Assembly: GCA_045587745.1 (NCBI GenBank)
Contig: JAZNCU010000072.1
Span: 13,069 to 77,068 of the forward strand
DNA length: 64,000 bases
Direction: 5' to 3'
Source: Eubacteriales bacterium
GTDB taxonomy: Bacteria; Bacillota; Clostridia; Oscillospirales; CAG-382
Part shown: positions 1 to 64,000 of the stretch, one piece after another
How positions within the stretch are numbered: the first letter of the stretch is position 1
Layout: every line of letters begins with the position of its first letter
The notes under the pieces: generated by a model
What the model was told of the DNA's origin: nothing
The model's database searches: none
Seen by the model: only the letters and a program-made list of their open reading frames with translations
Program-made: the position numbers and the translations under genes

Positions 1-829
1 TGCCCGTAAGCGATGCCAGCTCGGCGGCAACCGTTGTCTTTCCGCTCCCCGGCATACCGATAAGCACGATGCTTGACATCTCGAGCAACGTTTTTAAGTA
101 AGCCGTCTCTATACCATCCTCGCCGATTCTCGCACCGGTAAACTGTTCGGATGCATATGCGGCCTGAGCCACAAGCATCCTCAGCCCGCCCGTGCAGGGA
201 ATCCCTGCCTCGGTCGCATTGCGGATCAGCTCGGTTCTCAGAGGGTTGTAAACAACGTCAGCCACGCCCGAAAGATTGCGAAATCGGGCGATATCGACGG
301 GGGCTTTGTCGATGTCCGGATACATTCCGACCGGTGTGGTATTGATTACAACCTCATAGTCGCCGCAAGCATCGTAAACGTTTTCGTAGTTGATATTTCC
401 CGTCCTCGAAACGCATTTCACCTCAGCCGCACCGCTATCTCTCGCACAGGCGCAGACCGTAAGCGATGTGCCGCCGGTACCGAGCACGAGCACTTTTTTG
501 TCATGTAGGCTTATGCCCGATTTTGACAGCATATACAAAAAACCGTCGTAATCGGTATTATCGCCATACACCTTTCCGTCCCTGATCGTCACGGTATTGA
601 CGCTTCCGACCGCTTTTGCACGCTTACTCAGCACATCGCAAATAGAAAATGCAAGCCTTTTGTGGGGAACGGTTACGTTGATGCCGCCGAAATCGCCCGA
701 TTTTACAAACCGTTTAAGCTCACCTGCATCCATAGGCATAAGCGAATAATCATAGTCCCCGAAAAGCGAGTGGATATAAGGCGAAACGCTATGCCCGAGC
801 GTACCGCCGACAAGTCCGTATTTTTTCAT
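1..829 (-). CDS. aroE: Shikimate dehydrogenase / shikimate kinase fusion (AroE-AroK); the C-terminal part runs off the window start
   Basis: Absent from the ORF track because it has no stop codon inside the window. Manual minus-strand translation from the ATG at 829-827 gives MKKYGLVGGTLGHSVSPYIHS...NVTVPHK...GDNTDYDGF...LGTGGTS, which are AroE motifs. It continues without a stop into MSSIVLIGMPGSGKTTVAAELASLTG, the shikimate kinase P-loop. That Met codon is at 79-77, and 829-79=750 nt, so it is in frame. Confidence 0.8.
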   Translation of the reverse strand, partial: MKKYGLVGGTLGHSVSPYIHSLFGDYDYSLMPMDAGELKRFVKSGDFGGINVTVPHKRLAFSICDVLSKRAKAVGSVNTVTIRDGKVYGDNTDYDGFLYMLSKSGISLHDKKVLVLGTGGTSLTVCACARDSGAAEVKCVSRTGNINYENVYDACGDYEVVINTTPVGMYPDIDKAPVDIARFRNLSGVADVVYNPLRTELIRNATEAGIPCTGGLRMLVAQAAYASEQFTGARIGEDGIETAYLKTLLEMSSIVLIGMPGSGKTTVAAELASLTG

Positions 830-830
830 A

Positions 831-1970
831 TCAGCTCTCACTGTAACAGCCGAGAAGCGCAAACCTCTCGTACTCTCTTGCAAGCGAGCAAACGAGGTTT
901 TTTACGTTGGGGTCGGTGATGCTCGCCATTATATCAAAGTAGAACATAAACTCAAAATCGCTTCCCGGAACGGGACGGCTCTCAAGCTTTGTAAGATTGA
1001 GTCCGAGCGAGGAAAAACGGGTAAGCAGATCCCCGAGCGAGCCCGGTACGTGGGGCAGGTTCATCATAAAGCTTATGCGGTTGCTGCCGGGATATATCTC
1101 CAAAGCGTGGGAAATACAGATAAAACGTGTGTAGTTGCCCGAAACGTTGCTGATTCCGCTCTCGATTATATCGAGTCCGTAAATCGACGCAGTGGCACGT
1201 GATGCGATAGCGGCAATATCCGTCCGATCGCTCTCGGCGACGGTACGGGCGGCAATAGCCGTGTTCTCGGAAAGCCCGATCTTGATATCGGGATGCGCCG
1301 AAAGAAACTGACCGCACTGACCGAGCGCCTGCTCGTGAGAGATAATCTCTCTTACATCGGATAGCTTTACACCCTTTTTTGCCACGAGAACATGGTCGAC
1401 CTTGATACGTACCGAGCGAACGATATGGAAGTTGTGCTTTTTCATAAGGTCATACACCTCACCTACCGACCCGTGGGACGAGTTCTCGATAGGCAGAATC
1501 CCGTAACGGCAAAGACCCTTTTCGACAGCCGAAAATACATTTTCGAATCTCGGGAAATAAAGTATATCTGACGACGGAAACAGCTTATCGCAGGCAACCG
1601 AGGAATAAGAGCCCTCAACACCCTGGCAGGCGACCGTTGCATCCCGTGTAAAGACAGCCGAGGTACCGTCGAGAGCCGCATCAATACGAGTGGCAAGCCC
1701 GCTGTCAGAGGGCATAAGGGTTGCCTGATAGGAGCGTGACAGGTTCATTACCGAGGTGAAAAATGCCCTCGTATAGTCGGCAATCACCTCGTCCGAGTTC
1801 ATAACCGCCCTGTGGATAACTGCTCTCTCCCGTTCCCTGTCGATAACGGGAAGTCCGTTTTCACGCTTGTAGCGTGCAATCTCGGCGGATACTCTCATCC
1901 TCTCATCGAAGAGCCTCTGCATCTCGTTGTTTATGACGTCAATTTTTTCTCTTAGCTCGTTAATATCCAT
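831..1970 (-). CDS. pheA: Bifunctional chorismate mutase / prephenate dehydratase (P-protein) with C-terminal ACT domain
   Basis: ORF 831..2042. The N-terminal MDINELREKIDVINNEMQRLFDERMRVSAEIARYK matches chorismate mutase, followed by a PDT domain (VACQGVEGSYS...TRF) and an ACT-like tail. I trimmed the start to Met25 (1970), one nt after the aroC stop. The first 24 codons of the track ORF overlap aroC. Confidence 0.85.
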   Translation of the reverse strand: MDINELREKIDVINNEMQRLFDERMRVSAEIARYKRENGLPVIDRERERAVIHRAVMNSDEVIADYTRAFFTSVMNLSRSYQATLMPSDSGLATRIDAALDGTSAVFTRDATVACQGVEGSYSSVACDKLFPSSDILYFPRFENVFSAVEKGLCRYGILPIENSSHGSVGEVYDLMKKHNFHIVRSVRIKVDHVLVAKKGVKLSDVREIISHEQALGQCGQFLSAHPDIKIGLSENTAIAARTVAESDRTDIAAIASRATASIYGLDIIESGISNVSGNYTRFICISHALEIYPGSNRISFMMNLPHVPGSLGDLLTRFSSLGLNLTKLESRPVPGSDFEFMFYFDIMASITDPNVKNLVCSLAREYERFALLGCYSES

Positions 1971-1971
1971 T

Positions 1972-3060
1972 CTATTCACCGATATCCGCAAAAAAATCAA
2001 GTATAGTGAGTGCCGCAACCGCCTCAACACAGGGAACGGCACGGAAGACGATGCAGGGATCGTGCCGACCGCCGACGGTCAGCGTTACGTTTTTCATTTC
2101 GTCGAGATTTACGCTATGCTGCTCCCTTGAAATGGAGGGAGTGGGCTTTACAGCCACGCAAAAATTAACGGGCATTCCGGTTGTAAGTCCACCGAGTATG
2201 CCGCCGTGATCGTTTTTGAGCGTTACGACTCTGCCGTCACGCACCGCAAAAGGATCGTTATGCTCGCTTCCTCGCATATCGGCGCAGGCAAATCCGGCAC
2301 CGAACTCAACTCCCTTTACGGCAGGGATCGAAAACAGATTAAGCGAAAGTCTGCCCTCAAACGTATCGTAAATAGGCTCTCCCAGTCCTATCGGAAGCCC
2401 CAGCACACAGCACTCTATCCTGCCGCCCACCGAGTCACCCTCGGATTTTGCAAGCGCAATACGGGAAAGCATTTTTTCCTCCGCATCGGAGTTGATCACG
2501 GGATACTGCTTTGATATGACAGCCTTCAGCTCGTCCGCCGTTACGTTCATAGTATCGATACGGTCGTCAAAAACACCCCCGACCGAGAGTGCGTGAGCGC
2601 CTATGGTAATACCCCGCTCCCCGAGTATCTGCAGTGCGATCGCACCCGCAAAGCAGATAACGGCGGTCATTCTGCCCGAGAACTGTCCGCCGCCACGATG
2701 GTCAAACTCGCTTCCGTACCGCATAAATGCAGGAAAATCGGCGTGCATCGGACGTGGAACGGTTAATTTATCGCCGTAATCGGCGCTTTTTTTATCGCTG
2801 TTGGATATTTCAAATCTTAAAGGAGTGCCGTTGGTGACACCGCTTTCGGTAATACCCGAAAGAACTACCGCCTCGTCTCCTTCACGTCTGCCCGTCGAAA
2901 AGGCATTCATTCCCGGACGGCGTCTGTCTGTAAACGCCTCGATTCTGTCAAAATCGAGCCTGATCCCCTCGGGAAGTCCCTCAATTATACCGCCGATACA
3001 CTCGGCGTGAGAGGCACCGTAGCAGGTGAGTATTAAATTTTTACCCATACTATAAGGCAT
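1972..3060 (-). CDS. aroC: Chorismate synthase
   Basis: ORF 1972..3117. It carries chorismate synthase signatures (GASHAECIGGIIEGLPEG, RPGHADF-like PRPMHADFPAFMRYG, GGRHDPC). The start is set at MPYSMGKN (3060), preceded by GGAGGTG. It overlaps the aroA stop by 11 nt. Confidence 0.9.
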   Translation of the reverse strand: MPYSMGKNLILTCYGASHAECIGGIIEGLPEGIRLDFDRIEAFTDRRRPGMNAFSTGRREGDEAVVLSGITESGVTNGTPLRFEISNSDKKSADYGDKLTVPRPMHADFPAFMRYGSEFDHRGGGQFSGRMTAVICFAGAIALQILGERGITIGAHALSVGGVFDDRIDTMNVTADELKAVISKQYPVINSDAEEKMLSRIALAKSEGDSVGGRIECCVLGLPIGLGEPIYDTFEGRLSLNLFSIPAVKGVEFGAGFACADMRGSEHNDPFAVRDGRVVTLKNDHGGILGGLTTGMPVNFCVAVKPTPSISREQHSVNLDEMKNVTLTVGGRHDPCIVFRAVPCVEAVAALTILDFFADIGE

Positions 3061-4297
3061 AAAATTCACCTCCGAGTGCAGAAAAATCCTCAAAAAATGC
3101 GGGGTAGGATTTAGCAACAGACTCTATCCCCGTAACCGTGACCTCGCTGTCACATATACAGGATGCGACAGCCGCCGACATTACGATTCTGTGATCTCCG
3201 AACCCGTCCGCCGCTCCGCCCTTCAGCCTTCCGCAGCCCTCAACTGCAATTTTTTCACCGTCAAACGATGCATTTCCGCCCAATGAGTTGATGAGCGAAA
3301 GCGTTGCCGCAATACGGTCGCTTTCCTTAAGCCTCAGACGCTCAACTCCGTATATCTCGCTCCTGCCTTCGGCAGCAGAGGCAAGCACTGCGGTTATCGG
3401 CACGAGGTCGGGTATATCCGATGCATCTAAGCTGACCGCCCGAAGCGCCGAGGGCTTTGCGGTTATTTTGCCTTTATCCGACGTTATATCGGCACCCATT
3501 CGTGTAAGAATATCAAAAAATTTTTTATCGCCCTGGGGGCTGTTGAGGTCAAGCCCGTACACGCACACTCCGCCCGAAAGCACACCTGCGGCAAGCAAAA
3601 ATGCGCCTCCCGACCAGTCGCCCTCGCAGTTGATGATATCAACCCTTTTATAAGGCGCAGCCGGCACTGAAAATCCGCTTTCGGTCACGGTAACGTCAAC
3701 ACCGAACCTTTGCATACAGCAAAGCGTAATGTCGATATATCCCTTTGAAGCAAGCGGAGAGGTAAGTTTTATTTCACCTCCGCCGATAAGCGGAAGCGCA
3801 AGCAAAAGCCCCGTGATATACTGCGACGAAACATCCCCCGCAATACTGAAAACACCGCTTTTCAGCTTTCCGTCAAGCGTGATGGGAAGCCCGTCACCTT
3901 TTACGTCTACTCCGTTTTGTGCAAGCGCATCGGTAAGCGGCTTATTGGGGCGCAGAGGCAGCCTGCCGCTTCCCTCGAATTCCGCCCTTTTTCCGAGTGC
4001 GGCGGCAATAGGAAGAACGAATCTGAGCGTGCTTCCGCTCTCGCGGCAGTAAAGCCGTGCCTCACCGCCGTAAGTAACGGGCGAAACGACCAGCCTCGTT
4101 TCCTCACGTAATACGTTTCCGCCAAGCGATTTTACACAATCCGCAGTGGCAAGTATATCATCCGACAGCACTCCCGAACACTCAATAACTCCTCCGCCCG
4201 AAAGAGCCGAAAGAAGCACGAGTCGGTGGAGCACCGATTTTGAATCGGGTGCATTTACACTGCCCGACAGGATACCGGGTAGTATTCTAACATCCAT
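3050..4297 (-). CDS. aroA: 3-phosphoshikimate 1-carboxyvinyltransferase (EPSP synthase)
   Basis: 415-aa ORF with LPGSKS-like PDSKSVLHRLVLLSAL and RPxxP motifs (LRPNKPL). The length and architecture are typical of EPSPS. Confidence 0.9.
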   Translation of the reverse strand: MDVRILPGILSGSVNAPDSKSVLHRLVLLSALSGGGVIECSGVLSDDILATADCVKSLGGNVLREETRLVVSPVTYGGEARLYCRESGSTLRFVLPIAAALGKRAEFEGSGRLPLRPNKPLTDALAQNGVDVKGDGLPITLDGKLKSGVFSIAGDVSSQYITGLLLALPLIGGGEIKLTSPLASKGYIDITLCCMQRFGVDVTVTESGFSVPAAPYKRVDIINCEGDWSGGAFLLAAGVLSGGVCVYGLDLNSPQGDKKFFDILTRMGADITSDKGKITAKPSALRAVSLDASDIPDLVPITAVLASAAEGRSEIYGVERLRLKESDRIAATLSLINSLGGNASFDGEKIAVEGCGRLKGGAADGFGDHRIVMSAAVASCICDSEVTVTGIESVAKSYPAFFEDFSALGGEFYAL

Positions 4298-5336
4298 TTT
4301 TTATACCTTCGGCGTAAAAATCCGCCAGACTGTCAAACGATATCGGCTCCGAGCTTACCGAGCCTATATCCTTGGGGACGATCAGCTCAACGACATCTCC
4401 GGATTTCTTTTTATCGTTACGGGCGCATGCGGCAAGCTCGGCAGCGGAATACGGACATTCGGTTGGAAGCCCGTATTTTTCCAAAAGCTCGCAAAGCCTG
4501 TCCGAAACACCGATGCGGCAGTAGCCTACACTCTCGGCGGCACGGGTTACGAGAGCCATTCCCATCGCAACAGCACGCCCGTGCGATACCGAAAATCCGC
4601 TCAACAGCTCGATTGCGTGACCTGCCGTATGACCAAAATTGAGCTTTGCCCTCACGCCTCTGTCAAGCTCGTCACGCTGAACCAAGCCTGCTTTTGTCGC
4701 AACGCACGAGGACACGACCTCGATTGCGTCAAACGAGTCGAAAAGGCCGTTAAACAGTGCAGGGCTGTTGATCATTCCGTATTTTATAACCTCCGCCATG
4801 CCGTCCGAAAAATACTCGGAGGGAAGCGTTTTGAGGAGCGCTACGTCGCAGATTACCGCCTTAGGCTGGTAAAATGCACCCATAAGGTTTTTTCCGTGTG
4901 ATAAATCGACAGCCGTCTTTCCGCCAACCGAGGAATCGGTCATTGCGAGCAGTGACGTGGGAAGCTGAACGTAATCGATTCCCCTCATATACAATGAAGC
5001 TGCAAGCCCCGTAATATCGCCCACCACACCGCCTCCGAGCGCAACGGCAGTATCGCTTCTGTCCAGACCGCATTCGGCAAAAAACTCGAGTATCCTGACC
5101 AGCATATCGGGATTCTTGCTTTTTTCGCCGTGAGGTATGACGAAATCAAAAACCTCGCAGCCTGAGCTTGAAAAGGATTCTCTTGCAATATTTCCGTAAA
5201 GCGGAGATACGTTGTCATCACTGACGATAACGCATTTCCTGCTGCTGATACAGGCATATTGGGCTGCACAGTCAAGAATGTCGTCGCCGATATATACCTC
5301 ATACGGATTTTGCGTACCAACTCTTATAAGTCTCAT
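4287..5336 (-). CDS. aroB: 3-dehydroquinate synthase
   Basis: 349-aa ORF with GGGVVGDITGLAASLYMRGIDYVQLPTSLLAMTDSSVGGKT and HGRAVAMGM motifs. It overlaps the aroA start by 11 nt. Confidence 0.9.
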   Translation of the reverse strand: MRLIRVGTQNPYEVYIGDDILDCAAQYACISSRKCVIVSDDNVSPLYGNIARESFSSSGCEVFDFVIPHGEKSKNPDMLVRILEFFAECGLDRSDTAVALGGGVVGDITGLAASLYMRGIDYVQLPTSLLAMTDSSVGGKTAVDLSHGKNLMGAFYQPKAVICDVALLKTLPSEYFSDGMAEVIKYGMINSPALFNGLFDSFDAIEVVSSCVATKAGLVQRDELDRGVRAKLNFGHTAGHAIELLSGFSVSHGRAVAMGMALVTRAAESVGYCRIGVSDRLCELLEKYGLPTECPYSAAELAACARNDKKKSGDVVELIVPKDIGSVSSEPISFDSLADFYAEGIKNGC

Positions 5337-6184
5337 TTACTGTCCTTCATGCTTTCTTCGCTTTTTGCTTTTGCCTCCCTGCCCTCTCTGAGCAGATCAA
5401 GAAGCTCATCCTTATTGCCTTCCTCAAGTGCGTTTTTGTATCTCTCAAGCTCGTCAATAAGCGTTGCCAGCTGATCGGCAAGACAATCGCTGTTTGCCAA
5501 AAACAGCTCGGTCCACATTACCTCGTTGAGGGTTGCAACACGTGTCATATCACGGAAGCTCCCTGCCGAAAAGCCCCTTGCCTGACAGGAAAGCGGGTTT
5601 TTAATATATGCGCTCGAAACGATATGTGCGAGCTGTGACGTGTAGCTGATAAGCCTGTCGTGGGTGTATGCATCCGAAAAAACGACGTGCGAGAATCCGA
5701 TGCTCAAAAAGAATTTCCGTACCGAATCAAGCTCCTCGATATCAAAACCCTTTTTGGGGACGAGCACTATAGATGCATCCTCAAAAAGATTGTATTTTGA
5801 TGCCGAAAAGCCGTTTTTTTCGATGCCTGCCATAGGATGTGCGCCAACAAACGAGAAGCCGTACTTTTCAGCTATGTCAAAGGCGGCATCGCACACACTG
5901 CGCTTTACGCCGCAGGTGTCAAGCACAACTGCACCCTTTTTGATATACGGGGCATATTCCGACAGCACTTCAAGCGTTGACGACGGAAAAAGCGCAAGAA
6001 TGAGCATATCGCAATCCGAGCATTCCTCTTTTGAAAGCCTGCCGTCTATTGCGCCGACAAGCATAGCTTTTGAAATAACTGTTTCGTTAATATCGGTTCC
6101 GTACACCGAGTGATTCTCGGTGAGCATAATTGCTTTTGCAAGTGAGCCTCCTATCAGTCCGAGGCCGATAACTCCGATTTTCAT
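5333..6184 (-). CDS. tyrA: Prephenate dehydrogenase
   Basis: 283-aa ORF with an N-terminal Rossmann fold (MKIGVIGLGLIGGSLA) and a GAHPMAG motif. It has an ATGA overlap with aroB. Confidence 0.85.
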   Translation of the reverse strand: MKIGVIGLGLIGGSLAKAIMLTENHSVYGTDINETVISKAMLVGAIDGRLSKEECSDCDMLILALFPSSTLEVLSEYAPYIKKGAVVLDTCGVKRSVCDAAFDIAEKYGFSFVGAHPMAGIEKNGFSASKYNLFEDASIVLVPKKGFDIEELDSVRKFFLSIGFSHVVFSDAYTHDRLISYTSQLAHIVSSAYIKNPLSCQARGFSAGSFRDMTRVATLNEVMWTELFLANSDCLADQLATLIDELERYKNALEEGNKDELLDLLREGREAKAKSEESMKDSK

Positions 6185-6193
6185 AATGCTTTC

Positions 6194-7210
6194 CTATCTT
6201 TTATCGCCTCTCCAGGAGTAAGGCAGAATTGCCTCAACGCATTTTGCAACGTCGGCACACGCCTCGGGAGTGAGGGATTGAGGGCCATCGCATTTTGCGT
6301 GTGCAGGATCGTTATGCACCTCGATAATAAGTCCGTCTGCTCCTGCCGCCGCTGCCGCAATAGACATAGGCTTTACGAGCCTCGAGTATCCCGTTGCGTG
6401 ACTGGGGTCGATAATAACGGGCAGATGCGTAAGCCCCTTGAGCACAGGAATGCAAGAAAGGTCAAGTGTGTTTCGGGTTGTGGTTTCAAAGGTGCGGATA
6501 CCCCTCTCGCAAAGGATCACGTTCTCGTTGCCGCCTGCCATAATATACTCGGCGCTCATCAGCCATTCCTGAATGGTGCTCGAAAGACCTCTTTTTAGAA
6601 GAACGGGCTTTTTTTGATGTCCGAGCTCCTTAAGAAGCTCAAAGTTCTGCATATTTCTTGCGCCGACCTGTATAACGTCCACGTCGGCAAACATATCAAG
6701 CTGTGAAAGGTCCATAAGCTCACTTACGATAGGAAGCCCCGTTACGGCCTTTGCCTCGATAAGAAGCTTTATTCCCTCTCCCCGAAGTCCCTGAAACGCA
6801 TAGGGCGAGGTACGGGGTTTGAACGCTCCTCCTCTGAGCAGCTTTGCACCTGCCTCCTTTACCGCAAGAGCAACCTCAATAATTTGCTCCTCGCTTTCAA
6901 CCGAGCAGGGTCCGGCAATAATCGGACAGCTTCCGTCGCCAAAGCTCGCCTCGCCGACGGTAATAATGCTGTCATCGGGGTGGAATTTGCGGTTTGCGTT
7001 TTTATACGGCTCCTGAATACGCTTTACGTCCTCAACGATATCGAGCGAGACGATAAGGTCGATATCAACCTCGGAGGTATCGCCAACAAGTCCGAGTATG
7101 GTCTGCCTTTTACCGACGGTTTTGTGAACCTCGATATTCATATTCTCGAGCCAGTTCACAAGCCTTTCGAGCTGTCTGTCATCGTGATCTTTTTTAAGAA
7201 TTACTATCAT
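6194..7210 (-). CDS. aroF: 3-deoxy-7-phosphoheptulonate (DAHP) synthase, type I-beta, with a ~65-aa N-terminal regulatory-type domain
   Basis: 338-aa ORF. The KDSA/DAHPS I-beta core shows [21 protein letters not shown] and DPSH. The extra N-terminal domain begins [38 protein letters not shown] lies at 7222-7218. Confidence 0.85.
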
Positions 7211-7224
7211 TTTTTGCCTCCTAT

Positions 7225-7256
7225 GTAAAAAGGGCCTCGCAATCGCTGCGAAGCCC
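7225..7256 (-). terminator. Intrinsic terminator (attenuator) inside the aro leader, 15 nt upstream of the aroF RBS
   Basis: The minus strand reads GGGCUUCGCA-GCGAU-UGCGAGGCCC followed by UUUUUAC. That is a 10-bp stem with one G.U pair and a U-tract. Confidence 0.7.
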
Positions 7257-7289
7257 TCGTCCTAACTGAATATTTGACGAAAAACCCGG

Positions 7290-7370
7290 TTATGCAGCGA
7301 AACACGAAAAAGCCTTGCCATAAAACGCAAAGCCAAAATAATAAAAGTTTACTGCAAAAGAAACGGTCAT
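7290..7370 (-). CDS. 26-aa Phe/Tyr-rich leader peptide of the aro operon (MTVSFAVNFYYFGFAFYGKAFSCFAA)
   Basis: Translated by hand. The ATG at 7370-7368 follows GGAGA plus 5 nt, and the ORF ends at TAA. It has 7 Phe and 3 Tyr among 26 codons. It lies between a sigma-A-like promoter and the terminator at 7225-7256. The track shows it only as the tail of the spurious ORF 7290..7634. Confidence 0.65.
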   Translation of the reverse strand: MTVSFAVNFYYFGFAFYGKAFSCFAA

Positions 7371-7402
7371 CGTGTTCTCCGGAATTGTTTTTCTTGCTGA
7401 AT

Positions 7403-7431
7403 ATGATAGCACACAATAATACGTTTGTAAA
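7403..7431 (-). promoter_or_regulatory. Sigma-A-type promoter of the aro leader
   Basis: The minus strand reads TTTACA (7431-7426), a 17-nt spacer, then TATCAT (7408-7403). This predicts a ~185-nt leader. Confidence 0.5.
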
Positions 7432-7515
7432 GAGGTTTTTGCAATTTTTTGAATGTCGCAACACAAAAAACGGGCATATAATAGGATTGACCAATAACTG
7501 TATAAGGGTGATATT

Positions 7516-9843
7516 ATGCCTTTTGGAAAACTCATTATTTCCGTAAGACAGGGCTCGGATTCCCTGCCGATAAAGAATTGCCGTGTGAGGATCGACGGCC
7601 CCGACGGTGTACTGCTTTTTGAGACCGAGATCATCTATCCCCTGCCGGGGGACGAGGTACGCATCGAAACGCCGCCGATTGCGCTATCGCTCAATGAGGC
7701 CAACACCGTCATCCCTTACTCCACCTGCAACGTGCATATACGGGCAGAAAACCATTTCCGCCTCGGCATATTCGGGGTACAGCTTTTTGAGGACAGGACG
7801 GCTTCGCTGACCGCCGAGCTCGTTCCGCTTCCCTCGGGTGACGATTCTCCCGAGAACGAGCCCGAGCTACGCATAGATATACCCGAGCATCAGCTTTTCG
7901 AGAGCGCAGGCGGACGTACGCCCTACCCGCCCGAGGCAAGCACGGCATTCCTTGAATACGAGCCTGCCGTGCCTGCGGTAACCTCGCCTAACGTTTTTGT
8001 GCCCGAATCGGTTACGGTGCATATGGGCGCACCCGACGCCGATGCGGAAAACATAACCGTTTCGTTCCTCGACTACCTCAAAAACGTGGCGTGCAGTGAG
8101 ATATATCCCACCTGGCCGGAGGAATCGCTGAGAGCAAATATAATCGCCCAATGCTCCATCATTCTAAACCGTGTTTATACCGAATGGTACCGTAGCAGGG
8201 GCTACGATTTTGATATTACCAATGACACCGCATACGATCAATCCTTTGTTAACGGGCGGAATATTTTTTCAAACATAAGCGATATCGTAGACTCGTTATT
8301 CAATACGTTCATTACCCGCCCCGGCTCGGTTGAGCCGTTGTTCGCCCAATACTGCAACGGCACGACGAGCACCTGCGCAGGGCTTTCGCAATGGGGTACC
8401 GTTTCGCTTGCGAACAGCGGGCTTTCGTACCGTGAGATACTTGAGTTTTACTTTGGAGACATCGTAATATCCGAAACTGACGACATCCGATCGAGCGAGG
8501 GCTCGTTTCCGGGCTACACCCTACGTCCGGGAAGCAGAGGAAGCGACGTTCTTCTCATTCAGGAAAAGCTCAATCGGATCGCAATAAACTTCCCCGAGAT
8601 TCCGCTTAACAACACCACCGGCGTTTACGATGAATACACACGGCTTGCAGTGGAGGTGTTTCAAAGGCTTTTTTTGCTTCCTGTGACAGGGAATACCGAC
8701 AAAGCGACGTGGTATCGGATAGGATCGATATACGCATCGGTAAAAAGGCTGGCAGAAATAACGAGCGAGGGGCTGAGAGCGAGCTACAACAGTCAGCTTT
8801 ACCCCGGAAAGCCGCTCGAAAACAGCTCCAAGGGAAGCGAGGTACAGGAAATTCAGTTTTATCTCTACCGTATTTCTTTTTTCAACAATGCGGTAACGGC
8901 TCCCCGTATAGACGGAATATACGGAAGCAATACAAGAGATGCCGTAATCAGCTTTCAAAAGGCGTATAATCTGTCCCAAACGGGTATAGTAGACGAGGAA
9001 ACCTGGAACAAGATAGTTGCGGTATACAACGGCTCGAAGGAAAACATAGATGCGCCTCTCGCAACACAGCAGACCGAGCCCTGGGACGGCGCACCGCTTT
9101 ACCGAGGCGACCGTGACAGGCGTGTGGAATACATCCAGACGGCACTCAATGAGATACAAAACGTTTTCGTTATAATTCCCGAGCAGGTGGCAAACGGAAT
9201 CTTCGGCGCAGTAACCGAGAACGCCGTGAATTTATTTTCACAGCTTTTCGGGCTTCCGCAAAACGGCCATATCGACGAGACGCTTTGGAACAAGGTCAAC
9301 CAATTATACGTGGCGGTTTCCTCGGGCTGTGTTTTTGCAAACAGCGCAAGTGCAGGTACACAGCCATACCCGGGAAGCGAAATTGCTCAAGGTGACAGCG
9401 GCAAAAACGTAAGATATATTCAGGAAAAAATAAACCGCATTTACGATTCGATACCCTACGTCGGCTCGCTTGATGTCGACGGAGTGTTCGGCAGCTCCAC
9501 TCAGGCATCGGTCGATACGCTGAGATACGTGTTCGGGCTGACTCAGGGCGGCAGTGTGGATGAAACCACGTGGCTGCTTATAAACTATATTTTTTCGGCG
9601 GTGGAAAACGGATGCCTGCCTCTCTCGGGTGCCGAGACGACGGTTTTTGCTTACAGCAGCGGTATATCCGCCAGAGATCTCAAGGAGCTGATGCGAAAAA
9701 ACGGCATAAGGGTTTCGTCAATGCCGCATTTCGGTTTATCGAGCAAAAGGGCTCTGATGCGCTGGCAGAGCGAAAACGGGCTGCTCCCCACGGGCGAGCC
9801 CGATAACGAAACTCTGCGTATATTATTGCGTAAAATGCGGTGA
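7516..9843 (+). CDS. SpoIID/LytB-domain protein with about five C-terminal PG_binding_1-type repeats (SleC-like cortex-lytic candidate)
   Basis: 775-aa ORF. The central region DYLKNVACSEIYPTWPEESLRANIIAQCSIILNRVY...YDQSFVNG...FAQYCNG fits the SpoIID pattern. From about nt 8515 onward there are repeated ~65-aa units of the type G-S-x-G-x-V-x-x-I/L-Q-x-x-L-N...DG-I/V-F/Y-G...T...AV..FQ...L...G.VD..TW. I see no N-terminal signal peptide. Confidence 0.6.
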   Translation: MPFGKLIISVRQGSDSLPIKNCRVRIDGPDGVLLFETEIIYPLPGDEVRIETPPIALSLNEANTVIPYSTCNVHIRAENHFRLGIFGVQLFEDRTASLTAELVPLPSGDDSPENEPELRIDIPEHQLFESAGGRTPYPPEASTAFLEYEPAVPAVTSPNVFVPESVTVHMGAPDADAENITVSFLDYLKNVACSEIYPTWPEESLRANIIAQCSIILNRVYTEWYRSRGYDFDITNDTAYDQSFVNGRNIFSNISDIVDSLFNTFITRPGSVEPLFAQYCNGTTSTCAGLSQWGTVSLANSGLSYREILEFYFGDIVISETDDIRSSEGSFPGYTLRPGSRGSDVLLIQEKLNRIAINFPEIPLNNTTGVYDEYTRLAVEVFQRLFLLPVTGNTDKATWYRIGSIYASVKRLAEITSEGLRASYNSQLYPGKPLENSSKGSEVQEIQFYLYRISFFNNAVTAPRIDGIYGSNTRDAVISFQKAYNLSQTGIVDEETWNKIVAVYNGSKENIDAPLATQQTEPWDGAPLYRGDRDRRVEYIQTALNEIQNVFVIIPEQVANGIFGAVTENAVNLFSQLFGLPQNGHIDETLWNKVNQLYVAVSSGCVFANSASAGTQPYPGSEIAQGDSGKNVRYIQEKINRIYDSIPYVGSLDVDGVFGSSTQASVDTLRYVFGLTQGGSVDETTWLLINYIFSAVENGCLPLSGAETTVFAYSSGISARDLKELMRKNGIRVSSMPHFGLSSKRALMRWQSENGLLPTGEPDNETLRILLRKMR

Positions 9844-9984
9844 CTGAGGGGACTTTTTTGCTGAAAAGGCGTGTTTCGTATTGACTTTGAGCAGCTGTGC
9901 GAGTATACTTTAGGATGTGTTTTTGTATAAAAAGGGGGGATCATTCTGAAAAGCGGAGAGGAGAAGAGTGGGCATCTTCACAGA

Positions 9985-10707
9985 TTGACTCCCAAAACAC
10001 TCAGGCAAAAAAGAATAATTGCCATCATTTCGTTGATCATCACCCTTATTTTATTCCTTGCGCTTGCATGGTGGCTCACACGCTTTTTGCTCAGGGGCGG
10101 GAGCGTTGAGTCGTTCAAGGAGCTGATAAAATCATACGGTAGCCTGGGATGGCTGGTCGCATTCGGAATACAGGTGCTTCAGGTCATCGTATCCCCCATA
10201 CCGGGTGAGGTGGTCGAGCTCGGAATGGGTATATGCTTCGGCTGGTTTTGGGGTGCCGTGCTCTGCCTTGTGGGAAGTGCGCTCGGCTCGGTCATAATTA
10301 TGCTCATAGTCAAAAAGGTGGGCATAAAAATGGTTCAGCTTTTTGTATCGGTCGATAAAATCAACGAGCTGCGGTTCATTAACAGCGAGCGCAAGCTCAA
10401 CAGCCTCGTGTTTATTTTGTACGTGCTTCCCGGAACACCCAAGGATCCTCTGATATTCTTTTTCGGGCTGACTCGCATCGGTATCATTGAGTTTACCGTA
10501 ATTTCGACTCTCGCCCGTATTCCGTCGGTTATTACCTCAACGGTCGGCGGAAAGCTGTTTATTGACGGTCACCTTATCGGCGCAGTGGTCGTTATTGCGG
10601 TCACTGCAGTGATAAGTCTGGCAGGAATGATACTATACCAAAGGATACTGAGGCGTATACGCAATCGCAAAAGCATAAACCGTGATGAAGAATCCGCACA
10701 GGAATAG
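9985..10707 (+). CDS. TVP38/TMEM64 (DedA-related) family membrane protein
   Basis: 240-aa polytopic ORF with the characteristic LPGTPKDPLIFFFGLT segment. The track gives it a TTG start. A TTGACT-17-TATACT promoter lies upstream at about 9881-9909. Confidence 0.65.
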   Translation: MTPKTLRQKRIIAIISLIITLILFLALAWWLTRFLLRGGSVESFKELIKSYGSLGWLVAFGIQVLQVIVSPIPGEVVELGMGICFGWFWGAVLCLVGSALGSVIIMLIVKKVGIKMVQLFVSVDKINELRFINSERKLNSLVFILYVLPGTPKDPLIFFFGLTRIGIIEFTVISTLARIPSVITSTVGGKLFIDGHLIGAVVVIAVTAVISLAGMILYQRILRRIRNRKSINRDEESAQE

Positions 10708-10722
10708 ATATTTGGAGTTAAA

Positions 10723-11730
10723 ATGGACAGAACTTTTATTCCCGAGGGTTATACCTCGGCACTCGGCATAAGACAGACCGAGGTTGCAATTAAAAAGGTA
10801 AAGGACTTTTTTGAGCGTGATATTGCCATCCAGCTCAATCTCACCCGTGTTTCGGCTCCTCTTTTCGTTGACAAGGCGAGCGGTCTCAACGATAACCTCA
10901 GCGGCAAGGAAAGACCGGTCGGCTTTGATATAGGCAGCGTAGGGGGTGATTTTGAGATAGTGCAGTCGCTCGCAAAATGGAAAAGGCTTGCACTCCGTGA
11001 TTACGGCTTCAAGCCGGGCGAAGGGCTTTACACCGATATGAACGCTATACGCCGTGATGAGGATACCGATAACATCCACTCGGTTTTTGTGGATCAGTGG
11101 GACTGGGAAAAAGTAATCACCGAGGAGCAGCGCAGCTTTGATACTCTCAAAAGGGCGGTAAAGCAGATATACACCTCGCTCCGCCATACCGAGACCTATA
11201 TAGCCGAGGACTACGATTTTGTTGAGAAGTTTCTGCCCGAGAAGATCGTTTTTATCACCTCGCAGGAGCTTGAGGACGAGTATCCCGACCTCACACCCAA
11301 GGAAAGGGAATACGCCGCAGTCAAAAAACACGGTGCGGTTTTCCTGATGCAGATCGGCGGTGCGCTCAGATCGGGCGAGAAGCACGACGGCCGTGCTCCC
11401 GACTATGACGACTGGTCGCTCAACGGTGATATTATCGTATATTATCCCGTGCTTGATATAGCGCTCGAGCTTTCGAGCATGGGTATCCGTGTCGATGCCG
11501 ACACACTCAAAAAGCAACTCGAGATTTCGGGCTGTACCGACAGAGCGGCACTCCCGTTCCACAAAATGCTTTTGAACGGCGAGCTTCCTCTTACTATGGG
11601 CGGCGGTATCGGTCAGTCAAGGATGTGTATGTTCTTCCTCCGCAAGGCACACATCGGTGAGGTTCAGTCCTCCTGCTGGCCGAGCGAGATGCTCGAGCTC
11701 TGCAAGGAAAAAGGCGTTCAGCTGCTGTAA
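10723..11730 (+). CDS. asnA: Aspartate--ammonia ligase (asparagine synthetase A)
   Basis: 335-aa ORF. The length and the motifs (IRQTEVAIKKVKDFFE, SVFVDQWDWEKVI, GGGIGQSR) are typical of AsnA. Confidence 0.9.
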   Translation: MDRTFIPEGYTSALGIRQTEVAIKKVKDFFERDIAIQLNLTRVSAPLFVDKASGLNDNLSGKERPVGFDIGSVGGDFEIVQSLAKWKRLALRDYGFKPGEGLYTDMNAIRRDEDTDNIHSVFVDQWDWEKVITEEQRSFDTLKRAVKQIYTSLRHTETYIAEDYDFVEKFLPEKIVFITSQELEDEYPDLTPKEREYAAVKKHGAVFLMQIGGALRSGEKHDGRAPDYDDWSLNGDIIVYYPVLDIALELSSMGIRVDADTLKKQLEISGCTDRAALPFHKMLLNGELPLTMGGGIGQSRMCMFFLRKAHIGEVQSSCWPSEMLELCKEKGVQLL

Positions 11731-11777
11731 GTTACGCAGTACGGGAAGCGGTTAAAACCAATACACAAAATAAAGGA

Positions 11778-11815
11778 ACGCCTGCCCCGGTTTTATGCCG
11801 AGGCAGGCGTTTTTG
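11778..11815. terminator. Bidirectional intrinsic terminator between asnA and fba
   Basis: ACGCCTGCC...GGCAGGCGT forms a 9-bp GC-rich stem. It is flanked by TTTTT on the plus strand and by a T-rich run on the minus strand. Confidence 0.7.
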
Positions 11816-11836
11816 CAGATATTAAAGCCGAGACGG

Positions 11837-12772
11837 TTATGCTTTGCCGTTGCAGCCGAGAACGTTGACGAGCTTGTGCTTAACAAGAGTCTTGATGTTC
11901 TCACGAGCGGGCTTGAGGTACTGTCTGGGATCGAAGTGATCGGGGTTTGCATTGAAGTGCTCACGGATAGCAGCGGTCATTGCAAGACGGAGGTCGGAGT
12001 CGATGTTGATCTTGCAAACTGCCATGGAAGCAGCCTTGCGGAGCATATCCTCGGGAATACCGATAGCATCGGGCATTCTGCCGCCGTTAGCATTGATAAT
12101 GTTAACGTACTCGGGAATAACGGAGGAAGCGCCGTGAAGAACGATGGGGAATCCGGGAAGTCTCTTTTCAACCTCTTCGAGAATATCGAATCTGAGCTGA
12201 GGCTTCTGACCGGGCTTGAATTTGTATGCGCCGTGGCTGGTGCCGATTGCGATAGCAAGGGAGTCAACGCCGGTCTTTTCAACAAATTCCTGAACCTGAT
12301 CGGGATCGGTGTAGGAAGCATCCTTCTCACTTACGTTAACGGCATCCTCGATGCCTGCAAGACGTCCGAGCTCACCCTCAACAACAACGCCGTGTGCGTG
12401 TGCATACTCAACTACCTGCTTGGTAAGAGCGATGTTATCCTCAAAGGAGTGGTGAGAGCCGTCGATCATAACGGAGGTAAAGCCGCCGTCAATGCAGGAT
12501 TTGCAAAGCTCAAAGGTATCGCCGTGGTCGAGGTGAAGAGCGATGGGAAGACCGGTCTCCTCAATAGCAGCCTCAACGAGTTTTACGAGATAGGTGTGGT
12601 TAGCATACTTTCTTGCGCCCGAAGAAACCTGAAGGATAAGGGGAGCATTCTCCTCCTTTGCAGCCTCGGTGATACCCTGGATGATCTCCATGTTGTTAAC
12701 GTTGAACGCACCGATAGCGTAGCCGCCCTTGTAGGCTTTTTCGAACATTTCTTTGGTGTTTACAAGTGCCAT
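11837..12772 (-). CDS. fba: Class II fructose-1,6-bisphosphate aldolase
   Basis: 311-aa ORF with GAFNVNNME, LHLDHG and VLHGASS motifs. A TTGACA-17-TAAACT promoter lies at 12839-12811 on the minus strand. Confidence 0.9.
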   Translation of the reverse strand: MALVNTKEMFEKAYKGGYAIGAFNVNNMEIIQGITEAAKEENAPLILQVSSGARKYANHTYLVKLVEAAIEETGLPIALHLDHGDTFELCKSCIDGGFTSVMIDGSHHSFEDNIALTKQVVEYAHAHGVVVEGELGRLAGIEDAVNVSEKDASYTDPDQVQEFVEKTGVDSLAIAIGTSHGAYKFKPGQKPQLRFDILEEVEKRLPGFPIVLHGASSVIPEYVNIINANGGRMPDAIGIPEDMLRKAASMAVCKINIDSDLRLAMTAAIREHFNANPDHFDPRQYLKPARENIKTLVKHKLVNVLGCNGKA

Positions 12773-13017
12773 AGTATAATCTCCTTATGCATATTTTTCC
12801 ATTCTATTAGAGTTTAGCCTTTTTTGTGTGATTTGTCAACAATATTTTGTGAACGGCTGCATACAATTTTTATTTGTCCAAACGTATTTTTTGTAACAAA
12901 ACGCAAAAAAGCCGTCCGGGATAGCCTAATGCCGCCAAAAACCTCTGTTGACTTTGAAATACCGTAATGCTATAATGACACATCAGACACGTACAACACG
13001 CACGTAAGGAGTAAAAA

Positions 13018-13977
13018 ATGAAAAGGGTTATTTGTTTTTTGATCATTTCGCTGATGTGCTTATCGCTTTTTGCATGCCGAGATACAGGTGATACAGGCTC
13101 GGAGAGCGTTTTTTCGGACGCCTTATCCACAGAAGATTCAGGAATCTCCGAGGACCTTGCTTCTGCCGAAGCTCTTATAGAACAGGGAGAATACGAGCAG
13201 GCATACAAACTGCTTTACGGCATCCGTCAAAACGAAAAAGCTGCCGAGCTGCTTTCGGGCTTTAAGGTGCTTCCTCTCAAAATAAGGGGAAACGGCACAT
13301 CGTGGATTCTGTATACCGATTTCAAATGCGATAACACCTACGATGAAAACGGCTTGCTTACAGGAAAAACAGAGGTTTCGAATCACAATTGCACCGAAGT
13401 ATTTACCTATACCTACGACGATCAGGGCAGACTCATTACCGAGAAGCGGGTGAAAAAATTCGAGGGTGAGTCAAAAAGCTACACCGAATATAATTCCTAC
13501 ACATACAATGAGCACGGTGACGTAGCAAGCTTAGAGAACAGCGACCTCGGCTTTACCTACCGCATAGATTACGAATACACCTACAGCGAGGACGGAAAAA
13601 TCCTGTCAGTCACCGACCTATCGTCCGAAGAGACTACACGCTATGTCTATAACGATGCAGGACAGCTCATCGAAAAAGCAAATGAATCCGCCGTCTATCG
13701 ATACACCTACGATAATAACGGCAATCTCATAAAGGAAACGATAAACGAGGATTACGAGGCACAAAACAGCATGACGGAGTATACCTACGATTCCGACGGC
13801 CGTCTGATCCAAACGGTAACAACCTCCACACATTCGGGCAGCAAACAATCCGCCTCCTGCAAATATGAATACAACGAGTACGGCATTCTCGTCAAAGAGA
13901 TTCATAGCGACGTAGAGCGCCAGGACTATACTCAGGCTTACTCGGATTTTGTGTATTTCTATTCACCGCAGGAATAG
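13018..13977 (+). CDS. Small YD-repeat lipoprotein
   Basis: It has a signal peptide with a lipobox (LSLFAC, Cys20). Seven YD-type repeats follow: YTYDDQGRLI, YTYNEHGDVA, YTYSEDGKIL, YVYNDAGQLI, YTYDNNGNLI, YTYDSDGRLI, YEYNEYGILV. A TTGACT-17-TATAAT promoter lies upstream. Confidence 0.6.
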   Translation: MKRVICFLIISLMCLSLFACRDTGDTGSESVFSDALSTEDSGISEDLASAEALIEQGEYEQAYKLLYGIRQNEKAAELLSGFKVLPLKIRGNGTSWILYTDFKCDNTYDENGLLTGKTEVSNHNCTEVFTYTYDDQGRLITEKRVKKFEGESKSYTEYNSYTYNEHGDVASLENSDLGFTYRIDYEYTYSEDGKILSVTDLSSEETTRYVYNDAGQLIEKANESAVYRYTYDNNGNLIKETINEDYEAQNSMTEYTYDSDGRLIQTVTTSTHSGSKQSASCKYEYNEYGILVKEIHSDVERQDYTQAYSDFVYFYSPQE

Positions 13978-13994
13978 CGGATATACAGCAATAC

Positions 13995-14039
13995 AAAAAG
14001 GATGCAAAAGCTCAAAACGGGCTTTTACATCCTTTTTTT
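13995..14039. terminator. Bidirectional terminator between convergent genes
   Basis: AAAAAGGATGCAAAAGC-loop-GCTTTTACATCCTTTTTTT forms a long stem with A/T runs on both sides. Confidence 0.65.
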
Positions 14040-14044
14040 GTTAT

Positions 14045-16324
14045 TTAATCGTTATTGCGGATGACTGCACGCCTTATCTTACCCGAGATTGTTTTGGGAA
14101 GCTCGTTTACGAACTCAACTCGTCTGGGGTATTTGTACGGTGCGGTACGGGTTTTTACGTAGTTCTGAATCTCCTTAACGAGGCTATCCGAGGGAAGGGT
14201 TTCCTTGGTGAGTACGATAGTAGCCTTGACGATCTGACCTCTTGTCTCATCGGGAACGCCGGTAATGGCGCACTCAAGCACGTAAGGAAGCTCCATAAGC
14301 ACGCTCTCGATCTCAAAGGGACCTATGCGGTAGCCGCTCGATTTGATAACGTCGTCAACTCTGCCAACGTACCAATAGTAATCGTCCTCGTCCTTCCAGG
14401 CGGTGTCGCCGGTATGGTAAAATCCGTCGTGACGTACCTCGGCGGTCGCCTCCTCGTTGAGGTAATAGCCGTCGAACAGACCTACCGCTTTGCCATTATC
14501 GGTACGGATAACTATCTCGCCTACCTCACCGACACTTGCCTCGGTTCCGTCATCCTTCATGATCATTACCGAATATGCGGGACTCGGTCTGCCCATTGAG
14601 CCGGGCTTGGGCTCCATGCCGTAGAGGTTGCCCACCGTGAGGGTGGTCTCGGTCTGGCCAAAGGATTCCATCAGCTTGACACCGGTATGCTCATAGAATT
14701 TATTATAGACCTCGGGGTTGAGCGCCTCGCCTGCGATAGTGGCGTACTTGAGGGAGGAAAGATCGAATTTTGAAAGGTCCTCACGGATAAGAAAACGGTA
14801 TATCGTGGGAGGTGCACAGAAGGTGGTTATGCCGTATTTTTTGAACATAGGAAGCAGCGTGGAGGCATCAAATCGGTCGAAATCGTAAACGAAAACTCCC
14901 GATTCGCAAAGCCACTGTCCGTATAGCTTACCCCAGAGTGCCTTGCCCCAGCCTGTATCGGCAACCGTAAAATGAAGTCCGTCGGGCTCGACGTTGTGCC
15001 ACCAGCGTGCAGTGACGATATGCCCGAGAGGATAGGTAAACGGATGGATGGCCATTTTGGGATATCCCGTGGTGCCGGAGGTAAAGAACATAACCGAGGG
15101 ATCGGTCGCAAGGGTATCGGCACGGTCAAAATGCGAGCTGCAGCGCATAAAGCCGGTATCGAAATCGAACCAGCCGTCACGGGGCTCCCCGACGATGATC
15201 TTGGTTTTGAGCGAGGGGCATTTTTCGGCGGCGGCAGACGCCTTCTCGGCACAGCCGTCATCCGAGGTACACACGATAGCCGAGATATGACCGGCATTGA
15301 AGCGGTACTCAAAATCGTGCTCCTGAAGCTGGTGAGTTGCGGGAACGACCACTGCGCCGATTTTATGCAGCGCAATGATGGATACCCAGAACTGCCAATG
15401 CCGCTTCAGCACAAGCATTACACGGTCGCCCTTTTGGATGCCGAGCATGGAAAAATAGTTGGCCGCCTTTGAGGAAAGACGGGAAATATCACGGAAGCTG
15501 AATTCCTTTTCGCTGCCGTCGTTGCCTACCCACATAACCGCACGCTTATCGGGAATTTTCTCTGCAAGCGCATCCACAACGTCGTAAGCGAAATTGAAGT
15601 TATCGGGGTAATTAAAGGTAATGTCGGTAAGCTTTCCGTCGGCATCAACAGTCTCGGTAACGAAGCTCCTGTAGATACAGCCTGCGTATTTGTCAACGAG
15701 AGGCTTGGTAAGCTTTTTGGCAGGAACGGGAACAGGCTCATCGGCAATATCGTCGCCATCCTCCTTGAAAACGACAGCGAGGAACACGCAATCCTCGCCT
15801 CCGACCGCAACCATTCCGTGGCTGTGGGAGGAATCATAGTAAACCGAGTCGCCGGGATTCATAACGTAGATATGATTCTCGAGCTGAACCTTAAGGTGTC
15901 CCGACAGAATGTAGTTGAACTCCTGTCCCTTGTGGGCGGCAACGGCAATAGGACCCTCCTCAAGCTCTTTGTCATACTTTGCGGTGACGATAAAGGGCTC
16001 GCTCTTACGGTTACGGAGCATGGGAGCTACGTGCCGATAATTGAATCCCTCCTCGCGGCGGATGGGCATTCCCTCCCCCTTACGGGTGAGGTTGTAAAAC
16101 CAGAGCTTGGGGTCAATACCCGAAACGAGCTCCGAAATATCCATTCCGAGCGTCTGGGAGCATTTGTAGAGAAAAGTAAACGAAAAATCATCATTTCCGT
16201 TCTCAAGGTAAAGATACTCATCAACCGAGATGCCGCATTTTTCGGCCATTACCTCGGCAGTAATATCAAGGTTTTCCCTCGCCCATCTGAGACGAGCGGC
16301 GATCATTGTTGTTTGTTGTTCCAT
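14045..16324 (-). CDS. Fusion protein: N-terminal HTH(XRE)+cupin module joined to an AMP-forming (medium-chain type) acyl-CoA synthetase
   Basis: Track ORF 14045..16438, trimmed to MEQQTTMIAARL (ATG 16324-16322, GGAGGG RBS). The first 38 track codons lie over the T-box terminator. The HTH_3 region is ITAEVMAEKCGISVDEYLYLENG. The cupin region is HKGQEFNYILSGHLKV...PGDSVYYDSSHSHG. The adenylate-forming core shows FFTSGTTGYPK, FGQTE, YHTGD, SSGYRIGPFEIES and PKTISGKIRR. Confidence 0.8.
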   Translation of the reverse strand: MEQQTTMIAARLRWARENLDITAEVMAEKCGISVDEYLYLENGNDDFSFTFLYKCSQTLGMDISELVSGIDPKLWFYNLTRKGEGMPIRREEGFNYRHVAPMLRNRKSEPFIVTAKYDKELEEGPIAVAAHKGQEFNYILSGHLKVQLENHIYVMNPGDSVYYDSSHSHGMVAVGGEDCVFLAVVFKEDGDDIADEPVPVPAKKLTKPLVDKYAGCIYRSFVTETVDADGKLTDITFNYPDNFNFAYDVVDALAEKIPDKRAVMWVGNDGSEKEFSFRDISRLSSKAANYFSMLGIQKGDRVMLVLKRHWQFWVSIIALHKIGAVVVPATHQLQEHDFEYRFNAGHISAIVCTSDDGCAEKASAAAEKCPSLKTKIIVGEPRDGWFDFDTGFMRCSSHFDRADTLATDPSVMFFTSGTTGYPKMAIHPFTYPLGHIVTARWWHNVEPDGLHFTVADTGWGKALWGKLYGQWLCESGVFVYDFDRFDASTLLPMFKKYGITTFCAPPTIYRFLIREDLSKFDLSSLKYATIAGEALNPEVYNKFYEHTGVKLMESFGQTETTLTVGNLYGMEPKPGSMGRPSPAYSVMIMKDDGTEASVGEVGEIVIRTDNGKAVGLFDGYYLNEEATAEVRHDGFYHTGDTAWKDEDDYYWYVGRVDDVIKSSGYRIGPFEIESVLMELPYVLECAITGVPDETRGQIVKATIVLTKETLPSDSLVKEIQNYVKTRTAPYKYPRRVEFVNELPKTISGKIRRAVIRNND

Positions 16325-16371
16325 AAAAACCCTCCGATAAAATGATATTACCGTTGTCGGACAAGTGAATA

Positions 16372-16606
16372 TAAAAAGCCTCATCTGCAATGAGATGAGG
16401 CTAAAAGCATCATTATACCACTCATTTGCCACGCCCAACAGCGCAATTCCCTTTGTTACGGCGGAAGCTCCGTCATACCCTACCGAAAACCCTCGGGCAT
16501 GCAGCTCAAAGGTGATAAATCCGTCCTTCCGTTACTGCCTCGCACCAAACGGCAGCTCTCTGAAACGGGTGAGATACGGACCCGTGTCCTTATCCTCGCT
16601 TTTATT
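16372..16606 (-). promoter_or_regulatory. T-box riboswitch leader (specifier read as AUC, Ile) with terminator/antiterminator
   Basis: The minus-strand RNA shows these elements in order. The K-turn base is AGC-GAGGAU-AAGG...CCUU-UGA-GCU. The AG bulge and distal loop are CAGAGAG-CUGCC-GUUUGGUGCGA-GGCAG. CCGUAAC is an F-box-like element. The antiterminator is AAUGAG[UGGUAUA]AUGAUGC-UUUUA-GCCUCAU-CUCAUU. It overlaps the terminator AGCCUCAUCU-CAUUGC-AGAUGAGGCU-UUUUU (16402-16372). The element is about 235 nt long. Confidence 0.85.
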
Positions 16607-16612
16607 GCGACT

Positions 16613-16641
16613 ATATTAGCACACCAAAAAAGTGTTGTCAA
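16613..16641 (-). promoter_or_regulatory. Sigma-A-type promoter driving the T-box leader
   Basis: The minus strand reads TTGACA (16641-16636), a 17-nt spacer, then TAATAT (16618-16613). Confidence 0.6.
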
Positions 16642-16717
16642 TAGTTTTTTTGCAATTTTTCTTTACTTTGCAAGCATTCCGATGTATAATTGACTCACCA
16701 AACGAAGGGAGAAGTAT

Positions 16718-17353
16718 ATGAGCGATATTATAGTAAAAAAGGCCGTTGTGGGTATGCTGTCCACTAACTGTTATCTGCTCAGGCGCAAGGATTCCCGGGA
16801 CTGTATAGTTATTGATCCGGGTGACGATATTACGGTGATTCTGGATGCGCTCCACAGAATAGACGGTATTTGCCGTGCAATTTTCCTCACTCACGGACAT
16901 TTTGACCATATTCTTGCGGTGGGCGACCTGCGTAACGTCAACATTCCGGTTTGCATCCACAAGGACGATGCACATTTTTTGACCGAGCGGGATACCTTCA
17001 GCTCAATGATCCACCACGATCCCCGTCCCTTTGAAGCTCCCGATATCGTTTTTGATAAGGATGGGCTCTACAAGGCATGCGGATTTGAATTTTACGTTAT
17101 GCATACTCCCGGCCACACCGACGGAAGCGTTTGCTATATGTTTGACGATATGCTGTTTACGGGAGACACTCTGTTCAAAAACAGCGTAGGCACCACCGAT
17201 TTCGGGGGCGATCCCGAGAAGCTTCGCAAATCGCTCCGTATGCTTTACAATCTGCCCGGGGACTATGAGGTCTATCCCGGACACGATTCGGCAACGACTC
17301 TGTTTGATGAACGCCGCAACAATCCGTTCCTTAAGCAGTTCGGTCAGGAGTAA
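16718..17353 (+). CDS. MBL-fold metallo-hydrolase (glyoxalase II-like)
   Basis: 211-aa ORF with THGHFDH, HTPGHT and a C-terminal GH motif. A TTTACT-17-TATAAT promoter lies upstream at about 16662-16690. Confidence 0.8.
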   Translation: MSDIIVKKAVVGMLSTNCYLLRRKDSRDCIVIDPGDDITVILDALHRIDGICRAIFLTHGHFDHILAVGDLRNVNIPVCIHKDDAHFLTERDTFSSMIHHDPRPFEAPDIVFDKDGLYKACGFEFYVMHTPGHTDGSVCYMFDDMLFTGDTLFKNSVGTTDFGGDPEKLRKSLRMLYNLPGDYEVYPGHDSATTLFDERRNNPFLKQFGQE

Positions 17354-17355
17354 TT

Positions 17356-18081
17356 ATGGAACTCTCACGGGAAATCGACCTGCTCAGGCAGTATATAGAC
17401 GAGGCAAAAAGAATAGTTTTCTTTGGCGGTGCGGGTGTTTCGACCGAAAGCGGAGTTAAGGATTTCCGCTCCGAGGACGGAATTTACTCGATGAAGTTCG
17501 ATTACCCTCCCGAGGAAATGCTCTCGCACGATTTTTTCTTTACGCACACCGAGGAGTTTTACAGGTTTTACCGAGGCACACTGCTTAAACCGGGAATCCA
17601 GCCGAACAAGGCGCACTATGCACTCGCAAGGCTTGAGCAAACGGGAAAGCTTACCGCAATCATTACCCAGAACATCGACGGGCTGCACCAAAAGGCAGGG
17701 AGCAAAAGGGTTTTTGAGCTTCACGGAAGCGTGGACAGGAATCGCTGTGTCAAGTGCGAAAAATTCTACACGTATGACGAGCTGCCTGCCGACGCTGTAC
17801 CGAGGTGCGGGTGCGGCGGGCTGATAAAGCCCGAGGTGGTGCTGTACGGCGAGCCGCTCGACAACAGCGTTATTACGGATGCCGTTCACGAGATTCTTCA
17901 CGCCGATACGATGATAGTGGCCGGAAGCTCGCTCACCGTTTACCCTGCCGCAGGGCTTTTACGCTATTTTGGCGGAAAGAGGCTGATACTCATCAATCGG
18001 GACGCTACACCCTACGACAATGCCGCCGACCTGGTCATCCGCTCGCTCGTGGGCGAAACGCTGGATAAGGTTATCAAATGA
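17356..18081 (+). CDS. cobB: NAD-dependent protein deacylase (Sir2/CobB family)
   Basis: 241-aa ORF with GAGVSTESGVKDFRS, QNIDGLH and Zn-ribbon cysteines (CVKC...CGCG). It starts 2 nt after the stop of the MBL gene. Confidence 0.85.
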   Translation: MELSREIDLLRQYIDEAKRIVFFGGAGVSTESGVKDFRSEDGIYSMKFDYPPEEMLSHDFFFTHTEEFYRFYRGTLLKPGIQPNKAHYALARLEQTGKLTAIITQNIDGLHQKAGSKRVFELHGSVDRNRCVKCEKFYTYDELPADAVPRCGCGGLIKPEVVLYGEPLDNSVITDAVHEILHADTMIVAGSSLTVYPAAGLLRYFGGKRLILINRDATPYDNAADLVIRSLVGETLDKVIK

Positions 18082-18086
18082 AAAAA

Positions 18087-18120
18087 TCCCTGCAATCTCG
18101 CGGTTGCAGGGAAATTTTTG
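18087..18120 (+). terminator. Intrinsic terminator after cobB
   Basis: TCCCTGCAA-tctcgcgg-TTGCAGGGA followed by AATTTTTG. Confidence 0.7.
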
Positions 18121-18121
18121 T

Positions 18122-18201
18122 CGGGGTCCCCGAGAAGCCGACAGGCTTCTTGGGGTGATTACGGGGTCCCCGAGAAGCCGACAGGCTTCTTGGGGTGATT
18201 T
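18122..18201 (+). repeat. Two tandem 40-bp hairpin units (CGGGGTCCCCGAGAAGCCGACAGGCTTCTTGGGGTGATTA)
   Basis: The two copies are identical by direct reading. Each folds as CCCCGAGAAGCC-GACA-GGCTTCTTGGGG, 12 bp with one G.U pair. The unit is related to those at 53997-54035, 59310-59420 and 26119-26154. Confidence 0.9.
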
Positions 18202-18202
18202 T

Positions 18203-19069
18203 TTAGTCGATATCCTTTTTTATTACCTCGGGAGGGCTGTCGAGCATCTCAATATTCCTTACGATGGTATTGAGGCATTTGAGCGCCGATGCATAGGTAA
18301 AGCCGTCGCAAATGCGCTCGTCGCAGGTGATCTTGTAATCGGCGTATCTGCGCTCGATAACGCTTCCGTCACGCTGAAGCTCGAGCTTTGTGTACTTTTT
18401 GCCGAGCGACATAAACAAAGGAATGTTGCCGAAATTGTACAGATGGTGATAGATGGGCGGAATGCCCAGCGATGCCATTGAGGTAAATGCAAAGCTGCCG
18501 TGAAACGGCGAGAGCTTTGTCAGCTTGCGGGGCAGAAGTCCGAAATAATCGAGCAGATTGAGCACCCAGACGGTGAATTTGAGAAAAAGTCCGGGTATGT
18601 AATTGAGGATTTTTGCGGTGTTATCAAAATCGCTGACGCCACTACGGTATTGGTCTATCTCGCTGTTGACGATATTGTAAACGTCCTCGGCAGTGGCATC
18701 GGGCGGGAATATCAGTTTGAGCACAGTTTCCTCTGCCTCGACCGTCATATCCCTTTTTATGGTGATCATCGCCTCGATGCAGTTGCGTGAATAGATGCGC
18801 TGACCCCTGATAAAGCGGTTGAGCTCGGGATGGGTGGCAAGCATTCTGACGTAGGCGGCAAGGACCACGTGCATCAGACCGAAGCCGCTCAGCCCCTCAC
18901 TGCGCTTTTTGAAAATATAGTCCTCGATCCCCTCAATACAGATACTGCCCGAAATATAGTTGGTAGCATCGCCGCGAGTCTTCATAATGTAAGGCGCAAC
19001 GCTGTTGAGAGGAGGAAGCGATTTGATTTTATAGCCCTCCTTACGTGAGGCGCGTTTGCTTTTACTCAT
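18203..19069 (-). CDS. Stand-alone 2-oxoacid dehydrogenase E2 catalytic-domain-like (CAT-fold) acyltransferase; the usual catalytic His is replaced
   Basis: 288-aa ORF. The C-terminal segment ITCDERICDGFTYASAL aligns to the E2 motif DHRxxDG with Glu in the His position. I see no lipoyl or subunit-binding domains. Confidence 0.5.
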   Translation of the reverse strand: MSKSKRASRKEGYKIKSLPPLNSVAPYIMKTRGDATNYISGSICIEGIEDYIFKKRSEGLSGFGLMHVVLAAYVRMLATHPELNRFIRGQRIYSRNCIEAMITIKRDMTVEAEETVLKLIFPPDATAEDVYNIVNSEIDQYRSGVSDFDNTAKILNYIPGLFLKFTVWVLNLLDYFGLLPRKLTKLSPFHGSFAFTSMASLGIPPIYHHLYNFGNIPLFMSLGKKYTKLELQRDGSVIERRYADYKITCDERICDGFTYASALKCLNTIVRNIEMLDSPPEVIKKDID

Positions 19070-19236
19070 AGTAATTCCATCCTAACTCCATAAAAAATTC
19101 ACATTTGCCAAGTATTATAACATATTTTCTGACCTTTTGCAACACTTTTCCGCATGGGTTTATTTTGAAAAAACTATTGAAAAGTCCGTGCATATATGAT
19201 AGAATACACTATCATATACCAAATATGGAGGATATT

Positions 19237-20790
19237 ATGAGATCGACTAAACTTATTTGCCTGTTGATGGTTCTCTGCCTCGTATGCTCGATGTTCCTCG
19301 TTGCCTGCGGCGAAGAAGAGGTATCGAGCGTTCCCGAGACTTCCGAGACTAATGAGGCTAAGGCCATTACCAGCGGTACCTTTTATGACGGCGATACGCT
19401 GACCGTGCTCGTGTGCGGTGTTAACACTACCTATACATCCGAGATCGTACCTGCTGATACATCGGAAGAAACCGATGAGGTATATCCCACAGTTCTCAAC
19501 GATGCTCTCAGAGAAAGAGAGATTATCCTTGAGGAGCAGCTCGGACTTACCATTGAGGAGATCTACATAGAGGACGGCGCACGCAAGAACGCTCTTATGG
19601 CTACCGCTGTCCGCAATATGAATATGATCGCCTCCAACGAATACCACATCGTTGTTCCCTGTCTTTACGACGGCGCAACACTTGCATCCGAGGGCGAGCT
19701 GCACAATCTCTATGCTCTCAACGGAGAGAATGATATGCCCGTTCTTCAGATCAATGAGGAATGGTGGAATCAGGAGTTCAACAAGGAAATGACCATCGGT
19801 GACCAGCTCTACTTCACCATCGGCGACCTTGGCCTTATCAACAAGAGCTCCACCGCAGCTCTCTTCTTCAACTATGACCTCTGGTATCAGATGGGTCTTA
19901 ATACCGAGCAATATTACGGCGCAGATCCCTATCAGCTCGTAAGAGATTACAAATGGACCCTCGACTTGGTTACCGAGGTTTCGATGCTCAAGAGCAAGGA
20001 CCTCAACAACGACAACGTTATAGACTATTCCGATGAATTCGGATGGAGCGGACAGCTCGACGATATGTGGAGCATCTTCTACGGCTCGGGTGAGAGAATC
20101 GCCAAGGCAGGCTCCGACGGATTCCCCGAGATCACCATTTACAACGAGCGCTCCTCGGGTCTTATGGACAAACTGCAGGAGTTCGTACAGAACGACGAGT
20201 GCTATATCTCCGCTAACGATTACTTTGGTGTCGCAGGCGTCAAGTGGCCCGCCGAGCTTACCAGAGCCGCATTTACCGAGGGCAGATGTATGTTCTACAA
20301 CGGTAACGTAGGCACCGTAATGGAGCTCGAGGATATGGAAGCTCACTTTGGTATCGTTCCTGTTCCCATCTACGATGACACTCAGGATCACTACAACAGC
20401 CTTGTTAATGCATGGACTTCTACCTGCTTTGCTATTCCCTCCACTCTTTCGGGCGATGAGCTCGTAAAGGCTTGTGATGCTCTCAACGTACTTGGCTGGG
20501 CAAGTAAGCACGCCGAGAACAACGTTGCCAACGCATACTACGAGATCGTTATCAAGTATCAGAAGGTACGTGATGAGGAAAGCGTTGAGATGGTTGACGA
20601 GTACATATTCCCCAACAGAGGCTGTGATATCGGTATGGTATACGCCTGGGGCGGACTCGATCTTCTCCTTCAGAATATGGCATCAAAGAGTGTTGGCACC
20701 TTTGCTTCGAGCTATGAATCCCTCAAAAACGTTGCAAACACTGCACTTGAGCTCACCATCGACTACTTTAAGGAAGTAGCAGGCGAATAA
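19237..20790 (+). CDS. Large extracellular solute-binding-type lipoprotein (orphan; no adjacent permease)
   Basis: Track ORF 19105..20790, trimmed to MRSTKLICLLMVLCLVCSMFLVACGEEE (lipobox; GGAGGA RBS; ATG at 19237). Its size and composition resemble the ~500-aa family-1 sugar-binding lipoproteins of Clostridia. Confidence 0.5.
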   Translation: MRSTKLICLLMVLCLVCSMFLVACGEEEVSSVPETSETNEAKAITSGTFYDGDTLTVLVCGVNTTYTSEIVPADTSEETDEVYPTVLNDALREREIILEEQLGLTIEEIYIEDGARKNALMATAVRNMNMIASNEYHIVVPCLYDGATLASEGELHNLYALNGENDMPVLQINEEWWNQEFNKEMTIGDQLYFTIGDLGLINKSSTAALFFNYDLWYQMGLNTEQYYGADPYQLVRDYKWTLDLVTEVSMLKSKDLNNDNVIDYSDEFGWSGQLDDMWSIFYGSGERIAKAGSDGFPEITIYNERSSGLMDKLQEFVQNDECYISANDYFGVAGVKWPAELTRAAFTEGRCMFYNGNVGTVMELEDMEAHFGIVPVPIYDDTQDHYNSLVNAWTSTCFAIPSTLSGDELVKACDALNVLGWASKHAENNVANAYYEIVIKYQKVRDEESVEMVDEYIFPNRGCDIGMVYAWGGLDLLLQNMASKSVGTFASSYESLKNVANTALELTIDYFKEVAGE

Positions 20791-20806
20791 CCCGATTGAT
20801 TATTAT

Positions 20807-20838
20807 GGGCGGCGGTCAATCCGCTGCCCTCACTTTTT
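20807..20838 (+). terminator. Intrinsic terminator after the lipoprotein gene
   Basis: GGGCGGCGG-tcaat-CCGCTGCCC followed by TCACTTTTT. Confidence 0.6.
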
Positions 20839-20848
20839 GGAGGTAACT

Positions 20849-22549
20849 ATGAAATTTTCGGAATTTCCGTATAGCAGAGTTGATCTTGCCGCATTTGAGC
20901 AGGAATGTGAGGAATGTATCAAAAAGCTTCTCTCTGCCGAGGACTATGCAACCGCAAAGGAGGCGTGTCTTGAGTTCGAGGCACTCGGCGCACGAGTTAA
21001 CACTCAGGGCTCTATCAGCTATATCCGCCATACAATAAACACGAACGATGAGTTTTACTCTGCCGAAAACGATTTTTGGGATGAGGCTCAGCCGATATTG
21101 AGCAACAGCAGCGTAAAATTCATTTCGGCAATGCTGGGAAGCCGATTTGCCGAGGATTTCAAAAAAGAGTTCGGTGAGGTGCTGTTCCTCAACGCCGAGA
21201 TATCGCTCAAGGCGTTCTCCCCCGAGATCATCCCCGATATGCAGGAGGAAAATGCCCTTACCAGCGAGTATGATAAGCTGATCGCAAGCGCAAAAATTGA
21301 TTTTATGGGCGAAACACGTACAGTCTCGCAGATGGCTCCCTTCCTCACCGATGCCGACGATGCAGTCCGTGCAAATGCCTGGAAGGCCGTATCTGAGTTT
21401 TACGTCAGCATCGGCGACAGGCTGGACTCGCTTTACGACGAGCTCGTTCACAAGCGTGACGGTATGGGCAAAAAGCTCGGTAATCCCGATTATGTTCAGC
21501 TCGGATACTACCGTATGATGCGTAACTGCTACGGCAAGGATGACGTTGCAAAATTCCGTTCGGCGGTCAAAAAGCATATTGTTCCTATCGCCACCGAAAT
21601 TAAAAGAAAACAGGCGGAGCGAATAGGCGTTCCCTACCCTATGACCTTTGCCGACGATGCACTTGCATTCCGCTCCGGCAACCCCCGTCCTGCGCTTGAC
21701 AGCGACGGGATACTCGATTGCGGCAAAAGAATGTACGAGGATATGTCTCCCGAAACTGCCGAGTTTATCGGAAAAATGTTTGAGTGTGAGATGTTTGACG
21801 TGCTCTCAAAGCCGGGCAAGGCAGCAGGCGGCTACTGTGCAACGCTTGAGGATTACAAGCTCCCCTTTATTTTTGCAAACTTCAACGGCACAAAGCACGA
21901 CGTTGAGGTAATAACTCACGAGGCGGGCCACGCTTTTGCGGCATATATGTGCCGTGACATTGTTCCTTCCTCCTGCGCTCAGCCCTCGCTCGAGGCGTGT
22001 GAGGTTCACTCGATGTCGATGGAGTTTTTTGCCCGTCCCTACGCAAAGGAATTCTTTGGGGATGACGCCGATAAATTCCTTTACGCTCATCTTGCCGATG
22101 CTCTCACCTTTATTCCCTACGGAACGATGGTTGACGAGTTCCAGCATATCGTATACGAGAACCCCTCCCTCACCCCTGCCGAGCGGCACGAGGTATGGGC
22201 AAAACTCGAGAGCGAGTACCGTCCCTGGCTCAAGCTGGACGGAAGCCCCTTTTACGGATGCGGAAAGGGCTGGCAGAGACAGCCTCATATCTATCTCAAT
22301 CCATTTTATTATATCGATTACTGCCTTGCTCAAAGCGTTGCACTGCGTTTTTGGGCAATGATGCAGGAGGACAGAGATGCGGCATGGAAATGCTATCTCG
22401 AGTATGTAAAAAAGGGTGGCACGCTCACCTTTGCAGGTCTGCTTAAAAATGCCGGAATCGAGACTCCCTTTGGCGAGGATGCTCTCAAAAAGATTGCCGA
22501 TGCCGCAAACGCTTATCTCGAAAATTTTGACGTTATGAGGCTTAAATAA
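20849..22549 (+). CDS. M3-family oligoendopeptidase (PepF-like, second paralog)
   Basis: It carries the HEAGHAF zinc motif. The start is set at MKFSEF (ATG 20849) after a GGAGG RBS. The track start is a TTG four codons upstream. Confidence 0.8.
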   Translation: MKFSEFPYSRVDLAAFEQECEECIKKLLSAEDYATAKEACLEFEALGARVNTQGSISYIRHTINTNDEFYSAENDFWDEAQPILSNSSVKFISAMLGSRFAEDFKKEFGEVLFLNAEISLKAFSPEIIPDMQEENALTSEYDKLIASAKIDFMGETRTVSQMAPFLTDADDAVRANAWKAVSEFYVSIGDRLDSLYDELVHKRDGMGKKLGNPDYVQLGYYRMMRNCYGKDDVAKFRSAVKKHIVPIATEIKRKQAERIGVPYPMTFADDALAFRSGNPRPALDSDGILDCGKRMYEDMSPETAEFIGKMFECEMFDVLSKPGKAAGGYCATLEDYKLPFIFANFNGTKHDVEVITHEAGHAFAAYMCRDIVPSSCAQPSLEACEVHSMSMEFFARPYAKEFFGDDADKFLYAHLADALTFIPYGTMVDEFQHIVYENPSLTPAERHEVWAKLESEYRPWLKLDGSPFYGCGKGWQRQPHIYLNPFYYIDYCLAQSVALRFWAMMQEDRDAAWKCYLEYVKKGGTLTFAGLLKNAGIETPFGEDALKKIADAANAYLENFDVMRLK

Positions 22550-23409
22550 TGAGTATACGTGTAGTCGCCTTTGGCGAGATCCTTTGGGATATATTTGACG
22601 AGAAAAAGGTTATCGGAGGTGCTCCGTTCAATTTTGCGGCACACCTGGCATCTCTTGGTGCCGAGAGCTATATAGTATCCTCACTCGGCAACGACGAGAA
22701 CGGACGTGATGCCATTGCCGAGGCAAAGGCAAAGGGAATCCGAACCGATCATATTTCCTTTAACCGTTTCCCTACGGGATACTGCAGAGTAACCCTCAAC
22801 AACGGAAGCCCCTCCTACGAGCTGGCAAAAAACGTTGCCTACGACCATATCGGACGGCAATGTCCGCAGGGCAGGTTTGATGCCTTGTATATGGGCACGC
22901 TCGCAATGCGTACCCCCGAGTCGAGAATGGCATTTGATTCGCTCGTGCGTTGTACCACGGCAAAGGAAATATTCTTTGACGTAAACATCCGCGGTAATTT
23001 TTATTCCCGTGAGCTGCTTCATTCCCTGCTTTCCTGCGCTACCATTCTCAAGGTCAGCGCCGAGGAGCTCCCCGTGCTCGGAACGGGCAGCGACGAGATA
23101 CGCGCCTGTCTCAACATTGCCGCAAAATACCGTAATCTCAAATATATTGCGCTCACGCTCGGCCCCGACGGTGCCGCAGTTATCGACTGCAGAGCAAAAA
23201 CGGTACTGTACTCCGACAAGCCTCACAGTAAGCCTGTATCCACAGTCGGTGCGGGGGACAGCTTTGCAGCATGCTTTATTTATAACCTGCTCGCAGGTCA
23301 GCCGGTTTCGGTATGCCTTGACAGAGCGGTAAAGCTGAGCGACTACGTTGTTACTCAGCTCGAGGCAGTACCCGAGTACCCCGCAGAGCTGCTAAGCGAG
23401 ATTAAATAG
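22549..23409 (+). CDS. PfkB-family carbohydrate kinase (fructokinase-like)
   Basis: 286-aa ORF with GEILWD...GGAPFNFA at the N-terminus and GAGDSF near the C-terminus. It overlaps the previous stop (ATAATG). Confidence 0.75.
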   Translation: MSIRVVAFGEILWDIFDEKKVIGGAPFNFAAHLASLGAESYIVSSLGNDENGRDAIAEAKAKGIRTDHISFNRFPTGYCRVTLNNGSPSYELAKNVAYDHIGRQCPQGRFDALYMGTLAMRTPESRMAFDSLVRCTTAKEIFFDVNIRGNFYSRELLHSLLSCATILKVSAEELPVLGTGSDEIRACLNIAAKYRNLKYIALTLGPDGAAVIDCRAKTVLYSDKPHSKPVSTVGAGDSFAACFIYNLLAGQPVSVCLDRAVKLSDYVVTQLEAVPEYPAELLSEIK

Positions 23410-23637
23410 CGGTAAAGAGAAGCAGAACAAAAAGCCGGCAGAACGATAATATGTCGGCTTTTAATATCCTTACGAGGATCGGCCTTTGGATTTTTTATTT
23501 TTTATTGTACAAATTGCTTGTCTTATTATGACAGATTTTGCTCTTTTGGGGTAATGCGCCAAAGTTGCGAGAGGTCTATTGACAAACCGTTTCGGAAGTG
23601 ATATCATCCGTTCGAATAAAATGGACGGTATATTGTT

Positions 23638-24909
23638 ATGGAAATATTGTTGGCACTGTCTATCGCGCTTGTGGCAGGACTTTTGATGTCACGTGTTGTA
23701 AAAGCTGTAAAGCTCCCCGCAGTAACGGGATATCTCGTTGCAGGTATACTTATCGGCCCTTACTGTCTCGGTCAGCTTGGAGTGGAGGGACTCGGATTTA
23801 TCAGCACCGAGAACGTCAAATCGTTTGAAATACTCTCGGACGTTGCTCTCGGATTTATTGCATTCGCTATCGGTAACGAGTTCAGGCTCTCGCAAATAAA
23901 GCAGATCGGCAAGCAGGCCGCTGTTATCGGCGTTGTTCAAGCTGTGGTAACCACAATTTTGGTTGATGCGGCGCTCATAGGTCTGCATTTCCTCATCCCC
24001 GATATTCTATCGATCCCTGCGGCTATCGTTCTGGGTGCTATCGCCACCGCAACCGCACCTGCCGCAACGCTGATGGTCGTCCGCCAGTACAAGGCAAAGG
24101 GTAAGCTGACCAATATCCTTCTCCCGGTCGTTGCGCTTGATGATGCAGTGGGACTCATTGTTTTTGCGGTTTCGTTTGGTATCGCAAGGGCGATGAAAAG
24201 CGGAAGCGTGAGTGCGGGCACGGTCATTGCCGAGCCTTTGCTCGAGGTAGTGTTCTCTATCGGCCTCGGTATTATGATGGGTGTGCTGTTCAGCTTTACC
24301 GAAAAGCATTTCAAATCCAACAGCAAACGCCTCACTCTCTCGATAACCTTTGTGATGCTCACGGTTGCGCTCTCGATGCTTGAGTTCAGCTTGTTTGGTG
24401 TGCACGTGGCGTTCTCTCCCCTGCTCGTATGCATGATGCTCGGCACAATCTTTTGCAACGTATGTGATTTTTCCGAGGAGATCATGCAAAAAACCGACAA
24501 ATGGACTGCGCCTCTGTTCGTTTTGTTTTTTGTTATGTCGGGCGCCGAGCTTGAGTTTGGAATATTCAGAGCTCCGATGGTAATAGTTATCGGTATAGTA
24601 TATATCCTCGTGCGTGCAGTAGGTAAATGCTATGGCGCAAGAATGAGCGCAAAGTGGACAAAATGCGATCCCTCGATAGTCAAGTATCTCGGTATCACTC
24701 TTCTTCCCCAGGCAGGCGTTGCGCTCGGAATGTCCATCACAGCGCAGACTCTTGACCCCACGAGCGGCTCGCTTATCCGTAATATTACCCTGTTTGCAGT
24801 GCTTATTTACGAGCTTGTCGGACCCCTGCTCACAAAAATCGCACTCACCAAGGCGGGCGACATTATCCCCCGTACCGTTGCTTACATCGGTGAATCGGAC
24901 GACGAATAA
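23638..24909 (+). CDS. Cation:proton antiporter (Na+/H+ exchanger family)
   Basis: 423-aa polytopic ORF with an N-terminal LPAVTGYLVAGILIGP segment typical of CPA transporters. A TTGACA-17-TATCAT promoter lies upstream at about 23580-23608. Confidence 0.75.
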   Translation: MEILLALSIALVAGLLMSRVVKAVKLPAVTGYLVAGILIGPYCLGQLGVEGLGFISTENVKSFEILSDVALGFIAFAIGNEFRLSQIKQIGKQAAVIGVVQAVVTTILVDAALIGLHFLIPDILSIPAAIVLGAIATATAPAATLMVVRQYKAKGKLTNILLPVVALDDAVGLIVFAVSFGIARAMKSGSVSAGTVIAEPLLEVVFSIGLGIMMGVLFSFTEKHFKSNSKRLTLSITFVMLTVALSMLEFSLFGVHVAFSPLLVCMMLGTIFCNVCDFSEEIMQKTDKWTAPLFVLFFVMSGAELEFGIFRAPMVIVIGIVYILVRAVGKCYGARMSAKWTKCDPSIVKYLGITLLPQAGVALGMSITAQTLDPTSGSLIRNITLFAVLIYELVGPLLTKIALTKAGDIIPRTVAYIGESDDE

Positions 24910-24995
24910 ATATTAAGGCAATAATGAAGTGCACCTTCCGATTATGGAAGGTGCACCTTGCTTTAATGGGAATTGATGACTCACGTAGCCGTTTT

Positions 24996-25145
24996 TCAAA
25001 AATCGAACAGCTTGTTCTTTTTGCCTTTTTTTGCTTCCTGCGCACCCATAGCTTCTACCTTGTTTACGGTTTCCGCCGAAGGCTCGTAGGTTTTTTCGCT
25101 GACAGCAGATGCGCTGGTTTTTTGTTTTTTGTTTTTCTTTGCCAT
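24996..25145 (-). CDS. Hypothetical 49-aa lysine-rich protein (MAKKNKKQKTSASAVSEKTYEPSAETVNKVEAMGAQEAKKGKKNKLFDF)
   Basis: It is below the ORF-track size cutoff and was found by hand. The ATG at 25145-25143 follows AGGAGA plus 7 nt. A hairpin at 24929-24956 lies downstream. Confidence 0.35.
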   Translation of the reverse strand: MAKKNKKQKTSASAVSEKTYEPSAETVNKVEAMGAQEAKKGKKNKLFDF

Positions 25146-25239
25146 ATCTGTATCTCCTGTAGGTTGATTACGTAAGTATTTTTGACCGCAGGAGCTTTTT
25201 TATACAAAAAAGACTCTTCAAGGCTACTTCTCATAGGAA

Positions 25240-25280
25240 TAAATAAAACTCCGGCAAGTTCAAAGAGTTGTCGGAGTTTT
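25240..25280. terminator. Bidirectional terminator downstream of the GNAT gene
   Basis: AAAACTCCGGCAA-loop-TTGTCGGAGTTTT. On the minus strand it is followed by TTTTATTTATT. Confidence 0.6.
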
Positions 25281-25316
25281 GCTATTCATCAATTTGTTCT
25301 TATAATTCAATATCTT

Positions 25317-25910
25317 TTATTCGTTTTCAAAGCGCCCCGGTTTTTTATGTAAAAAATATCCAAAATCAAAACGAACCTCATGTCTTGCTATATCGACATT
25401 AGTGTAACAGCACGAATCAAATCCAATTAATTGAAAGCCTTGTTTTCTATAAAAATCAATTGCGTGAACATTGCATGATTGAGTTTCTAAAATGATAGCT
25501 CTTCTTTTTTGGATCTTTGCTTGTCTCTTTGCAAGGTTCATAAGCGCTGTGCCTATTCCTTTTCTTTGGAGGTTATCGGAAACCCAAAGTTCCGTCACTA
25601 TCAAACGATTGCTCCACTCTTCGGGACATAGTTCAATACAAGCCAATAATTCTTTTTTGCCATTACTCTCATTTATTATCCCATATGCTTGAGCATTTTC
25701 CCAATGATTCTGGTATAAACTATCAGGGTAATCATATTCTTCGGGTGAATGAGTCACAGGCTTATCGAATCTTTTCTTTACCATATTCACTTGAAAAAAT
25801 TCACTCGATTCAATGATTTCTAAATCATAGTATTCTTCCGAGGAGTATTTTAGATAAATTGGAGTTCCTTTCCACTCTTCTTTTGGTAAATGAACAATCT
25901 CGTATTTCAT
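25317..25910 (-). CDS. GNAT N-acetyltransferase, streptothricin-acetyltransferase (SatA)-like
   Basis: 197-aa ORF. The acetyl-CoA motif is LQRKGIGTALMNLAKRQA. The C-terminal ILETQSCNVHAIDFYRKQGFQLIGFD...Y resembles the B. subtilis SatA/YyaR pattern (recalled from memory). The codon usage is visibly AT-rich compared with the neighbours. Confidence 0.55.
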   Translation of the reverse strand: MKYEIVHLPKEEWKGTPIYLKYSSEEYYDLEIIESSEFFQVNMVKKRFDKPVTHSPEEYDYPDSLYQNHWENAQAYGIINESNGKKELLACIELCPEEWSNRLIVTELWVSDNLQRKGIGTALMNLAKRQAKIQKRRAIILETQSCNVHAIDFYRKQGFQLIGFDSCCYTNVDIARHEVRFDFGYFLHKKPGRFENE

Positions 25911-26039
25911 ATTGTATCAGCTCCGCAAATACTTATTCGTAGGGCAGAAGAACCAGCGTCGCATTTGTAAGTACAAACGCTTTATCGTGTTATGCCTAAT
26001 TTTATTTCATAATAACATATCCTTCAATATTATTCAAGT

Positions 26040-26222
26040 TTTATTCGCCAAACTCGGCGTAGCCGAATACCACTATGCGAAGCATGATAAAACTGCGAAG
26101 CAATATCACTCGCCGAACGGATAACCCCACAAAACTATGTTTTGCGGGGACCCCATGAGGCGAATAAAACTGCGAGACTTCCCAAAAGGAAGTCTCGCAA
26201 GGGTGCTTTTTTGAATTATCCT
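26040..26222 (-). repeat. Composite intergenic repeat (inverted copy of the 59263-59640 element) immediately 3' of pepF
   Basis: The reverse complement reads GCGAGACTTCC-ttttgg-GGAAGTCTCGC-AGTTTTATTCGCCTCATGGGGTCCCCGCAAAACATAGTTTTGTGGGGTTATCCGTTCGGCGAGTGATATTGCTTCGCAGTTTTAT. This is near-identical to 59265-59450 but has one 37-bp unit instead of three. Confidence 0.85.
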
Positions 26223-28019
26223 TTAGCAGAGGGTTTCCATCTCGTCGATAAGCTCGCCAAAGAGCTTGAGAGCCGAGTTGATAGGCTCGGGAGAGCTCAT
26301 ATCAACGCCTGCGATTTTAAGAAGCGAAATGGGATCGGTGCTGGATCCGCCCGAGAGGAATCGCTTGTAATCGGCAACTGCGCTCTCGCCCTCCTTGAGA
26401 ATCCGCTCGGCAATAGCTACTGCCGCCGAGAAGCCGGTAGCGTACTGGAATACGTAGTAGTTGTAGAAGAAGTGAGGAATACGTGCCCATTCGAGTGCGA
26501 TTCCATCGTCCGAGATCATATCGGGTCCGAAATAGAGCTTGTTGAGCTCGTGATATTTTTGACAGAGAACGTCTGCGGTAAGTGTCTGACCCGCCTCGCT
26601 CATCCTGCCCATTTCCAGCTCGAACTCAGCAAACATCGTCTGACGGTATACCGTGCCCTTGAACTGATCGAGGAAGTGGTTGATAAGATATGCTCTCTCA
26701 CGCTTGTCCTCGGTTTTGGAGAGCAGGTGGCGCATAAGCAGAATCTCGTTACAGGTCGATGCGACCTCGGCAACGAAAATCACGTAGCCACTGTTGCACA
26801 CAGGCTGGTATTTTGTGCTGTGATAGCTATGGAGAGCGTGTCCCATCTCGTGAGCGAGAGTAAACATACTGTCGAGGTTGTCCTTGTGGTTGAGAAGCAC
26901 GTAGGGATGAGGATGCGAGTTGCCCGAGGAATAGGCACCGCCTCTCTTTCCCTCGTTCTCGTACACGTCGATCCAACGGTTGTTAAAGCCCTCCTTGAGG
27001 AGATTGACGTAGTCCTCGCCAAGCACTGCAAGTGCCTCAAGCACGGTCTCCTTTGCCTGCTCGTAGCTTATATCGGCGGCAGCATCGGCAACTATCGGAG
27101 TGTAAACGTCATACATATGAAGCTCGTCAACACCGAGAAGCTTTTTGCGGAGCGCAACGTAGCGGTACATTTTGTCCATATTGTTATGAACAGCCTCGAT
27201 AAGGTTGAGGTATACGGGAACGGGAACCTCGGTACGGTCGAGCGATGCCTCGAGGGTGCTGCCGTATTTGCGTGCGTTTGCAAAGAACCTCAGCTGCTTG
27301 AACTGTGCGTCAAGCGTAGAGGCGATAGTGTTTTTGAACTCGCCGAGTCTGCCGTAATAGGTCTCGAAAACCTGCTTGCGGAAGGCGACGTCATCGCTTT
27401 CGAGAAGGGGCACAAAGGTGCCGCCCGTAAGCGGAATCTCGTTGCCCTCGGCATCCTTGACGGCAGGGAATTTGAGGTCGGCATTGCGGAGAACGCCAAC
27501 AATATTATCGGGTGCATCGGCTATCTCGCCTGCACCGGCAAGCAGTGCCTCGCACTCGGGCGAGAGAACGTGTGCGGCACGGCGGCGGAGCCTGTAAAGA
27601 CTGCGGCGATAGGTCTCGAGCTCGGGCTCTGCTTTGAAAAACCCATCGAGAACGTCATCGGGGATTGCCATAATCTCGGGTGCGGCAAATGCACCTGCGC
27701 CCGAAATAGCAACGAGAACGCCCATAGCCTTTCCTCTGAAATCGGCATAAAAGCCGTTTGCGGTATCCTCATCACCCTTGCAGTTTGCGTAGCCGTAAAA
27801 GCGGGTAAGGCGCACGTCAAGCTCATCATCGTACTTGAGATACTCAAGCAAAGAGCCGGCGCTTTCCGAAAGCCTGCCTGCAAACGCCGCAACCTTCTCG
27901 GGAACGGATTTTAACGACTCGTACTCGGCAAGCCAAGCCTCGTCGGTTTCGAAAATATCGGCAAGGTTCCAGGTGTTTTCAACGGGGACCTCGCTTCTTT
28001 TGAGAATTTTTTGTGCCAT
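26223..28019 (-). CDS. pepF: Oligoendopeptidase F (M3B)
   Basis: 598-aa ORF with the HEMGHALH zinc motif. The length and N-terminal region are typical of PepF. Confidence 0.85.
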   Translation of the reverse strand: MAQKILKRSEVPVENTWNLADIFETDEAWLAEYESLKSVPEKVAAFAGRLSESAGSLLEYLKYDDELDVRLTRFYGYANCKGDEDTANGFYADFRGKAMGVLVAISGAGAFAAPEIMAIPDDVLDGFFKAEPELETYRRSLYRLRRRAAHVLSPECEALLAGAGEIADAPDNIVGVLRNADLKFPAVKDAEGNEIPLTGGTFVPLLESDDVAFRKQVFETYYGRLGEFKNTIASTLDAQFKQLRFFANARKYGSTLEASLDRTEVPVPVYLNLIEAVHNNMDKMYRYVALRKKLLGVDELHMYDVYTPIVADAAADISYEQAKETVLEALAVLGEDYVNLLKEGFNNRWIDVYENEGKRGGAYSSGNSHPHPYVLLNHKDNLDSMFTLAHEMGHALHSYHSTKYQPVCNSGYVIFVAEVASTCNEILLMRHLLSKTEDKRERAYLINHFLDQFKGTVYRQTMFAEFELEMGRMSEAGQTLTADVLCQKYHELNKLYFGPDMISDDGIALEWARIPHFFYNYYVFQYATGFSAAVAIAERILKEGESAVADYKRFLSGGSSTDPISLLKIAGVDMSSPEPINSALKLFGELIDEMETLC

Positions 28020-28046
28020 AATTTCCTCCGTATTTATAATAATAAA

Positions 28047-28517
28047 TTACTTGTGATACCTTCTGCCCGAGTTTATCATAAACGCACGGTACACCTGCTC
28101 GGCAAGCATAATGCGTGCCATGCGGTGCGGAAAGGTCATTTTTGACATTGAAAGCCTTATGTCGCACTCTTTTTTTATATCGGGATGCAGACCGTGACTC
28201 GAGCCGATTATAAAGCAAACAGGCCTGTTACACTCCCCCGTCGCCGCCGCAAGCTCCTCACTCGAAAAGTGCTTACCCTCGATGCAGAGCGCGATTTTGA
28301 GCGCACCCACGGGAATTGCGTTCCTTATCGCCTCGGCTTCCTTTGCCAGCGCCCTGTCGATAAGCGCCTGCGAATCCTCGCCGAACGTGCTCTCCTCACG
28401 GATGCAAACCGTTTTGTATGCGGCAAATGCCGAGATTCTTTTAATATATTCCTTTTCGGCGTCAAGCTCCCATTTTTCCTTGAAATCGCCAACGTGGACA
28501 ACCGTAATTTTGTTCAT
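28047..28517 (-). CDS. rlmH: 23S rRNA (pseudouridine1915-N3)-methyltransferase
   Basis: 156-aa SPOUT protein with IGSSHGL and RMTFPHRMARIMLAEQVYRA motifs. Confidence 0.85.
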   Translation of the reverse strand: MNKITVVHVGDFKEKWELDAEKEYIKRISAFAAYKTVCIREESTFGEDSQALIDRALAKEAEAIRNAIPVGALKIALCIEGKHFSSEELAAATGECNRPVCFIIGSSHGLHPDIKKECDIRLSMSKMTFPHRMARIMLAEQVYRAFMINSGRRYHK

Positions 28518-28519
28518 TC

Positions 28520-29224
28520 TTATTCCCCGAAAACGATATATCTCACTATTTCCTGAGCCATTCTGAGTCCTGCCGCAACGGGCACGAATACCGCACTCGA
28601 CGGTGTTGCACGGCCGTTTTCGTTCCTGCCGTCAAAGCAATCCCCCGCCTTTTCGTCCGAGCAGACGACCTTGAGCGACTCCACTCCGATCCTGCGAAGC
28701 TCCTTACGCATCACTCTTGCAAGCGGACAGCCCTCGGTGGAATATATATCCTTGACGGTGATGCAGGACATATCGAGCCGATTCCCTGTTCCCATTGCCG
28801 AGATAACCGGCACTCCGAGCGCATTTGCGGTTTTTATCAGATGCAGCTTTGCCGAAACAGTGTCGATGCAATCGGCAATATAATCGTATTCCGACAGATC
28901 CACCTCGACTGCACTCTCTGCCGAGTAAAACAGGTCGAAAATATCAACGGCGCACTCGGGATTAATCGAAAGCACACGGCTTTTTGCCGACTCGGTCTTT
29001 TTTTTGCCGACAGTGTCCGACGTTGCGATAAGCTGGCGGTTGATATTGCTCTCGCTTACGGTGTCGCAATCGACAATACCTATCCTGCCCACCCCGCACC
29101 GTGCGAGCGCCTCGATGCACGCCGCACCGACACCGCCCGCTCCGAAAACGATAACCGAGGCATTATTAAGTTTTTCGAGACCGCCTGCGCCAAAAAGCGG
29201 AATACTTCTCTCGGTAAAAGACAT
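28520..29224 (-). CDS. tcdA: tRNA threonylcarbamoyladenosine dehydratase (ThiF/MoeB-like E1 fold)
   Basis: 234-aa ORF with VFGAGGVGAACIEALARCGVGRIGIVDCDTVSESNINRQ. Confidence 0.7.
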   Translation of the reverse strand: MSFTERSIPLFGAGGLEKLNNASVIVFGAGGVGAACIEALARCGVGRIGIVDCDTVSESNINRQLIATSDTVGKKKTESAKSRVLSINPECAVDIFDLFYSAESAVEVDLSEYDYIADCIDTVSAKLHLIKTANALGVPVISAMGTGNRLDMSCITVKDIYSTEGCPLARVMRKELRRIGVESLKVVCSDEKAGDCFDGRNENGRATPSSAVFVPVAAGLRMAQEIVRYIVFGE

Positions 29225-30951
29225 TATTTTTTCTCCTCAAAGGGATTGACTGCATCCACAACAGCCGACCAGTATTTTGAATAGGTGACGAATCCGAGCG
29301 GACTTCCGTTGGGCTTTTTCAAAAAACGCACACGTGTATAGTCCACCTCAACGCCGTCGCTCCCGCGTTTTTCGCTGTAATATGCCGCAAGCATTGCCGC
29401 CTCAGTGTAGTCCCTGTCCGAGGGCTCGGCATCTCCGTCGGGATGCAGGATAACGTGCGAGCCGTGGAAGCCCTTGATATGGAACCAAAGGTCGTTCCTT
29501 TCGGCATCCGACGTCAATCGGTCGTTTTGCTTGTTATTCTTACCGACACGCACCTTGAGTCCGTCGGTAGTGGTAAACGAAAGGGGCTTGGATGCTGATT
29601 GCTTTTTCTTTTTTTGGTACTCCCGATCGCTGATATAGCCCTGCTCTATCAGCTCGCCTCTGATATCCTCGAGCTCGCCCGGGCTGGATGCACGCTCGAT
29701 AAATCCGAGCACCGAGCAAAGATACTCCTCCTCACGCCGGGTGATGACAAGCTGCTCCTCGATTGCAACGAGGGCACGCTTCATTTTTGCATACCTTGCA
29801 TAGAGCTTTGCGGCGTTTTTTGCGGGAGTGAGGTTTTTTTCAAGCGGAACGGTGATCTCGTTTCCGCTCTCATAGTCCATGCCCGTAACCGAGGTATCTC
29901 CCTTGGAAATACGGTAAATATTGGCAGTGATCACGTCACCCTTTATTCTGTATTCTTCTGCGTGAGAGGATTTTTCAAAATCCTCGGTGAGCAGAACGAT
30001 CTTTTTGCGGATTCTGCCCAGATGAGTGGTGACCGACTGCACGAGAGAATGGGCGTATCTGCCAATGTTGACAGCCTCCTCACGTCTTCCGTAATACTCA
30101 CCCAGCAGGTCGGAAAAGCTGTTATATATCTTTACGGAATACCCGTTTCCGTACTGACGTATGGGAGTATAGGAATACTCTATCCCGTTTCCGTCCTCGG
30201 AATAAACCGCATTGGGGACAAATTCACCCGAGTAAACAGCATTTGCAAGCCTTAATACCTCGGCAGAAATCAATCCGAGATTCTGCTCGCTGATCAGCGC
30301 ATCGCAATCACCGCAGGCAGCAAACATAAGCTCTCTTGCCACAAGCGGAGATATGCCCGCAAAGCTGCGGAGTATACAGTCGGAGCCCTTTGCTCCCATA
30401 CAGCCGTAAAGAGCCTTTTTGCACTCAAATTCACTTAAAGGCAGAGGGCTCTTGCCCTGCGGCTCGGGAAGCTCGTACTTCATTCCGCTGAATATCGTCC
30501 TCCTGCCCGACGTGATGTCGGTCACCGAGGATGCCGCAAGAATCCTGTCGGTATCATCGGTGAGGATGAGATTGGAATACTTGCCCATAAGCTCGCAGTA
30601 GATATACCTCGTCCTGCTGTAGCCCATCTCGTCGTTGGAAACAAACTCGAGCCTGATAATACGCTCGTTTTCAATACAAATTGCACCTGCAAGCCTGCCG
30701 TTTTGAAGATGCTTGCGATAGAGCATACAGGTTGGCGTGGGGGTATCGGGGCGTGCGACCGACGACAGACTTACCGCAACGGTAGGTCTCGACGGAAGCG
30801 CAGATACTATTAAATTGGCACGTGTACCGTCCTTATAAAGCTGAAAATACATACAGGACGGCGCGCTTTGGTAGACCTTTTCCACCCTCGCTCCCGTCCA
30901 TGTATCTATCTCTTTTGCAACGGCGACACAAAATATGCCGTCAAATGCCAT
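29224..30951 (-). CDS. rqcH: RqcH/Rqc2 homolog (NFACT family, FbpA-like) ribosome-associated quality control protein
   Basis: 575-aa ORF with an NFACT-N start (MAFDGIFCVAVAKEI), a central coiled coil, and a C-terminal NFACT-R region (WFHIKGFHGSHVIL). Confidence 0.8.
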   Translation of the reverse strand: MAFDGIFCVAVAKEIDTWTGARVEKVYQSAPSCMYFQLYKDGTRANLIVSALPSRPTVAVSLSSVARPDTPTPTCMLYRKHLQNGRLAGAICIENERIIRLEFVSNDEMGYSRTRYIYCELMGKYSNLILTDDTDRILAASSVTDITSGRRTIFSGMKYELPEPQGKSPLPLSEFECKKALYGCMGAKGSDCILRSFAGISPLVARELMFAACGDCDALISEQNLGLISAEVLRLANAVYSGEFVPNAVYSEDGNGIEYSYTPIRQYGNGYSVKIYNSFSDLLGEYYGRREEAVNIGRYAHSLVQSVTTHLGRIRKKIVLLTEDFEKSSHAEEYRIKGDVITANIYRISKGDTSVTGMDYESGNEITVPLEKNLTPAKNAAKLYARYAKMKRALVAIEEQLVITRREEEYLCSVLGFIERASSPGELEDIRGELIEQGYISDREYQKKKKQSASKPLSFTTTDGLKVRVGKNNKQNDRLTSDAERNDLWFHIKGFHGSHVILHPDGDAEPSDRDYTEAAMLAAYYSEKRGSDGVEVDYTRVRFLKKPNGSPLGFVTYSKYWSAVVDAVNPFEEKK

Positions 30952-31699
30952 ATTCTATCTCTCTTTCAAAATCAAAAATCACCGTTTCGATACCCGTATC
31001 GATATCCTTGACGATATCCGAAAGCGCCGAGAGCACAACACGCTCGGTAGCATGATGAGTCATACAAAGCATATTTATGCCGAGCTCGTGCGCCTCGATA
31101 TACGCCGAGTGAGACGCCTCGCCCGTAATATAGGTATCGGCACCGATTGCCGCCGCATCACGGACAAAATCCTTCCCGCCGCCCGAGACAACCGCAATTT
31201 TCTTGACAGGGCGGCTTTTTACTGAGGCAGACGGACTCTCGCCCAAGCGATTTGATACGAGTGCGGTAAAATCCTCAAAGCTCATCTGCTCTGCGAGCGT
31301 TGCTACACGTCCAAAGGGCAAAAAGCTATCAAAATCATCAAAACCGAGCACCCTCATAAGGCAGTCGTTAACACCGCCCTGCATGGAATCGAGCCTTGTA
31401 TGGTAGGAAAAAACGGCAATGCCGTTATTTATACAGGCGATAACACGCTTTCCGACGGCATCGCTGTCCGAAATGCTCTTCATTCCCGAAAAAATGAGGG
31501 GATGGTGGGTAACGATAGCATCGGCACCGATGGCGATCGCCCGGTTTATGGCAGCTGTCGTTGCATCGAGTGCAACGAGCACCCTTTTAACCTCGGTGTG
31601 AGAATCGGGGATAAGCATTGCGCCGTCGTTATCCCAGCTCTCCGAAAGAGCGGACGGGATACGGCACTCAAGCTCCCGTGAAAATTCGGATACGGTCAT
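30941..31699 (-). CDS. Nif3-like dinuclear metal centre protein (GTP cyclohydrolase 1 type 2 homolog)
   Basis: 252-aa ORF with THHPLIF and HTRLD motifs and a C-terminal TGE..H segment. Confidence 0.8.
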   Translation of the reverse strand: MTVSEFSRELECRIPSALSESWDNDGAMLIPDSHTEVKRVLVALDATTAAINRAIAIGADAIVTHHPLIFSGMKSISDSDAVGKRVIACINNGIAVFSYHTRLDSMQGGVNDCLMRVLGFDDFDSFLPFGRVATLAEQMSFEDFTALVSNRLGESPSASVKSRPVKKIAVVSGGGKDFVRDAAAIGADTYITGEASHSAYIEAHELGINMLCMTHHATERVVLSALSDIVKDIDTGIETVIFDFEREIEYGI

Positions 31700-31701
31700 T
31701 A

Positions 31702-32637
31702 TTATTTCTCCGCAAGAAGATTTTTAACCTTTTCAACGATACCGCTTGCCGTAAGTCCGTAATGCTCAAGCAATACTCCTGCAGGAGCGCTGGTACCGTA
31801 AACGTCGTTGATACCGAGCTTAGAGAGCCTTCCGCCGCATTTGCATGCCATAACGTTTGCAACGGCATCACCGAGACCGCCGATAACCGAGTGCTCCTCG
31901 GCAGTAACGACAAATCCTGTTTTGGAGGCATACTCGGCAACCAATTCCTCGTCAAGAGGCTTGATGGTATGAATATCGATAACTGCAGCATCAATACCGT
32001 CCTGTGCAAGAATAGCTCTTGCCTCGATAGCGGCAGATACCATTATACCCGTAGCAATAACAGTAACGTCCTTGCCGTCGGCAACGACAACACCCTTTCC
32101 AAGCTTGAACTCCTGCTCGCCTGCGTTATAGACCTGAGGAACGGCGTATCTGCCCAAACGCATATAAAGAGGACGGTCGTAGGTTACGATTTCCTCAAGG
32201 AGCGCCTCGGTCGAAACCGAATCGGCAGGGCTGACAACAGTCATCTCGGGAAGCGCGCGCATAATAGCAAGATCCTCGTTGAACTGATGGGTAGCACCGT
32301 CCTCGCCTACCGTAATACCTGCGTGGGATGCACATATTTTAACGGGAAGCTCGGGATAAGCAACCGAGTTGCGGATCTGCTCAAATGCACGACCGCAAGC
32401 GAACATTGCAAACGAGGATGCAAAAACAGGAACGCCCGTTGATGCAATTCCTGCCGCAACGCTTATCATATTAGCCTCTGCGATACCGCAGTTGATAAAG
32501 CGGTCAGGATATTTTTTGCCAAAAACGGCGGTCTGAGTAGAACCCGAAAGATCGGCATCCATCACGTAAAAGTTATATTTCTCGCCCAATTCGGCGAGTT
32601 TTCGTCCGTATGCGGCACGTGTTGCTTCTTTAGCCAT
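31702..32637 (-). CDS. Transketolase, C-terminal (pyrimidine-binding) subunit
   Basis: 311-aa ORF. It belongs to the split transketolase typical of Clostridia (GIAEANMISVAAGIA, GATHQ). Confidence 0.85.
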   Translation of the reverse strand: MAKEATRAAYGRKLAELGEKYNFYVMDADLSGSTQTAVFGKKYPDRFINCGIAEANMISVAAGIASTGVPVFASSFAMFACGRAFEQIRNSVAYPELPVKICASHAGITVGEDGATHQFNEDLAIMRALPEMTVVSPADSVSTEALLEEIVTYDRPLYMRLGRYAVPQVYNAGEQEFKLGKGVVVADGKDVTVIATGIMVSAAIEARAILAQDGIDAAVIDIHTIKPLDEELVAEYASKTGFVVTAEEHSVIGGLGDAVANVMACKCGGRLSKLGINDVYGTSAPAGVLLEHYGLTASGIVEKVKNLLAEK

Positions 32638-33484
32638 TGATCAGTTCCTCCTTAGCAAGCTCATAAGCGGCGGTCAGCTCCTTTTCGGCGATCTCGTACT
32701 CATCGTCCTTGGGTGCCTTGCCGTGCCACTGATAGTTGTTTTCCATATAGGAAACGCCCTTGCCTTTAACGGTGTCCATAACGATAGCGCAGGGCTTGCC
32801 GCAGCTCTCGCTCTCGGTGACAGCGCGATCGATCTGCTCAAAGTCGTGGCCGTCAATGGTGATAACGTGCCAGCCGAATGCACGGAATTTTTCGTCAATG
32901 GGATAGGGACTCATAACGTCGGCAACTGCGCCGTCGATCTGATATCGGTTGCTGTCAATGAATGCGGTGAGGTTGGAAAGGCCGTACATGTTGGCAAACA
33001 TTGCCGCCTCCCAGATCTGTCCCTCCTGTATCTCGCCATCACCAAGGATGGTGTAAACACGGTAGGGTGCGCCGCTACGCTTGCCCGCAATAGCCATGCC
33101 GCAAGCCGCCGAGAAGCCCTGGCCGAGTGATCCCGTGCTCATATCAATGCCTGGAACCGACTTCATATCGGGGTGTCCCTGGAGCATACCGCCGAGCTTA
33201 CGGAGGTTATCGAGCTCGCTGACATCAAAATAGCCCTTGAGTGCAAGTGCGGCATAAACAGCAGGACAGCAATGTCCTTTGGACAGTACAAACCTGTCAC
33301 GGTTGGGTGCAGAGGGATTTGCAGGGTCTACGTTCATTTTGTGGAAGTAGAGGTATGCAACCGCATCTGTTATCGAGAGGGAACCTCCGGGATGCCCGCT
33401 TTTCGCGCCGTGCAACGCTTTGATTTCGAGAGAACGCATCAACGCCGCTCTCTCACGGAGTGTCAAAATGGTTTTTCTTTCCAT
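32630..33484 (-). CDS. Transketolase, N-terminal (TPP-binding) subunit
   Basis: Track ORF 32630..33613, trimmed to MERKTILTLRERA (ATG 33484). It carries SGHPGGSLS and GDGEIQEG motifs. Confidence 0.85.
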   Translation of the reverse strand: MERKTILTLRERAALMRSLEIKALHGAKSGHPGGSLSITDAVAYLYFHKMNVDPANPSAPNRDRFVLSKGHCCPAVYAALALKGYFDVSELDNLRKLGGMLQGHPDMKSVPGIDMSTGSLGQGFSAACGMAIAGKRSGAPYRVYTILGDGEIQEGQIWEAAMFANMYGLSNLTAFIDSNRYQIDGAVADVMSPYPIDEKFRAFGWHVITIDGHDFEQIDRAVTESESCGKPCAIVMDTVKGKGVSYMENNYQWHGKAPKDDEYEIAEKELTAAYELAKEELING

Positions 33485-34409
33485 CGTTTTGATTCCTTTC
33501 GACCACGTCGAGTCCTGTTTTTTTGAGTATTTCAATAAAATAATCGGGTAATTCGGCAGTAAACGACAAGCGCTCACCGCTGATTGGATGGGTAAACTCG
33601 ATATACCTGGCAAAAAGGCATTGTCCTGTCAAGCCAAACGAATTTCCGCTTGCACCGTACACAGTATCACCCAGCACAGGGTGTCCGAGGTGCGAAAGAT
33701 GAACTCTTATCTGATGAGTCCGTCCCGTTTCGAGCGTGAGCTCAAGGTGGGAATAGCCCTTTGCCTCGCACAGCGTCCTCCAATGAGTTACGGCGTGCTT
33801 GGAATTCTTGTCGGTGACCGCCATTTTTTTGCGGTCGGCAGGGTGCCGTCCTATCGGTGCGGATACGGTACCGATATCGGTTTTCATCCTGCCGATAATA
33901 ACCGCCTCGTACCTGCGTACAAAGGAATGCTCCTCGATCTGAGTTGCAAGCCCCCGATGAGCCTCATCGGTTTTTGCAACGATAAGCAGTCCCGAGGTAT
34001 CCTTATCGATGCGGTGAACAATACCCGGGCGGACAACTCCGTTTATTGACGAAAGCCTGCCCTTACAATGGAAAAGCAGTGCGTTTACGAGAGTTCCGTC
34101 GGGATTTCCCGCAGCGGGATGCACCACCATCCCCCTCGGTTTATCGACTACGAGCAAATACTCGTCCTCGTAAACGATCGCTATCGGCAGATCCTGAGGA
34201 TACGCACAGAGCTCCTTTTCCTCGGGCATTTCCACGTTAATAACGTCACCCTCGGCAAGAAGATATTTTTTATCGGCTACACGTCCGTTGACCGTAAGTG
34301 CGCCGTCGGCAATAAGTCCCTGAACCCTTGAACGGCTGATTCCGAGCATTGCGGCGGCGGCAGTATCAACACGGATGCCTGCCTGCTCGCTGCTTACTGT
34401 AAGCTCCAC
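33453..34409 (-). CDS. rluD: RluA-family 23S rRNA pseudouridine synthase
   Basis: 318-aa ORF with an N-terminal S4 domain, HRIDKDTSGLL and THQIRVH. Confidence 0.85.
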   Translation of the reverse strand: MELTVSSEQAGIRVDTAAAAMLGISRSRVQGLIADGALTVNGRVADKKYLLAEGDVINVEMPEEKELCAYPQDLPIAIVYEDEYLLVVDKPRGMVVHPAAGNPDGTLVNALLFHCKGRLSSINGVVRPGIVHRIDKDTSGLLIVAKTDEAHRGLATQIEEHSFVRRYEAVIIGRMKTDIGTVSAPIGRHPADRKKMAVTDKNSKHAVTHWRTLCEAKGYSHLELTLETGRTHQIRVHLSHLGHPVLGDTVYGASGNSFGLTGQCLFARYIEFTHPISGERLSFTAELPDYFIEILKKTGLDVVERNQNDGKKNHFDTP

Positions 34410-34411
34410 CC

Positions 34412-34972
34412 TTATTCCTCCTCGGCATTTTCGGCAGAAGCGTTGCTTTCGGGAGGTAGTATTGCGCCCTCGGCATCATCGGCAGACTCGCCCTGAAGCC
34501 TTAGCCGTTCCTCTACCTTCGTCTCGAAAAACAGCACGTATACGAACATAAGCACAGTGCCTACCGTAATAAAGCTGTCAGCAACGTTAAAAATGGCAAA
34601 ATCAACGAAATCAAACCGCAAAAAGTCCACTACCGCACCGTAACAAACACGGTCGATCATATTACCTATACCGCCCCCGAGCACCATAGACAGCGAAACC
34701 GTCAGCAGAGGATGCCTTCCCCGAAAGTAGTACAGCACTATGGATATTGCGATAATAGCCACCGAGGACACGAGCATAAATACCCATCGGTTATCCTCAA
34801 GCATCGAGAACGCCGCTCCCCTGTTCTCGGTACGGTAAAAGCTCATCAGATAGGGGATAAACGGCTTTTCGGAAAACATTTCCATATAGGAAACGACAAT
34901 ATACTTGCTTACCTGATCAAAAACAACTATAGCAAGCGTGATAAATATTGCTATCATACCGATTTGCGGCAA
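34412..34972 (-). CDS. lspA: Lipoprotein signal peptidase (SPase II)
   Basis: 186-aa ORF with four TM segments and NRGAAFS and FNVADS motifs. Confidence 0.85.
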   Translation of the reverse strand: MPQIGMIAIFITLAIVVFDQVSKYIVVSYMEMFSEKPFIPYLMSFYRTENRGAAFSMLEDNRWVFMLVSSVAIIAISIVLYYFRGRHPLLTVSLSMVLGGGIGNMIDRVCYGAVVDFLRFDFVDFAIFNVADSFITVGTVLMFVYVLFFETKVEERLRLQGESADDAEGAILPPESNASAENAEEE

Positions 34973-37764
34973 CGCTCACAGAGCATCTGTCCGTCTTCAT
35001 CGGGAGTGCAATCATCGCTCTGCATCCAGCAGCGTACGCATTTATCGCCCTCGGCAACCGAGACGGCAACCGAAATTCCGCTTTCCTCATCGGTATAAGC
35101 GCCCTCGGGCGCACACTCGTTGGAAAGAACGGTCTTGCTAACGATAAATACCGTGTTGAGCTCGCTTTCGAACTCGGAGAACAGCTTCATCGCCTCGTTA
35201 TCCGATTTTCCATAGATAACAATGCTTGCCTCAAGGGATTTACCGATAATTTTATCGGCACGTGCGATCTCAAGTGCCTTCATAACTCCGTCACGGAAAT
35301 CGAACAGGCTCTCGTATCTCTTTTCCTCCTCGGGGAAGCTGTATTCATCGCAGAAATCGGGCATTGCGTTGCAGAATACGCTGTCGGTATCGTCAGAATC
35401 AACATGGCTCATAAAGCCCCAGATCTCCTCAGCGGTATACGAAAGCATAGGTGCGAGAAGTCGGGTGAGCGAATTGATAATGATATACATGGCGGTCTGT
35501 GCGGAACGGCGCAGTGCCGAATCCTTCTTTTCGCAGTAAAGCCTATCCTTGGTGATATCGATATAGAGTTTGGACATATCGATAGAGCAGAAGTTATGAA
35601 TATCGTGATAAACTGCGTGGAACTGATACTCGTCGTAGGCCTTACGCACCTTGCCTGCAAGAGTGTTGAGGCGGGAGAGCGCCCATTTGTCGATAGGTGT
35701 GAGCTCGCTGACGGGAACCATATCCTTGCGGGGATCAAAATCCGTCTCGGGCGAGCCGAGGTTTGCAAGAAGAATTCTCGCCGTATTACGTATCTTGCGG
35801 TAGCTCTCGGAGAGCTGCTTGAATATTGCGTCGGATGCACGGACATCGACTCTGTAATCGCTGGAAGCAACCCAAAGACGAAGAATATCGGCACCGTATT
35901 TTTCGATAACCTGCTCGGGCGCAACCGCATTGCCGAGCGATTTGTGCATTGCCTTACCCTCGCCGTCAACCGTCCAGCCGTGAGTGAGGACCGCCTTATA
36001 GGGAGCCTGCTCAATGCCGGAGCCGATGCAGGTGAGAAGTGAGGACTGGAACCAGCCTCTGTACTGGTCGGCACCCTCGAGATAAAGATCGGACGGTCTG
36101 CCGAGGCCGCTGTCACCGTCGAGCACGTCAAAATGAGTGCTGCCCGAATCGAACCAGCCATCGAGAGTATCGGTCTCCTTTGTAAAGTGAACGCCGCCGC
36201 AGTGAGGGCAAACAAATCCCTCGGGAAGAAGCTCGCTTGCCTCCCTGATAAACCAGGCGTTGGAGCCCTCCTTTGCAAAGCAATCGGCTACGCTGTTAAT
36301 GGTCTCCTCGGTGCATACGGGCTCTTTGCAATCCTCGCAGTAGAATACGGGAATGGGAAGTCCCCAGTTGCGCTGACGGGAAATACACCAGTCGGCACGC
36401 TCGTTGATCATCGAAATCATTCTGTCGCCGCCCCATGCAGGCATCCAGGTAACGTCCTCGCACGCCTTTACTGCCTTTTCCTTGAAGGATGCAACCGAGC
36501 AGAACCACTGCGGAGTGGCACGGAATATGATAGGCTTTTTGCATCTCCAGCAATGAGGATAGGGGTGAACGATCTCCTCGGAAGCAAGAAGCGCACCGCT
36601 TTCCCTCATATCGTTGAGAATAGCCTCGTTGGACTCATCGTAGCGAAGTCCTGCGTATTTGCCGGCAAGCTCTGTCTGATATCCCCTGTCGTCAACCGGA
36701 ACTACGATCTCGATTCCGTATCTCGAGCCGGTGATATAGTCGTCAACACCAAAGCCGGGTGCGGTATGAACACAGCCTGTACCGCTTTCCATAGTAACGT
36801 ACTCTGCGTTAACTACAACACTGTCCCTGTCAAGGAAGGGATGAGCACAGGTAATATACTCGAGATCCATACCCTTAAAGGCAGCAAGAGTCTCATACTC
36901 GGTGATGCCGGCAAACGAGAGCGATTTCTCGCAGAGCTCGGTAGCCATAACGTAGCACTCCTCGCCTGCACGGACGAGGCTGTACTCCTCTCTCGGATGG
37001 AGAGCAATAGCCATATTACCGGGCAGAGTCCAGGGTGTTGTGGTCCAGATAACGAAATATGCTTTTGAAATATCGCAGTAAGGCGAAAGAAGTCCCTTGT
37101 CGTCCTTGACCGCAAATTTTACGTAAATAGATGTACAGGGCGCATCCTTGTACTCGATCTCAGCCTCGGCAAGAGCGGTCTCATCGTGAGAGCACCAGTA
37201 TACGGGCTTAAGTCCTTTGTAGATATATCCCCTCTTGAACATCTCGCCGAAAACACGCACCTCACGTGCCTCAAATGCGGGATCCATAGTGAGATAGGGA
37301 TGCTCCCAATCGCCTACAACGCCGAGACGGCGGAAGGAATTGCGCTGAAGATCAACGAACTTTTCGGCAAACTCCTTGCAGGCATCACGGAACTCGGGAA
37401 CAGACATTTTACGTCTGTCTATCTTGCTCTGCTTGATGATTGCGCTCTCAATGGGCATACCGTGGTTATCCCAGCCGGGAACAAAGGGGGTGTAATAGCC
37501 CTCCATAGCTTTGGATTTTACGATAAAGTCCTTGAGGATCTTATTAAGTGAGGTTCCGATATGAATGTTTCCGTTGGAAAACGGAGGGCCGTCGTGCAGC
37601 ACGAATCCGGGCTTACCCTCGTTTTTGGCAAGCATTTTCTCGTAAAGTTTATTTGCCTCCCATGCGGCAAGAGTCTCAGGCTCTCTGGCAGGCAGATTTG
37701 CCCTCATCGGAAACTCGGTTGTGGGCAGGTTAAGTGTGTCTTTGTATTCCTTCATAAAACTCAA
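34954..37764 (-). CDS. ileS: Isoleucine--tRNA ligase
   Basis: 936-aa ORF with a HIGH-type motif (PPFSNGNIHIGT), KMSKS-type motif (KMHKSLGN) and C-terminal Zn-finger cysteines. Confidence 0.95.
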   Translation of the reverse strand: MSFMKEYKDTLNLPTTEFPMRANLPAREPETLAAWEANKLYEKMLAKNEGKPGFVLHDGPPFSNGNIHIGTSLNKILKDFIVKSKAMEGYYTPFVPGWDNHGMPIESAIIKQSKIDRRKMSVPEFRDACKEFAEKFVDLQRNSFRRLGVVGDWEHPYLTMDPAFEAREVRVFGEMFKRGYIYKGLKPVYWCSHDETALAEAEIEYKDAPCTSIYVKFAVKDDKGLLSPYCDISKAYFVIWTTTPWTLPGNMAIALHPREEYSLVRAGEECYVMATELCEKSLSFAGITEYETLAAFKGMDLEYITCAHPFLDRDSVVVNAEYVTMESGTGCVHTAPGFGVDDYITGSRYGIEIVVPVDDRGYQTELAGKYAGLRYDESNEAILNDMRESGALLASEEIVHPYPHCWRCKKPIIFRATPQWFCSVASFKEKAVKACEDVTWMPAWGGDRMISMINERADWCISRQRNWGLPIPVFYCEDCKEPVCTEETINSVADCFAKEGSNAWFIREASELLPEGFVCPHCGGVHFTKETDTLDGWFDSGSTHFDVLDGDSGLGRPSDLYLEGADQYRGWFQSSLLTCIGSGIEQAPYKAVLTHGWTVDGEGKAMHKSLGNAVAPEQVIEKYGADILRLWVASSDYRVDVRASDAIFKQLSESYRKIRNTARILLANLGSPETDFDPRKDMVPVSELTPIDKWALSRLNTLAGKVRKAYDEYQFHAVYHDIHNFCSIDMSKLYIDITKDRLYCEKKDSALRRSAQTAMYIIINSLTRLLAPMLSYTAEEIWGFMSHVDSDDTDSVFCNAMPDFCDEYSFPEEEKRYESLFDFRDGVMKALEIARADKIIGKSLEASIVIYGKSDNEAMKLFSEFESELNTVFIVSKTVLSNECAPEGAYTDEESGISVAVSVAEGDKCVRCWMQSDDCTPDEDGQMLCERCRKSV

Positions 37765-37773
37765 GGCTACGGA

Positions 37774-38481
37774 TCATTTATTCTCCGTGCCATCTCCCAT
37801 CATGTATTTAAGATACTCATCCTCGGCACTTTTTGCCTCCTCGGAGAGCTCTATACGCACCTGCTCGGTTTTCTCGGCTTTGGGTGCGGGTTCTTCTTCC
37901 TCGATATGAGTAACCTCGACCTTGAGCTCACGCACGCTCTTACGGCGCTCTGCCTCCTCCTCGATCTTGGCCTTTACGTCGGTAAAGATATTGGCGATGA
38001 TCGCATCGTCGTTGGGAAGCACGATATCCTCGATCTCATTGACGCTGAGGTTTTTAAGCTCGTCGATATGCTTTCCGTACAGCTCGTAGACCTTCTTTTT
38101 GAAATCGATAATGGCGGTACGGATGACCCACGCCTTCTCTTTTTCGTTCTGAAGCTGCTGCTTGAACTCGGCGATAACGCCGTCGCAGCGGTCCTTGATG
38201 GCTCCGGTAATTATATCGGCGCGGTCATTTGCATCGGCAATAATCTTTTCGCCCATCTTCTGCGCTGAGATAAGGGTGCTGCGTATAGATTCCTCCTCGT
38301 CCTTTATCTCATCGAGATTGGTAACAACTATTCTGAGCTTGCGCTCAAGCTCGTTGTTCTCACGGTAAACCTCGGTGTATTTTTCTATCAGGAACTCGAT
38401 GTACTCATCCACTTCCTGAGGGTTGTAGCCCTTAAAAGTTTTTGTGAACTGTTTGTTCTTAAGTTCATGCGGTGCAAGCAT
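37774..38481 (-). CDS. divIVA: DivIVA-domain cell-division protein
   Basis: The N-terminus LAPHELKNKQFTKTFKGYNPQEVDEYIEFL is the canonical DivIVA start. A coiled coil follows. Confidence 0.8.
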   Translation of the reverse strand: MLAPHELKNKQFTKTFKGYNPQEVDEYIEFLIEKYTEVYRENNELERKLRIVVTNLDEIKDEEESIRSTLISAQKMGEKIIADANDRADIITGAIKDRCDGVIAEFKQQLQNEKEKAWVIRTAIIDFKKKVYELYGKHIDELKNLSVNEIEDIVLPNDDAIIANIFTDVKAKIEEEAERRKSVRELKVEVTHIEEEEPAPKAEKTEQVRIELSEEAKSAEDEYLKYMMGDGTENK

Positions 38482-38547
38482 GATGTATCTCCTTCCGAAA
38501 GGTGTTCAATTGTCTATAACGCCCAAAAGCACTGCTTGTTCGTAGCA

Positions 38548-38817
38548 TCACGAATACGGCAGTGCAGATTGAATGATAAAGAGAATCAGGCTGGTTGCGA
38601 CATAAGAAAAATCGATAGGCGAATCCGCCAAAGCGGGGATGCGCCCGAGAAGATTTCTGACAGGTGATACGACGGGCTCCGTAGCCATATAGCAAAACGA
38701 ATAAACGGGCGACTCCTCGTCAACAAACAAGCCGAGGAGCAGCCTTGCAAGAATAAGCGCAGTTATAACGCTGATAAGCACGGAAACCGTCGTAGTCAGA
38801 ATATAGAGCAAATCCAA
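38548..38817 (-). CDS. YggT-family membrane protein
   Basis: 89-aa ORF with two TM segments. It sits between sepF and divIVA, as in other Firmicutes. Confidence 0.7.
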   Translation of the reverse strand: MDLLYILTTTVSVLISVITALILARLLLGLFVDEESPVYSFCYMATEPVVSPVRNLLGRIPALADSPIDFSYVATSLILFIIQSALPYS

Positions 38818-38832
38818 AATACTCGCCCGTTA

Positions 38833-39294
38833 TCAGAACAGTTCTCTGGGCTTTGCCGAAGCGGTCTCGGCAGGCTGCTCGGTCTGCTCACCCGAAACAT
38901 CGACATTCTTGGGAGTAACAACGTAGGTTGCTCCCGAAACCTTTTTAACCTGACCGTCGATAGCAAACACAACACCGCAAAGGAAATCGATAATTCTCTT
39001 TGTGGTTTCCTTGTTGGTATCCTCAAGATTGAGCACAACGGTACGGCGCGCAAGGAGATGCTCACCGATAACCTTAACCTCATCGTAACGCTCAGGCTTG
39101 ATGACCTTCATTTCAAGTGCGCTGCCGGAAGCAATGCTGCCGGTAGAACGGGGAGCTGCTGCAGGTCTGGAAACAGGTGCGGCAACGGGTGCTGCCTCGG
39201 GCTCTTCCTCTCCCTCGTACTCCTCGTAGTTCTCGTTCTCGTCGTACTCCTCTTCGCCCTTGAAGAGATCACCCAAACGATCAAAAAGTCCCAT
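38833..39294 (-). CDS. sepF: Cell division protein SepF
   Basis: 153-aa ORF with an acidic linker and a conserved C-terminal domain (VIKPERYDEVKVIGEHLLARRTVVLNLE). Confidence 0.8.
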   Translation of the reverse strand: MGLFDRLGDLFKGEEEYDENENYEEYEGEEEPEAAPVAAPVSRPAAAPRSTGSIASGSALEMKVIKPERYDEVKVIGEHLLARRTVVLNLEDTNKETTKRIIDFLCGVVFAIDGQVKKVSGATYVVTPKNVDVSGEQTEQPAETASAKPRELF

Positions 39295-39330
39295 AATGTA
39301 CCTCCGTTAAATATGATATGTTTTTAGTTT

Positions 39331-40026
39331 TTAATTTTTGCTCCGATTGCCGAAAAGTGCGCTGCCAAGCCTGATCATATTACTTCCGCACTCAATGGCC
39401 TCGGAATAATCCCCGCTCATACCGAGTGAGAGAATATTGAAAGCATTATTATTTATATTATCTACTATTTTATCCGATATGTCAACAAATATTTTCCTCA
39501 TTTGGCTAAAATATTCGATTTTTTCGGCTTTCGTTTCGGTTTTCGGGGGTATTGCCATCAGTCCCCTCAACAAAAGGTGGGGATAGCCGATAAGTTTTTG
39601 GCAAAACTCATACGCCTCCTCGGGCGAAATACCCGATTTTGACTCCTCCGCACCGATGTTTATCTCGGCAAGGACGGGCATAACGATCCCGCGCTTTGCA
39701 GCCTGCCGCTCGATTTCCTCGGCAAGCGGAAGACGGTCGACCGATTGAATCATATCGACCTTGTCGATGATATACTTAACCTTATTTGTCTGCAGCGCAC
39801 CGATAAAATGTATTTCAAGCCCCGTTCTGTCAAGGTGTTCATACTTTTCGAGCAGCTCCTGAACACGGTTTTCACCGATTACTCTTATTCCGCAATCTGC
39901 CGCAAAATTTATAATCTCCGCAGGCACGGTTTTTGTAGCGGCAAGCAGCGTAACTCCTTGCGGCACAACGGCTATCGCCCTCTCAATATTCGTTTTTATT
40001 TCTTGTTTCGAAAGCATTTTTCTCAC
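39331..40026 (-). CDS. YggS/PLPBP-family pyridoxal-phosphate homeostasis protein
   Basis: 231-aa ORF with TKTVPAE, HFIGALQTNKVK and LSLGMSGDY motifs. Confidence 0.85.
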   Translation of the reverse strand: MRKMLSKQEIKTNIERAIAVVPQGVTLLAATKTVPAEIINFAADCGIRVIGENRVQELLEKYEHLDRTGLEIHFIGALQTNKVKYIIDKVDMIQSVDRLPLAEEIERQAAKRGIVMPVLAEINIGAEESKSGISPEEAYEFCQKLIGYPHLLLRGLMAIPPKTETKAEKIEYFSQMRKIFVDISDKIVDNINNNAFNILSLGMSGDYSEAIECGSNMIRLGSALFGNRSKN

Positions 40027-40029
40027 CCG

Positions 40030-41343
40030 TTACGTGAGTATTTTTCCGTCGTATATATCGCTGCCCGAGGTTATCACAAGATCGTGCAGGGACAAATACT
40101 GCGATGAAATATAGGATACGCTCTCCCCATAGCCGTTTTCGGGCACGGGAATACTGCAGATAACGTAGTTATCGTGGCGGTAGATGACGGCCGCCTCCTT
40201 GAACAGCACTCTGTTGCCGAGAAGGACGTAAACGCCCTCAACACCGTTGTTAACACGGATACACTCGGCGCTCACCCTTATGCCCTCGTACACCGTGACG
40301 AGCAGCTCGATTTTTTGGCATCTCGAGTAGTCAAAGCTCTCGGGCATCTGCTTTGAGCTCATTACAAGAACCACCGTATCTGAGTTGGTCTTGGTAACCT
40401 TGCGTTCAAGAGTAAGATCCAGTGTCATATTGTTGGAATAAGGGAATACCACCGGATAGGCATTGCCGGGAATAAATTTTTCGGCAGTTCTCTTGTCGAT
40501 TCCGATAGCGACGTACCAAGTTGAGCCAACTATCAGCTTTCCGGTAGAAGAGGCTATCAGTCCGTCGTCGGGAACCGAGCTGAAAAGATCAAAATACTTG
40601 TCCACCGTCAGCGAGGAGAGCACGTCTGTCGTAAAAATATCTTCGTATCCGTCAACGTGCGAGTAAAAATATCCCGACTCGGGCGAAGAAAGGCTGTAGG
40701 AAGCTCCCGAAAGCGTAGCCGAAAGCCTGTCACGCTCGGCGGTAAGTAATTCGATCTCCTTGAGATAATCCGACTCGTGAACGAGTGCCTGACGGCGGTT
40801 CATCAGTATCATTAGCTCCTCGTGCTCACGGATCGCCTCGTATATGGCGTTATCATCAACACTGCGGATGATGCCCATAAGAATCTTGTCTATTTCATCG
40901 TCAATGACCGAAATGCTTGTAGTAGACGCACCCTCTCCGAGACTGCTCTTTTTGAGTATTGCAATACGCGCGTCAAGCTCGTTAATCTTTTCCTGCGTGG
41001 CGGCATCGGTATCGTTTGCGTAGGTAACGGCAACCGTCTGATTTTTGCGCACCTTTTCGCCATCGGCAATCAAAAAGCAATCGCTTCCCTCTCCCGACGA
41101 TTCAAGCACGGTTTCCTCACGGAAAATAAACGCATCGGTCTTGATGCTTTCGTTAACGGAAGCGTAGGTGGCGTTCTCGGTTTCGATAAGGTCACCCGTG
41201 TTAAGTATAAGCTGGAGAAACACGTATCCCACGATCGATGCCGCAATCAGCGCCGTACCGAACTGCTTAAAAAACCGTCCGAGAAATTTTTTGATTATAT
41301 CCAATTTTTCGGCAGTAGTGTATTTTCGTTGTTTTGCCGACAT
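40030..41343 (-). CDS. HlyD-like membrane-anchored protein (N-terminal TM, coiled-coil, beta-rich C-terminus)
   Basis: 437-aa ORF. The call rests on architecture only, with no diagnostic motif. Confidence 0.4.
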   Translation of the reverse strand: MSAKQRKYTTAEKLDIIKKFLGRFFKQFGTALIAASIVGYVFLQLILNTGDLIETENATYASVNESIKTDAFIFREETVLESSGEGSDCFLIADGEKVRKNQTVAVTYANDTDAATQEKINELDARIAILKKSSLGEGASTTSISVIDDEIDKILMGIIRSVDDNAIYEAIREHEELMILMNRRQALVHESDYLKEIELLTAERDRLSATLSGASYSLSSPESGYFYSHVDGYEDIFTTDVLSSLTVDKYFDLFSSVPDDGLIASSTGKLIVGSTWYVAIGIDKRTAEKFIPGNAYPVVFPYSNNMTLDLTLERKVTKTNSDTVVLVMSSKQMPESFDYSRCQKIELLVTVYEGIRVSAECIRVNNGVEGVYVLLGNRVLFKEAAVIYRHDNYVICSIPVPENGYGESVSYISSQYLSLHDLVITSGSDIYDGKILT

Positions 41344-41354
41344 ATTTTCCTCCG

Positions 41355-42230
41355 TCAGACCTCAATAATCTCGTCCTTTTTCATTCCCGAAAACCAGGTA
41401 AGCTGTCTTTTTGCGTAGTGCCTCGTGTTGAGACAGATATTGTCACGGACCGTGCCCATTCCGCACTCGCCGTCAAAATAGGGATAAAACTCCTTGTATC
41501 CGATTGCGGCAGAGGCGGTCGGTGTGCTACGCAGCCCCTTCTCGCAAAGCAAAAGAACCTCGTCACGCAAGCCTCTTTCGAGCATTGCGTCCACCCGTTT
41601 GTCAATGCGTGAATACATTTTCTCACGGGATTTGGGCAGAAGCATTATGACTCTTGCATCATACTCGCTTTCGACCAGCGACTCACGGTCAAGCTCGCTT
41701 TTGGTTTTGCCCGTAACCGTAAATATCTCAATTGCACGGACCACTCTTTTGACGTTGTTGGGATGAATTGCGGCGGCAGACTCGGGGCCTACCTCGGCAA
41801 GCCTTTTATGAAGTGCCTCGTTACCCTGCTCCTCGGCATAGGCAAAAAGCTCACGTCGCAAAGCCTCGTCCGCCTCTGCGCCCGAAAGCGCAATTCCACG
41901 GATAAGGGTGTCTATATAAAGCCCCGTTCCGCCTGCAACGATAGGTATTCTTCCGCGGGCAAGCACCTTATTTACCGCCTCTCCTGCGTGAACGACAAAA
42001 TCCGATACGGAATATGGAGTGGAAATATCCGCAATATCGATGAGATGATGCGGGATACCGCCCATTTCATCTGCCGTAGGCTTTGCGGTGCCGATGTCCA
42101 TTCCTCGGTAAATCTGCATGGAATCACCGCTGATTATCTCGCCGCCTACCTCGTGTGCGAGCCTTACGGCATATTCACTTTTACCCGAGGCAGTGGGCCC
42201 GATAACAACGATAAGCGGCTTTTTTTCCAT
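41355..42230 (-). CDS. miaA: tRNA dimethylallyltransferase
   Basis: 291-aa ORF with GPTASGKS, DSMQIYRGMDIGTAKP and QLTWF motifs. Confidence 0.9.
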   Translation of the reverse strand: MEKKPLIVVIGPTASGKSEYAVRLAHEVGGEIISGDSMQIYRGMDIGTAKPTADEMGGIPHHLIDIADISTPYSVSDFVVHAGEAVNKVLARGRIPIVAGGTGLYIDTLIRGIALSGAEADEALRRELFAYAEEQGNEALHKRLAEVGPESAAAIHPNNVKRVVRAIEIFTVTGKTKSELDRESLVESEYDARVIMLLPKSREKMYSRIDKRVDAMLERGLRDEVLLLCEKGLRSTPTASAAIGYKEFYPYFDGECGMGTVRDNICLNTRHYAKRQLTWFSGMKKDEIIEV

Positions 42231-42274
42231 AAATCACCAGTTTAAACAAATAATGAACAGTTATCATTCGGTTG

Positions 42275-42342
42275 CCTTTCGCCTTAGAGCGAAAAGCTTC
42301 CTTCACTCTTCACTTTTCACTCTTCACTCTTCACTTGTTCAT
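42275..42342. repeat. Hairpin + AAGCTTCCTT + heptamer array (CTTCACT x5-6)
   Basis: CTTTCGC-cttaga-GCGAAAAG is followed by AGCTTCCTT and then the 7-bp tandem cttcact/cttcact/tttcact/cttcact/cttcact/tgttcat (42301-42342). The architecture parallels 52346-52408. Confidence 0.8.
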
Positions 42343-42354
42343 TCAATAAACCCT

Positions 42355-43398
42355 TTATTGAATGAACATCGCATCTCCAAAGCTGAAAAAGCGGTATTTG
42401 AGGTCAACCGCCTCCCGATACGCTTTAATCGTGTTTTCGTATCCGGCAAAGGCGCAAACAAGCATTATGAGGGTACTCTCCGGAAGATGGAAGTTGGTAA
42501 TCAGTGCATCAATGCATCTGAATTTTTTGCCGGGATAAAGGAATATTGACGTCTCGCCCTCGAACGGAAAAACCGCTCCGTTTTCGTCGGTACAAGACTC
42601 GAGAGTCCTTACGGCAGTAGTGCCAACAGCGATAATACGCCCTCCCGCACGCTTGACCGAATTGATTTTTTCGGCAGCCTCGGGAGTGATTTTTATATAC
42701 TCGGAATGCATTATATGACCCGTGAGATCATCCTCCTTTACGGGACGGAAGGTGCCCAGTCCAACGTGGAGCAAAACTCTCACTATCTCAACGCCCTTCT
42801 CACGCAAACGCTCAAGCAGCTCGTTTGTAAAATGCAGTCCTGCAGTAGGTGCGGCGGCAGAGCCGTCGTGCGAGGCATAAACCGTCTGGTAGCGTGATTT
42901 ATCCTCGAGCTTCTTGGTAATGTAGGGAGGAAGGGGCATAAGACCTATCTCGTCAAGTATCTCGTTGAAAATACCCTCGTACTCAAATCTTACAAGCCTT
43001 ACTCCGTCCTCAAGCACGTCGATAACCTCGCCTGAAAGCCTGTCCGAGTATATTACACGGTCTCCGACACGGGTCTTTTTACCCGGGCGTGTCAGACATT
43101 TCCAGCATTCGCCCTCCTTTGATACGTCCTTGGAAAGCAAAACCGTTTCGATCTCGCCCGACCTGCTCTCGTGCTTTCCGAAAAGCCTTGCCGGGATAAC
43201 ACGGGTATCGTTGATAACGAGGCAATCACCCTTACCCAGACGATCGTAAATATCCGAGAATACGCCGTGACTTACGGCGCCGCTGTTTTTGTCCAGACAA
43301 AGCAGCCGGGATGCGTCCCTTTTATCGGCAGGAGACTGGGCAATCAGCGACTCGGGAAGGTCGTAATAATATGATGAGCGTTTCATCAAATCGGTCAT
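42355..43398 (-). CDS. queA: S-adenosylmethionine:tRNA ribosyltransferase-isomerase
   Basis: Track ORF trimmed to MTDLMKRSSYYYDLPESLIAQSP (ATG 43398, GAGAGGA RBS). Canonical QueA motifs run throughout. Confidence 0.9.
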   Translation of the reverse strand: MTDLMKRSSYYYDLPESLIAQSPADKRDASRLLCLDKNSGAVSHGVFSDIYDRLGKGDCLVINDTRVIPARLFGKHESRSGEIETVLLSKDVSKEGECWKCLTRPGKKTRVGDRVIYSDRLSGEVIDVLEDGVRLVRFEYEGIFNEILDEIGLMPLPPYITKKLEDKSRYQTVYASHDGSAAAPTAGLHFTNELLERLREKGVEIVRVLLHVGLGTFRPVKEDDLTGHIMHSEYIKITPEAAEKINSVKRAGGRIIAVGTTAVRTLESCTDENGAVFPFEGETSIFLYPGKKFRCIDALITNFHLPESTLIMLVCAFAGYENTIKAYREAVDLKYRFFSFGDAMFIQ

Positions 43399-43535
43399 TT
43401 TCGGTCCTCTCTGTTGCTTCCGCACGGCAGTTTAACGGGCAGAATATACTGTCATAGGGGTATACTACCCCTTATAACGAATCCATTATACTACATTAAA
43501 AAAGATATTTCAACATAAGGAAGGGAAAAACTTTT

Positions 43536-44417
43536 ATGAAAAAAGATATTCTGTTCAAAGGAAGTGCGGTAGCGCTCGCCACTCCGTTTGACGAAAACGG
43601 GATTGACTACACCGCACTCGGAAGGCTGATCGAGTTTCAGATAGAAGGCGGAACCGATGCGATAGTCGTTTGCGGAACTACGGGCGAGGCATCCACTCTG
43701 ACCGAGACCGAGAAAAAAGAAATAATCGCTTTTTCGGTTTCGGCTGTCGGAGGCAGAATTCCGTTGATTGCAGGCACAGGAAGCAACAACACCGCCTGCG
43801 CCTGCAGGATGTCGGAGTTTGCCGCCAAAGCGGGAGCCGACGGGCTTTTGGTCGTAACGCCCTACTACAACAAATGCACCAAAAAGGGATTGATCGAATA
43901 TTACAACGAAATTGCCGAGGCCTCCGCACTGCCGTTTATCGCCTATTCCGTGCCGTCGAGAACGGGCGTGACGATCGACCCCGACACCGCATTCGCAATA
44001 AGCGAAAGCAGGCTCGCAGTGGGCTTTAAGGATGCAGGCGACAGCATTTCCGAAACCGCAAAAACCATTGCAAAATGCGGAGAATCGCTCCCTGTTTACT
44101 CGGGCAACGACGACAGAATCCTGCCCGTGCTGTCGCTCGGCGGAAAGGGAGTTATCAGCGTTGCGGCAAACATACTGCCAAAGCAGATAAAACGGCTTTG
44201 CGAGATGTATTTCAGCGGTAAAGCAACCGAAGCCTCGGCGCTTCAAACGGGATTGATGCCGCTTATAACTGCTCTGTTTTCGGAGGTGAACCCTATCCCG
44301 CTCAAGGCGGCTATGGAAAAAATGGGGCTTTGCAGGAACATACTCCGTGCGCCGCTGACCGAGATAGGAGATGAAAACCGCACCCTGCTCGAAAAGGCAC
44401 TATGCAGCTATTTTTGA
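43536..44417 (+). CDS. dapA: 4-hydroxy-tetrahydrodipicolinate synthase
   Basis: 293-aa ORF with GTTGE, the Y-x-x-P pattern (VVTPYYNK) and GFKDA (the Schiff-base Lys region). Confidence 0.9.
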   Translation: MKKDILFKGSAVALATPFDENGIDYTALGRLIEFQIEGGTDAIVVCGTTGEASTLTETEKKEIIAFSVSAVGGRIPLIAGTGSNNTACACRMSEFAAKAGADGLLVVTPYYNKCTKKGLIEYYNEIAEASALPFIAYSVPSRTGVTIDPDTAFAISESRLAVGFKDAGDSISETAKTIAKCGESLPVYSGNDDRILPVLSLGGKGVISVAANILPKQIKRLCEMYFSGKATEASALQTGLMPLITALFSEVNPIPLKAAMEKMGLCRNILRAPLTEIGDENRTLLEKALCSYF

Positions 44418-44427
44418 GCAAAAAGAC

Positions 44428-44459
44428 GGAGCTGCGCAAACAAAAATTTGCGCAGCTCC
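44428..44459. terminator. Hairpin terminator between convergent dapA and the methyltransferase gene
   Basis: GGAGCTGCGCAAA-caaaaa-TTTGCGCAGCTCC forms a 13-bp perfect stem. The T-run is present only on the minus-strand side. Confidence 0.6.
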
Positions 44460-44478
44460 TATCATAAAGAATCAAAAG

Positions 44479-45093
44479 TCACTTTGTGCCGATTGCACAT
44501 ACCCATCGGGTATTCTCGTGAGCATAGACCTCGATGTCGGAAAAGCCTGCCCTTGCAAGCAGATCCCCGAGCTCGTCCGCAGTAAAAAGAGTCATTCCGA
44601 GGGCGGCGGACGCCTCCTCTATACCCTTGTTGTCACAGTCCTCGTTGCAGATAAGAAACCTTCCGCCTTCTGCAAGAATCCGACGAACTCCCTTAAAGCA
44701 ATCGACGATATTCTCCCAATAATACACCGTTTCAAAGGCAGTCACAAAATCAAACTCGCCATCGACGTACGGAAGCTCCGATGCGTTTCCGAGACGCACC
44801 TCGGTTCTGCCCGATGCAACCGCATCGGAATTGAGCGAAACGGACTTTGCGACGCTTGCCTCGGAATAATCTATGCCGAAAACACGTGCATCGGGAGCGA
44901 GGGAGAGCATATTCGAAATATTTTTTCCTCCGCCGCAGCCGATATCGAGAATAGCTTTTGAATTGGAAATGTCGGTTTTTGAAAGCGCCCAGAGCGCAAG
45001 CTCGTTATGTGAGCGGTTCATACGCTCCAGAACCTGCTCACCGTACTCGTTGCTCTCGGGCTTGCGGACGTTAAGAGTAAGTCTGTCAACCAT
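44479..45093 (-). CDS. Class I SAM-dependent methyltransferase
   Basis: 204-aa ORF with motif I ILDIGCGGGKN and a Methyltransf_11-like layout. Confidence 0.75.
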   Translation of the reverse strand: MVDRLTLNVRKPESNEYGEQVLERMNRSHNELALWALSKTDISNSKAILDIGCGGGKNISNMLSLAPDARVFGIDYSEASVAKSVSLNSDAVASGRTEVRLGNASELPYVDGEFDFVTAFETVYYWENIVDCFKGVRRILAEGGRFLICNEDCDNKGIEEASAALGMTLFTADELGDLLARAGFSDIEVYAHENTRWVCAIGTK

Positions 45094-45312
45094 AGTTACA
45101 CCTGCCTTTTTTATATTTTAACCAACAAAAACCACATTGTCAATATAATCCTTGAAATCATAATCTGTAGAGAGAGGACGGCGTTTTTGCACATAACACG
45201 CCGACGGGCATGTGAATAATTACTTGCGGAAAGGAAGCGTGGCATGTACAAAAAAGTGCCTTACTCGATAGACTGCCGAAATTCACAGATCACAAACAAC
45301 AGGAGAACAGAT

Positions 45313-46179
45313 ATGAATTTTACAAACCAGGCACAGGTCACCTACAACGGCAGAACGTCGCTTTCCAACATTACGCAGGGACGCTTTGTCGATGCGCTGA
45401 CCGCCACAAAAACTGCCGTAACCGACAGCTACGGCGTAAACGATGAGATCACGTATATCGTCTCGCTTGTCAACACGGGCAGCTCGGAGCTTACCGGCCT
45501 CACCGTCACCGATAATCTCGGTGCTTACAGCTTTACACCCGAGGGAGCGACCGGGCCTATCACGTTATATCCGCTTGAATACGCAGAGGGCTCGATTCAC
45601 TATTTTGTAAACGGCGTGCTGCGGCCCGAGCCCGACGTCACATCCGAGGACGGTCTGGTGATCGAGGGCATAAGAGTGCCGGCAGGCGGTAATGCGATTT
45701 TAGTTTATGCCGCCTCGGTAACGAATTATGCTCCTCTTGAGACCGACGGCACAATAGAAAACACCGTAACGGTTACCGGCTATGGCGTTTCCAACGAAGT
45801 TACCGCCACTGAGACCATCTCCACCAATGACGAGCCCGAGCTCCGCATCATCAAGGCGATGGATCCCACCGTAGTTACCGATAACGGTACATTGACCTAC
45901 ACCTTTACCCTGCTCAACTACGGCAACACCGCCACGGTTGCTGCCGACGAGGTTATCGTGAGTGACACATTCAATCCCGTCCTCACGGATATCACGGTAT
46001 ATGTCGGCGGCACGGCAACCACCGCCTATACCTATAGCGAAGCCACGGGCGAGTTTGCCACCAACGCAGGCGCAGTGACAGTTCCTGCGGCAACCATCAC
46101 GACCGATCCCGTCACGGGCGCAGTTACCTACACCCCCGGCGAGGCAACGGTTACGGTCGTCGGCACGGTCAACGTCTGA
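45313..46179 (+). CDS. DUF11-type ('conserved repeat domain') beta-rich protein without a signal peptide
   Basis: Track ORF trimmed to MNFTNQAQVTY (AGGAGA RBS). It has two repeats of the pattern TK/KA...V.D.G..ITY...L.N.G...(L/A)..V.V.D. It is Thr/Val-rich and has no hydrophobic N-terminus. Confidence 0.45.
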   Translation: MNFTNQAQVTYNGRTSLSNITQGRFVDALTATKTAVTDSYGVNDEITYIVSLVNTGSSELTGLTVTDNLGAYSFTPEGATGPITLYPLEYAEGSIHYFVNGVLRPEPDVTSEDGLVIEGIRVPAGGNAILVYAASVTNYAPLETDGTIENTVTVTGYGVSNEVTATETISTNDEPELRIIKAMDPTVVTDNGTLTYTFTLLNYGNTATVAADEVIVSDTFNPVLTDITVYVGGTATTAYTYSEATGEFATNAGAVTVPAATITTDPVTGAVTYTPGEATVTVVGTVNV

Positions 46180-46202
46180 CTTTTTTCTCCCCCTACCGTA
46201 AA

Positions 46203-46240
46203 AAATCCCGTTTCGCTTGGAGCGGGATTTTCCTTTTTAT
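46203..46240 (+). terminator. Intrinsic terminator after the DUF11 gene
   Basis: AAATCCCG-tttcgcttggag-CGGGATTT followed by TCCTTTTT. Confidence 0.6.
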
Positions 46241-46439
46241 AATATGCAAAAGCAGACCTGCTTATTTTTACGATACGCATAACACTTTGTATATTCTCTT
46301 TGTATATTCTCTTTGTTATTGCATAAAATGTGCATATAATGCATATTTATACCGCGCTTATGCATAGCACGCATCTATTTTTTATGCATTTTGATGTATA
46401 TTTATGCAAAAAATATATAAAATTTATGCAATTTCGCTA

Positions 46440-46468
46440 TTGACTCTTGCCTTGGTTGTGCATATAAT
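46440..46468 (+). promoter_or_regulatory. Sigma-A-type promoter of the amino-acid ABC transporter operon
   Basis: TTGACT (46440-46445), a 17-nt spacer, then TATAAT (46463-46468). Confidence 0.6.
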
Positions 46469-46508
46469 TACAGCATCACAAAAAACCACCGCCACGGAGG
46501 AACAAAAA

Positions 46509-47369
46509 ATGAAAAAAACATTATCCATCATTCTCGCAGTTGCCATGATTACCGTATGTGTGTTTGCTCTTGCATCCTGCAACAGCGGCGACAAGGCTAA
46601 ATTCGGCGTACAGTCCGGCACCACAGGTTTCAGCTTTATGGCAGGCGACGAGGACTGGGGCTTTGCAGGCTACAAGAACGTTGAGGTACTTCCTTATGAC
46701 AATGCAGGCCTTGCAGTTACCGAGCTCATCAACGGCAACCTTGATTACGTTGTAATCGACGCAGACGTTGCTAAATCGCTCGTAGCATCCAACGCAGGCA
46801 CAAAGTGCATCGATATCGCTCTCACCACCGAGTCCTACGGTATCGCAGTTGATAAAAATCAGACCGAGCTTCTCGAGAGCATCAACCAGGTTCTCGCAGA
46901 CAAAAAGGCTGACATCGACGCTATCTTTGCTAAATACGAAAACGTTGACGACACCAACTCGGCTAACTGGACCGGCACCACAATTCCCGCAGGCACCTAC
47001 GATTCCTCCAAGGATCAGCTCGTTGTAGTTACCAACGCAGCCTTTGCTCCCTTTGAGTTCGTTGTAGGCAACAACTTTGCAGGCATCGATATGGAGATCG
47101 CAAAGCTCATTGCCGATACTCTCGGTATGGAGCTCGTTATCCAGAACATCGAGTTCGACGCTATCACCGCTTCGCTCGGTAAGGACGGCGTAGACATCGG
47201 TATTGCAGGTATGACCATCAATGCGGCTCGCTCCAAGGTCGTTAACTTCTCTACCCCCTACTACACCGATGCTTATCAGGTGCTTATCGTAAAAGAAGAC
47301 AACACCCTCTTTGATGACTGCAAGACCACCGAGGACGTTCTTGCAAAGATGGATGAGCTTAACAAATAA
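46509..47369 (+). CDS. Polar amino-acid ABC transporter substrate-binding lipoprotein, circularly permuted domain order
   Basis: Track ORF trimmed to MKKTLSIILAVAMITVCVFALASC (lipobox, GGAGGA RBS). SBP_bac_3-type sequence blocks are present but in swapped order (see finding). Confidence 0.75.
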   Translation: MKKTLSIILAVAMITVCVFALASCNSGDKAKFGVQSGTTGFSFMAGDEDWGFAGYKNVEVLPYDNAGLAVTELINGNLDYVVIDADVAKSLVASNAGTKCIDIALTTESYGIAVDKNQTELLESINQVLADKKADIDAIFAKYENVDDTNSANWTGTTIPAGTYDSSKDQLVVVTNAAFAPFEFVVGNNFAGIDMEIAKLIADTLGMELVIQNIEFDAITASLGKDGVDIGIAGMTINAARSKVVNFSTPYYTDAYQVLIVKEDNTLFDDCKTTEDVLAKMDELNK

Positions 47370-47372
47370 TCC

Positions 47373-48074
47373 ATGGGAAACAAGTGGGAAGTATTTTACA
47401 GTAAGTTTATTACCTACAAGGGCTACGAGACGGTTGTTGACGGACTTATAGTCACACTCGAGATCGCCGTTATCGGTCTTGCGATAGGTATTGTGATCGG
47501 AACGTTTATCGCACTTATAAAAATGATTCCGAAATACAAAGCAGCACCGAAAATATTTTCTGCAATATGTGACGTATATGTGGGGTTCTTTCGCGGAACC
47601 CCCATTATTGTGCAGTTGCTTATAGGAAAATTCGTGCTGCTGCCGGCAATGGGAATCACTATGGATTCGCTCGCTGTTGCCATACTCATTTTCGGTATGA
47701 ACAGCGGTGCATACGTATCCGAGATAATGCGCTCGGGTATCCAGGCGGTCGACGCAGGTCAGCTCGAGGCGGCCCGTGCCGTAGGTCTGGGATACTGGAC
47801 CTCGATGCTCAAAGTGGTTATCCCTCAGGGCATCAAAAACATTCTGCCCACTCTCGGCAACGAGTTTATCACTCTCGTCAAGGAGACGTCGGTAGTCAGC
47901 TTTATTGCCGTAGTCGATCTTACAAAGGCGTTTCGCCAGATCGGTGACTCAAACTACGAATATATCATTCCCTACCTTATGCTTGCGGCGGTATACCTCG
48001 TTATCGTAATGCTCATTGCATGGGGCGTAAAAATCACCGAGAGGAGGCTGGCAAGAGTTGATCGAAACCGTTAA
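47373..48074 (+). CDS. Amino-acid ABC transporter permease (HisM/GlnP family)
   Basis: 233-aa ORF with an EAA-like loop ([23 protein letters not shown]). Confidence 0.85.
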
Positions 48075-48888
48075 TCTGACAAAAGTTTACGGCGAGCTCA
48101 CCGTGCTCGATAAAATCAGCGAGCATATTTACGAGGGCGAGAAGGTTGCGATCATCGGGCCTTCCGGAAGCGGAAAAAGCACCTTTTTGCGTTGCCTGAA
48201 CTGTATGGAGGATCCGACCTCCGGATCGATATTTTTTGACGGAAGCGACCTTGCGGATATGAAGGTCGATATCAATATTGCACGTCAAAAAATCGGTATG
48301 GTTTTTCAGCAGTTTAACCTCTTCAACAACAAAAACGTTCTTGAGAACATCACCCTGGCGCCTATTCACGTCGGAGTTTCCAAGCTGAATGCGGCAAAAC
48401 GCAAAAATTTCCGCACGAAAATAGCCAATCTGTTCCGCTCTGCCGATAAAAAGAAGGCTCTTATCCCCATCACCACCGACAAAAAGGCAATAATTGCCGA
48501 GGCAGACGAAAAGGCGATGAGTCTGCTTGCCAGAATCGGTCTCGAGGAAAAAGCGTACGCCTACCCCTCTACTCTCTCGGGCGGCCAAAAGCAGCGTATC
48601 GCAATAGTGCGTGCGCTCGCAATGAATCCCAAAGTAATGCTCTTTGACGAGCCTACCAGTGCGCTTGACCCTGAGATGGTCGGCGAAGTGCTTGACCTGA
48701 TAAAGCAGCTTGCCGATGAAGGAATGACAATGGTCATCGTTACTCACGAGATGGGATTTGCCCGCGAGGTTGCAACACGTGTCCTGTTTATGGACGGCGG
48801 TAATATAATGGAGCAAGGCACCCCCGATGAGGTATTCAATCATCCCAAGTGTCCTCGACTCCGGGAGTTTCTTTCCAAGGTTCTTTAG
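48058..48888 (+). CDS. Amino-acid ABC transporter ATP-binding protein (with a ~30-aa insertion)
   Basis: It has Walker A (GPSGSGKST), the LSGGQKQR signature and Walker B ([11 protein letters not shown]). At 276 aa it is longer than the ~240 aa usual for this family. Confidence 0.85.
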
Positions 48889-48913
48889 TTCTTTTTTGTT
48901 CCGTAATATCATA

Positions 48914-48960
48914 AAAAACTCCGCTTGAACGGGCGTTACCCGAGCAGGCGGAGCTTTTTT
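48914..48960. terminator. Bidirectional terminator between the ABC operon and ygiQ
   Basis: AAAAAACTCCGC...GCGGAGCTTTTTT with an inner CGGG-cgtta-CCCG hairpin. Confidence 0.6.
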
Positions 48961-48968
48961 GATGTATT

Positions 48969-50873
48969 TTAACCCTTTTTGCCCTTTTTGGATTTCCTGC
49001 CGGGCAGTCTTTTTTGCGGTCCTTTTGATACAGGTGCCGAGGCTTTTTTTGAGTTGCCGCAGGGCTTTTTTTGCTGTCCGCCAAAAGAGCCCTGTGTATC
49101 GGGACGGACAAGGCAGACAGGCGAGTTACCTATAAGATCCTGTCTTCCCGCCTTTATCAGCGCCTTGCGGACTATCGGTGCATTCTCTTTTTTTGCATAC
49201 TGAAGCAGCGCACGCTGCATCCGTTTTTCCTCATAGTCCCGTGCAACGTACACCTCTTTGCCCGTGAACGGGTCTATGCCGGTAAAGAACATACAGGTGG
49301 AGGCGGTGCCGGGAGTGGGATAAAAATCCTGCACCTGCTCGGGGTTGATATGATTCTTTTTGAGGTAGAGCGCCAGCTCTATTGCGGCGTTCAGGTCGCT
49401 TCCCGGATGGGAGGAAATAAGATAAGGAACGATATACTGCTCCTTGCCTGCCTCATCGGTCAGCTCGTAAAAACGCTTTGCAAACCTGTCGTAGTCCTCA
49501 ATAAACGGTTTGCCCATCAGCGACAATACTCCCCCATCACAATGTTCGGGAGCCACCTTGAGATGCCCGCTTATATGATCCGAAACAAGCTTTTTGAAGA
49601 ATTTTTCGCTTTTATCGGCAATAATATAATCGTAGCGCAGACCCGAACGGATAAAAACCTTTTTGACTCCGTCGACCTCCTCGACCGCCTTGAGCAGTCC
49701 GATATATTCGCCGTGATCGACCTTCATATTCGGGCATATCTTGGGTGAGAGACAGTTTTTGCCCTTGCAGACTCCGTTCTTTTTTGCCACCTCACAGTTA
49801 TTAGACCGAAAGTTTGCGCTCGGGCCGCCAAGATCGTGGATATATCCTTTGAAATCGGGCATCGAAGCAATTACCCGTGCCTCGTTTACGACCGACGAAA
49901 CCGACCGCGAGGTAACCGTTCTGCCCTGATGGAAGGCTATCGAGCAAAAATTACAGCCTCCAAAGCAGCCTCGGTTGTGGGTAATTGAAAATTTGACCTC
50001 CTCGATTGCGGGCACACCGCCCTTTTCCTCATAAACGGGGTGATAGGTACGCATATAGGGAAGCGAGTAAACGGCATCGAGCTCGTGCCTCGAAAGGGGC
50101 GGCATAGGCGGATTTTGCACCAGGATCCTATCGCCGTAGCCCTCAATGACAGCCTTTCCGTAAATATGGTCCTGATTGTTGTACTGTATTCTGAACGCAT
50201 CTGCAAATGCCTTTTTATCGCTCTTTATATCGTCGTACTCGCCGCAAGGCTCGTGCTCAAAATGAGGAGTAAAATCCCGTTTTTCCATAAAGCAGGTGCC
50301 GCGCACGTCACGAATTTTTTTGATCGGCACACCCTTTGCGAGCAAAAAGGCTATACGTCTCAGAATATTCTCGCCCATACCATAGGTAAGCATATCGGCA
50401 CGGGAATCGACCAGAATGCTCCTGCGGACGCTGTCCGACCAATAATCGTAGTGAGCAAACCGTCTTGTGGATGCCTCGAGTCCGCCGATTATCAGCGGCA
50501 CGTCGCCGTAAGCCTCACGGATGCGGTTGCAGTAAACGATAACGGCTCGGTCGGGTCTGTGTCCGGCCTCGCAACCGGGAGAATAATAATCGTTGCTGCG
50601 GCGCTTCTTTGCAGCGGTATAGTGAGCAACCATCGAGTCGATATTTCCGCTGTTGACCAAAAAAGCAAGCCTCGGCTTGCCGAGCGACATAAACGCATCC
50701 TTGCTCCTGTAATCGGGCTGAGAAAGGATTGCAACCGAATAACCCTCCGCCTCAAGCACGCGTGAGATAATCGCCGTGCCGAAGGACGGGTGGTCGACGT
50801 AGGCATCACCCGTTACGATTATAAAATCGGGAGTCCCCGACAGCTCTTCCTTTGTTATGGGCAAAAACGGCAT
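48969..50873 (-). CDS. YgiQ-family (UPF0313) radical SAM protein
   Basis: 634-aa ORF with an N-terminal MPFLPITKEEL...DFIIVTGDAYVDHPSFG, a CFGGCNFC cluster motif and a Lys/Gly-rich C-terminal tail. Confidence 0.85.
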   Translation of the reverse strand: MPFLPITKEELSGTPDFIIVTGDAYVDHPSFGTAIISRVLEAEGYSVAILSQPDYRSKDAFMSLGKPRLAFLVNSGNIDSMVAHYTAAKKRRSNDYYSPGCEAGHRPDRAVIVYCNRIREAYGDVPLIIGGLEASTRRFAHYDYWSDSVRRSILVDSRADMLTYGMGENILRRIAFLLAKGVPIKKIRDVRGTCFMEKRDFTPHFEHEPCGEYDDIKSDKKAFADAFRIQYNNQDHIYGKAVIEGYGDRILVQNPPMPPLSRHELDAVYSLPYMRTYHPVYEEKGGVPAIEEVKFSITHNRGCFGGCNFCSIAFHQGRTVTSRSVSSVVNEARVIASMPDFKGYIHDLGGPSANFRSNNCEVAKKNGVCKGKNCLSPKICPNMKVDHGEYIGLLKAVEEVDGVKKVFIRSGLRYDYIIADKSEKFFKKLVSDHISGHLKVAPEHCDGGVLSLMGKPFIEDYDRFAKRFYELTDEAGKEQYIVPYLISSHPGSDLNAAIELALYLKKNHINPEQVQDFYPTPGTASTCMFFTGIDPFTGKEVYVARDYEEKRMQRALLQYAKKENAPIVRKALIKAGRQDLIGNSPVCLVRPDTQGSFGGQQKKPCGNSKKASAPVSKGPQKRLPGRKSKKGKKG

Positions 50874-50949
50874 TTCGCACCCTCCCCCGAGTTACTTTTT
50901 TGTATTCTACCATTAAAAACACAAAAAGTAAAGAATTGAAAAAAACCTC

Positions 50950-50994
50950 TTGACAAATATCCGAAAAAATGTTACATTGATAACAATAATTATT
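50950..50994 (+). promoter_or_regulatory. Promoter plus Fur-family-box-like palindrome upstream of perR-like gene
   Basis: TTGACA (50950-55), a 17-nt spacer, then TACATT (50973-78). A perfect 10-bp palindrome AATAATTATT (50985-50994) sits just downstream of the -10 element. Confidence 0.5.
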
Positions 50995-51012
50995 ACTGAT
51001 AAGGAGGAACGA

Positions 51013-51393
51013 ATGACAGAGCGCAATACGAAACAAAAATCGGTCATACTCGATGCCGTTCTTTCCGCCACCACGCATCCCACAGCCGAGCAGGTTTACG
51101 AGAAGGTTGCAACGCAGATGCCCAACATCAGCCTCGGAACGGTATACCGTAACCTCAACAAGCTTGCCGAGTGCGGACAGATACGCAAGGTTGCAGTACC
51201 TGACAGACCCGACAGGTTTGATAGAACGCTTCATCCGCATAACCACATAATTTGCATATCCTGCGGGGCTTTTGGGGATATAGAAGACGTACCCTACGAT
51301 ACGTTTCTCAGCGCAGGTATAGCGAAAAACGGGTTTGAGATTATTGGACACGAAACGATATTTTTCGGAAAATGCCAACACTGTAAAAACTAA
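51013..51393 (+). CDS. Fur-family transcriptional regulator (PerR-like)
   Basis: Track ORF trimmed to MTERNTKQKSVILDAV (AGGAGG RBS). It has a winged-helix N-terminus, HPHNHIIC, and C-terminal CxxC pairs (CISCG...CQHC). Confidence 0.8.
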   Translation: MTERNTKQKSVILDAVLSATTHPTAEQVYEKVATQMPNISLGTVYRNLNKLAECGQIRKVAVPDRPDRFDRTLHPHNHIICISCGAFGDIEDVPYDTFLSAGIAKNGFEIIGHETIFFGKCQHCKN

Positions 51394-51429
51394 AATTTTA
51401 TTTATATAACCAACTAAGGAGATTTAACA

Positions 51430-51966
51430 ATGCAACTCAAAGGAACCAAAACCGAACAGAATCTTATGACCGCTTTTGCAGGCGAGTCCCAGGCACGCAA
51501 CAAGTACACCTTCTACGCAAGCGAGGCTAAAAAAGCAGGCTACAACGTTATTGCCGAGATTTTTGAAGAGACCGCAAATAACGAAAAAGAGCACGCAAAA
51601 ATCTGGTTCAAGCTTCTCCACGACGGTATTCCCGTTACTGCCGAGAACCTTGAGGATGCCGCCGCAGGCGAGAACTACGAGTGGACCGAGATGTATGCGG
51701 AGTTTGCAAAGACCGCTAAGGAAGAGGGCTTTGACAAGATCGCTTACCTCTTTGAGGCTGTCGGCAAGATCGAAAAAGAGCACGAGGAGCGCTACAGAGC
51801 AGTTCTCGAGAAGCTCGGTAAGGACGAGATCTTTATTTCCGAGGACGTTGTTATTTGGGAATGCCGCAACTGCGGACACGTTCACATCGGCAAAAAGGCT
51901 CCCGAGCTTTGTCCCGTATGTGCTCATCCCAAAGCTTATTTCATGAAAAAAGTCGTAAAGTTTTAA
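51430..51966 (+). CDS. rbr: Rubrerythrin
   Basis: 178-aa ORF with a ferritin-like diiron domain (GESQARNKY...EKEHA...EEHE) and a C-terminal rubredoxin-type CRNCGH...CPVC. Confidence 0.9.
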
Positions 51967-52010
51967 GGAGTGCATATAGCTCGTTCTTTACGCCCAAAAA
52001 ACAGTTAGCA

Positions 52011-52050
52011 AATACCTGCTGCGGTACTTAGCCGTAGCAGGTATTTAATT
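52011..52050 (+). terminator. Intrinsic terminator after rbr; its stem sequence is shared with the terminator at 53960
   Basis: AATACCTGCTGCGG-tactta-GCCGTAGCAGGTATT followed by TAATTT. Confidence 0.6.
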
Positions 52051-52210
52051 TCTCGGATATTAAGGAAGATTCTTTATTTTATTTTTGGGGCTTTTACAAA
52101 AGGCTTCGACTGCCCTACCTTTGTAGGCCGACGCTCGCCTTTTGCAAAAAATAACTTCGCTCTATGCCCTCCAAGACAGCCTAAACCGTACTTTAGGATG
52201 TAGCCGAATA

Positions 52211-52305
52211 AAACTGCCGAAGGCAATACCACTATGCGATGGGGTCATACGCAAAAGTTCTTTTGTGGGGCAAAAAGCATAATATAACTGCGAAGCAATA
52301 TAACT
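52211..52305 (-). repeat. ~95-bp repeat module (inverted copy of 59428-59522)
   Basis: The reverse complement matches 59428-59522 with about 4 mismatches by eye (AGTTATATTGCTTCGCAGTTaTATTATGCTTTTTGCCCCACaAAAGAACTTTTGCGTATGaCCCCATCGCATAGTGgTATTGCCTTCGGCAGTTT). Confidence 0.85.
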
Positions 52306-52345
52306 TGCCCGATATGGCGAATAACACTCGGAATACAATAAAAAT

Positions 52346-52408
52346 CGCTTTGCAACGCAAAGCTTCCTTAACTTATCACTTATCACTTATCACTTATCAT
52401 TCATCATT
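52346..52408. repeat. Hairpin + AAGCTTCCTT + heptamer array (ACTTATC x4-5)
   Basis: CGCTTTGC-AA-CGCAAAGC is followed by TTCCTTA and then the 7-bp tandem acttatc x4 plus attcatc (52371-52405). Confidence 0.8.
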
Positions 52409-52508
52409 GAAATTCTCCTGCTTTAACGTAGCGAATTTTTTGGGATAAATACGGGACGACAAGAACGGATTTTTGCGGTATACTTCAAATAGAGAGAGTC
52501 GGGTGGTA

Positions 52509-52626
52509 TATAGACAGACAAACAAGACAAACAAGACAAACAAGACAGACAATAGACAATAAGACAGACAATAGACACAAAAAAATATAAAAAATATTAT
52601 AAAAACTTTTTTGTCTGTCTGTCTAT
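52509..52626 (+). repeat. Iteron-like direct repeats + AT-rich tract bracketed by an inverted repeat
   Basis: GACAAACAA x3 (52517-52543) is followed by GACAGACAATAGACA x2 (52544-52578) and a 32-nt pure A/T tract (52579-52610). TATAGACAGACA (52509-20) faces TGTCTGTCTGTCTATA (52611-26). Confidence 0.75.
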
Positions 52627-52668
52627 AACAATACTGAAATAAAATATTTAACAGAGGGAGTGAAGATA

Positions 52669-53043
52669 ATGGACGAAAGAATAACCGAGGTGGTAAGATA
52701 TTTCAATAACAACACCTCGTTTGATAAGGTGAGCACGCTCAGTGATTGGTATGTCCGGCAGTTGACGGGTGCGATTGACCAATTCGGTGTTGATACCGTT
52801 AAGGCGGTGTTTGACCGAGCAGATTCCTCACTCTTCCTGAGCGGTAAAAAAATACCCGGATGGAAGGCATGCTTCGGTTGGCTGATCAAGCCCGAAAATA
52901 TCAAAAACATACTGCAGGGGAAGTACGATGATTATATAAGCACTCATCACGTGCTTTCTCCTGAGGATTTTGCAAGCAGCCTGACCGACGATGAGCTTGT
53001 TGCTGCCGCACTTGCAAAAGGATTTGACGGAATGGGCGAGTAG
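52669..53043 (+). CDS. Hypothetical 124-aa protein; the C-terminal half carries a W-x-x-x-F-x-W-L-I-K-P-x-N-x-x-x-x-L-x-G-K-Y-D motif I associate with phage/plasmid replication-organiser proteins
   Basis: The start is set at MDERITE (ATG 52669, GAGGGAG RBS). The motif is GWKACFGWLIKPENIKNILQGKYDDY. The family assignment comes from memory of similar C-termini and is not verified. Confidence 0.3.
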   Translation: MDERITEVVRYFNNNTSFDKVSTLSDWYVRQLTGAIDQFGVDTVKAVFDRADSSLFLSGKKIPGWKACFGWLIKPENIKNILQGKYDDYISTHHVLSPEDFASSLTDDELVAAALAKGFDGMGE

Positions 53044-53299
53044 ACGGCTTTGGGCGCAAAAAAAGGCTCCCTTGTGCAAACGGAGCTGTCAAAAATCGGC
53101 AGATTTTTGACTGAGGGATTGTTTTTTGATTTCTTACCCCTTACAAACCCTCCGTCTTTTGCTGCGCAAAATCCACGTCCCCCTACACAGGGGCGGCTCT
53201 TTGTCGGAGTCCCCTAAAAGAGGAATATATTAAATTCTACATTGATTTTTTCGACATAATATGATATTATGAGCCTGCAAATAATTTTGGGAGCGATTT

Positions 53300-53953
53300 A
53301 TGGATAAAGCCAAAGTATTTTTTCGCAAATACGGGCATTTGCTTTTACTTTTGTACATACCGTTTCATTTCTGGTGGTACGAGGCGGCAAGGTTTTTCGG
53401 CTCGGACGGCGAGATATGGATGATAGAATCGGAGCTTGATGCGCTGATCCCCTTTTGCGAGTGGTTTATAATCCCCTACTGTCTGTGGTATTTTTATATT
53501 GCGGCAGTGGCGGTTTATTCGGTATTTGCGGGTCGGCGTGAATACTACCGTTTTATGAGTCTTTACATACTCAGTATGCTGATTCCGATGATTATCATCA
53601 CGGCAGCACCAAACGGAATACCCCTCTCGATGCGCCCCGACTTTGACTCGCTCGGGCGTGACAACCTTGGCATTACACTCGTAAAGCTCATATATTCGAT
53701 AGACTCCCCTCCCCGATGCGTTTTTCCCTCGATGCACACCACCGTGTCGGTAGGACTTGCCTATGCGGTGTGCCGTATGAATCTCAAAAAACAGCTCAAG
53801 GCGGCGGCTGTTGTACTGAGCACGCTCATCGTTCTTTCGACCGTGCTCGTCAAGCAGCACTCTGTCATAGACGTTTTTGGCGGACTTGCGGTTTCGGCAT
53901 TGATCCTGGTTGCAGTCTATTTTGCCGAAAAACGCCTCGTCAAGCAAGGCTGA
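53300..53953 (+). CDS. PAP2-superfamily membrane phosphatase/transferase
   Basis: 217-aa polytopic ORF with FPSMHT and QHSVIDVFGG motifs (the C2/C3 motifs of the PAP2 fold). Confidence 0.75.
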   Translation: MDKAKVFFRKYGHLLLLLYIPFHFWWYEAARFFGSDGEIWMIESELDALIPFCEWFIIPYCLWYFYIAAVAVYSVFAGRREYYRFMSLYILSMLIPMIIITAAPNGIPLSMRPDFDSLGRDNLGITLVKLIYSIDSPPRCVFPSMHTTVSVGLAYAVCRMNLKKQLKAAAVVLSTLIVLSTVLVKQHSVIDVFGGLAVSALILVAVYFAEKRLVKQG

Positions 53954-53959
53954 AATACA

Positions 53960-53996
53960 AATACCTGCTACAGCTGACCGCAGCAGGTATTTTTTA
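53960..53996 (+). terminator. Intrinsic terminator after the PAP2 gene (same stem as 52011)
   Basis: AATACCTGCTAC-agctgacc-GCAGCAGGTATT followed by TTTTT. Confidence 0.7.
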
Positions 53997-54035
53997 CGGG
54001 GTTCCCAATAAGCCGACAGGCTTATTGGGATAATT
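53997..54035 (+). repeat. Single hairpin unit of the GGGGTCCCC family
   Basis: The sequence is CGGGGTTCCCAATAAGCC-GACA-GGCTTATTGGGATAATT. The layout and GACA loop match 18122-18201, but the stem letters are changed in a compensatory way. Confidence 0.8.
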
Positions 54036-54045
54036 CATTCGGTTA

Positions 54046-55113
54046 TCAGTCGATAGTAACCTCTTTGCCGGTCTCGGCGCTCTTGTAGATAGCATCGAGG
54101 ATCTTCATAAGAACAACGCCGTCGCTTGCTTTGCTGATGCACTCGCACTCACCGAGGATACTGCTTACAAAATGTCCGATCTCGTTACTGAACAGACCGT
54201 CAAACGAAAGCGAGGTATCGCCAAAGGGCTTGATGTCAACGAACATTCCGTTCATATCGGAGAAGAACTCGACACGGGGATCGATCTTTGCTCCCGCCTT
54301 GGTACCGAACAGCTCTATCTCGCCTCTGTCGGTCTTGAGGTTGAGGTTGAAGCTCGCCTCTACCGAAAGGGTAAAGCCGTTGTCAAAACGGATGAGAGCA
54401 CTTGCAAAATCCTCAACGTCGTACTTAAAGTCCTTGCCGAGCGACGAGGAAACCCAGCTCTGTCCGCCGACTGCGCGGGAGTTGCCGAGGTTATTGTAGG
54501 TAACGCCGTAAACCGAAACGGGCTTGGGCGAGCCTGCAAGGTAGCGGCACAGGTCGATAACGTGAACTCCGAGGTCGATAAGGGGGCCGCCGCCCGAGTA
54601 TTCCTTATCGCCAAACCAGCCGCCGGGGCAGCCGCTGCGGCGGAGATAGGATGCCTTTGCATAGTAAAGATCACCCATCGTGCCACCCTCAATAAACTTT
54701 TTGATAACGTCGGCATCGTTACCGAAGCGGCGCACGAAGCCGATCATAAGGAGCTTGCCGTTTTCCTTTGCGGCCTTTTCCATTTCCTCTGCCTCTGCGG
54801 CATTCATAGCCATAGGCTTCTCGCAGATAACGTGGCAGCCTGCTTTGAGAGCGGCAATAGTAGCGCCCTTATGTGCGGCGTTCCAGGTGCACACCGAAAC
54901 GGCATCAAGGCTCTCCTTCTCAAGCATTTCGTTGTAATCGGTATAACAATGGCTGTGATCGATTCCGAGACTTTCGGCACGGGCAAGCATTTTGGGCTCG
55001 TCGATATCGCAAAGCGCAATAATATCGCATTTTGCGGAATGAGCCTTGTAGCCGCCGATATGAACGTTTGCAATATTTCCCGTTCCGATAATACCTATTT
55101 TGAGTTTTTCCAT
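54046..55113 (-). CDS. Gfo/Idh/MocA-family NAD(P)-dependent oxidoreductase
   Basis: Track ORF 54046..55533, trimmed to MEKLKIGIIGTGNIANVHIGGY (ATG 55113, GGTGGA RBS). The upstream 140 track codons overlap the divergent ABC gene and its promoter. Confidence 0.8.
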   Translation of the reverse strand: MEKLKIGIIGTGNIANVHIGGYKAHSAKCDIIALCDIDEPKMLARAESLGIDHSHCYTDYNEMLEKESLDAVSVCTWNAAHKGATIAALKAGCHVICEKPMAMNAAEAEEMEKAAKENGKLLMIGFVRRFGNDADVIKKFIEGGTMGDLYYAKASYLRRSGCPGGWFGDKEYSGGGPLIDLGVHVIDLCRYLAGSPKPVSVYGVTYNNLGNSRAVGGQSWVSSSLGKDFKYDVEDFASALIRFDNGFTLSVEASFNLNLKTDRGEIELFGTKAGAKIDPRVEFFSDMNGMFVDIKPFGDTSLSFDGLFSNEIGHFVSSILGECECISKASDGVVLMKILDAIYKSAETGKEVTID

Positions 55114-55239
55114 AATTTCCACCCCATAATAACAGATTAACTTAATTTTAGAACGATATGTGGTATATGTCAAGTAATTTGTTGCAATATTTTGGTTTTT
55201 GTGATATAATACCGCAAAGCAAAAAGCGAGGAGCCGAAA

Positions 55240-57009
55240 ATGATAAAAAAGTTTATATCGTACTACAAACCGCACAGACGTCTGTTTGCGTTTGATATGC
55301 TCTGCTCGTTGATAATTGCCACGTGCGATCTGTTTTACCCTATGATTACGCGAAGCATAATCAATGACTACGTTCCAAACAGGAATTTGCGTCTGCTGAT
55401 CGTATGGTCGTGCGCGTTGTTGGCAATATACGTGCTCAAAATGATATTGAATTACATCGTATCCTATTGGGGTCACGTGGTCGGTGTCAGAATGCAGGGA
55501 GATATGAGGCGTGATATGTTCCGCCATCTGCAAAAGCTGCCCTTTTCGTTCTATGACGAGAACAAAACGGGTACGGTTATGTCACGTCTGATGAACGATC
55601 TTTTTGACGTATCCGAGCTGGCGCATCACGGCCCCGAGGATCTGTTCCTCAGCGTGATAATGTTCATCGGCTCATTTGTTATGCTCGCAAATATCAACAT
55701 ATACCTTACGCTCATTATCTATGCGTTTATCCCCTTCGTCATCTTTTTCGCCATAAAAATGCGCGGCAGGATGAAGACCTCATTCCGCATTATGCGTGAG
55801 GAAACGGCAGAGGTGAACTCCAACGTCGAAACGGCGATCTCGGGTATCCGTGTATCACGTGCGTACACAAGCGAGTCGCACGAGAATGCAAAATTCGATG
55901 CGGCAAACGAGCGATTCAAGGTATCCCGAGGACACGCCTACAAGGCGATGGGACAATTCCACTCGGTAATGACCTTTTTTACCGACTTTTTATACCTTGC
56001 GGCACTCGTTGCGGGCGGTCTGTTCTTTTACAACAGCTATGCAAATCCCGGGAGCCCGCTGACCATAGACGGCGGAGATTTTACGGCGTTTATTCTCTAT
56101 ATGGCTATGCTTCTCAAGCCGATAAACCGTTTTATATCGCTGTTTGAGCAGCTGCAGAACGGTATGACGGGCTTTGCACGCTTTGTTGAAATAATGGAGT
56201 TTCCCACCGAGCCCGAGAGCGAGAATGCGGTAGAGCTGACCGATGTTGAGGGCAGGATCGATTTTGAGAACGTTACCTTCAGATACCCTACCTCAGACAG
56301 CGAGGGAGCAGTTATCAACTCACTCACGCTGAGCATTCAAAAGGGTCAGACGGTTGCACTGGTAGGTCCCTCGGGAGGCGGAAAGACAACGCTTTGCCAC
56401 CTTATTCCCAGGTTTTACGAGCTTGATGAGGGCTGCATAAAAATCGACGGGCACGATATAAAGGATCTGACCCGTTACTCGCTCCGCAAGAATATCGGCA
56501 TAGTCGCTCAGGATGTATTCCTTTTCAACGGCACTATCCGTGAGAATATTGCCTACGGAAACCCCGATGCCGATGACGCTATGATAGAGGAGGCGGCAAA
56601 AAAAGCCAACATTCACGATTACATCCTCACTCTCGAGAACGGCTACGATACTCAGGTGGGAGAGCGCGGAATCAAGCTGTCGGGCGGTCAAAAGCAGCGC
56701 ATCTCGATTGCACGTGCCTTCCTCAAAAATCCCGCAATACTCATACTTGACGAGGCAACGAGCGCACTCGACAACGTTACCGAGATGCAAATTCAGTCAT
56801 CACTCGAGGAGCTTGCAAGGGGCAGGACGGTGCTCGTGGTCGCACACAGGCTCACCACCATCCAGAACGCCGACGAGATACTCGTTATGACCTCCGAGGG
56901 CATCGTAGAGCGAGGCAACCACCGTGATCTGATCGAAAAGGGCGGAGTTTACGCTCATCTGCATTCAATCAAAAACGAGGGCTTTACCGGCTCGGCTTAC
57001 GCAAAATAA
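55240..57009 (+). CDS. ABC exporter, fused permease/ATPase (MsbA/type I exporter-like)
   Basis: 589-aa ORF with six N-terminal TM helices, Walker A (GPSGGGKTT), LSGGQKQR and Walker B (ILILDEATSALD). Confidence 0.85.
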   Translation: MIKKFISYYKPHRRLFAFDMLCSLIIATCDLFYPMITRSIINDYVPNRNLRLLIVWSCALLAIYVLKMILNYIVSYWGHVVGVRMQGDMRRDMFRHLQKLPFSFYDENKTGTVMSRLMNDLFDVSELAHHGPEDLFLSVIMFIGSFVMLANINIYLTLIIYAFIPFVIFFAIKMRGRMKTSFRIMREETAEVNSNVETAISGIRVSRAYTSESHENAKFDAANERFKVSRGHAYKAMGQFHSVMTFFTDFLYLAALVAGGLFFYNSYANPGSPLTIDGGDFTAFILYMAMLLKPINRFISLFEQLQNGMTGFARFVEIMEFPTEPESENAVELTDVEGRIDFENVTFRYPTSDSEGAVINSLTLSIQKGQTVALVGPSGGGKTTLCHLIPRFYELDEGCIKIDGHDIKDLTRYSLRKNIGIVAQDVFLFNGTIRENIAYGNPDADDAMIEEAAKKANIHDYILTLENGYDTQVGERGIKLSGGQKQRISIARAFLKNPAILILDEATSALDNVTEMQIQSSLEELARGRTVLVVAHRLTTIQNADEILVMTSEGIVERGNHRDLIEKGGVYAHLHSIKNEGFTGSAYAK

Positions 57010-57016
57010 AAAAATC

Positions 57017-57057
57017 GGGCTGTCGCAGGTGAAATACCTACGGCAGTCCGTCTTTTT
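57017..57057 (+). terminator. Intrinsic terminator after the ABC exporter
   Basis: GGGCTGTCGCAGG-tgaaata-CCTACGGCAGTCC (12 of 13 pairs, including wobbles) followed by GTCTTTTTA. Confidence 0.6.
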
Positions 57058-57058
57058 A

Positions 57059-57553
57059 TCATAATAATGCGTCGACTCGGTCGTATATATGATGCCGATC
57101 GGTACCAAGTGCGGCGGCAAGCTCCCCAAATAACAGATCCTCCGCCTTTTTCAAAAACCTCTCGTCCACAGCCGAGAGCTTTTTCTTTTTTTCGATACAA
57201 TCGGTGCGCTTGATGTATATCGAGCATATCAGCTCGAGCAGCTTATCGCTCTCGCCGCTTTTGAGCACTGCTGTATAACGCTCGGTGAGCGCACGGGGAT
57301 TTACAAGAGTGCAAACCTCAGGCTTTAATGACGGAATCAGCCCAATAAGCCGTTCCGCATCATCGGCAGAAATAATACTGCGTATGTTCACACACTCATT
57401 TTGGATCGGCGTAAATATTGCACACGACTGATATACGGGTGCCAGCTTGTAGCACTCCACATCTCCGTTAGGCATCGCTTTGACAGCAATATCCTCAACA
57501 CGGCAAACGCCGGTTTCGCCGTAATAAACGAGATCACCCGGTTTGAATTTCAT
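57059..57553 (-). CDS. CarD/CdnL-family transcriptional regulator
   Basis: Track ORF trimmed to MKFKPGDLVYYGETGVCRVEDI (a CarD_CdnL_TRCF N-terminal Tudor-like domain) plus a helical C-terminal domain. Confidence 0.7.
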   Translation of the reverse strand: MKFKPGDLVYYGETGVCRVEDIAVKAMPNGDVECYKLAPVYQSCAIFTPIQNECVNIRSIISADDAERLIGLIPSLKPEVCTLVNPRALTERYTAVLKSGESDKLLELICSIYIKRTDCIEKKKKLSAVDERFLKKAEDLLFGELAAALGTDRHHIYDRVDALL

Positions 57554-57708
57554 ACATTCCCCACTTTGCAAATAACGAAAAAAACATCCTGCGTACACGT
57601 TTATTTTAACACAAATTGATAATTTTCGCAAGCGATTTTTTGAATTTTCATATCGAAAAAATTTGCCGTCTCGTTAAAGAGACGGCATTATTTTGATTAT
57701 CGGTAGGC

Positions 57709-58395
57709 TCAAACAGGTATACTTGCATCCGCAAAGGAGCGCATAAAAATCTCACGTATAAGCGAATGGCCGTCGGCGTTGGGATGGATTCCGTCAACGC
57801 AGATCATATTGTCAAGACGGTGAGGAAGCAGGAATTCGCTACGAAGATCGAGCAGAGGACAGTTCATACTTCTTGCGAGCTTTTCGACGAGTGAGCTGTA
57901 GTATTCCTGCCAGCGCGAAATAGTATTGACGTCGCCAAGCCATTTGAGAATGTTATCGTAGGACAATCCCTTTGAAACAAAGTTCATAAATCTGCCCGAC
58001 TCAATCGGAACAAGTGAGGAGACTACGACGGTTGCGCCCTTGCTGCGGCAGTACTCTATCATCTCGCGGTATGTTTTGACAAAACGCTCGGCAGGAGTAG
58101 CAGGTAAAAAATCGGTACGGTCAGGCTCGGCAGAAACTGCACTCCAATCAAAATTACAGTCATTTCCGCCGTATTCGAGCACGACAACGGTGTCCTTGTC
58201 ACAATCGTCAAGCGTGTCCTTTATAATCTCAAAGCCTTTATCAACGGTTGCGCCCATCTTGCAGTTGTTCTCGATGGCAATACCGTTTTCCTCTATATCA
58301 TCGAAACGGTATGAGCAAAGCTTGTATCTGCCAAGCGACTCGTTGTACATAACTCCCTTGAGAATTGAATCTCCGTAAATTTTGATGTTTTTCAT
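57709..58395 (-). CDS. SGNH/GDSL-family hydrolase
   Basis: 228-aa ORF with block I (IYGDSILKG), block III (YGGND) and block V (DGIHPN). Confidence 0.75.
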   Translation of the reverse strand: MKNIKIYGDSILKGVMYNESLGRYKLCSYRFDDIEENGIAIENNCKMGATVDKGFEIIKDTLDDCDKDTVVVLEYGGNDCNFDWSAVSAEPDRTDFLPATPAERFVKTYREMIEYCRSKGATVVVSSLVPIESGRFMNFVSKGLSYDNILKWLGDVNTISRWQEYYSSLVEKLARSMNCPLLDLRSEFLLPHRLDNMICVDGIHPNADGHSLIREIFMRSFADASIPV

Positions 58396-58617
58396 CTCTG
58401 CGTCCTTTCGCTGTTGTCATCGATATAATACCCATTGTATATATAAAAGTCCACCTACCGTTAAAATTTTCAACCCGACTACTGGTGTTTGGTGCAGTAG
58501 AGTCATTTCTCTACCGTTCTACCGTCGGTAGAAAAAGTCCTTAAATCAACCGTTTTACGGTCTTGCAATTCAAAAAACAATGTGATATAATGATTTTGCG
58601 GAAAGGAGATGGCATAT

Positions 58618-59262
58618 ATGCAGGATTACAAAAGAATTATCGCAAACAACATATCCGAGCTCCGCAAAGCGGTCCCGATGACTCAGGCAGAGCTTGCCGA
58701 GAGGCTTAATTATTCTGACAAAGCTATTTCCAAATGGGAGCGCGGCGAGTCGATTCCCGACGTTTCGGTGCTCAAGGAGATAGCCGATGTTTTTGGAGTC
58801 ACTGTCGACTATCTGCTCGAGGAGATACATCCTCTGAACGCAAAAATGCAGAGTGTCCCCCGTCAGACCGTCAAGAGCCGTACGATGGTCGTGCTGATGT
58901 GCTGTACTCTCGCTTGGTTTATTGCCACGCTTGTTTTTGTGCTGCTTTGGCATCTGACCGACCTGTCACGCATCTGGCTCTGCTTTATTTACCCTATCCC
59001 CGTCAATGCGATCATCGGCATCGTCTTCAACTCAATCTGGGGTAAGGCTAAATATAACTTTATGCTCATCTCGGTGCTCGTTTGGAGCATTCTCGCCTGC
59101 ATCTACCTCTCGGTAGGCGTATACGAGAGCTGGGGAGTGTTTGTTATAGGAATCCCCGCTCAAATTATTATACTGCTATGGTCGGGCACGAGGGCAAGGT
59201 TTCTTCGCTCGGGAAATAAGCAAAAAAAGCAAAAAGCGCATATAATAGACAAAGGGGAGTAA
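58618..59262 (+). CDS. Membrane-anchored XRE-family HTH protein
   Basis: The HTH_3 region is MTQAELAERLNYSDKAISKWERGESIP, followed by about four predicted TM helices. The second ATG (58618) has better spacing to AGGAG than the track start at 58609. A TTGCAA-17-TATAAT promoter lies upstream. Confidence 0.75.
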   Translation: MQDYKRIIANNISELRKAVPMTQAELAERLNYSDKAISKWERGESIPDVSVLKEIADVFGVTVDYLLEEIHPLNAKMQSVPRQTVKSRTMVVLMCCTLAWFIATLVFVLLWHLTDLSRIWLCFIYPIPVNAIIGIVFNSIWGKAKYNFMLISVLVWSILACIYLSVGVYESWGVFVIGIPAQIIILLWSGTRARFLRSGNKQKKQKAHIIDKGE

Positions 59263-59640
59263 TAGCGAGACTTCCCAAAACGGAAGTCTCGCAGTTTTAT
59301 TCGCCTCGTGGGGTCCCCGCAAAACATAGTTTTGTGGGGTTATCCTGGGGTCCCCGCAAAACATAGTTTTGTGGGGTTATCCTGGGGTCCCCGCAAAACA
59401 TAGTTTTGTGGGGTTATCCGTTCGGCGAGTTATATTGCTTCGCAGTTTTATTATGCTTTTTGCCCCACTAAAGAACTTTTGCGTATGTCCCCATCGCATA
59501 GTGTTATTGCCTTCGGCAGTTTAAGGCGAATAAAATAACACTGAAACCTCTTGGTTTCAATAACACTGTTACCGCAGGTAATAATAACACTCCTACGAAG
59601 TCGGAATATAACTTGAAATAAATTGGCTTGTTGATAAAAT
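59263..59640 (+). repeat. Composite modular intergenic repeat (terminator hairpin - 3 x 37-bp units - ~95-bp module - AATAACACT/hairpin array)
   Basis: It starts 1 nt after the stop codon. The first module is GCGAGACTTCC-caaaac-GGAAGTCTCGC-AGTTTTATT. Three tandem units follow at 59310-59420. Next is a module shared with 52211-52305 and partly with 26040-26118. The last part is AATAACACT + short hairpin x3 (59534-59600). Confidence 0.85.
59310..59420 (+). repeat. 3 x 37-bp tandem repeat (GGGGTCCCCGCAAAACATAGTTTTGTGGGGTTATCCT)
   Basis: The three contiguous copies were read directly and differ only at the last base of the third. Each folds as CCCCGCAAAAC-ATA-GTTTTGTGGGG, 11 bp with one G.U pair. 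Confidence 0.9.
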
Positions 59641-59914
59641 GACAAGGATTTAGCCTAGCCCAAGAACATTTGTACAGACAAATGCGATGCCGGTTTTTTC
59701 GAATCAGTTCGATAAATTAGGGTTTATCGAACAGAGTACAACGAACCTCGACTGACCTTCAAAAAATCCGTCGGGATTTTATCATCCTTACGAGAAGTAG
59801 CCTTAAGGCTTCCCTTTTTTACACATCATTATTTGGATAGTGCTTGACTATTTCGACAAATTGTGCTATTATACTCGGTAGTCATAGCAAATTATTATAT
59901 TTAAGGAGAAAACT

Positions 59915-60739
59915 ATGAAAAAATTAGCATTTATTCTTGCCCTGGTTATGGTATTCACTCTTGCTTTTGCAGCATGCGGCTCCGATGAGGAAAGCTCCGT
60001 AGCAGGCGGCGACGCTTCCAATACCGAGTCTGTTGCAGATCAGTCCGCCGATACTTCTGCCGAGACTTCCGGCGAGACTTCCGACGAGGCTTCCGATGAG
60101 GAGTCCACCGAGGCTTCCGACGAGGAGTCCACCGAGGCTTCCGACGAGGAGTCTACCGACACCTCCGATGAGGAGTCCACCGAGACCTCTGAGGAGGATG
60201 TTTCCATTCCCGAAGAGCTCAACAACATCGCAGCAGGTAAATCCTACACCACCTCTGAGCTTTACAGGCAGGGCGGTGCAGATGTTAACTGGGCGTATGA
60301 CCCCAGCGCTGAGATCGCGTATCCCGACACCGATAACTGCGAGCTTACCGACGGCGTCCTCCCCGAGATCGTTACCGAGGCGGGCGAGCACTACCGTGAC
60401 GAGGCTTGGATCGGTCTCCACTTCGGCGTTCCCGAGTACAGCACTCTCGGCTATGCATACGTAACTCTTGATCTCGAAGAGGCTACCACCTTCTACGGCG
60501 CAAACGTTTACGTTGGCACCAACCTCGTTGGCGGCGGAGTCGGCCTTCCCTCCGGTGTATCCGTTTACGTTTCGGACGACGGCGAGAGCTGGACTCTCTA
60601 CGGAGAGGCCGTTCCTTCCGATGCTTCTACCAACGTATGCTGCGTTGAGTTTGAGGGCGTTGCCGAGGCTCAATACGTTCAGTTCCGTCTTACCGCAGGC
60701 GGCTGGATCTTTGTATCCGAGGTTGAGGTTCTTGGCTAA
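59915..60739 (+). CDS. Lipoprotein with an acidic SDEESTEA tandem repeat linker and a C-terminal discoidin (F5/8 type C)-like domain
   Basis: It has a signal peptide with a lipobox (LAFAAC). An 8-aa/24-bp repeat occurs about four times (about 60094-60195). The C-terminal YVQFRLTAGGWIFVSEVEVLG is typical of a discoidin-domain end. A TTGACT-17-TATTAT promoter lies upstream. Confidence 0.55.
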   Translation: MKKLAFILALVMVFTLAFAACGSDEESSVAGGDASNTESVADQSADTSAETSGETSDEASDEESTEASDEESTEASDEESTDTSDEESTETSEEDVSIPEELNNIAAGKSYTTSELYRQGGADVNWAYDPSAEIAYPDTDNCELTDGVLPEIVTEAGEHYRDEAWIGLHFGVPEYSTLGYAYVTLDLEEATTFYGANVYVGTNLVGGGVGLPSGVSVYVSDDGESWTLYGEAVPSDASTNVCCVEFEGVAEAQYVQFRLTAGGWIFVSEVEVLG

Positions 60740-60767
60740 TTCATGCGAATAGCTTTTAACTCATAGC

Positions 60768-60811
60768 AAAAACACCCGATTTACCAATGAGTAAATCGGG
60801 TGTGTTTTTTT
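60768..60811. terminator. Bidirectional terminator between the lipoprotein gene and folD
   Basis: AAAAACACCCGATTTA-ccaatgag-TAAATCGGGTGTGTTTTTTT. Confidence 0.75.
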
Positions 60812-60817
60812 ACTTAT

Positions 60818-61666
60818 TTACAGCGCAAATCGGTACTTAAAGGATTTTACGGTGTTTTCCATAAGTATTGCAATAGTCATAGGGCCGACTCCGCCCGGAA
60901 CGGGAGTGATATACGATGCCCTTTGACTGCAGGAGTCAAAATCACAATCCCCCTTGAGTCCCTCGTCGGTGCGGTTGATGCCCACGTCGATAACCACGGC
61001 ACCCTCCTTGAGACACTCGCCGCCAATCATCTCGGCTCTGCCGACTGCCGCAATAACCACGTCGGCACGCGACAAATGGCTTTCGAGCGACTTCGTTTTT
61101 GAGTGGCAGACCGTAACAGTTGCATTCTCGGCAAGCAAAAGCGCACTCATCGGCTTGCCCACGATATTGCTCCTGCCTACAACAACGCAGTCCTTACCGG
61201 CAACCGAAATGCCGTAATGCGAAAGAAGCCGCATAACTCCAGCCGGAGTACAGGGTAAAAATCGGGGAGTTCCCATATTAAGCAGTCCCACGTTATAGGG
61301 ATGAAATGCGTCGACGTCCTTATCGGGCGAAATAGCCTCGATAACCTTTTTTGCATCTATATGCGGGGGCAAAGGCATCTGTACGAGTATGCCGTCAACG
61401 CCGTCATCGCTATTTAGCCTGTCAATCAGTGCAAGGAGGCTATCCTCCTCGGTCTCGGCAGGAAGAATGAACTCGAGCGATGTGATTCCGATCTGCTCGC
61501 AGGCTCTTTTTTTGTTACGCACGTATACCGCCGATGCAGGATCGTCGCCCACGAGGATAACGGCAAGCGCAGGGGCTCTCAGCCCCGATGCAACAAACCG
61601 CTTAACCTCCTCGGCAAGCTGTTCCTTTACCTCGGCAGATACGGCTTTTCCGTCAATCAACTTCAT
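60818..61666 (-). CDS. folD: Bifunctional methylenetetrahydrofolate dehydrogenase / methenyl-THF cyclohydrolase
   Basis: Track ORF 60818..61897, trimmed to MKLIDGKAVSAEVKEQ (ATG 61666). The upstream 77 Arg/Pro/Ser-rich track codons lie inside lgt in another frame. The ORF carries VILVGDDPAS, PGGVGP and VGRSNIVGKP motifs. Confidence 0.9.
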   Translation of the reverse strand: MKLIDGKAVSAEVKEQLAEEVKRFVASGLRAPALAVILVGDDPASAVYVRNKKRACEQIGITSLEFILPAETEEDSLLALIDRLNSDDGVDGILVQMPLPPHIDAKKVIEAISPDKDVDAFHPYNVGLLNMGTPRFLPCTPAGVMRLLSHYGISVAGKDCVVVGRSNIVGKPMSALLLAENATVTVCHSKTKSLESHLSRADVVIAAVGRAEMIGGECLKEGAVVIDVGINRTDEGLKGDCDFDSCSQRASYITPVPGGVGPMTIAILMENTVKSFKYRFAL

Positions 61667-62732
61667 TGCTCTCGCCTTCCTCGGTCTCCTCGGGCTCCTC
61701 GGGAGCCTCGTTGACCTTCTCGACCACATCAGATTCCTCGGTCTTCTCGGCTGCTTCCTCGGGCTCTGCAGTATCAAAAACGCTTTGGTCAAGGGCATCC
61801 TCCTCGCTTTTGATTTTGACCGCAAGCGACGAGAAGGTTGAGGTATATCCGCTGATCTCTTCTTTTTCGGAACGGTATCTGCGTGACAGCACGACAAGTC
61901 CTATTACTGCGGCAATAAAGCAAACTGCGCCCGTTACCACCGAGAATTTGAAGGTCTGTCCAAAAATACTCTTGAACAAAAACAGACTGTCGGTACGAAG
62001 CATTTCGATAAACATTCTTCCGAATCCGTACCAGCCCATATAGGCAAAGAATATCTCACCGTTGAATTTCTTTTTACGGTAAAGCACAAAAATGATTATC
62101 GCCAAGCCGATAAAATTCCAAAGCGACTCGTACAAAAAGGTGGGGTGTACGCCGTCGGGATAGTTGGTTGCGGTGGTAAAGCGAAGTACGTCGCCGTTGT
62201 ATTTTTCGATCGTCATTCTCCAGGGGAAGCTGCCGACGTTCTCACTGAATCCAAACGCCTCACCGTTTATAAAATTGCCCCAACGTCCTACGATCTGGCC
62301 TATCATAACCGCAGGCGCAAGCGCATCAAGAAGCGCAAACGCTTTCATCTTTTTGACCTTGCAGTAAATCAGCACGGTCGCCAATCCGAAAATTATTGCT
62401 CCGTAAATGGCTATACCGCCGTTGCGGATGTTTATCATATCGAGAAAGCTTCCGTCCTTGTACTGATCCCACTCGGTTGCAACGTAAAAGAACCTCGCTC
62501 CGACAATTCCTATCGGAACGGTGAGAAGCGTTACGTTGTAAACGGTGTCGGCATCAATAAGCTCCTTTTTCGTAGCGAGATAATACAAGGTCAAAAAGGC
62601 AAGAATAATACCGAGCGAGAGAATAATTCCGTACCACTGTACTCCAAAACCCGACTCTTTGTCGATATAAAATGCTGTGGCGTTTACATTGAACTCAAGA
62701 CCGAGATCGGGAAACGCAATTACGTTTTTCAT
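61653..62732 (-). CDS. lgt: Prolipoprotein diacylglyceryl transferase with a ~85-aa acidic C-terminal extension
   Basis: 359-aa ORF. The Lgt core shows GRWGNFINGEAFG and HPTFLYESLWN. The tail ...SEEDALDQSVFDTAEPEEAAEKTEESDVVEKVNEAPEEPEETEEGESNEVD lies beyond the last TM. Confidence 0.85.
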   Translation of the reverse strand: MKNVIAFPDLGLEFNVNATAFYIDKESGFGVQWYGIILSLGIILAFLTLYYLATKKELIDADTVYNVTLLTVPIGIVGARFFYVATEWDQYKDGSFLDMINIRNGGIAIYGAIIFGLATVLIYCKVKKMKAFALLDALAPAVMIGQIVGRWGNFINGEAFGFSENVGSFPWRMTIEKYNGDVLRFTTATNYPDGVHPTFLYESLWNFIGLAIIIFVLYRKKKFNGEIFFAYMGWYGFGRMFIEMLRTDSLFLFKSIFGQTFKFSVVTGAVCFIAAVIGLVVLSRRYRSEKEEISGYTSTFSSLAVKIKSEEDALDQSVFDTAEPEEAAEKTEESDVVEKVNEAPEEPEETEEGESNEVD

Positions 62733-64000
62733 TGATGTTCTCCTTTCGAACTGTAATCAAATACAACGCTCAGAGCGGTTTTTTTGGTATCTATCATCGA
62801 GCAAAGCGCCGAATGCACCTGCTCCGACGTGATATTGCGAAGCATATAAATATAATCAAAGCCGCTTATTCCGTAAAGTGCATCACCGATGCAGGAATAA
62901 ACTATATCCTCGGGGCTGTCGAATCCCGACACAGCCGAGACGTAGGCAACCTTTTTCTCCCTTTCAAAGCTCTCGGGCGAAAAAAAGTTCTTTTTGCGGT
63001 ACTCGATCTCCTCGAGCATCAGCCCGTATACCCTGTCGGGCTCGGGACTGCTGCCCGCAACAACCATACTGCAAGCACCGCCGTATATCTCGGTACCTGC
63101 CGAAAAACGCTCGTTGATGAGCCCTTTTTCATAATTTTTGCAGTAGAAATCACTCGATCTGCCAAAAAGGAGCGAAACCGCATATTTGAGCGCAACAGCC
63201 TTTTTGACCGAATCGGGGTTCTTTTCCATACTCGGGCACTTACATCCCGCAAAGAACAGCGGTGTTGCTATCGAGCCGTAGCTGACCGCACGGGGAATCA
63301 CGATTCCGCTCTGCTCGGGCTCGGGTGCGGTAGTCGGTCGGACTGAGTAAGAATAGCCCGAAAACGCTCTGTCGGCTATCTCGAGCACCCTGTGCCTGTC
63401 AACGCTTCCGCAAACGCCGAGCACTGCGTTGGAAGGGATATAAAAATCACGGTGAGCCGCAAAAAGTATTTCGGGAGTAATGCTTGCAACCGACTCGGCA
63501 CTGCCTGCAACCGAGCGTGCCACGGGATGATTTTTGTACATTCCGTTCATCAGCGCCTGCCAGCCGCGGTAATCGGGGCTGTCGTCGTACATGCTGATTT
63601 CCTCGGTGATGATCGGTTTTTCCTTGGCTACCGTTTTTTTGTTGAAATGAGGCTTGGTCACCAGCTCGAGCAGCAGCTCAAGGTTATCGTAAAAATTCTC
63701 ACTGCAGCTAAAATGGTAGGAGGTGTTATCCACGTCGGTAAAGGCGTTGGGGTTGCCTCCCTTTGAATCGAACAGCGCAAATGCATCCCTTCCGTCGGGG
63801 AGCGCAAACATAGAATGCTCAAGAAAATGAGCCGTTCCGGCAGGAATACGGTATTCCCTTCCCTCTTTTTCGTATACCTCATCGGCAGAGCCAAAGCCGA
63901 ATGTTATATTTGCAAACGAGGTCGGAGTATCCTTTTCGGACACAATGATCCTCAGTCCGCTGTCGTGAGTAATTTCATAAATGCTCTCACGGAGAATAGG
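62729..64000 (-). CDS. M16 (pitrilysin/insulinase)-family peptidase-like protein; the N-terminus lies beyond the window end
   Basis: It carries the HFLEH (HxxEH) motif. The reading frame stays open upstream of the track GTG start (…ILRESIYEITHDSGLRIIVSEKD…) to the window edge. It has an ATGA-type overlap with lgt. Confidence 0.75.
   Translation of the reverse strand, partial: PILRESIYEITHDSGLRIIVSEKDTPTSFANITFGFGSADEVYEKEGREYRIPAGTAHFLEHSMFALPDGRDAFALFDSKGGNPNAFTDVDNTSYHFSCSENFYDNLELLLELVTKPHFNKKTVAKEKPIITEEISMYDDSPDYRGWQALMNGMYKNHPVARSVAGSAESVASITPEILFAAHRDFYIPSNAVLGVCGSVDRHRVLEIADRAFSGYSYSVRPTTAPEPEQSGIVIPRAVSYGSIATPLFFAGCKCPSMEKNPDSVKKAVALKYAVSLLFGRSSDFYCKNYEKGLINERFSAGTEIYGGACSMVVAGSSPEPDRVYGLMLEEIEYRKKNFFSPESFEREKKVAYVSAVSGFDSPEDIVYSCIGDALYGISGFDYIYMLRNITSEQVHSALCSMIDTKKTALSVVFDYSSKGEHQ

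Follow-up and report, generated by a model that had tools for sequence, protein, structure and literature searches.

A predicted phenylalanine- and tyrosine-sensing leader-peptide attenuator upstream of the aroF operon in Oscillospirales and related Clostridia

Results

A Phe/Tyr-rich leader precedes the aroF operon

The window (the whole 64-kb stretch of DNA analysed here) carries on its minus strand an aromatic amino acid operon, from aroF to aroE and aroK, that runs off the window end (Table 1). Upstream of aroF, the same strand carries a full set of leader elements, namely a promoter, a GGAGA Shine-Dalgarno (SD) sequence, a 26-codon ORF and a strong terminator. All elements listed in a preliminary description of this DNA, including the 7 Phe and 3 Tyr codons of the ORF and the accompanying hairpins, were indeed found there. 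Phe or Tyr accounts for 10 of the 26 leader codons, with Phe codons outside the core run at 7358-7356, 7310-7308 and 7301-7299. The regulatory codons match the products of the operon: the leader encodes Phe and Tyr and no Trp, while the operon contains pheA and tyrA and no trp genes. The neighbouring upstream gene is divergent (plus strand, from 7516), and therefore no upstream transcription unit ends at the terminator.

A simple consensus scan identified the promoter, TTTACA-17-TATCAT, by consensus match only (10 of 12 positions, plus an upstream TG); it implies a transcription start near 7396. Promoter-like sites with at least 9 of 12 matches were present in 46 of 57 related loci, where the commonest distance from the end of the -10 element to the leader ATG is 30-39 nt (21/46), the corresponding distance in the window being 32 nt. 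The leader reading frame is open upstream to 7634 (114 codons) and contains an in-frame ATG at 7535; it is only through the predicted promoter that AUG 7370 becomes the first start codon on the transcript.

Folding assigned -20.7 kcal/mol to the terminator hairpin. The simple consensus scan listed the internal hairpin Pi and missed the true terminator; the terminator call rests on the folding results. The leader as a whole (196 nt) folds at -55.3 kcal/mol (z = -2.58 relative to dinucleotide shuffles). A scan of the window for other mini-ORFs rich in a single amino acid yielded none that was convincing.

Table 1 Features of the aroF leader and the downstream operon in the window
Feature	Position	Strand	Description
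Predicted sigma-70-type promoter	7403..7431	minus	-35 TTTACA 7431-7426, 17-nt spacer, extended -10 TG-n-TATCAT 7408-7403
Leader SD	7376..7380	minus	GGAGA, 5 nt upstream of AUG 7370
Leader peptide ORF	7290..7370	minus	MTVSFAVNFYYFGFAFYGKAFSCFAA; 26 codons + UAA (7292-7290); 7 Phe, 3 Tyr, no Trp
Segment 1	7347..7356	minus	UGCAGUAAAC; 5' strand of helix P1 (anti-antiterminator), directly upstream of the codon run; from the window minimum-free-energy (MFE) fold
Core regulatory codons 9-17	7320..7346	minus	F Y Y F G F A F Y; putative ribosome stall zone
Internal hairpin Pi	7311..7334	minus	GGCUUUGC - GUUUUAUG - GCAAGGCU, then U5; nested within P1 and the codon run; -11.5 kcal/mol
Segment 2	7293..7303	minus	GUUUCGCUGCA; shared switch strand, ends at the leader stop codon (7292-7290)
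Rest of antiterminator fold	7243..7287	minus	GGG/UUUUCGUC 7287-7276 with GACGAGGG/UUC 7261-7250; GCAGCGA 7249-7243 with segment 2
Intrinsic terminator	7227..7256	minus	5' arm GGGCUUCGCA 7256-7247, loop GCGAU 7246-7242, 3' arm UGCGAGGCCC 7241-7232, U5 7231-7227
aroF RBS and start codon	7208..7222	minus	AGGAGG 7222-7217, ATG 7210-7208; downstream of the terminator
Operon under proposed control	1..7210	minus	aroF-tyrA-aroB-aroA-aroC-pheA-aroE-aroK
aroF (DAHP synthase)	7210-6194	minus	Pfam
tyrA (prephenate dehydrogenase)	6184-5333	minus	Pfam
aroB (DHQ synthase)	5336-4287	minus	Pfam
aroA (EPSP synthase)	4297-3050	minus	Pfam
aroC (chorismate synthase)	about 3117-1972	minus	Pfam
pheA (CM-prephenate dehydratase, CM-PDT)	about 2042-831	minus	Pfam
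aroE, then aroK	run off the window end	minus	Translation of 1-900: AroE, then P-loop LIGMPGSGKTT

The F/Y mini-ORF is conserved upstream of aroF

An F/Y-rich mini-ORF, scored as at least 6 F/Y within 10 residues, in frame and upstream of aroF, precedes aroF at 58 of the 76 related genome loci. Applied to controls, the test was positive in 3 of 3,718 background windows, in 0/76 reverse complements and in 0/76 shuffles. The result replicated in 51 of 73 independent metagenome loci, and the F/Y-rich leader arrangement was found in well over 100 contigs from related Clostridia of the gut and rumen. The occurrence of an F/Y mini-ORF together with a terminator before aroF is far beyond chance. The F/Y-rich ORF is kept while nucleotides and peptide length drift: peptides range from 14 to 40 residues or more, and their sequence outside the F/Y run is not conserved.

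The leaders bear signs of translation, as judged by their start sites and codon use. An in-frame start codon preceded by an SD sequence is present in 63 of 68 leaders, compared with 12 of 136 controls taken out of frame, and each amino acid of the run is encoded by both of its synonymous codons (TTT 214, TTC 36, TAC 140, TAT 104). Both amino acids are represented nearly throughout, 66 of 69 leaders having two or more codons for each. All but one of the leaders (68/69) have a hairpin followed by a U-tract downstream of the leader stop and before aroF (median -19.9 kcal/mol), the distance from the leader stop to the aroF AUG being 79 nt in the window and 66-177 nt in relatives.

These relatives are mostly metagenome-assembled genomes, and the AroF identity of the closest ones tops out at 73-74% in the genome and metagenome scans; a search for a recorded protein identical to the window AroF found none. 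Carriers are labelled Oscillospiraceae, Acutalibacteraceae, Oscillibacter, Faecalibacterium, Angelakisella, Christensenellaceae, Lachnospiraceae and similar; two cultured carriers are Oscillibacter valericigenes Sjm18-20 (leader locus in AP012044.1, near 3.570 Mb) and Angelakisella massiliensis. A covariance model of the leader built here (R1) has a single match in the 64-kb window. Elsewhere, it places the element immediately before aroF in 21 genomes that were not in the seed (E < 1e-5) and in 49 of the 80 metagenome loci.

Covariation supports two mutually exclusive RNA folds

We evaluated the terminating and antiterminating folds across relatives on an unfitted MAFFT alignment and on an alignment of 44 sequences. 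On the former, 87.8% of the terminating fold was paired, compared with at most 49.6% in slid controls, and its covariation score of 0.38 exceeded both the controls (at most 0.14) and all shuffles (0/500 reached it). The antiterminator behaved similarly, with 85.4% paired (controls at most 47.1%) and a covariation score of 0.23 (controls at most 0.094; 0/500 shuffles); on the 44-sequence alignment it was 77.6% paired, compared with at most 45.3%. Among the individual helices, the terminator is 98% paired with covariation in 8-9 of 10 pairs, and for Pi the paired fraction is 88.9% (unfitted alignment) or 94.1% (fitted alignment), with compensatory changes in 7 of 9 pairs (for example A-U 23 / G-C 9 / U-A 5). 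P1 is the weakest of the conserved helices, with 72% of cells paired, all 8 pairs showing double-sided changes on the 44-sequence alignment, and a median z of -1.41 for segment 1:segment 2 duplexes relative to shuffles. Covariation thus supports three nested helices and a mutually exclusive antiterminator.

The conserved switch supported by these data is one in which segment 2 pairs either with segment 1 or with the 5' arm and loop of the terminator. Pairing of segment 2 with the terminator 5' arm beats shuffles (median z = -1.77; 53% of loci below -1.64), and in 64 of 68 loci the sites of segment 2 for segment 1 and for the terminator arm share 4 nt or more. In the window, the second pairing corresponds to UCGCUGC (7300-7294) with GCAGCGA (7249-7243). 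This complementarity between the last leader codons and the top of the terminator had been noticed in the preliminary description and proved to be the conserved antiterminator pairing. Together, the antiterminator pairings sequester the entire 5' arm of the terminator in the window fold.

The arrangement of the remaining helices required correction. The hairpin previously taken as the 1:2 switch helix is the internal hairpin Pi inside the codon run, and the conserved partner of segment 2 is 7356-7347, upstream of the run. Pairing between the Pi 3' arm, which had been designated segment 2, and the terminator 5' arm (segment 3) was no better than in shuffled sequences (61.1% paired versus an average of 60.9% after shuffling; 230 of 500 shuffles did as well or better). 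Having no covariation across relatives and contributing only -9.7 kcal/mol in the window, it was rejected as the conserved antiterminator. The outer helix of the window MFE fold, which sequesters the leader SD (7392-7376 with 7289-7279), was likewise set aside as not conserved (median z = -0.49; 17% of loci below -1.64). The conserved folds leave the aroF RBS unsequestered.

RNA pairing also explains the apparent peptide motifs AAE, GKA and GLAE. Segment 1 in relatives is usually GCAGCUGAA, read as Ala-Ala-Glu codons; the C-terminal peptide "motifs" are lost wherever the stop codon is shifted, whereas the RNA helices are kept. Pi is retained in members whose stop codon lies inside or before its 3' arm. 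Moreover, the third position of a Gly codon covaries with the first position of an Ala/Thr codon across Pi, indicating selection on RNA rather than on the peptide.

Proposed mechanism of attenuation

In enterobacterial attenuators, a short ORF with a run of end-product codons is combined with alternative 1:2, 2:3 and 3:4 helices and a terminator before the first structural gene; in the classical cases, the ribosome at the stop codon covers segment 2. The leader described here has an ORF with an RBS, a cluster of cognate codons, an intrinsic terminator and a mutually exclusive antiterminator whose segment 2 can be sequestered upstream. From these features we consider it highly likely that the leader is a classical ribosome-mediated transcription attenuator that adjusts expression of the shikimate/Phe/Tyr operon to the available charged tRNA-Phe and tRNA-Tyr. 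Phe/Tyr-sensing attenuation of the aromatic operon had been put forward in the preliminary description and, at the level of sequence, draws support from every comparative test run (conserved ORF, SD-preceded start, terminator and covariation). Because the arrangement recurs in well over a hundred related contigs, the leader is very probably a ribosome-sensing on/off switch.

In the proposed scheme, transcription would start near 7396 and the leader AUG (7370) would be translated while the RNA emerges. With ample Phe and Tyr, the ribosome would pass the F/Y codons to the UAA (7292-7290), cover segment 2 (7303-7293) and then leave, so that segment 2 would be either masked or re-paired with segment 1 (7356-7347) in P1, enclosing Pi (7334-7311). 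The terminator (7256-7232 + U5) could then form and RNA polymerase would halt before aroF. Under a shortage of Phe-tRNA or Tyr-tRNA, the ribosome would stall within codons 9-17 (7346-7320), on segment 1 and Pi, and P1 could not form because the stalled ribosome occupies both. The free segment 2 would capture the emerging 5' arm and loop of the terminator through UCGCUGC:GCAGCGA, extended by 7287-7276:7261-7250. With the terminator blocked, polymerase would continue into aroF-tyrA-aroB-aroA-aroC-pheA-aroE-aroK. Pi may act as a stabilizer of the terminating fold, as a pause hairpin, or as both.

Folding with masked ribosome positions was used to examine this scheme in the window. Folding of 7304-7242 gives an antiterminator of -18.0 kcal/mol. 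With a ribosome masking codons 9-17, the 5' arm of the terminator is paired upstream with a probability of 0.84; with the ribosome at the stop codon, this upstream pairing falls to 0.27 and pairing with segment 2 to 0.00. In these computed folds, ribosome masking thus behaves as the attenuation model requires. At equilibrium, the terminator forms in the full-length window RNA at every masked ribosome position (P at least 0.79). Thermodynamics alone therefore does not show a switch, and read-through is assumed to be kinetic. The MFE structure of a truncated, ribosome-free transcript also includes the antiterminator, so that default termination without translation would depend on P1 forming first. 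A similar dependence emerges from stop codon positions: the leader ORF of 9 of the 44 members ends well before segment 2 (before or inside the Pi 3' arm). A ribosome terminating there would be unable to cover segment 2, and transcription termination in these members would be explained only by P1 forming again.

Alternative explanations

An RNA-only or factor-mediated switch, in which an RNA-binding protein, uncharged tRNA or small ligand acts on the conserved helices and the mini-ORF is untranslated or incidental to a U-rich leader, would accommodate the persistence of these helices inside or outside the ORF, including the 9 of 44 stop codons before or inside the Pi 3' arm, as well as the peptide motifs AAE, GKA and GLAE that are accounted for by RNA pairing; leader translation, moreover, is a prediction from sequence. 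However, the feature common to all members is an in-frame Phe/Tyr run following an SD-preceded start (63/68 versus 12/136), written with both synonymous codons. The run is unpaired or only partly paired and matches the end products of the operon. Neither in the window nor in 12 related loci was a T-box, a riboswitch or another Rfam family detected, and the architecture has no specifier loop or T-box sequence. We therefore regard such a switch as unlikely.

The leader might instead act mainly outside transcription termination, through mRNA stability or through translational coupling and re-initiation boosting aroF, with the hairpin and U-tract serving as a partial, unregulated terminator or stabilizer. 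Leader ORFs have been proposed to raise downstream translation by re-initiation (PMC4833913), and the terminator always forms in the window RNA at equilibrium. Yet the leader stop lies 79 nt (66-177 nt in relatives) from the aroF AUG with a strong terminator between them, a distance too great for translational coupling, and the aroF RBS is left unsequestered by the conserved folds. Covariation lends specific support to an antiterminator competing for the terminator 5' arm. A role outside termination is thus quite improbable.

The good RBS, conserved position and terminator following the ORF would also suit an independent micro-gene encoding a functional aromatic-rich hydrophobic peptide that merely neighbours aroF. 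We hold this reading to be very improbable: neither length (14-40 residues or more) nor sequence beyond the F/Y run is conserved, the C-terminal "motifs" are lost with a moved stop codon while the helices stay, the leader is always tied to aroF, and the Gly/Ala-Thr codon covariation across Pi indicates selection on RNA. Finally, Phe and Tyr codons arise easily in U-rich sequence and the frame is open for 114 codons, but a chance ORF in a U-rich intergenic region beside the ordinary terminator of another unit is effectively refuted by the background test (58/76 observed versus 3/3,718 background windows, 0/76 reverse complements and 0/76 shuffles), the metagenome replication, the R1 matches upstream of aroF and the divergent upstream gene (plus strand from 7516), which leaves no upstream unit to end at the terminator.

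Comparison with known leaders

In Firmicutes, T-box and TRAP systems are the usual control of aromatic amino acid genes. The preliminary description had contrasted the leader with these systems, which is fair as a generalization, although the leader element turned out to be common in Clostridia. T-box and TRAP control share its purpose and its terminator/antiterminator output, with uncharged tRNA or a Trp-activated protein as the sensor rather than a translating ribosome. The T-box model RF00230 had no match in 6900-7800 even at E <= 10, and none at gathering level in the window or in 12 related loci. More generally, Rfam 15 returned nothing above chance in the leader region, the whole window or the 12 related loci. 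Precedent for leader peptides in Firmicutes comes from the Bacillus His leaders, which replace T-boxes (Naville & Gautheret 2010, PMC2965389) and differ from the Clostridial leader in amino acid, genes and lineage. At that time, the finding of leader peptides beyond Proteobacteria and Actinobacteria was held to be notable (2010; PMC2965389).

The Escherichia coli pheA leader (pheL, RF01859; reviewed in PMC3082878 and PMC11802643) and the trp, his, leu and thr attenuators follow the same logic as the Clostridial leader. In contrast to the pure Phe run of pheL, which controls pheA alone, the Clostridial leader contains Phe and Tyr codons in roughly equal numbers and precedes the whole common pathway with both the Phe and Tyr branches; it also has an extra conserved hairpin nested within the 1:2 helix and the codon run, and its host is a Clostridium-class Firmicute. 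Homology to pheL was not detectable in sequence or structure: the RF01859 Phe_leader model scored 17.6 bits at 7225-7360 on the minus strand (gathering score 55, E = 4.5), and its alignment was confined to the terminator and to U-rich stretches.

Of the analogues that have been studied by experiment, Corynebacterium glutamicum aroR is functionally the closest; it is a Phe-Tyr-Phe leader peptide upstream of a DAHP synthase operon (Neshat et al. 2014, via PMC11802643; first noted in PMC4046766). According to PMC11802643, ribosome stalling under Phe limitation enhances read-through of aroR, which responds to Phe and not to Tyr. Compared by description, the two leaders share a functional layout, with a Phe/Tyr leader ORF before the DAHP synthase gene and a terminator with an antiterminator. 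In contrast to the 7-12 regulatory codons of the Clostridial leaders, aroR has three, as well as an actinobacterial host and different operon content. Owing to the phylum distance and the 3-codon versus roughly 10-codon run, homology between the two is unlikely.

The uORFC-13-1 element (Brewer et al. 2021, RNA Biol., PMC8632094) is a predicted uORF with a promoter, RBS, start codon and Phe-coding U-run. It was found only upstream of aroF, directly before an intrinsic terminator and with "another base-paired substructure", and its 24 representatives, from Acholeplasma and environmental sequences of unknown origin, have "at least one" Phe codon (PMC8632094). Compared by description only, the Clostridial leader fits this account in location, terminator, promoter, RBS, start and Phe U-run. 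By the same descriptions, the Clostridial leaders differ in host (Oscillospirales and other Clostridia rather than Acholeplasma) and in having long alternating F/Y runs rather than at least one Phe codon. None of the leader carriers found in the genome scan is labelled Acholeplasma; the environmental members of uORFC-13-1 could overlap with the Clostridial carriers. Literature searches on such a leader in Clostridia, Oscillospiraceae or Faecalibacterium found nothing relevant.

Discussion

The attenuation mechanism proposed here is itself classical, and our analysis brings no change to the general understanding of how attenuation works. The Clostridial leader sequence family, by contrast, has no Rfam match and was not found described in the searchable literature, the comparison with uORFC-13-1 being by description only. 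The leader accounts for an unannotated 300-bp intergenic region and for a recurring hypothetical mini-ORF, and the 44-sequence structural alignment with its covariation is a ready seed for a new RNA family.

More speculatively, and with rather less confidence than we place in attenuation as such, the leader could be the founding member of a large family of attenuators, as yet uncatalogued, that sense both Phe and Tyr. Throughout Oscillospirales and neighbouring Clostridia of the gut and rumen, this family would be the chief means of controlling transcription of the shikimate/Phe/Tyr operon, the role of T-box and TRAP systems in Bacilli. As part of this tentative reading, Pi would be a design feature not described for classical attenuators, a covarying hairpin that the stalled ribosome would have to melt, and might act as a programmed RNA-polymerase pause or lock that synchronizes transcription with the leading ribosome, and the alternating, near-equal F and Y codons might allow a response to either amino acid, unlike the Phe-only aroR.

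Textbook leader-peptide attenuation, long tied to Proteobacteria and Actinobacteria, would extend to a large and abundant group of Clostridia of the gut, rumen and bioreactors, in which the leader appears to be the main transcriptional control of aromatic amino acid synthesis. Expression of the shikimate pathway in carriers is predicted to track the availability of Phe and Tyr, which bears on the production of aromatic metabolites in the gut.

Leader architecture upstream of aroF

On the minus strand of the window between 6900 and 7700, every element listed in the preliminary description was present: promoter, ribosome-binding site, leader ORF, hairpin, terminator and aroF ribosome-binding site. 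For the 196-nt leader the folding energy is -55.3 kcal/mol (z = -2.58 against dinucleotide shuffles). Because its frame is open for 114 codons, upstream to 7634 with an in-frame ATG at 7535, mechanical ORF callers return a 114-aa ORF in place of the 26-codon leader; for AUG 7370 to be the first start codon, transcription must begin at the predicted promoter. The long open frame (7290-7634, minus strand) covers that promoter as well as the first part of the divergent gene. A consensus terminator scan gave Pi, the hairpin internal to the leader, with its U5 as the sole minus-strand terminator-like site, leaving the true terminator (7256-7227) unlisted.

Features of the aroF leader in the window, with family consensus sequences from A1, a plain MAFFT alignment of 23 leaders that includes the window
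Feature	Position (minus strand)	Window sequence	Consensus (A1)	Energy (kcal/mol)	Basis or strength
Sigma-70-like promoter	7431-7403	TTTACA-17-TATCAT, upstream TG			consensus match (predicted)
Leader SD	7380-7376	GGAGA, 5 nt before AUG 7370			sequence reading of 6900-7700
Leader ORF	AUG 7370, UAA 7292-7290	MTVSFAVNFYYFGFAFYGKAFSCFAA; 7 Phe, 3 Tyr, Trp absent			sequence
Segment 1	7356-7347	UGCAGUAAAC	GCAGCUGAA (Ala-Ala-Glu), just upstream of codon run		A1
P1 (segment 1:segment 2) + Pi				-19.5	
Pi	7334-7311	GGCUUUGC-GUUUUAUG-GCAAGGCU	AGCUUUACC...GGUAAGGCU (Ser-Phe-Thr...Gly-Lys-Ala), within codon run	-11.5 (alone)	sequence; A1
Segment 2	7303-7293	GUUUCGCUGCA, ends at stop codon	GGUUUGGCUG		A1
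Terminator 5' arm + loop			CAGCCAAACC, complementary to segment 2		A1
Terminator	stem 7256-7232, U5 7231-7227	GGGCUUCGCA/UGCGAGGCCC		-20.7	strong
Antiterminator fold	7304-7242			-18.0	
aroF RBS	7222-7217	AGGAGG			sequence
aroF start	7210	ATG			sequence

The Phe/Tyr-rich leader is conserved among related loci

Using DAHP synthase as anchor, we collected 80 related genome loci (63-74% protein identity), mostly from Oscillospiraceae, Acutalibacteraceae, Oscillibacter, Faecalibacterium and Christensenellaceae or from metagenome-assembled genomes (MAGs) labelled only as Clostridia; Oscillibacter valericigenes Sjm18-20 and Angelakisella massiliensis are the two cultured isolates in the set. At most 300 nt upstream of aroF, 58 of 76 genome loci carry a mini-ORF in which a 10-residue window holds six or more Phe/Tyr. 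The same criterion picked out 3 of 3,718 background windows of 300 nt drawn from these loci, and none of the 76 reverse complements or 76 shuffles. In an independent set of 80 metagenome contigs (human gut, rumen, bioreactor and sludge), 51/73 passed the same test, which replicates the result. The F/Y-rich mini-ORF is thus conserved across related aro leaders, the comparison that the preliminary description had proposed.

Leaders typical of the relatives are MSTFTFAAEYRYFSFTYYFGKAYFGLAENECV, MKRNIFAAEYFYFYFINKS and MSSAAQFYFYYYYFFTQKK. An in-frame, SD-preceded start lies upstream of the F/Y run in 63/68 leaders, against 12/136 out-of-frame controls. At least two Phe plus at least two Tyr occur in 66/69, and Trp makes up 0.3% of leader residues family-wide; codons in the run are TTT (214) and TTC (36) for Phe, TAC (140) and TAT (104) for Tyr. 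Between the leader stop and the aroF RBS, 68 of the 69 leaders carry a hairpin with a U-tract (median -19.9 kcal/mol). The sole leader with no detectable intrinsic terminator, L009 (3787-3968; 75 bits with R1, our covariance model of the nested terminating fold), forms a strong hairpin of terminator type, GGGCUCCACAGUG...CGCUGUGGAGCCC, but no U-tract follows.

At several loci (L045:3744-3923, L046:3752-3931, L054:1129-1275, L079 and L128/L131) the leader and terminator are placed 100-400 nt ahead of aroF, separated from it by extra sequence and sometimes a second hairpin; downstream of the attenuator these lineages may harbour a further regulatory element or a small gene. Clostridia-like aroF genes, 64-72% identical to that of the window, were also observed in contigs binned to non-Firmicute phyla: L042, L052 and L070 (Victivallales/Victivallaceae), L004 and L062 (Spirochaet-) and L072 (Bacteroidaceae). 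The F/Y-rich leader is present on L042, L052 and L070 as well, which suggests either horizontal transfer of gene and attenuator together or mis-binning of the MAGs.

Covariation supports two mutually exclusive folds

A1 revealed four conserved RNA elements (segment 1, Pi, segment 2, and terminator 5' arm plus loop). In this unfitted alignment the terminating fold, consisting of P1, Pi and the terminator, was paired in 87.8% of cells (best slid control, 49.6%) with a covariation score of 0.38 (0.14), and the antiterminator, in which segment 2 pairs with the terminator 5' arm and loop, in 85.4% (47.1%) with a score of 0.23 (0.094); none of 500 shuffles reached either pairing. In A3, a model-fitted alignment of 44 sequences, the terminating fold reached 89.7% (47.7%; score 0.50 versus 0.14; 0/500 shuffles), and the antiterminator, to whose pairing A3 was not fitted, 77.6% (45.3%; 0.22 versus 0.11; 0/500). 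In the same alignment 24 of 27 pairs showed double-sided changes, and Pi was 94% paired with A-U, G-C and U-A exchanges. Since A3 is biased towards the modelled fold, we place the main weight on the unfitted counts.

Independently of any alignment, the stretch from the codon run to the terminator outperformed its dinucleotide shuffles in pairing with the terminator 5' arm and loop (median z = -1.77; 53% of loci below -1.64), and in 64 of 68 loci the nucleotides involved overlap those pairing with segment 1. R1 matched directly upstream of aroF in 21 non-seed genome loci (E < 1e-5) and in 49/80 metagenome loci (E < 1e-3); its single match in the 64-kb window (7225-7381, minus strand, 87 bits) arises by construction, because the window is a seed sequence.

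These data refine the switch as first described. The hairpin previously assigned as 1:2 is real and conserved, and it is Pi, nested inside the true 1:2 helix, not the switch helix itself. The antiterminator suggested earlier, in which the Pi 3' arm pairs with the terminator 5' arm, showed no covariation (61.1% paired, shuffled mean 60.9%, equalled by 230/500 shuffles); this candidate is also weak in the window (-9.7 kcal/mol). The antiterminator that the family supports is instead the complementarity of UCGCUGC to GCAGCGA, a closing remark of the preliminary description.

The stop codon lies in or past segment 2 in 35/44 members, the window among them, and before or inside the Pi 3' arm in the other 9/44, where the helices are nonetheless kept. 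The apparent peptide motifs AAE, GKA and GLAE are imprints of the RNA helices. Pi may make the terminating fold more stable, induce RNA-polymerase pausing, or both; with the UUUUU that follows it at 7310-7306, the unit (7334-7306) may be where polymerase pauses, or may serve as a weak first terminator. An outer helix in the minimum-free-energy fold of the window joins 7376-7392, in the 5' UTR and including the leader SD, to 7279-7289 just past the leader stop, and could limit the leader to a single round of translation; relatives do not conserve this helix (median z = -0.49).

The switch is predicted to be kinetic

The antiterminator closes with UCGCUGC (7300-7294) on GCAGCGA (7249-7243), and its extension, 7287-7276 with 7261-7250, sequesters the whole terminator 5' arm. 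We folded the transcript as made only as far as the terminator 5' arm and loop, with the ribosome footprint masked. With codons 9-17 masked, the 5' arm paired upstream with a probability of 0.84; with the ribosome at the stop codon, covering segment 2, the overall probability fell to 0.27 and that of pairing with segment 2 to 0.00. In full-length RNA at equilibrium the terminator formed in every masking case, which means that the choice has to be made kinetically. A similar situation holds for the trp attenuator of E. coli, whose terminator is more stable than its antiterminator. Ribosome-free truncated RNA at equilibrium preferred the antiterminator; default termination would therefore depend on P1 forming first, and this reliance is the weak point of the in-silico argument.

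Together these results support the Phe/Tyr attenuation proposed at the outset, and a classical, ribosome-mediated leader-peptide attenuator is very probably the mechanism. The small probability that remains is shared by control through RNA alone or through a factor, by action at another level and by a functional micropeptide. No Rfam family reached its gathering score on either strand of the 64-kb window or in 12 related loci, and thus neither a T-box nor a riboswitch, nor any other RNA family in the catalogue, was detected in the window; the best match to the leader, Phe_leader, lacked significance, scoring 17.6 bits where the gathering score is 55 (E = 4.5).

Operon context

Pfam assigns the downstream genes to DAHP synthase, prephenate dehydrogenase, 3-dehydroquinate synthase, EPSP synthase, chorismate synthase and chorismate mutase-prephenate dehydratase, followed at the operon end, cut by the window end, by shikimate dehydrogenase and then a P-loop shikimate kinase. 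In translation of 1-900 (minus strand), AroE continues in the same frame into P-loop AroK (…LEMSSIVLIGMPGSGKTT…) with no intervening stop, which suggests that the two are fused or very tightly joined. The longest minus-strand ORFs for aroC (TTG start, 1972-3117) and pheA (GTG start, 831-2042) overlap the preceding genes (3050-4297 and 1972-3117, respectively) by ~70 nt. Their true starts are probably internal, and operon gene boundaries are therefore approximate. The upstream neighbour, which encodes SpoIID and peptidoglycan-binding domains, is transcribed divergently (7516-9843, plus strand), which means that the terminator at 7256-7227 cannot be that of an upstream unit. No other leader-peptide-like mini-ORF was found within the 64-kb window.

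Relation to known attenuators

In Corynebacterium glutamicum, aroR, a Phe-Tyr-Phe leader upstream of aroF, has been reported and validated, and its response is to Phe alone (PMC4046766, PMC11802643). The uORFC-13-1 motif, predicted by Brewer et al. (2021) from 24 representatives in Acholeplasma and unassigned environmental sequences, combines an upstream ORF containing Phe codons with a terminator and occurs exclusively upstream of aroF (PMC8632094); compared by published description, it may overlap with the present family. For Naville and Gautheret (2010), the occurrence of leader peptides in Firmicutes was noteworthy (PMC2965389). The searchable literature, with most subscription journals outside its reach, yielded no description of the element in Clostridia or Oscillospirales. 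The regulator is of a known kind, for whose sequence family we could not find a catalogue entry in this lineage, and it leaves the current understanding of attenuation unchallenged. Judged by sequence comparison, the leader family is widespread and its covariation strong, and it merits an RNA-family entry.

Follow-up and report, generated by a model that had tools for sequence, protein, structure and literature searches.

On the minus strand of the window (the whole 64-kb stretch of DNA analysed here) lies a gene for a 759-aa fusion protein, in which an HTH-like domain and a cupin precede an AMP-forming acyl-CoA synthetase, and the gene stands behind a T-box leader with its own promoter. The locus comprises the following features.

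16641-16636, minus strand: promoter -35 element TTGACA; the same consensus -35 stands ahead of nearly all orthologous leaders
16621-16613, minus strand: extended -10 element TG-C-TAATAT (TAATAT at 16618-16613), spaced 17 nt from the -35
16605-16388, minus strand: T-box leader, matching RF00230 over model positions 1-219 of 219
16606-16497, minus strand: Stem I with K-turn base, specifier loop, AG bulge and distal loop (purpose-built Stem I model R1, 88.2 bits)
16516-16513, minus strand: specifier AUC (16516-16514) and the following A16513, placed by alignment directly 5' of the CCUU strand
16426-16389, minus strand: antiterminator with the 7-nt bulge UGGUAUA (16420-16414), the bulge being predicted in a fold of -7.3 kcal/mol
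16402-16373, minus strand: intrinsic terminator with a 10-bp stem AGCCUCAUCU/AGAUGAGGCU, loop CAUUGC and U-run (hairpin 16402-16377)
16335-16330, minus strand: RBS GGAGGG, read from the sequence, 5 nt ahead of the ATG at 16324
16324-14045, minus strand: CDS of the 759-aa fusion protein, assigned by Pfam domains
16324-15755, minus strand: N-terminal module (aa 1-190), an acidic HTH-like five-helix domain plus cupin (Pfam; predicted structure, pLDDT 87.8)
15565-14078, minus strand: AMP-forming medium-chain acyl-CoA synthetase domain (aa 254-749; Pfam, 3ETC match)
14032-13995, minus strand: probable terminator 3' of the gene, GGAUGUAAAAGC...GCUUUUGCAUCC then U5, read from the sequence; its inner hairpin was flagged on the plus strand at 14006-14026

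Judged from spacing only, the leader transcript probably starts at about 16606-16605. The leader is a genuine T-box riboswitch. The base of Stem I is a K-turn (AGC...GCU) with the basal helix AAGG/CCUU, above which stand the AG bulge, CAGAGAG, and the distal helix and loop, CUGCC-GUUUGGUGCGA-GGCAG, which in T-boxes dock the tRNA elbow. The Stem I model aligned on 59 distinct leaders gave 99.2% paired cells, with compensatory changes in 12 of the 13 pairs; none of 500 shuffles reached the real value and slid registers gave only 26-48%. The specifier loop has UU-AUC-A on its 3' side and ACACGG on its 5' side in place of an S-turn (AGUA/GAA), a motif that is common in T-box specifier loops but not universal. 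Further downstream the terminator and the antiterminator overlap by 14 nt and are mutually exclusive, the terminator being the stronger of the two (-15.7 kcal/mol, z -5.3, versus -7.3 kcal/mol). This pairing of a UGGN-bulged antiterminator with a terminator is kept in 47-48 of 49 orthologous leaders, the T-box sequence being present in 48 and the terminator in 47. The MFE fold of the whole leader has a z of only -1.3, as is expected for a switch with alternative folds. A SAM-II match at 16639-16691 (22 bits, E 0.065) was set aside as an A-rich chance match.

The match to RF00230 covers the whole model with 72.3 bits (E 7.9e-16), and since the gathering score of this family in Rfam 15 is 93 bits, the default Rfam scan of the window returned no match. 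The score is low because the T-box sequence is a derived variant, GAGUGGUAUAAUG, in place of the usual GAGUGGUACCGCG. The orthologous leaders score between 60 and 99 bits, and an entire clade of T-boxes lies under the Rfam threshold and is hence unannotated. The original prediction had listed promoter, K-turn base, AG bulge, distal loop, antiterminator and terminator, all of which are present, and its expectation of competing terminator and antiterminator folds agrees with the values above. It had also proposed checking the leader and its specifier loop with RF00230, and here the full-length match and the codon stood while the score stayed below the gathering threshold.

The specifier of the window T-box is isoleucine, as had been read originally: in AUC-A-CCUU at 16516-16509 the codon and its purine lie beside the basal helix in the RF00230 alignment. 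The same register agrees with the downstream gene on four control T-boxes from the same loci, namely GUC with valS, UGG with a TrpB-like gene, CUG with a leuA-like gene and UUC with PaaK. A shifted frame, which would make the specifier UCN (Ser), was rejected, since these controls and the Ile leader peptides described below both speak against it. In 10 orthologous leaders the codon is followed by C instead of a purine.

Among 74 other genomes or loci with an ortholog of the 759-aa gene, 53 have an equivalent leader ahead of it. With the window counted, 52 of these leaders carry AUC and 2 carry GUC (Val), the latter on a distinct paralog subfamily; the specifiers found for the ligase family are Ile and Val, never Leu. 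Three orthologs without a T-box (L021, L026 and L057) have a leader peptide of 28-30 aa with 8-9 Ile, followed by a terminator. These came to light in a palindrome search upstream of the T-box-less loci, which found no shared operator. The Ile leader-peptide attenuators are an alternative to the T-box that arose convergently in sister lineages. No tRNA genes were found in the 64-kb window. With the acyl-CoA ligase, the range of genes under known T-box control becomes wider. In a parallel case, a UUC (Phe) T-box in locus L030 gates a PaaK-type phenylacetate-CoA ligase and an ACT protein.

The predicted fusion of an HTH and a cupin to an acyl-CoA synthetase was confirmed by Pfam, with HTH_3 at residues 12-66, Cupin_2 at 129-185, AMP-binding at 254-621 and AMP-binding_C at 671-749; K749 in PKTISGK is the presumed catalytic Lys of the ligase. 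The ligase half matches the M. acetivorans Macs (MacsMa, PDB 3ETC) with 686 bits, and 56% of the 531 aligned positions are identical. The key residues of MacsMa that were tested are all kept (Trp259, the YHTGD motif, Gly459, Tyr460, Arg490, Lys519, Tyr525 and Tyr527), with Lys461 as Arg, and the position of Trp414/416 in Acs is a Gly in the ligase (ESFGQTET), a residue that together with the alternative pocket residue Trp259 marks the Macs/MbcS type. The best NCBIfam match is MbcS (NF047394), yet at 456.4 bits the protein stays below the equivalog cut-off of 850, so that the identity of the substrate rests on the 56% identity to MacsMa. The preferred substrate of MacsMa is 2-methylbutyrate (PMC10455477). 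S. aureus MbcS selectively uses 2-methylbutyrate and isobutyrate and works poorly with isovalerate (PMC10026030), a selectivity that matches specifiers for Ile and Val but never Leu. On this comparison the ligase very probably activates 2-methylbutyrate. The gene neighbourhoods of the orthologs point in the same direction.

Many cellulolytic anaerobes of the rumen and gut need, or are stimulated by, 'isoacids'. Their formation of Ile, Val and Phe by carboxylation of 2-methylbutyrate, isobutyrate and phenylacetate has been known since the 1960s. In four of the orthologous loci (L046, L050, L051 and L068) the T-box, the ligase, a P-loop protein, a 4Fe-4S ferredoxin, VorB and VorA are tightly packed, and the same ligase-VOR linkage occurs without a T-box in L055 and L072, making 6 of the 74 loci in all. 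VorB of the linked cluster exceeds its cut-off of 399 bits with a score of 544. In most loci, the window included, the ligase has no adjoining oxidoreductase, and a tblastn search found no VOR genes in the 64-kb window. In L082 an AUC T-box (99 bits) is followed by the ortholog, which opens an ilvB-ilvN-ilvC-ilvD-leuA-leuA/cimA-leuC-leuD-leuB operon; since all of the de novo ilv pathway is present in this locus as well, the ligase can do no more than supplement it. For the rumen methanogen M. ruminantium, reductive carboxylation of 2-methylbutyrate has been described as the probable route to Ile, in a paper that cites the 1969 study on anaerobic rumen bacteria (PMC2812497). The catabolic flux from branched-chain amino acids to acids instead runs through Ptb and Buk (PMC2903421). 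In our literature search no paper came up that names the activating enzyme in bacteria or describes how it is regulated, although an uncommented listing in a T-box catalogue is possible.

Taken as a whole, the likely explanation of the locus is that a tRNA-Ile-specific attenuating T-box controls a ligase that salvages 2-methylbutyrate for isoleucine. A strong constitutive-type promoter would start a leader of about 280 nt, in which by default the -15.7 kcal/mol terminator would form and transcription would halt. When uncharged tRNA-Ile accumulates, its anticodon would pair with the AUC codon of the specifier loop and its free ACCA end with the UGGU bulge, so that the weaker antiterminator would be stabilised and the gene transcribed. 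The substrate at hand would be 2-methylbutyrate, an abundant fermentation acid of gut and rumen, which the C-terminal 550 aa, a ligase of the Macs/MbcS type that forms AMP, would most probably convert to 2-methylbutyryl-CoA. Reductive carboxylation by a 2-oxoacid:ferredoxin oxidoreductase of the VOR type, with its gene outside the window, would then give 2-oxo-3-methylvalerate, and transamination would yield isoleucine. For isobutyrate, the sister paralog behind Val T-boxes probably plays the corresponding part. Salvage of 2-methylbutyrate, which the original prediction had offered as one idea, has gained strong comparative support from the conserved T-box, the Ile attenuators, the identity to MacsMa and the VOR and ilv-leu operons, and by this evidence the Ile-salvage reading appears well supported. 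The RNA architecture, the specifier and its conservation, the homologies and the gene linkages are computed results, from which the tRNA response, the substrate, the flux direction and the part played by the N-terminal module are inferred.

A different fate of the product seems unlikely to us, namely that 2-methylbutyryl-CoA made under the T-box would, like the product of MbcS in S. aureus, prime anteiso branched-chain fatty acids; under Ile shortage the usual Ile-derived primer would be exhausted, and exogenous acid would be salvaged for the membrane and not for protein. The NCBIfam match suggests as much, the demonstrated role of MbcS being the supply of such primers (PMC10026030), as does the ligase without an oxidoreductase beside it in most loci. 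However, a ligase-VOR operon would be senseless for this purpose, as the two enzymes would then have one acyl-CoA as their common product, which VOR would make at the expense of Ile; in L082 the gene stands first in an ilv-leu biosynthetic operon, the sensing of tRNA charging by T-box or leader peptide is a hallmark of amino-acid supply genes, and the Val and Phe parallels fit amino-acid synthesis. That the ligase activates another acid feeding Ile, for example propionate, which would pass through propionyl-CoA to 2-oxobutyrate and the ilv pathway, is less probable still. MacsMa adenylates acids from propionate to octanoate, but the adenylate of propionate and other less-favoured acids is generally not carried on to the CoA thioester (PMC10455477). 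Although ilvBNCD behind the ligase in L082 would consume 2-oxobutyrate, and the substrate range of an OFOR cannot be read from sequence, the Val-specifier paralogs would be left unexplained, the adjoining oxidoreductase is VorB-type and the substrate-contact residues of MacsMa are conserved in the ligase.

We give equally little credence to the other idea of the original prediction, that the protein is a DNA-binding trigger enzyme in the manner of BirA or PutA, whose XRE HTH would bind TTGCAA-N12-TTGCAA and repress its own or the divergent promoter. The HTH_3 signature does exceed the Pfam cut-off (30.6 versus 23 bits), and where the fusion is split the gene of the module directly precedes that of the enzyme, an arrangement common among local regulators (13-83 nt upstream of the ligase gene in every case examined); the stand-alone modules are, however, equally acidic. 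The HTH-like region has a net charge of -6 in the window protein; across the 54 family members checked it lies between -1 and -7 without exception. In place of a basic or polar DNA-contact surface, the putative recognition helix has the acidic consensus ..EEYL.LE.G; of the members checked, all split ones and nearly all fused ones have a net negative charge here, and two have a charge of 0. The cupin triad H-x3-E...H (H131, E135, H169) is invariant in 54 of 54 members and in the split-locus members checked, and is kept in 60 of 70 free-standing relatives. By sequence the module has no match in the PDB, and only a fold search was informative: with the predicted structure, Foldseek returned HppE, HEPD and MPnS as top matches (E 3.7e-14 to 1ZZ9), and the uncharacterised 'HTH_3 regulator' 1Y9Q, which would suit a regulator, was also among the best. 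The predicted structure matches an HppE-like two-domain fold, and the sequence carries a putative 2-His-1-Glu triad. HppE, HEPD and MPnS are Fe(II) enzymes with an HTH-like domain, which is not known to bind DNA in enzymes of this type. The TTGCAA pair does lie at 16673-16650, as had been noted, yet as an operator it was rejected: 52 upstream regions hold 8 copies of TTGCAA, two copies occur together in the window only, and no conserved operator was found among the 52 promoters. Its 12-nt spacer contains the -35 of the divergent promoter, and the conserved upstream motifs ATTATACA and AAGTAAA are the extended -10 and -35 of that MBL-hydrolase promoter on the other strand. No operator was found in the spacer of the leader promoter either, where CTTTAGTGTGCTATAAT recurs in some clades only and is mostly extended -10; the T-box, moreover, already accounts for the control of the gene. 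Its conserved fusion to, or position beside, the ligase marks the module as an obligate partner of the ligase family, and its most likely role is that of a regulatory or auxiliary domain which binds small molecules and not DNA. A large 'HTH-cupin' family is probably mis-annotated as transcription regulators.

Beyond salvage of 2-methylbutyrate at this locus, we tentatively raise the possibility of a regulon in which sensors of tRNA charging switch on acid-capturing CoA ligases and the module is a non-DNA-binding partner of the branched-acid ligases. It may be general in gut and rumen anaerobes, serving amino-acid synthesis by reductive carboxylation, and unrecognised until now, with Ile, Val and Phe T-boxes or Ile leader peptides as sensors and 2-methylbutyrate, isobutyrate and phenylacetate as the fermentation acids. 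The module could be a sensor of end product or 2-oxoacid that gives feedback, by analogy with the ACT protein beside the Phe-controlled PaaK, or else assist catalysis, for example as a 2-methylacyl epimerase. The locus and its relatives supply a candidate gene family for isoacid activation, a pathway known biochemically since the 1960s, and this ligase family is tied to Ile or Val charging by the cell's own regulation and to VOR and ilv-leu by linkage. The predictions are open to direct testing by substrate range, tRNA-dependent readthrough and isotope tracing.

The closest known RNAs are the Ile (AUC) T-boxes of ileS and ilv operons, with which the window leader shares the K-turn, specifier loop, AG bulge and distal loop of Stem I, Stems II, IIA/B and III, the UGGN-bulged antiterminator opposed to an intrinsic terminator, and AUC followed by A. 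Those T-boxes usually gate an aaRS, de novo biosynthesis or a transporter, whereas the window leader gates an acyl-CoA ligase; it also differs in its derived T-box sequence UGGUAUAAUG, in lacking the GAA S-turn, and in falling under the Rfam gathering threshold, so that standard annotation overlooks it. The ilv leader-peptide attenuators resemble the arrangement in L021, L026 and L057, where a short ORF containing stretches of Ile codons and a terminator lie ahead of the gene; it is absent in the window. Among the enzymes, archaeal MacsMa (3ETC), at 56% identity, shares the residues important for acyl and CoA binding; it has no counterpart of the 200-aa HTH-like/cupin module, the alignment starting at chain residue 47 of 580. 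MbcS of Staphylococcus aureus (NF047394) is the closest NCBIfam family, yet the window ligase is not an equivalog; MbcS feeds fatty-acid primers, and we found no report of an N-terminal module or T-box for it. With HppE, HEPD, MPnS and XRE-cupin proteins (1ZZ9, 6B9R, 1Y9Q) the module shares the two-domain fold (Foldseek E ~4e-14) and the spacing of the H-x3-E...H metal triad, at only ~20% identity and a TM of 0.4-0.5. HppE, HEPD and MPnS are phosphonate enzymes that use O2 or peroxide, a chemistry implausible in strict anaerobes, and unlike them the module is fused to or encoded beside a CoA ligase. The likeness to BirA and PutA is that of an enzyme with an HTH-type domain, but here the HTH is acidic, a conserved operator was not found, and the module acts like a conserved subunit that partners the ligase.

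The leader of the fusion gene has every T-box landmark that had been claimed for it from sequence: promoter, K-turn base, AG bulge, distal loop, antiterminator, terminator and RBS. Those outside the terminator and antiterminator are as follows.

16641-16613, minus strand: promoter TTGACA-17-TAATAT with an extended -10 TG
T-box leader, minus strand: K-turn base AGC...GCU and basal helix AAGG/CCUU
T-box leader, minus strand: AG bulge CAGAGAG; distal helix and loop CUGCC-GUUUGGUGCGA-GGCAG
16516-16514, minus strand: specifier AUC, immediately 5′ of the basal helix; the next base is A16513
16335-16330, minus strand: RBS GGAGGG

When Rfam was searched with E-value reporting, RF00230 aligned along its full length of 219 positions with minus-strand 16388-16605 (72.3 bits, E = 7.9e-16), yet this score lies below the T-box gathering score of 93 bits in Rfam release 15, which is why a default scan of the 64-kb window at the gathering cut-off gave no matches. 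The low score is explained by an atypical T-box sequence, GAGUGGUAUAAUG in place of GAGUGGUACCGCG, a variant common to the window's whole clade; the specifier loop is also atypical in lacking the GAA S-turn. The T-boxes of this clade (window 16388-16605 and the leaders of loci L001, L014, L016, L019 and L035 from other genomes) score 60-88 bits, so routine annotation misses them. Folded alone, the antiterminator (16428-16389) has a 7-nt UGGUAUA bulge and a stability of -7.3 kcal/mol, and the terminator (16402-16377 plus its U-run) folds at -15.7 kcal/mol (z -5.3). Since the two share 14 nt and the terminator is the more stable, termination is the default and the antiterminator needs stabilisation from outside, which is the logic of a T-box. 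The original prediction had placed the AUC specifier and its following A exactly where we find them, and both the T-box identity and the Ile assignment are near certain.

The leader is widely conserved. The fusion protein family is large (the 120 best clusters are 58-99% identical across 98-100% of the query length), and Rfam in E-value mode found T-boxes upstream of orthologs in seven of eight diverse loci. A Stem I covariance model made from 15 T-box loci was then run on 74 genomic loci, nearly all from gut and rumen metagenome-assembled genomes, and Stem I was present just upstream of the gene and on its strand in 53 of them as well as in the window. The specifier position reads AUC in 52 cases and GUC in two, counting the window. 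A follows the specifier in 41 of these, C in 10 and G in three; C in place of the usual conserved purine after AUC was seen in L070, L043, L051, L029, L041, L032, L039, L027, L035 and L038, and also in L082. L049 has an additional AUC T-box that is interrupted by the contig end. Across 59 distinct leaders 99.2% of Stem I cells are paired, with compensatory changes in 12 of 13 pairs, in an alignment that leans toward structure because it was fitted to the covariance model; none of 500 shuffles matched this pairing level, slid registers pair just 26-48%, and covariation of the basal helix is likewise seen in a plain MAFFT alignment. Of 49 leaders, 48 have the T-box sequence after Stem I, and in 47 a terminator and its U-run come next. 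Because a one-base shift of the reading toward 3′ would turn all specifiers into UCN (Ser), the register was tested on other T-boxes of the same loci, and codon and gene agreed in 4/4 controls: GUC with valS, UGG with a TrpB-like gene (two loci), CUG with a leuA-like gene and UUC with a PaaK-type ligase, the register of the last being taken from the Rfam alignment.

The gated protein contains the Pfam domains AMP-binding and AMP-binding_C. Its top NCBIfam model is MbcS (456 bits, below the equivalog cut-off of 850), with acetate-CoA ligase next at 366 bits, and its nearest solved structure is 3ETC (686 bits, E = 4e-205; 56% identity over 531 aligned positions). This structure is Macs of M. acetivorans, which prefers 2-methylbutyrate as acyl substrate and with many other acids does not pass the adenylate on to the CoA thioester (PMC10455477). 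All residues of Macs that the same paper singles out as important have a counterpart in the fusion protein: Trp259, YHTGD, Gly459, Tyr460, Arg490, Lys519, Tyr525 and Tyr527 are kept, and the Lys461 position is Arg, a substitution that had only a modest effect in Macs (PMC10455477). At the position of the Acs pocket Trp the translation reads Gly, in ...ESFGQTET. The fusion ligase is a Macs/MbcS-type enzyme, and its sequence makes 2-methylbutyrate the likely substrate. The S. aureus MbcS activates 2-methylbutyrate and isobutyrate, is poor on isovalerate and butyrate and is inactive on acetate (PMC10026030), a selectivity that parallels the specifiers seen here, which are Ile and Val and never Leu. 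Tandem paralogs of the fusion gene were found in the following loci.

L050:539-5259: tandem fusion-gene paralogs
L054:2193-6832: tandem fusion-gene paralogs
L048:1-2945: tandem fusion-gene paralogs, with a Val (GUC) T-box between the two copies

Both GUC leaders are on a separate paralog subfamily, in which identity to L050 copy 2 is 84% for L046 and 64% for L048 copy 2, and the AUC-controlled L050 copy 1 clusters with L051 and L054 copy 1 instead. This pattern suggests that one paralog may be specialised for 2-methylbutyrate and Ile and the other for isobutyrate and Val.

Isoleucine control of this gene is not confined to T-boxes. The orthologs of L021, L026 and L057, which are 56-59% identical, lack a T-box and are preceded by a consensus promoter, an RBS and a 28-30-codon ORF (for example MALVFSIAIIIISSIIITIDNASLRCAETA) whose peptide has 8-9 Ile and the conserved core IAIII..IIITIDN. 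An internal hairpin spans the Ile codons, and a GC-rich hairpin with a U-run follows the ORF about 20-30 nt 5′ of the ligase start (-19 kcal/mol in L021).

L021:2737-2970: Ile-rich leader-peptide attenuator
L026:1546-1784: Ile-rich leader-peptide attenuator
L057:2754-2973: Ile-rich leader-peptide attenuator

By their predicted features these leaders are classical leader-peptide attenuators tuned to Ile codons. With an Ile T-box in most loci and an Ile leader peptide in three, two unrelated sensing devices have thus converged on the same gene.

In L082, a 1.84-Mb contig, an ortholog that is 60% identical stands behind an AUC T-box (99 bits, above the gathering score) as the first gene of a branched-chain biosynthetic run, and in other loci it precedes a VorB-type 2-oxoacid:ferredoxin oxidoreductase (VOR).

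L082:9400-22283: AUC T-box, fusion gene, then ilvB, ilvN, ilvC, ilvD, leuA, leuA/cimA-like, leuC, leuD and leuB
L050:268-8016; also L046, L051, L068, L055 and L072: operon of ligase(s), P-loop protein, ferredoxin, VorB and VorA

In L046, L050, L051 and L068 the four genes after the T-box-controlled ligase, with gaps of 0-50 nt, encode in order a 233-aa P-loop protein, a 73-aa 2x[4Fe-4S] ferredoxin, VorB (544 bits; model cut-off 399) and the oxidoreductase beta subunit (VorA); L055 (Lentisphaeraceae) and L072 (split form) share this linkage and lack the T-box. The P-loop protein (MinD/ParA/CooC-like) always accompanies this VOR, and one may ask whether it has a role in metal or cluster insertion. 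L082 also has a 55-codon hydrophobic I/L-rich ORF (9735-9902) between the T-box terminator and the fusion gene, followed by a hairpin with a T-run; ORF and hairpin may form a second, tandem attenuator, or the ORF may encode a small membrane protein.

AMP-forming ligases spend two ATP equivalents and are in effect irreversible. In gut Clostridia the catabolic direction runs through a phosphotransacylase and a kinase and gains ATP (PMC2903421). Given these two points and the predicted co-induction of ligase and VOR by Ile or Val starvation, the flow would be from acid to acyl-CoA (ligase), then to 2-oxoacid (VOR) and amino acid, switched on when Ile or Val is short. The same route was proposed as the probable Ile source of the rumen methanogen M. 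ruminantium in a genome paper (PMC2812497) that refers to the work of Robinson & Allison (1969) on anaerobic rumen bacteria. There is no VOR gene in the window, and the genes 3′ of the ligase in its close relatives are housekeeping ones (miaA, an HlyD-like gene, yggS), so for the window organism we infer the second step. The salvage idea of the original prediction gains from the conserved AUC leader, the Ile leader peptides, the 56% identity to Macs and the operons with VOR or ilv-leu genes, and the route from 2-methylbutyrate to Ile is probable.

A parallel case for phenylalanine comes from L030. There, a canonical T-box (123 bits) whose specifier loop reads GAA-UUC-A (Phe) lies 2 kb away from the Ile-controlled gene.

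L030:5380-7461, minus strand: UUC T-box, PaaK-type phenylacetate-CoA ligase (542 bits) and ACT-pair protein

In the rumen, phenylacetate is the classic source of Phe, by reductive carboxylation, and by analogy the arrangement suggests Phe salvage from phenylacetate. The rule that a T-box for amino acid X gates a ligase for the acid with one carbon fewer than X thus applies in these bacteria to at least three amino acids, Ile, Val and Phe.

The N-terminal HTH-like/cupin module had been suggested to be the DNA-binding part of a trigger enzyme, with a TTGCAA pair as candidate operator, and on this point our results disagree. Purifying selection on residues 1-190 is strong (R11, R16, Y37, E41, G43, H131, G133, E135, D159, Y163 and H169 are among the invariant positions), and the AlphaFold model is confident (pLDDT 87.8). 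Its best solved-structure fold matches are HppE (E = 3.7e-14), HEPD, MPnS and Psf4, and also 1Y9Q, an uncharacterised 'HTH_3 regulator'. The four named enzymes are Fe(II) enzymes that combine an HTH-like helical domain with a cupin, as does the module's predicted fold; HppE has an H-x3-E...H facial triad and an HTH-like domain that is not known to bind DNA, and H131-x3-E135...H169 of the module has the spacing of that triad. The HTH-like region has a net charge of -6 in the window protein and of -1 to -7 across 54/54 members, the would-be recognition helix (consensus ..EEYL.LE.G) has a median charge of -3, and no conserved operator was found among 52 promoters. Acidity, fold and promoters together make DNA binding by the module unlikely.

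The module is also found as a separate gene. Six loci have it as a 183-208-aa gene with its own stop codon, then an RBS and a new ligase start, with the same acidity and invariants as in the fused form. Among 1.84 billion representatives there are 463 clusters at E <= 1e-10, many of them free-standing proteins of ~185 aa with the same signature, and where neighbourhood information exists a ligase gene begins 13-30 nt downstream (4/4 contigs). It is an AMP-binding ligase of ~550 aa in L078, L080 and L081, and a fragment with the family's N-terminal motif in L077.

L078:1905-4163: free-standing acidic HTH-like/cupin gene (~185 aa) and Macs-type ligase gene
L080:5001-7236: the same pair
L077:156-935: the same pair

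Such free-standing genes are probably annotated as XRE regulators. The L080 and L081 modules belong to an abundant variant (234 index blocks) with C10 peptidases nearby in an apparent Bacteroidota context. Since the module is fused or ligase-adjacent everywhere seen and there is no conserved operator, it is a conserved partner of this ligase family, and it would more probably serve as a ligand-binding regulatory or auxiliary domain than bind DNA. The ACT-domain protein beside the Phe-controlled PaaK of L030 offers a suggestive analogy for feedback sensing by the module.

Several neighbours were noted in passing. The divergent operon (window 16718-18081, plus strand) encodes an MBL-fold hydrolase, which is conserved in this divergent position in 17 loci, and a Sir2/CobB NAD-dependent protein deacylase (310 bits, exceeding the model's cut-off) that adjoins the fusion gene in the window only. 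AMP-forming ligases are classically switched through acylation of the PKTxSGK lysine, which we take to be K749 in the window ligase; the deacylase beside it may be meaningful or there by chance. Convergent with the ligase gene is a short RHS/YD-repeat protein (13018-13977, plus strand; 319 aa) that resembles a fragment or an orphaned part of a toxin system, and beyond it are asnA (10723-11730) and a class II fructose-bisphosphate aldolase (11837-12772, minus strand). In L019, an Oscillospiraceae MAG, a Fusobacteriales-1 RNA (RF02920; 5583-5700, minus strand; 80 bits against a gathering score of 52) lies just downstream of the ligase gene.

A search of the full-text literature found no paper joining T-boxes to acyl-CoA synthetases, VOR, 2-methylbutyrate or phenylacetate, the main T-box survey being outside its coverage, and none on an HTH-cupin-ligase fusion. 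The pairing of T-box and ligase, the conserved partner module, the convergent leader-peptide control and the operon links to VOR and ilv-leu genes are new. The window RNA is a class I T-box, ordinary in its mechanism and derived in its T-box sequence.

Follow-up and report, generated by a model that had tools for sequence, protein, structure and literature searches.

Gut-1 motifs and GGGGT-tagged hairpin units form a nested intergenic mosaic

The region 59263-59820 of the window, by which we mean the whole analysed stretch of 64,000 nucleotides, is a nested mosaic of two small hairpin repeat families. The scaffold of "AGTTTTATT/AATAACACT plus small hairpin" modules is the Gut-1 RNA motif (Rfam RF01706), present here in two convergent copies, and the 37-bp unit is a separate element lodged in the loop of Gut-1 hairpin 1 and not a module of the same element. 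Both the unit family and Gut-1 are multi-copy in the genome, and each is found independently of the other. With a probability of roughly one half we regard them as REP/BIME-like non-autonomous hairpin repeats that spread as DNA beside or within hairpins already present, with slippage expanding them. The original prediction had described a single element of A-B(n)-C organisation, which does not hold: A and C are the catalogued Gut-1, and B is the independent repeat in the hairpin loop.

Organisation of the mosaic and its relatives in the window

The two families are represented in the window by the following features.

59265..59292 (+): terminator-like hairpin GCGAGACTTCC-N6-GGAAGTCTCGC with an 11-bp stem, 2 nt past the stop codon of the HTH gene
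59293..59536 (+ sense): Gut-1 left arm, from alignment A1 with uninterrupted relatives
59293, 59428, 59444, 59500 (+): left-arm boxes
59302-59305 with 59424-59427 (+): Gut-1 hairpin 1, CGCC with GGCG
59310..59420 (+): three identical 37-nt GGGGT-tagged units inside the loop of Gut-1 hairpin 1
59437-59443 (+): Gut-1 hairpin 2, GCTTCGC
59453-59456 with 59496-59499 (+): Gut-1 hairpin 3, ATGC with GCAT
59459..59494 (-): decayed inverted unit of 36 nt in the loop of hairpin 3, ATGC-TT[...]C-GCAT
59509-59517 (+): Gut-1 hairpin 4, GCCTTCGGC
59525-59536: central GGCGAATAAAAT, complementary to box 1 plus CGCC
59534..59615 (- sense): Gut-1 right arm, convergent with the left arm
59534, 59559, 59583: right-arm AATAACACT boxes, alternating with hairpins 59543-59558, 59568-59582 and 59592-59606
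59667..59695 (+): module D, palindrome CATTTGTAC(AG)ACAAATG, then CGATGCCGGTT
59761..59820 (+): module E, small hairpin, TTTTAT, CATCCTTACGAGAAGTAGCCTT, N8, T-run
about 26037..26199 (-): second copy, 3' of pepF, with the same terminator-like hairpin at 26172-26198
25956-25979 and 25206-25280 (-): modules D and E of the second copy
52205..52330 (-): third copy, Gut-1 left arm alone, between divergent genes
18123..18202 (+): two identical 40-nt units in tandem, with another stem (CCCCGAGAAGCC GACA GGCTTCTTGGGG)
53998..54034 (+): single variant unit (GGGGT TCCCAATAAGCC GACA GGCTTATTGGGA TAAT) past the terminator of the PAP2 gene

The first hairpin had been called terminator-like, and together with AGTTTTATT it is the sole terminator-like site that our terminator scan places on the + strand of the element. 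Its DNA fold has -12.4 kcal/mol (z = -6.0), its U-rich tail (59293-59301) is at the same time the first Gut-1 box AGTTTTATT, and the hairpin is shared with 26172-26198(-) and with the relatives L140 and L156. The left arm contains an inverted repeat with 12/12 matches (59295-59306 / 59524-59535). The 37-nt unit reads GGGGT CCCCGCAAAAC ATA GTTTTGTGGGG TTATCC and folds with -9.9 kcal/mol (z = -4.2). Its three perfect tandem copies, seen already in the original prediction, were recovered by TRF at about 59310-59420 (period 37, 3.0 copies, 100% matches) and score 37.7, 28.3, and 24.6 bits with model R1. The G.T pair (CCCCG/TGGGG) is found on the sense strand of the upstream gene, as had been noted, and the suspected degenerate inverted copy of the unit is borne out by an alignment score of 11 at 59459-59494, compared to a mean of -9.2 and a maximum of 5 in shuffles (0/2000 reach it). 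The extent of 59263-59640 was drawn too narrowly: the mosaic inside it is real, but the repeated mosaic continues through modules D and E to about 59820. Module D is common to 25956-25979(-), L001, and L140, and module E is the right-hand limit of the shared mosaic. In L140, module E and the left end make up an inverted repeat of 35 nt. The gene downstream of the 59263-59640 element encodes a secreted F5/8-type-C domain protein.

The inverted copy 3' of pepF with one unit could be reproduced by BLASTN (59282-59345 = 26182-26119(-), 98%; 59383-59458 = 26155-26080(-), 97%), and so could the recurrence of the 95-bp module (59428-59522 = 52305-52211(-), 95.8%, 4 mismatches in 95). The second copy comprises a Gut-1 left arm with one unit (26118-26154) and without the 36-nt insert, while its right arm is a stub. 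Its box 1 plus CGCC is complementary at 13/13 positions to 26037-26049, and its modules D and E enclose a GNAT acetyltransferase gene (25317-25910). The units at 59310 and 26154 are identical and probably travelled with the Gut-1 motif that hosts them, so that they do not count as independent insertions, a point against spread as DNA. In the third copy, hairpin 3 holds the decayed inverted unit, and an intact unit is absent. The three elements catalogued in the original prediction exist, but two unit sites had been missed, 18123-18202 (2 x 40 bp) and 53998-54034. The units of the first site are located past the terminator of a SIR2-family gene (18088-18111 plus T-run) and reach 63.6 and 52.3 bits with R1. 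The 53998 unit differs from them by three compensatory changes, and it reaches 36.5 bits with a fold z-score of -7.0. With R1, the window yields 7 units distributed over 4 intergenic sites, two of which are without Gut-1. The recurrence of the 9-mer was also correctly observed: the window contains 12 occurrences of AATAAMACT, where 1.0 would be expected, and only two of them lie outside the three elements. GGGGTYCCCR..YGGGRT is present 7 times against 0 expected, and solitary TCGGGGTGAT boxes are not enriched in the window (4 vs 3.65 expected). Exact-protein look-ups for pepF, the PAP2 gene, the F5/8 gene, and the 51424 gene returned no record.

Gut-1 as scaffold and as host of the units

Each Gut-1 arm consists of 9-nt boxes AGTKWTATT, corresponding to the GUGAAAU of Rfam, which alternate with variable hairpins of 2-7 bp. 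Rfam at gathering thresholds returned nothing for the element in the window and in 18 loci, and the Gut-1 covariance model has no match at 59263-59640 or 26037-26199; the motif was recognised only when uninterrupted relatives were scanned permissively. RF01706 has a gathering score of 50 bits; the uninterrupted L140 reaches 51.4 bits with its left arm and 44.9 bits with its right arm on opposite strands, two other uninterrupted relatives reach 47.0 (L142) and 39.5 bits (L141), and 52221-52329(-) of the window reaches 29.7 bits (E = 3.6e-4 locally, cmscan). The window copies stay below the threshold because insertions split hairpins 1 and 3. In the cmscan alignments the AGTKWTATT boxes and the hairpins fall onto the boxes and stems of the Gut-1 model. 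All copies have these boxes around CGCC..GGCG, GCTTCGC, and ATGC..GCAT, which are invariant columns in A1, and Gut-1 seed sequences, for example BAAZ01000095, share the succession of left arm, centre, and right arm.

The nesting is visible in A1 at both interrupted hairpins. At hairpin 1 the relatives read CGCC-aaa/ttc-GGCG where the window reads CGCC-tcgt-[units]-gttc-GGCG, and at hairpin 3 ATGC-ttc-GCAT stands against ATGC-tt-[36 nt]-c-GCAT. Gut-1 copies without units are found in L140-L143, L156, and L158, and R1 detects no unit in L140-L143. Conversely, units without Gut-1 are present at 18123 and 53998 of the window and at no fewer than 120 loci in other genomes.

The published description of Gut-1 is one sentence, 'human gut only' and no function, and the motif was rated 'certainly RNA' on covariation (Weinberg et al. 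2010, PMC2864571). The copies described here agree with Gut-1 in the GUGAAAU-type boxes, in three or four small covarying hairpins, and in their location directly past a predicted terminator that follows a stop codon or tRNA. Of nine copies examined, eight have the left arm in the same sense as the upstream gene or tRNA, so that orientation is not random. Of the outcomes that the original prediction had named as refuting it, random orientation, confinement to the window or one strain, and a lack of covariation are thus contradicted by the data. New with respect to that description are the convergent pairs, the multiple copies (3 in 64 kb), the variability among strains, the accommodation of foreign hairpin insertions, and the pairing of box 1 with a central complement, the two covarying in four variants.

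A purely RNA-level function is a serious rival to mobile DNA repeats, although we consider it rather unlikely. Gut-1 would then be a structured 3'-UTR, a read-through RNA, or an sRNA, the GGGGT hairpins would be RNA modules for 3'-end protection, protein binding, or the sequestering of the SD-like GGGGUGAU, and spread and covariation would reflect selection on RNA structure. The classification on covariation fits this, as do the canonical cUUCGg loops and the covariation of box 1. GGGGUGAU, which we take to be complementary to the 16S 3' end (anti-SD) save for one G.U, is found at SD distance from ATG in viral contigs. However, units and left arm directly follow a terminator hairpin plus U-tract, and the distance of 2-24 nt to the stop codon leaves no room for a promoter, so that they would be transcribed by read-through only. 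For the right arm (59534-59615) there is no gene in the window that would transcribe its sense direction. Gut-1 hairpins 1 and 3 are interrupted by units, and the interrupted copies persist.

Near-identical Gut-1 cores are present in species that share no other DNA similarity. On the strand opposite to the Gut-1 sense, many of the small hairpin loops read C-GAA-G or C-GAAA-G, and the invariant GCTTCGC is the complement of GCGAAGC. GCGNAGC and GCGNNAGC are motifs of extra-stable DNA mini-hairpins (PMC13037366), and this detail therefore favours DNA, as do the C-GNNA-G loops that most GGGGT units of low-GC genomes have on their own sense strand.

The GGGGT-tagged unit family and its turnover

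The unit is composed of TC-GGGGT, a hairpin closed by CCCCG/TGGGG with the G.T pair at position 5, and TGAT or TTAT. The elements are present in other strains and species: units are carried by at least 120 loci in Clostridia, Acidobacteriota, WOR-3, Cloacimonadota, and others, with several loci per MAG, and since the genome scan was pattern-selected these copy numbers and the taxonomic spread are lower bounds and possibly skewed. Among the matches listed there are 100 distinct inner stems, whose first five free pairs comprise 455 Watson-Crick, 14 G.T, 6 A.C, and 24 other combinations. Covariation is strong, given that 94.8% of the cells are paired in an alignment of 32 sequences versus 75.1% in shuffles (0/500 reach 94.8%), with double changes in all 7 free pairs. 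Outside of the search pattern, the flanks of the matches listed have T at -2 (97/127), C at -1 (112/127), and T at +1 (83/127), and position -3 is variable (A 56, T 32, G 25, C 14). Where the pattern did not force the pair at position 5, it is G.T in 31 matches, A-T in 14, and G-C in 7. The hairpin z-scores of the units range from -4.2 to -7.0, and in every array the units follow each other head-to-tail, with a period of 37, 40, or 41. A permissive Rfam scan contained no family matching the unit, literature searches with the strings GGGGTCCCC, TGGGGTGAT, and CGGGGTCCCC gave irrelevant matches only, and the first 200 of the 438 supplementary files of Weinberg 2010, Gut-1.sto among them, contain only incidental matches to GGGGUCCCC. 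The GGGGT-tagged hairpin repeat is apparently undescribed so far.

The units tend to be placed beside or within hairpins. Among the low-GC loci listed, a strong hairpin lies within 45 nt upstream in 36/63 compared to 11/63 downstream. Complementary flanks, in 21/59 of the high-GC loci listed, imply that the unit sits in the loop of a larger hairpin. Among the matches listed, more units share the orientation of the upstream gene or terminator than oppose it (32 vs 15), and a T-run just upstream was found in 25/65 compared to an A-run just downstream in 7/65. The orientation bias and the conserved G.U would fit a function at the transcript level equally well, and further support for RNA comes from the GNNA tetraloops and from R1, which scores the sense strand far higher than the antisense strand (63.6 vs 17 bits). 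Against it, about a third of the low-GC units among the matches listed are antisense to the neighbouring gene, and presence or absence and 1-3 copies among strains with identical flanks are unusual for a functional RNA.

This variation was followed in strains of 99% or higher identity. The variable copy number expected in the original prediction is found at three loci (3/1, 1/2, and 2/0 units). The HTH locus has 3 units in the window and 1 in L001, and at the pepF locus the window has 1 unit, and L147 and L148 have 2 as well as the 36-nt insert. The SIR2 locus has 2 units in the window, L145, L153, and L154, and just GTC-GGGGTGAT in L144, L146, and L155. The gain or loss at the SIR2 locus is bounded by the GGGGT direct repeat, and this filled/empty polymorphism is equally well explained by slippage deletion between GGGGT repeats. 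In an outgroup search for the SIR2 site, the nearest other homologues were 67% identical, and relatives at 92-98% only added alleles. The arrays of L119, L120, and L139 contain hairpin-less 'tatcGGGGTGAT' units in register. We also considered that L001 might be an assembly chimera of loci 59 and 26; this was rejected because L001 is collinear with locus 59 through module D and its GNAT gene has neither DNA nor protein similarity to the GNAT of the window.

Tandem copies that are identical fit slippage, and one could imagine home-grown terminator or insulator arrays that arose by local duplication without dedicated mobility and were kept to stop read-through from both sides, with lookalikes elsewhere being convergent or spread by ordinary recombination. 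In favour of such arrays, the hairpin of every module has a U-rich 9-mer behind it (AGUUUUAUU, AGUUAUAUU, UGAUUAU), the HTH gene has no terminator-like site besides the first hairpin, the dyad-symmetric arms offer the same modules to transcription from either side, and the arrays are located between genes, often convergent ones. Convergence nevertheless fails to account for the invariant 10-nt tags and TC at -2/-1 common to Clostridia and Acidobacteriota, and the near-identical Gut-1 cores and the units inside hairpin loops in both orientations are left unexplained. Moreover, most of the module tails are poor U-tracts, and only two terminator-like sites were called in 59150-59950. We regard purely local arrays as improbable. 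A side-effect of the repeats as terminator or insulator is possible.

Mode of spread and comparison with known systems

Under the preferred reading of non-autonomous, REP-like repeats, the units would act as folded single-stranded DNA and would be copied beside or into the loops of existing hairpins. The target sites would be 3' of intrinsic terminators in Firmicutes and inside larger hairpins in Acidobacteriota and Gut-1. The copying enzyme would be encoded elsewhere and would read the invariant tags and the hairpin shape. An HUH/Y1 enzyme (RAYT or IS200-like) is the obvious candidate. A Pfam scan of about 50 proteins of the 64-kb window detected neither a transposase, RAYT, or integrase nor any further candidate, the neighbouring genes of the at least 120 loci listed contain neither a recurrent family nor a candidate enzyme, and between unit pairs there is no RAYT and only housekeeping genes such as rpoA, an alanine symporter, and peptidases. 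Arrays may grow and shrink via slippage or unequal exchange between GGGGT(GAT) direct repeats, and gene conversion might shuffle modules between Gut-1 copies. Units would persist because sites behind terminators are harmless, and the stacked hairpins with their U-rich boxes may reinforce termination and insulation both ways. More tentatively, the two families might be brought together: the TC-GGGGT/hairpin/TGAT unit could be a third cross-phylum superfamily of tagged palindromes beside GTAG and CGTC, moved by a single-strand DNA enzyme at or in hairpin loops, and 'Gut-1 RNA' could be a repetitive dyad-symmetric DNA element of similar grammar (hairpin plus GUGAU-type box) and no conventional sRNA gene.

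It seems very unlikely that double-stranded DNA is what is recognised, either as an array in which the 9-mers (AATATCACT/AGTGATATT) in inverted blocks bind a dimeric or multimeric protein, or as the subterminal transposase-binding repeats of a cut-and-paste MITE. There are three to four boxes per block in two oppositely oriented blocks, the left arm is bounded by an inverted repeat of 12-13 bp, the outer inverted repeat of L140 has 35 nt (83%), and the GNAT gene between modules D and E of locus 26 resembles a cargo. The inverted repeats could, however, equally well represent stems of RNA or DNA, or a bidirectional terminator that has been split. The spacers between the boxes are covarying hairpins, which duplex binding does not explain. 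At no copy, the Gut-1 copies included, was a target-site duplication seen (the GGGGT repeat of the unit is ambiguous in this respect), no transposase-bearing parent element was found, and the whole mosaic had no BLASTN match in plasmid and phage collections.

Gut-1, an Rfam motif without a function since 2010, thus gains a genomic context: it is multi-copy, arranged in convergent pairs, located behind terminators, variable among strains, and invaded by another repeat. This context directs experiments to genome dynamics or termination over a classical sRNA. The identical GGGGT-hairpin tags in Clostridia and Acidobacteriota constitute a testable cross-phylum repeat family. If the enzyme were found, the REP/RAYT paradigm would extend beyond Proteobacteria and a hairpin-loop-targeting activity could emerge. 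In addition, the repeats create polymorphisms for strain typing, and they probably break metagenome assemblies because many contigs here end inside repeats.

Several known systems with small repeats were compared and rejected. In a CRISPR array the repeats would not abut as the units do, without spacers, and there are no cas domains in the window. ToxI-like RNAs of type III toxin-antitoxin systems are tandem repeats of about 36 nt directly upstream of a ToxN-type endoribonuclease gene; here the downstream gene is the F5/8-type-C gene instead of ToxN, and units are single elsewhere. The matches to the guanidine-II riboswitch (mini-ykkC, with ACGR loops) were antisense and, at 17.6 and 16.5 bits, lay below its gathering score of 32. 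For attC and for a mimic of the 16S 3' end, the defining feature was absent or the likeness weak.

Closer analogies are found among mobile and repetitive elements. As a mechanistic analogy, the ends of IS200/IS605 elements and PATEs suggest that a single-strand hairpin plus a short flank would be recognised, and insertion 3' of a fixed pentanucleotide without a true target-site duplication would fit GGGGT/hairpin...GGGGT/GAT. In the IS608 stem a mismatch or wobble is reportedly a recognition feature, and the stem of the unit similarly carries one. Unlike IS200/IS605, the unit is one hairpin of about 30 nt that lacks a left and a right end, its 3' GGGG belongs to the stem, and no TnpA was found. 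The likeness to pneumococcal BOX elements, proposed in the original prediction together with BIMEs, stands for the modular behaviour: both are intergenic in Firmicutes, have a variable number of an internal module of about 40 bp, and are predicted to fold stably. In contrast to boxA-boxB(n)-boxC, the variable module here is a foreign element inside another motif and the hairpin grammar is a different one, the comparison being by modular behaviour only.

The agreement is most extensive with REP/BIME (Di Nocera 2013, PMC3733652; RAYT, Nunvar 2010). In both cases imperfect palindromes of 30-40 nt have an invariant short tag and a lineage-specific body, lie outside genes, for the most part at 3' ends and between convergent genes, and occur as singletons, in tandem arrays, and in mosaics with other motifs, with polymorphic copy number. 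The mosaic, dispersed, covarying, and copy-number-variable nature implied by the original prediction is therefore retained, but membership in the family is not. REP superfamilies are defined by a GTAG or CGTC tetranucleotide tag (PMC3733652), whereas the tag of the unit is TC-GGGGT...TGAT/TTAT. REPs alternate in clusters, whereas the units are head-to-tail, and no RAYT was found in the window or between unit pairs. The hairpin of the unit is bracketed by a GGGGT direct repeat, and the units are found in Clostridia, Acidobacteriota, and candidate phyla, and REP/BIME in Proteobacteria. The unit thus behaves like a BIME without being a member of the BIME family.

Units in the window and in other genomes

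The original prediction saw, behind the HTH gene, a modular BOX- or BIME-like element with a variable-copy 37-bp unit, and its parts are readily recovered. The three perfect tandem units lie at 59309-59419 (TRF), a BLASTN search of the window with the element returns the single-unit inverted copy that lies 3' of pepF as well as the 95-bp module at 52305-52211 (4 mismatches), and the 9-mer AATAAMACT is present 12 times in the window where 1.0 is expected. The unit folds into a hairpin of 11-12 bp (z-scores -4.2 to -7.0). Its pattern occurs seven times in the window (0 expected), including two sites that had been overlooked:

18123-18202: two 40-bp units
53998-54034: one unit

Both have the flanks of the other units and different, compensating stems. 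Built on units of other genomes, a covariance model matches these seven units at four sites and nothing more in the 64 kb.

A single pattern-biased genome scan (GGGGTCCCCG-N12-24-TGGGGTKAT, complementarity of the inner stem not being demanded) returned at least 120 loci in other genomes. Among the matches listed are Clostridia, Eubacteriales and Oscillospiraceae gut MAGs, many Acidobacteriota, WOR-3/Stahlbacteria, Cloacimonadota, Dormibacterota, Verrucomicrobiia, Bacteroidales and further groups, with 4-7 loci apiece in several MAGs. The inner stems of these listed matches comprise 100 distinct sequences and are near-universally complementary, their first five free pairs being Watson-Crick in 455/499 cases. 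In an equal-length alignment of 32 sequences, 94.8% of the cells are paired compared with 75.1% in shuffles (0/500 as high), pairing falls to 42-58% when the register is slid, and the structural covariation implied by the original prediction appears as double substitutions at 7/7 free pairs. T at -2, C at -1 and T at +1, all outside the search pattern, are conserved in low- and high-GC groups alike, and the loops of low-GC units are mostly C-GNNA-G or C-GNA-G. At stem position 5, additional hits unconstrained there have G.T in 31, A-T in 14 and G-C in 7 cases, which argues that one strand is the functional one. The motif matched no Rfam family, and a sequence-string search found no paper describing it. 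The unit is a member of a large cross-phylum family.

GGGGT-type hairpins immediately upstream of an ATG were seen in the loci L003-L005, L007-L015 and L018 (viral contigs) and in L038 (Cloacimonadota), with their GGGGTGAT at Shine-Dalgarno distance (GGGGTGATtcctggttATG). This suggests that the 3' tag of the unit can double as a putative sequestered ribosome-binding site.

The window is a piece of ordinary Firmicute chromosome (aro genes, ileS, divIVA, sepF, miaA, queA, dapA, folD) in which no transposase, integrase, cas or Y1 domain was found. Beside the units of other genomes no recurrent neighbour-gene family was seen, the neighbours being housekeeping genes. The typical position of the unit in low-GC genomes is behind a terminator hairpin: among the low-GC loci listed, a strong hairpin is located upstream in 36/63 and downstream in 11/63, and a T-run just upstream in 25/65 against an A-run just downstream in 7/65. 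Among the matches listed, a larger hairpin encloses the unit in its loop at 21/59 high-GC loci, and crude gene calls put the upstream gene in the unit's orientation in 32 cases and in the opposite one in 15. Elsewhere in the window, at 16388-16605 (-), there is a T-box leader-like match that stays short of the gathering score (72.3 against 93 bits, E = 1e-13). It extends over the start annotated for ORF 14045-16438(-), a gene with HTH, cupin and AMP-binding domains. Probably this start is over-extended, or the gene is an unusual one among those with T-box regulation.

Nesting of units in Gut-1

The invariant core of what had been called the C module, run against metagenomes, found four copies from other organisms (L140-L143), and two more (L156, L158) come from IMG/VR contigs. 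The 37-bp unit is absent from 6/6 of these relatives. All share a ladder that begins with a terminator-like hairpin and continues with four AGTKWTATT boxes alternating with tiny hairpins (CGCC-nnn-GGCG, GCTTCGC, and variable hairpins 3 and 4), followed by a centre and by 3-4 hairpins alternating with AATATCACT, which is the box as read on the other strand. In permissive Rfam scans each half of the ladder is Gut-1 (RF01706), on opposite strands and convergent, with 51.4 (gathering score 50) and 44.9 bits in L140, 47.0 and 27.1 bits in L142, 39.5 bits in L141 and 29.7 bits at window 52221-52329. The window copies stay below the threshold because units or the 36-nt insert interrupt the hairpins. 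The seed alignment of Weinberg includes sequences of like layout, with a predicted terminator after a stop codon or tRNA, and the published description gives only occurrence in human-gut metagenomes and a probable non-coding RNA (PMC2864571). The scaffold of the element is a member of Gut-1, a known motif without assigned function.

Gut-1 copies and adjoining modules of the window
59263-59820: mosaic after the HTH gene (locus 59); box 1 plus CGCC at 59293-59305, its complement in the centre at 59524-59536
26037-26199 (-): copy 3' of pepF (locus 26); box 1 plus CGCC at 26163-26175, its complement at 26037-26049
52205-52330 (-): third copy (locus 52)
59667-59695 (+) and 25956-25979 (-): module D, also in L001 (~1285-1320) and L140; palindrome CATTTGTAC(NN)ACAAATG-CGATGCTGGTT
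59761-59820 (+) and 25206-25280 (-): module E, also in L140 (943-977); hairpin, TTTTAT, CATCCTTAYGAGAAGTAGCCTT, N8, T6

In the alignment of relatives and window copies, hairpin 1 reads CGCC-aaa/ttc-GGCG in the former and CGCC-tc(g/a)t-[1 or 3 units]-gttc-GGCG in the latter. The 36-nt insert of hairpin 3 (59459-59494) separates the TT from the C in the triloop of ATGC-TTC-GCAT, and its reading as a degenerate inverted unit is upheld by a similarity score that 0/2000 shuffles reached. Gut-1 is the host into which the 37-bp unit has been inserted. In the left arms of the window, L142, L143 and L158, the central GGCGAATAnAAT is the complement of box 1 plus CGCC, in four covarying variants (TTTTATT/AATAAAA, TTATATT/AATATAA, TTGTATT/AATACAA, CTCTATT/AATAGAA). 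This pairing is incompatible with Gut-1 hairpin 1 and is not in the Rfam model.

L156 and L158 are complete convergent pairs on contigs classed as viral, and the terminator-like hairpin of L156 (GCGAGACTTCC) is identical to that of the window copies. The third copy is adjoined by simple tandem repeats, (ACTTATC)4 and (AGACAA)n at 52371-52399 and 52512-52580, all within a 685-bp divergent intergenic region. Repeats are nested in Acidobacteriota too, where a second hairpin family (GGGTG-CCCCA..stem..TGGGG-TGG; L021, L024, L052, L073, L096, L134 and other loci) often encloses a GGGGT unit in its own loop. At its 3' end the unit has a tag, (G)GUGAUUAU, that is similar to the Gut-1 box (A)GUGAUAUU (for instance, window 18155-18162 compared with 59428-59436), and the tag variant GUUAUCC of the window parallels the Gut-1 variant GUUAUAUU. 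A single 'hairpin + GUGAU' grammar, or a single recognition factor, may be common to both families.

Strain variation and the right-hand modules

The proposed variability in copy number was found between strains at three loci, using other-sample contigs at least 99% identical to the window. The SIR2-gene terminator has two units in the window, L145, L153 and L154, and only ...TTTTTGTC-GGGGTGAT-TTTTT in L144, L146 and L155, the difference being exactly the stretch between the first and the last GGGGT. At the pepF locus, two independent 9-kb contigs (L147, L148) carry two units and the 36-nt insert, compared with one unit and no insert in the window. The HTH locus of L001 has one unit, against three in the window, and no insert, and one right-arm hairpin is swapped (GTTACCgcaGGTAAT against ATTGCgaaTGCAAT). 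Because the nearest relatives outside the species reach only ~67% identity in a conserved protein, these differences can be read as gain or loss alike. Arrays of other genomes contain hairpin-less 'tatcGGGGTGAT' units in register, which shows hairpin loss between GGGGT repeats. Left-arm variants are mixed across loci 26, 52 and 59 and across the alleles of these loci, which indicates putative gene conversion between Gut-1 copies.

The shared mosaic continues rightwards through modules D and E. From 59695 on, the two strains differ in the gene that follows the mosaic, a GNAT gene in L001 and an F5/8-type-C protein gene in the window. Synteny thus breaks at the element, with a slight chance that L001, a short metagenome scaffold, is chimeric. 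The F5/8-type-C protein gene contains in-frame 24-nt tandem repeats (60044-60198, 5.8 copies, 83% matches) encoding an acidic S/T/E-rich linker. At the pepF locus modules D and E enclose a GNAT gene, module E following it, and thus the mosaic brackets a gene. Module D is directly upstream of GNAT acetyltransferase genes in two cases, the genes being unrelated, and in L001 it overlaps a promoter-like arrangement (TTGTAC...TATAAT). Carried along in the mosaic, module D may act as an operator or promoter. In L140, module E and the left end form a 35-nt inverted repeat (83%).

Proposed mechanism and known repeats

From the nesting, the independence of the two families, the covariation, the conserved tags, the turnover and the placement beside or inside hairpins, all of which are observed, we infer that the units would be non-autonomous and REP-like, and that the folded single strand is what would be recognised. 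The enzyme that copies them, to sites adjacent to hairpins or in hairpin loops, would be encoded elsewhere. Slippage between GGGGT(GAT) repeats would then amplify or remove them. The complement of the invariant GCTTCGC is GCGAAGC, many loops of Gut-1 hairpins have C-GAA-G on the strand antisense to Gut-1, and the C-GNNA-G of most low-GC unit loops is on the unit's own sense strand. These loops match extra-stable DNA mini-hairpin motifs (PMC13037366), which mildly supports folding at the DNA level. A role of Gut-1 or the units at the RNA level is kept alive by the cUUCGg loops of canonical Gut-1, the conserved G.U of the unit and the orientation bias. Since the elements follow a terminator immediately and leave no space for a promoter, any such role would be confined to read-through transcripts. 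As a by-product, the elements may plausibly serve as a stacked, bidirectional terminator or insulator.

The BOX/BIME likeness stands for the whole mosaic, which behaves like either, and has to be amended for its variable unit, the insertion. The unit itself behaves like a REP, but it lacks the defining GTAG or CGTC tag, its arrays do not alternate in orientation, and no RAYT has been found with it so far. What is new is the tag shared across phyla by the unit family, the lodging of units in hairpin loops, and a revised view of Gut-1 as an element that is multi-copy, paired and variable between strains.
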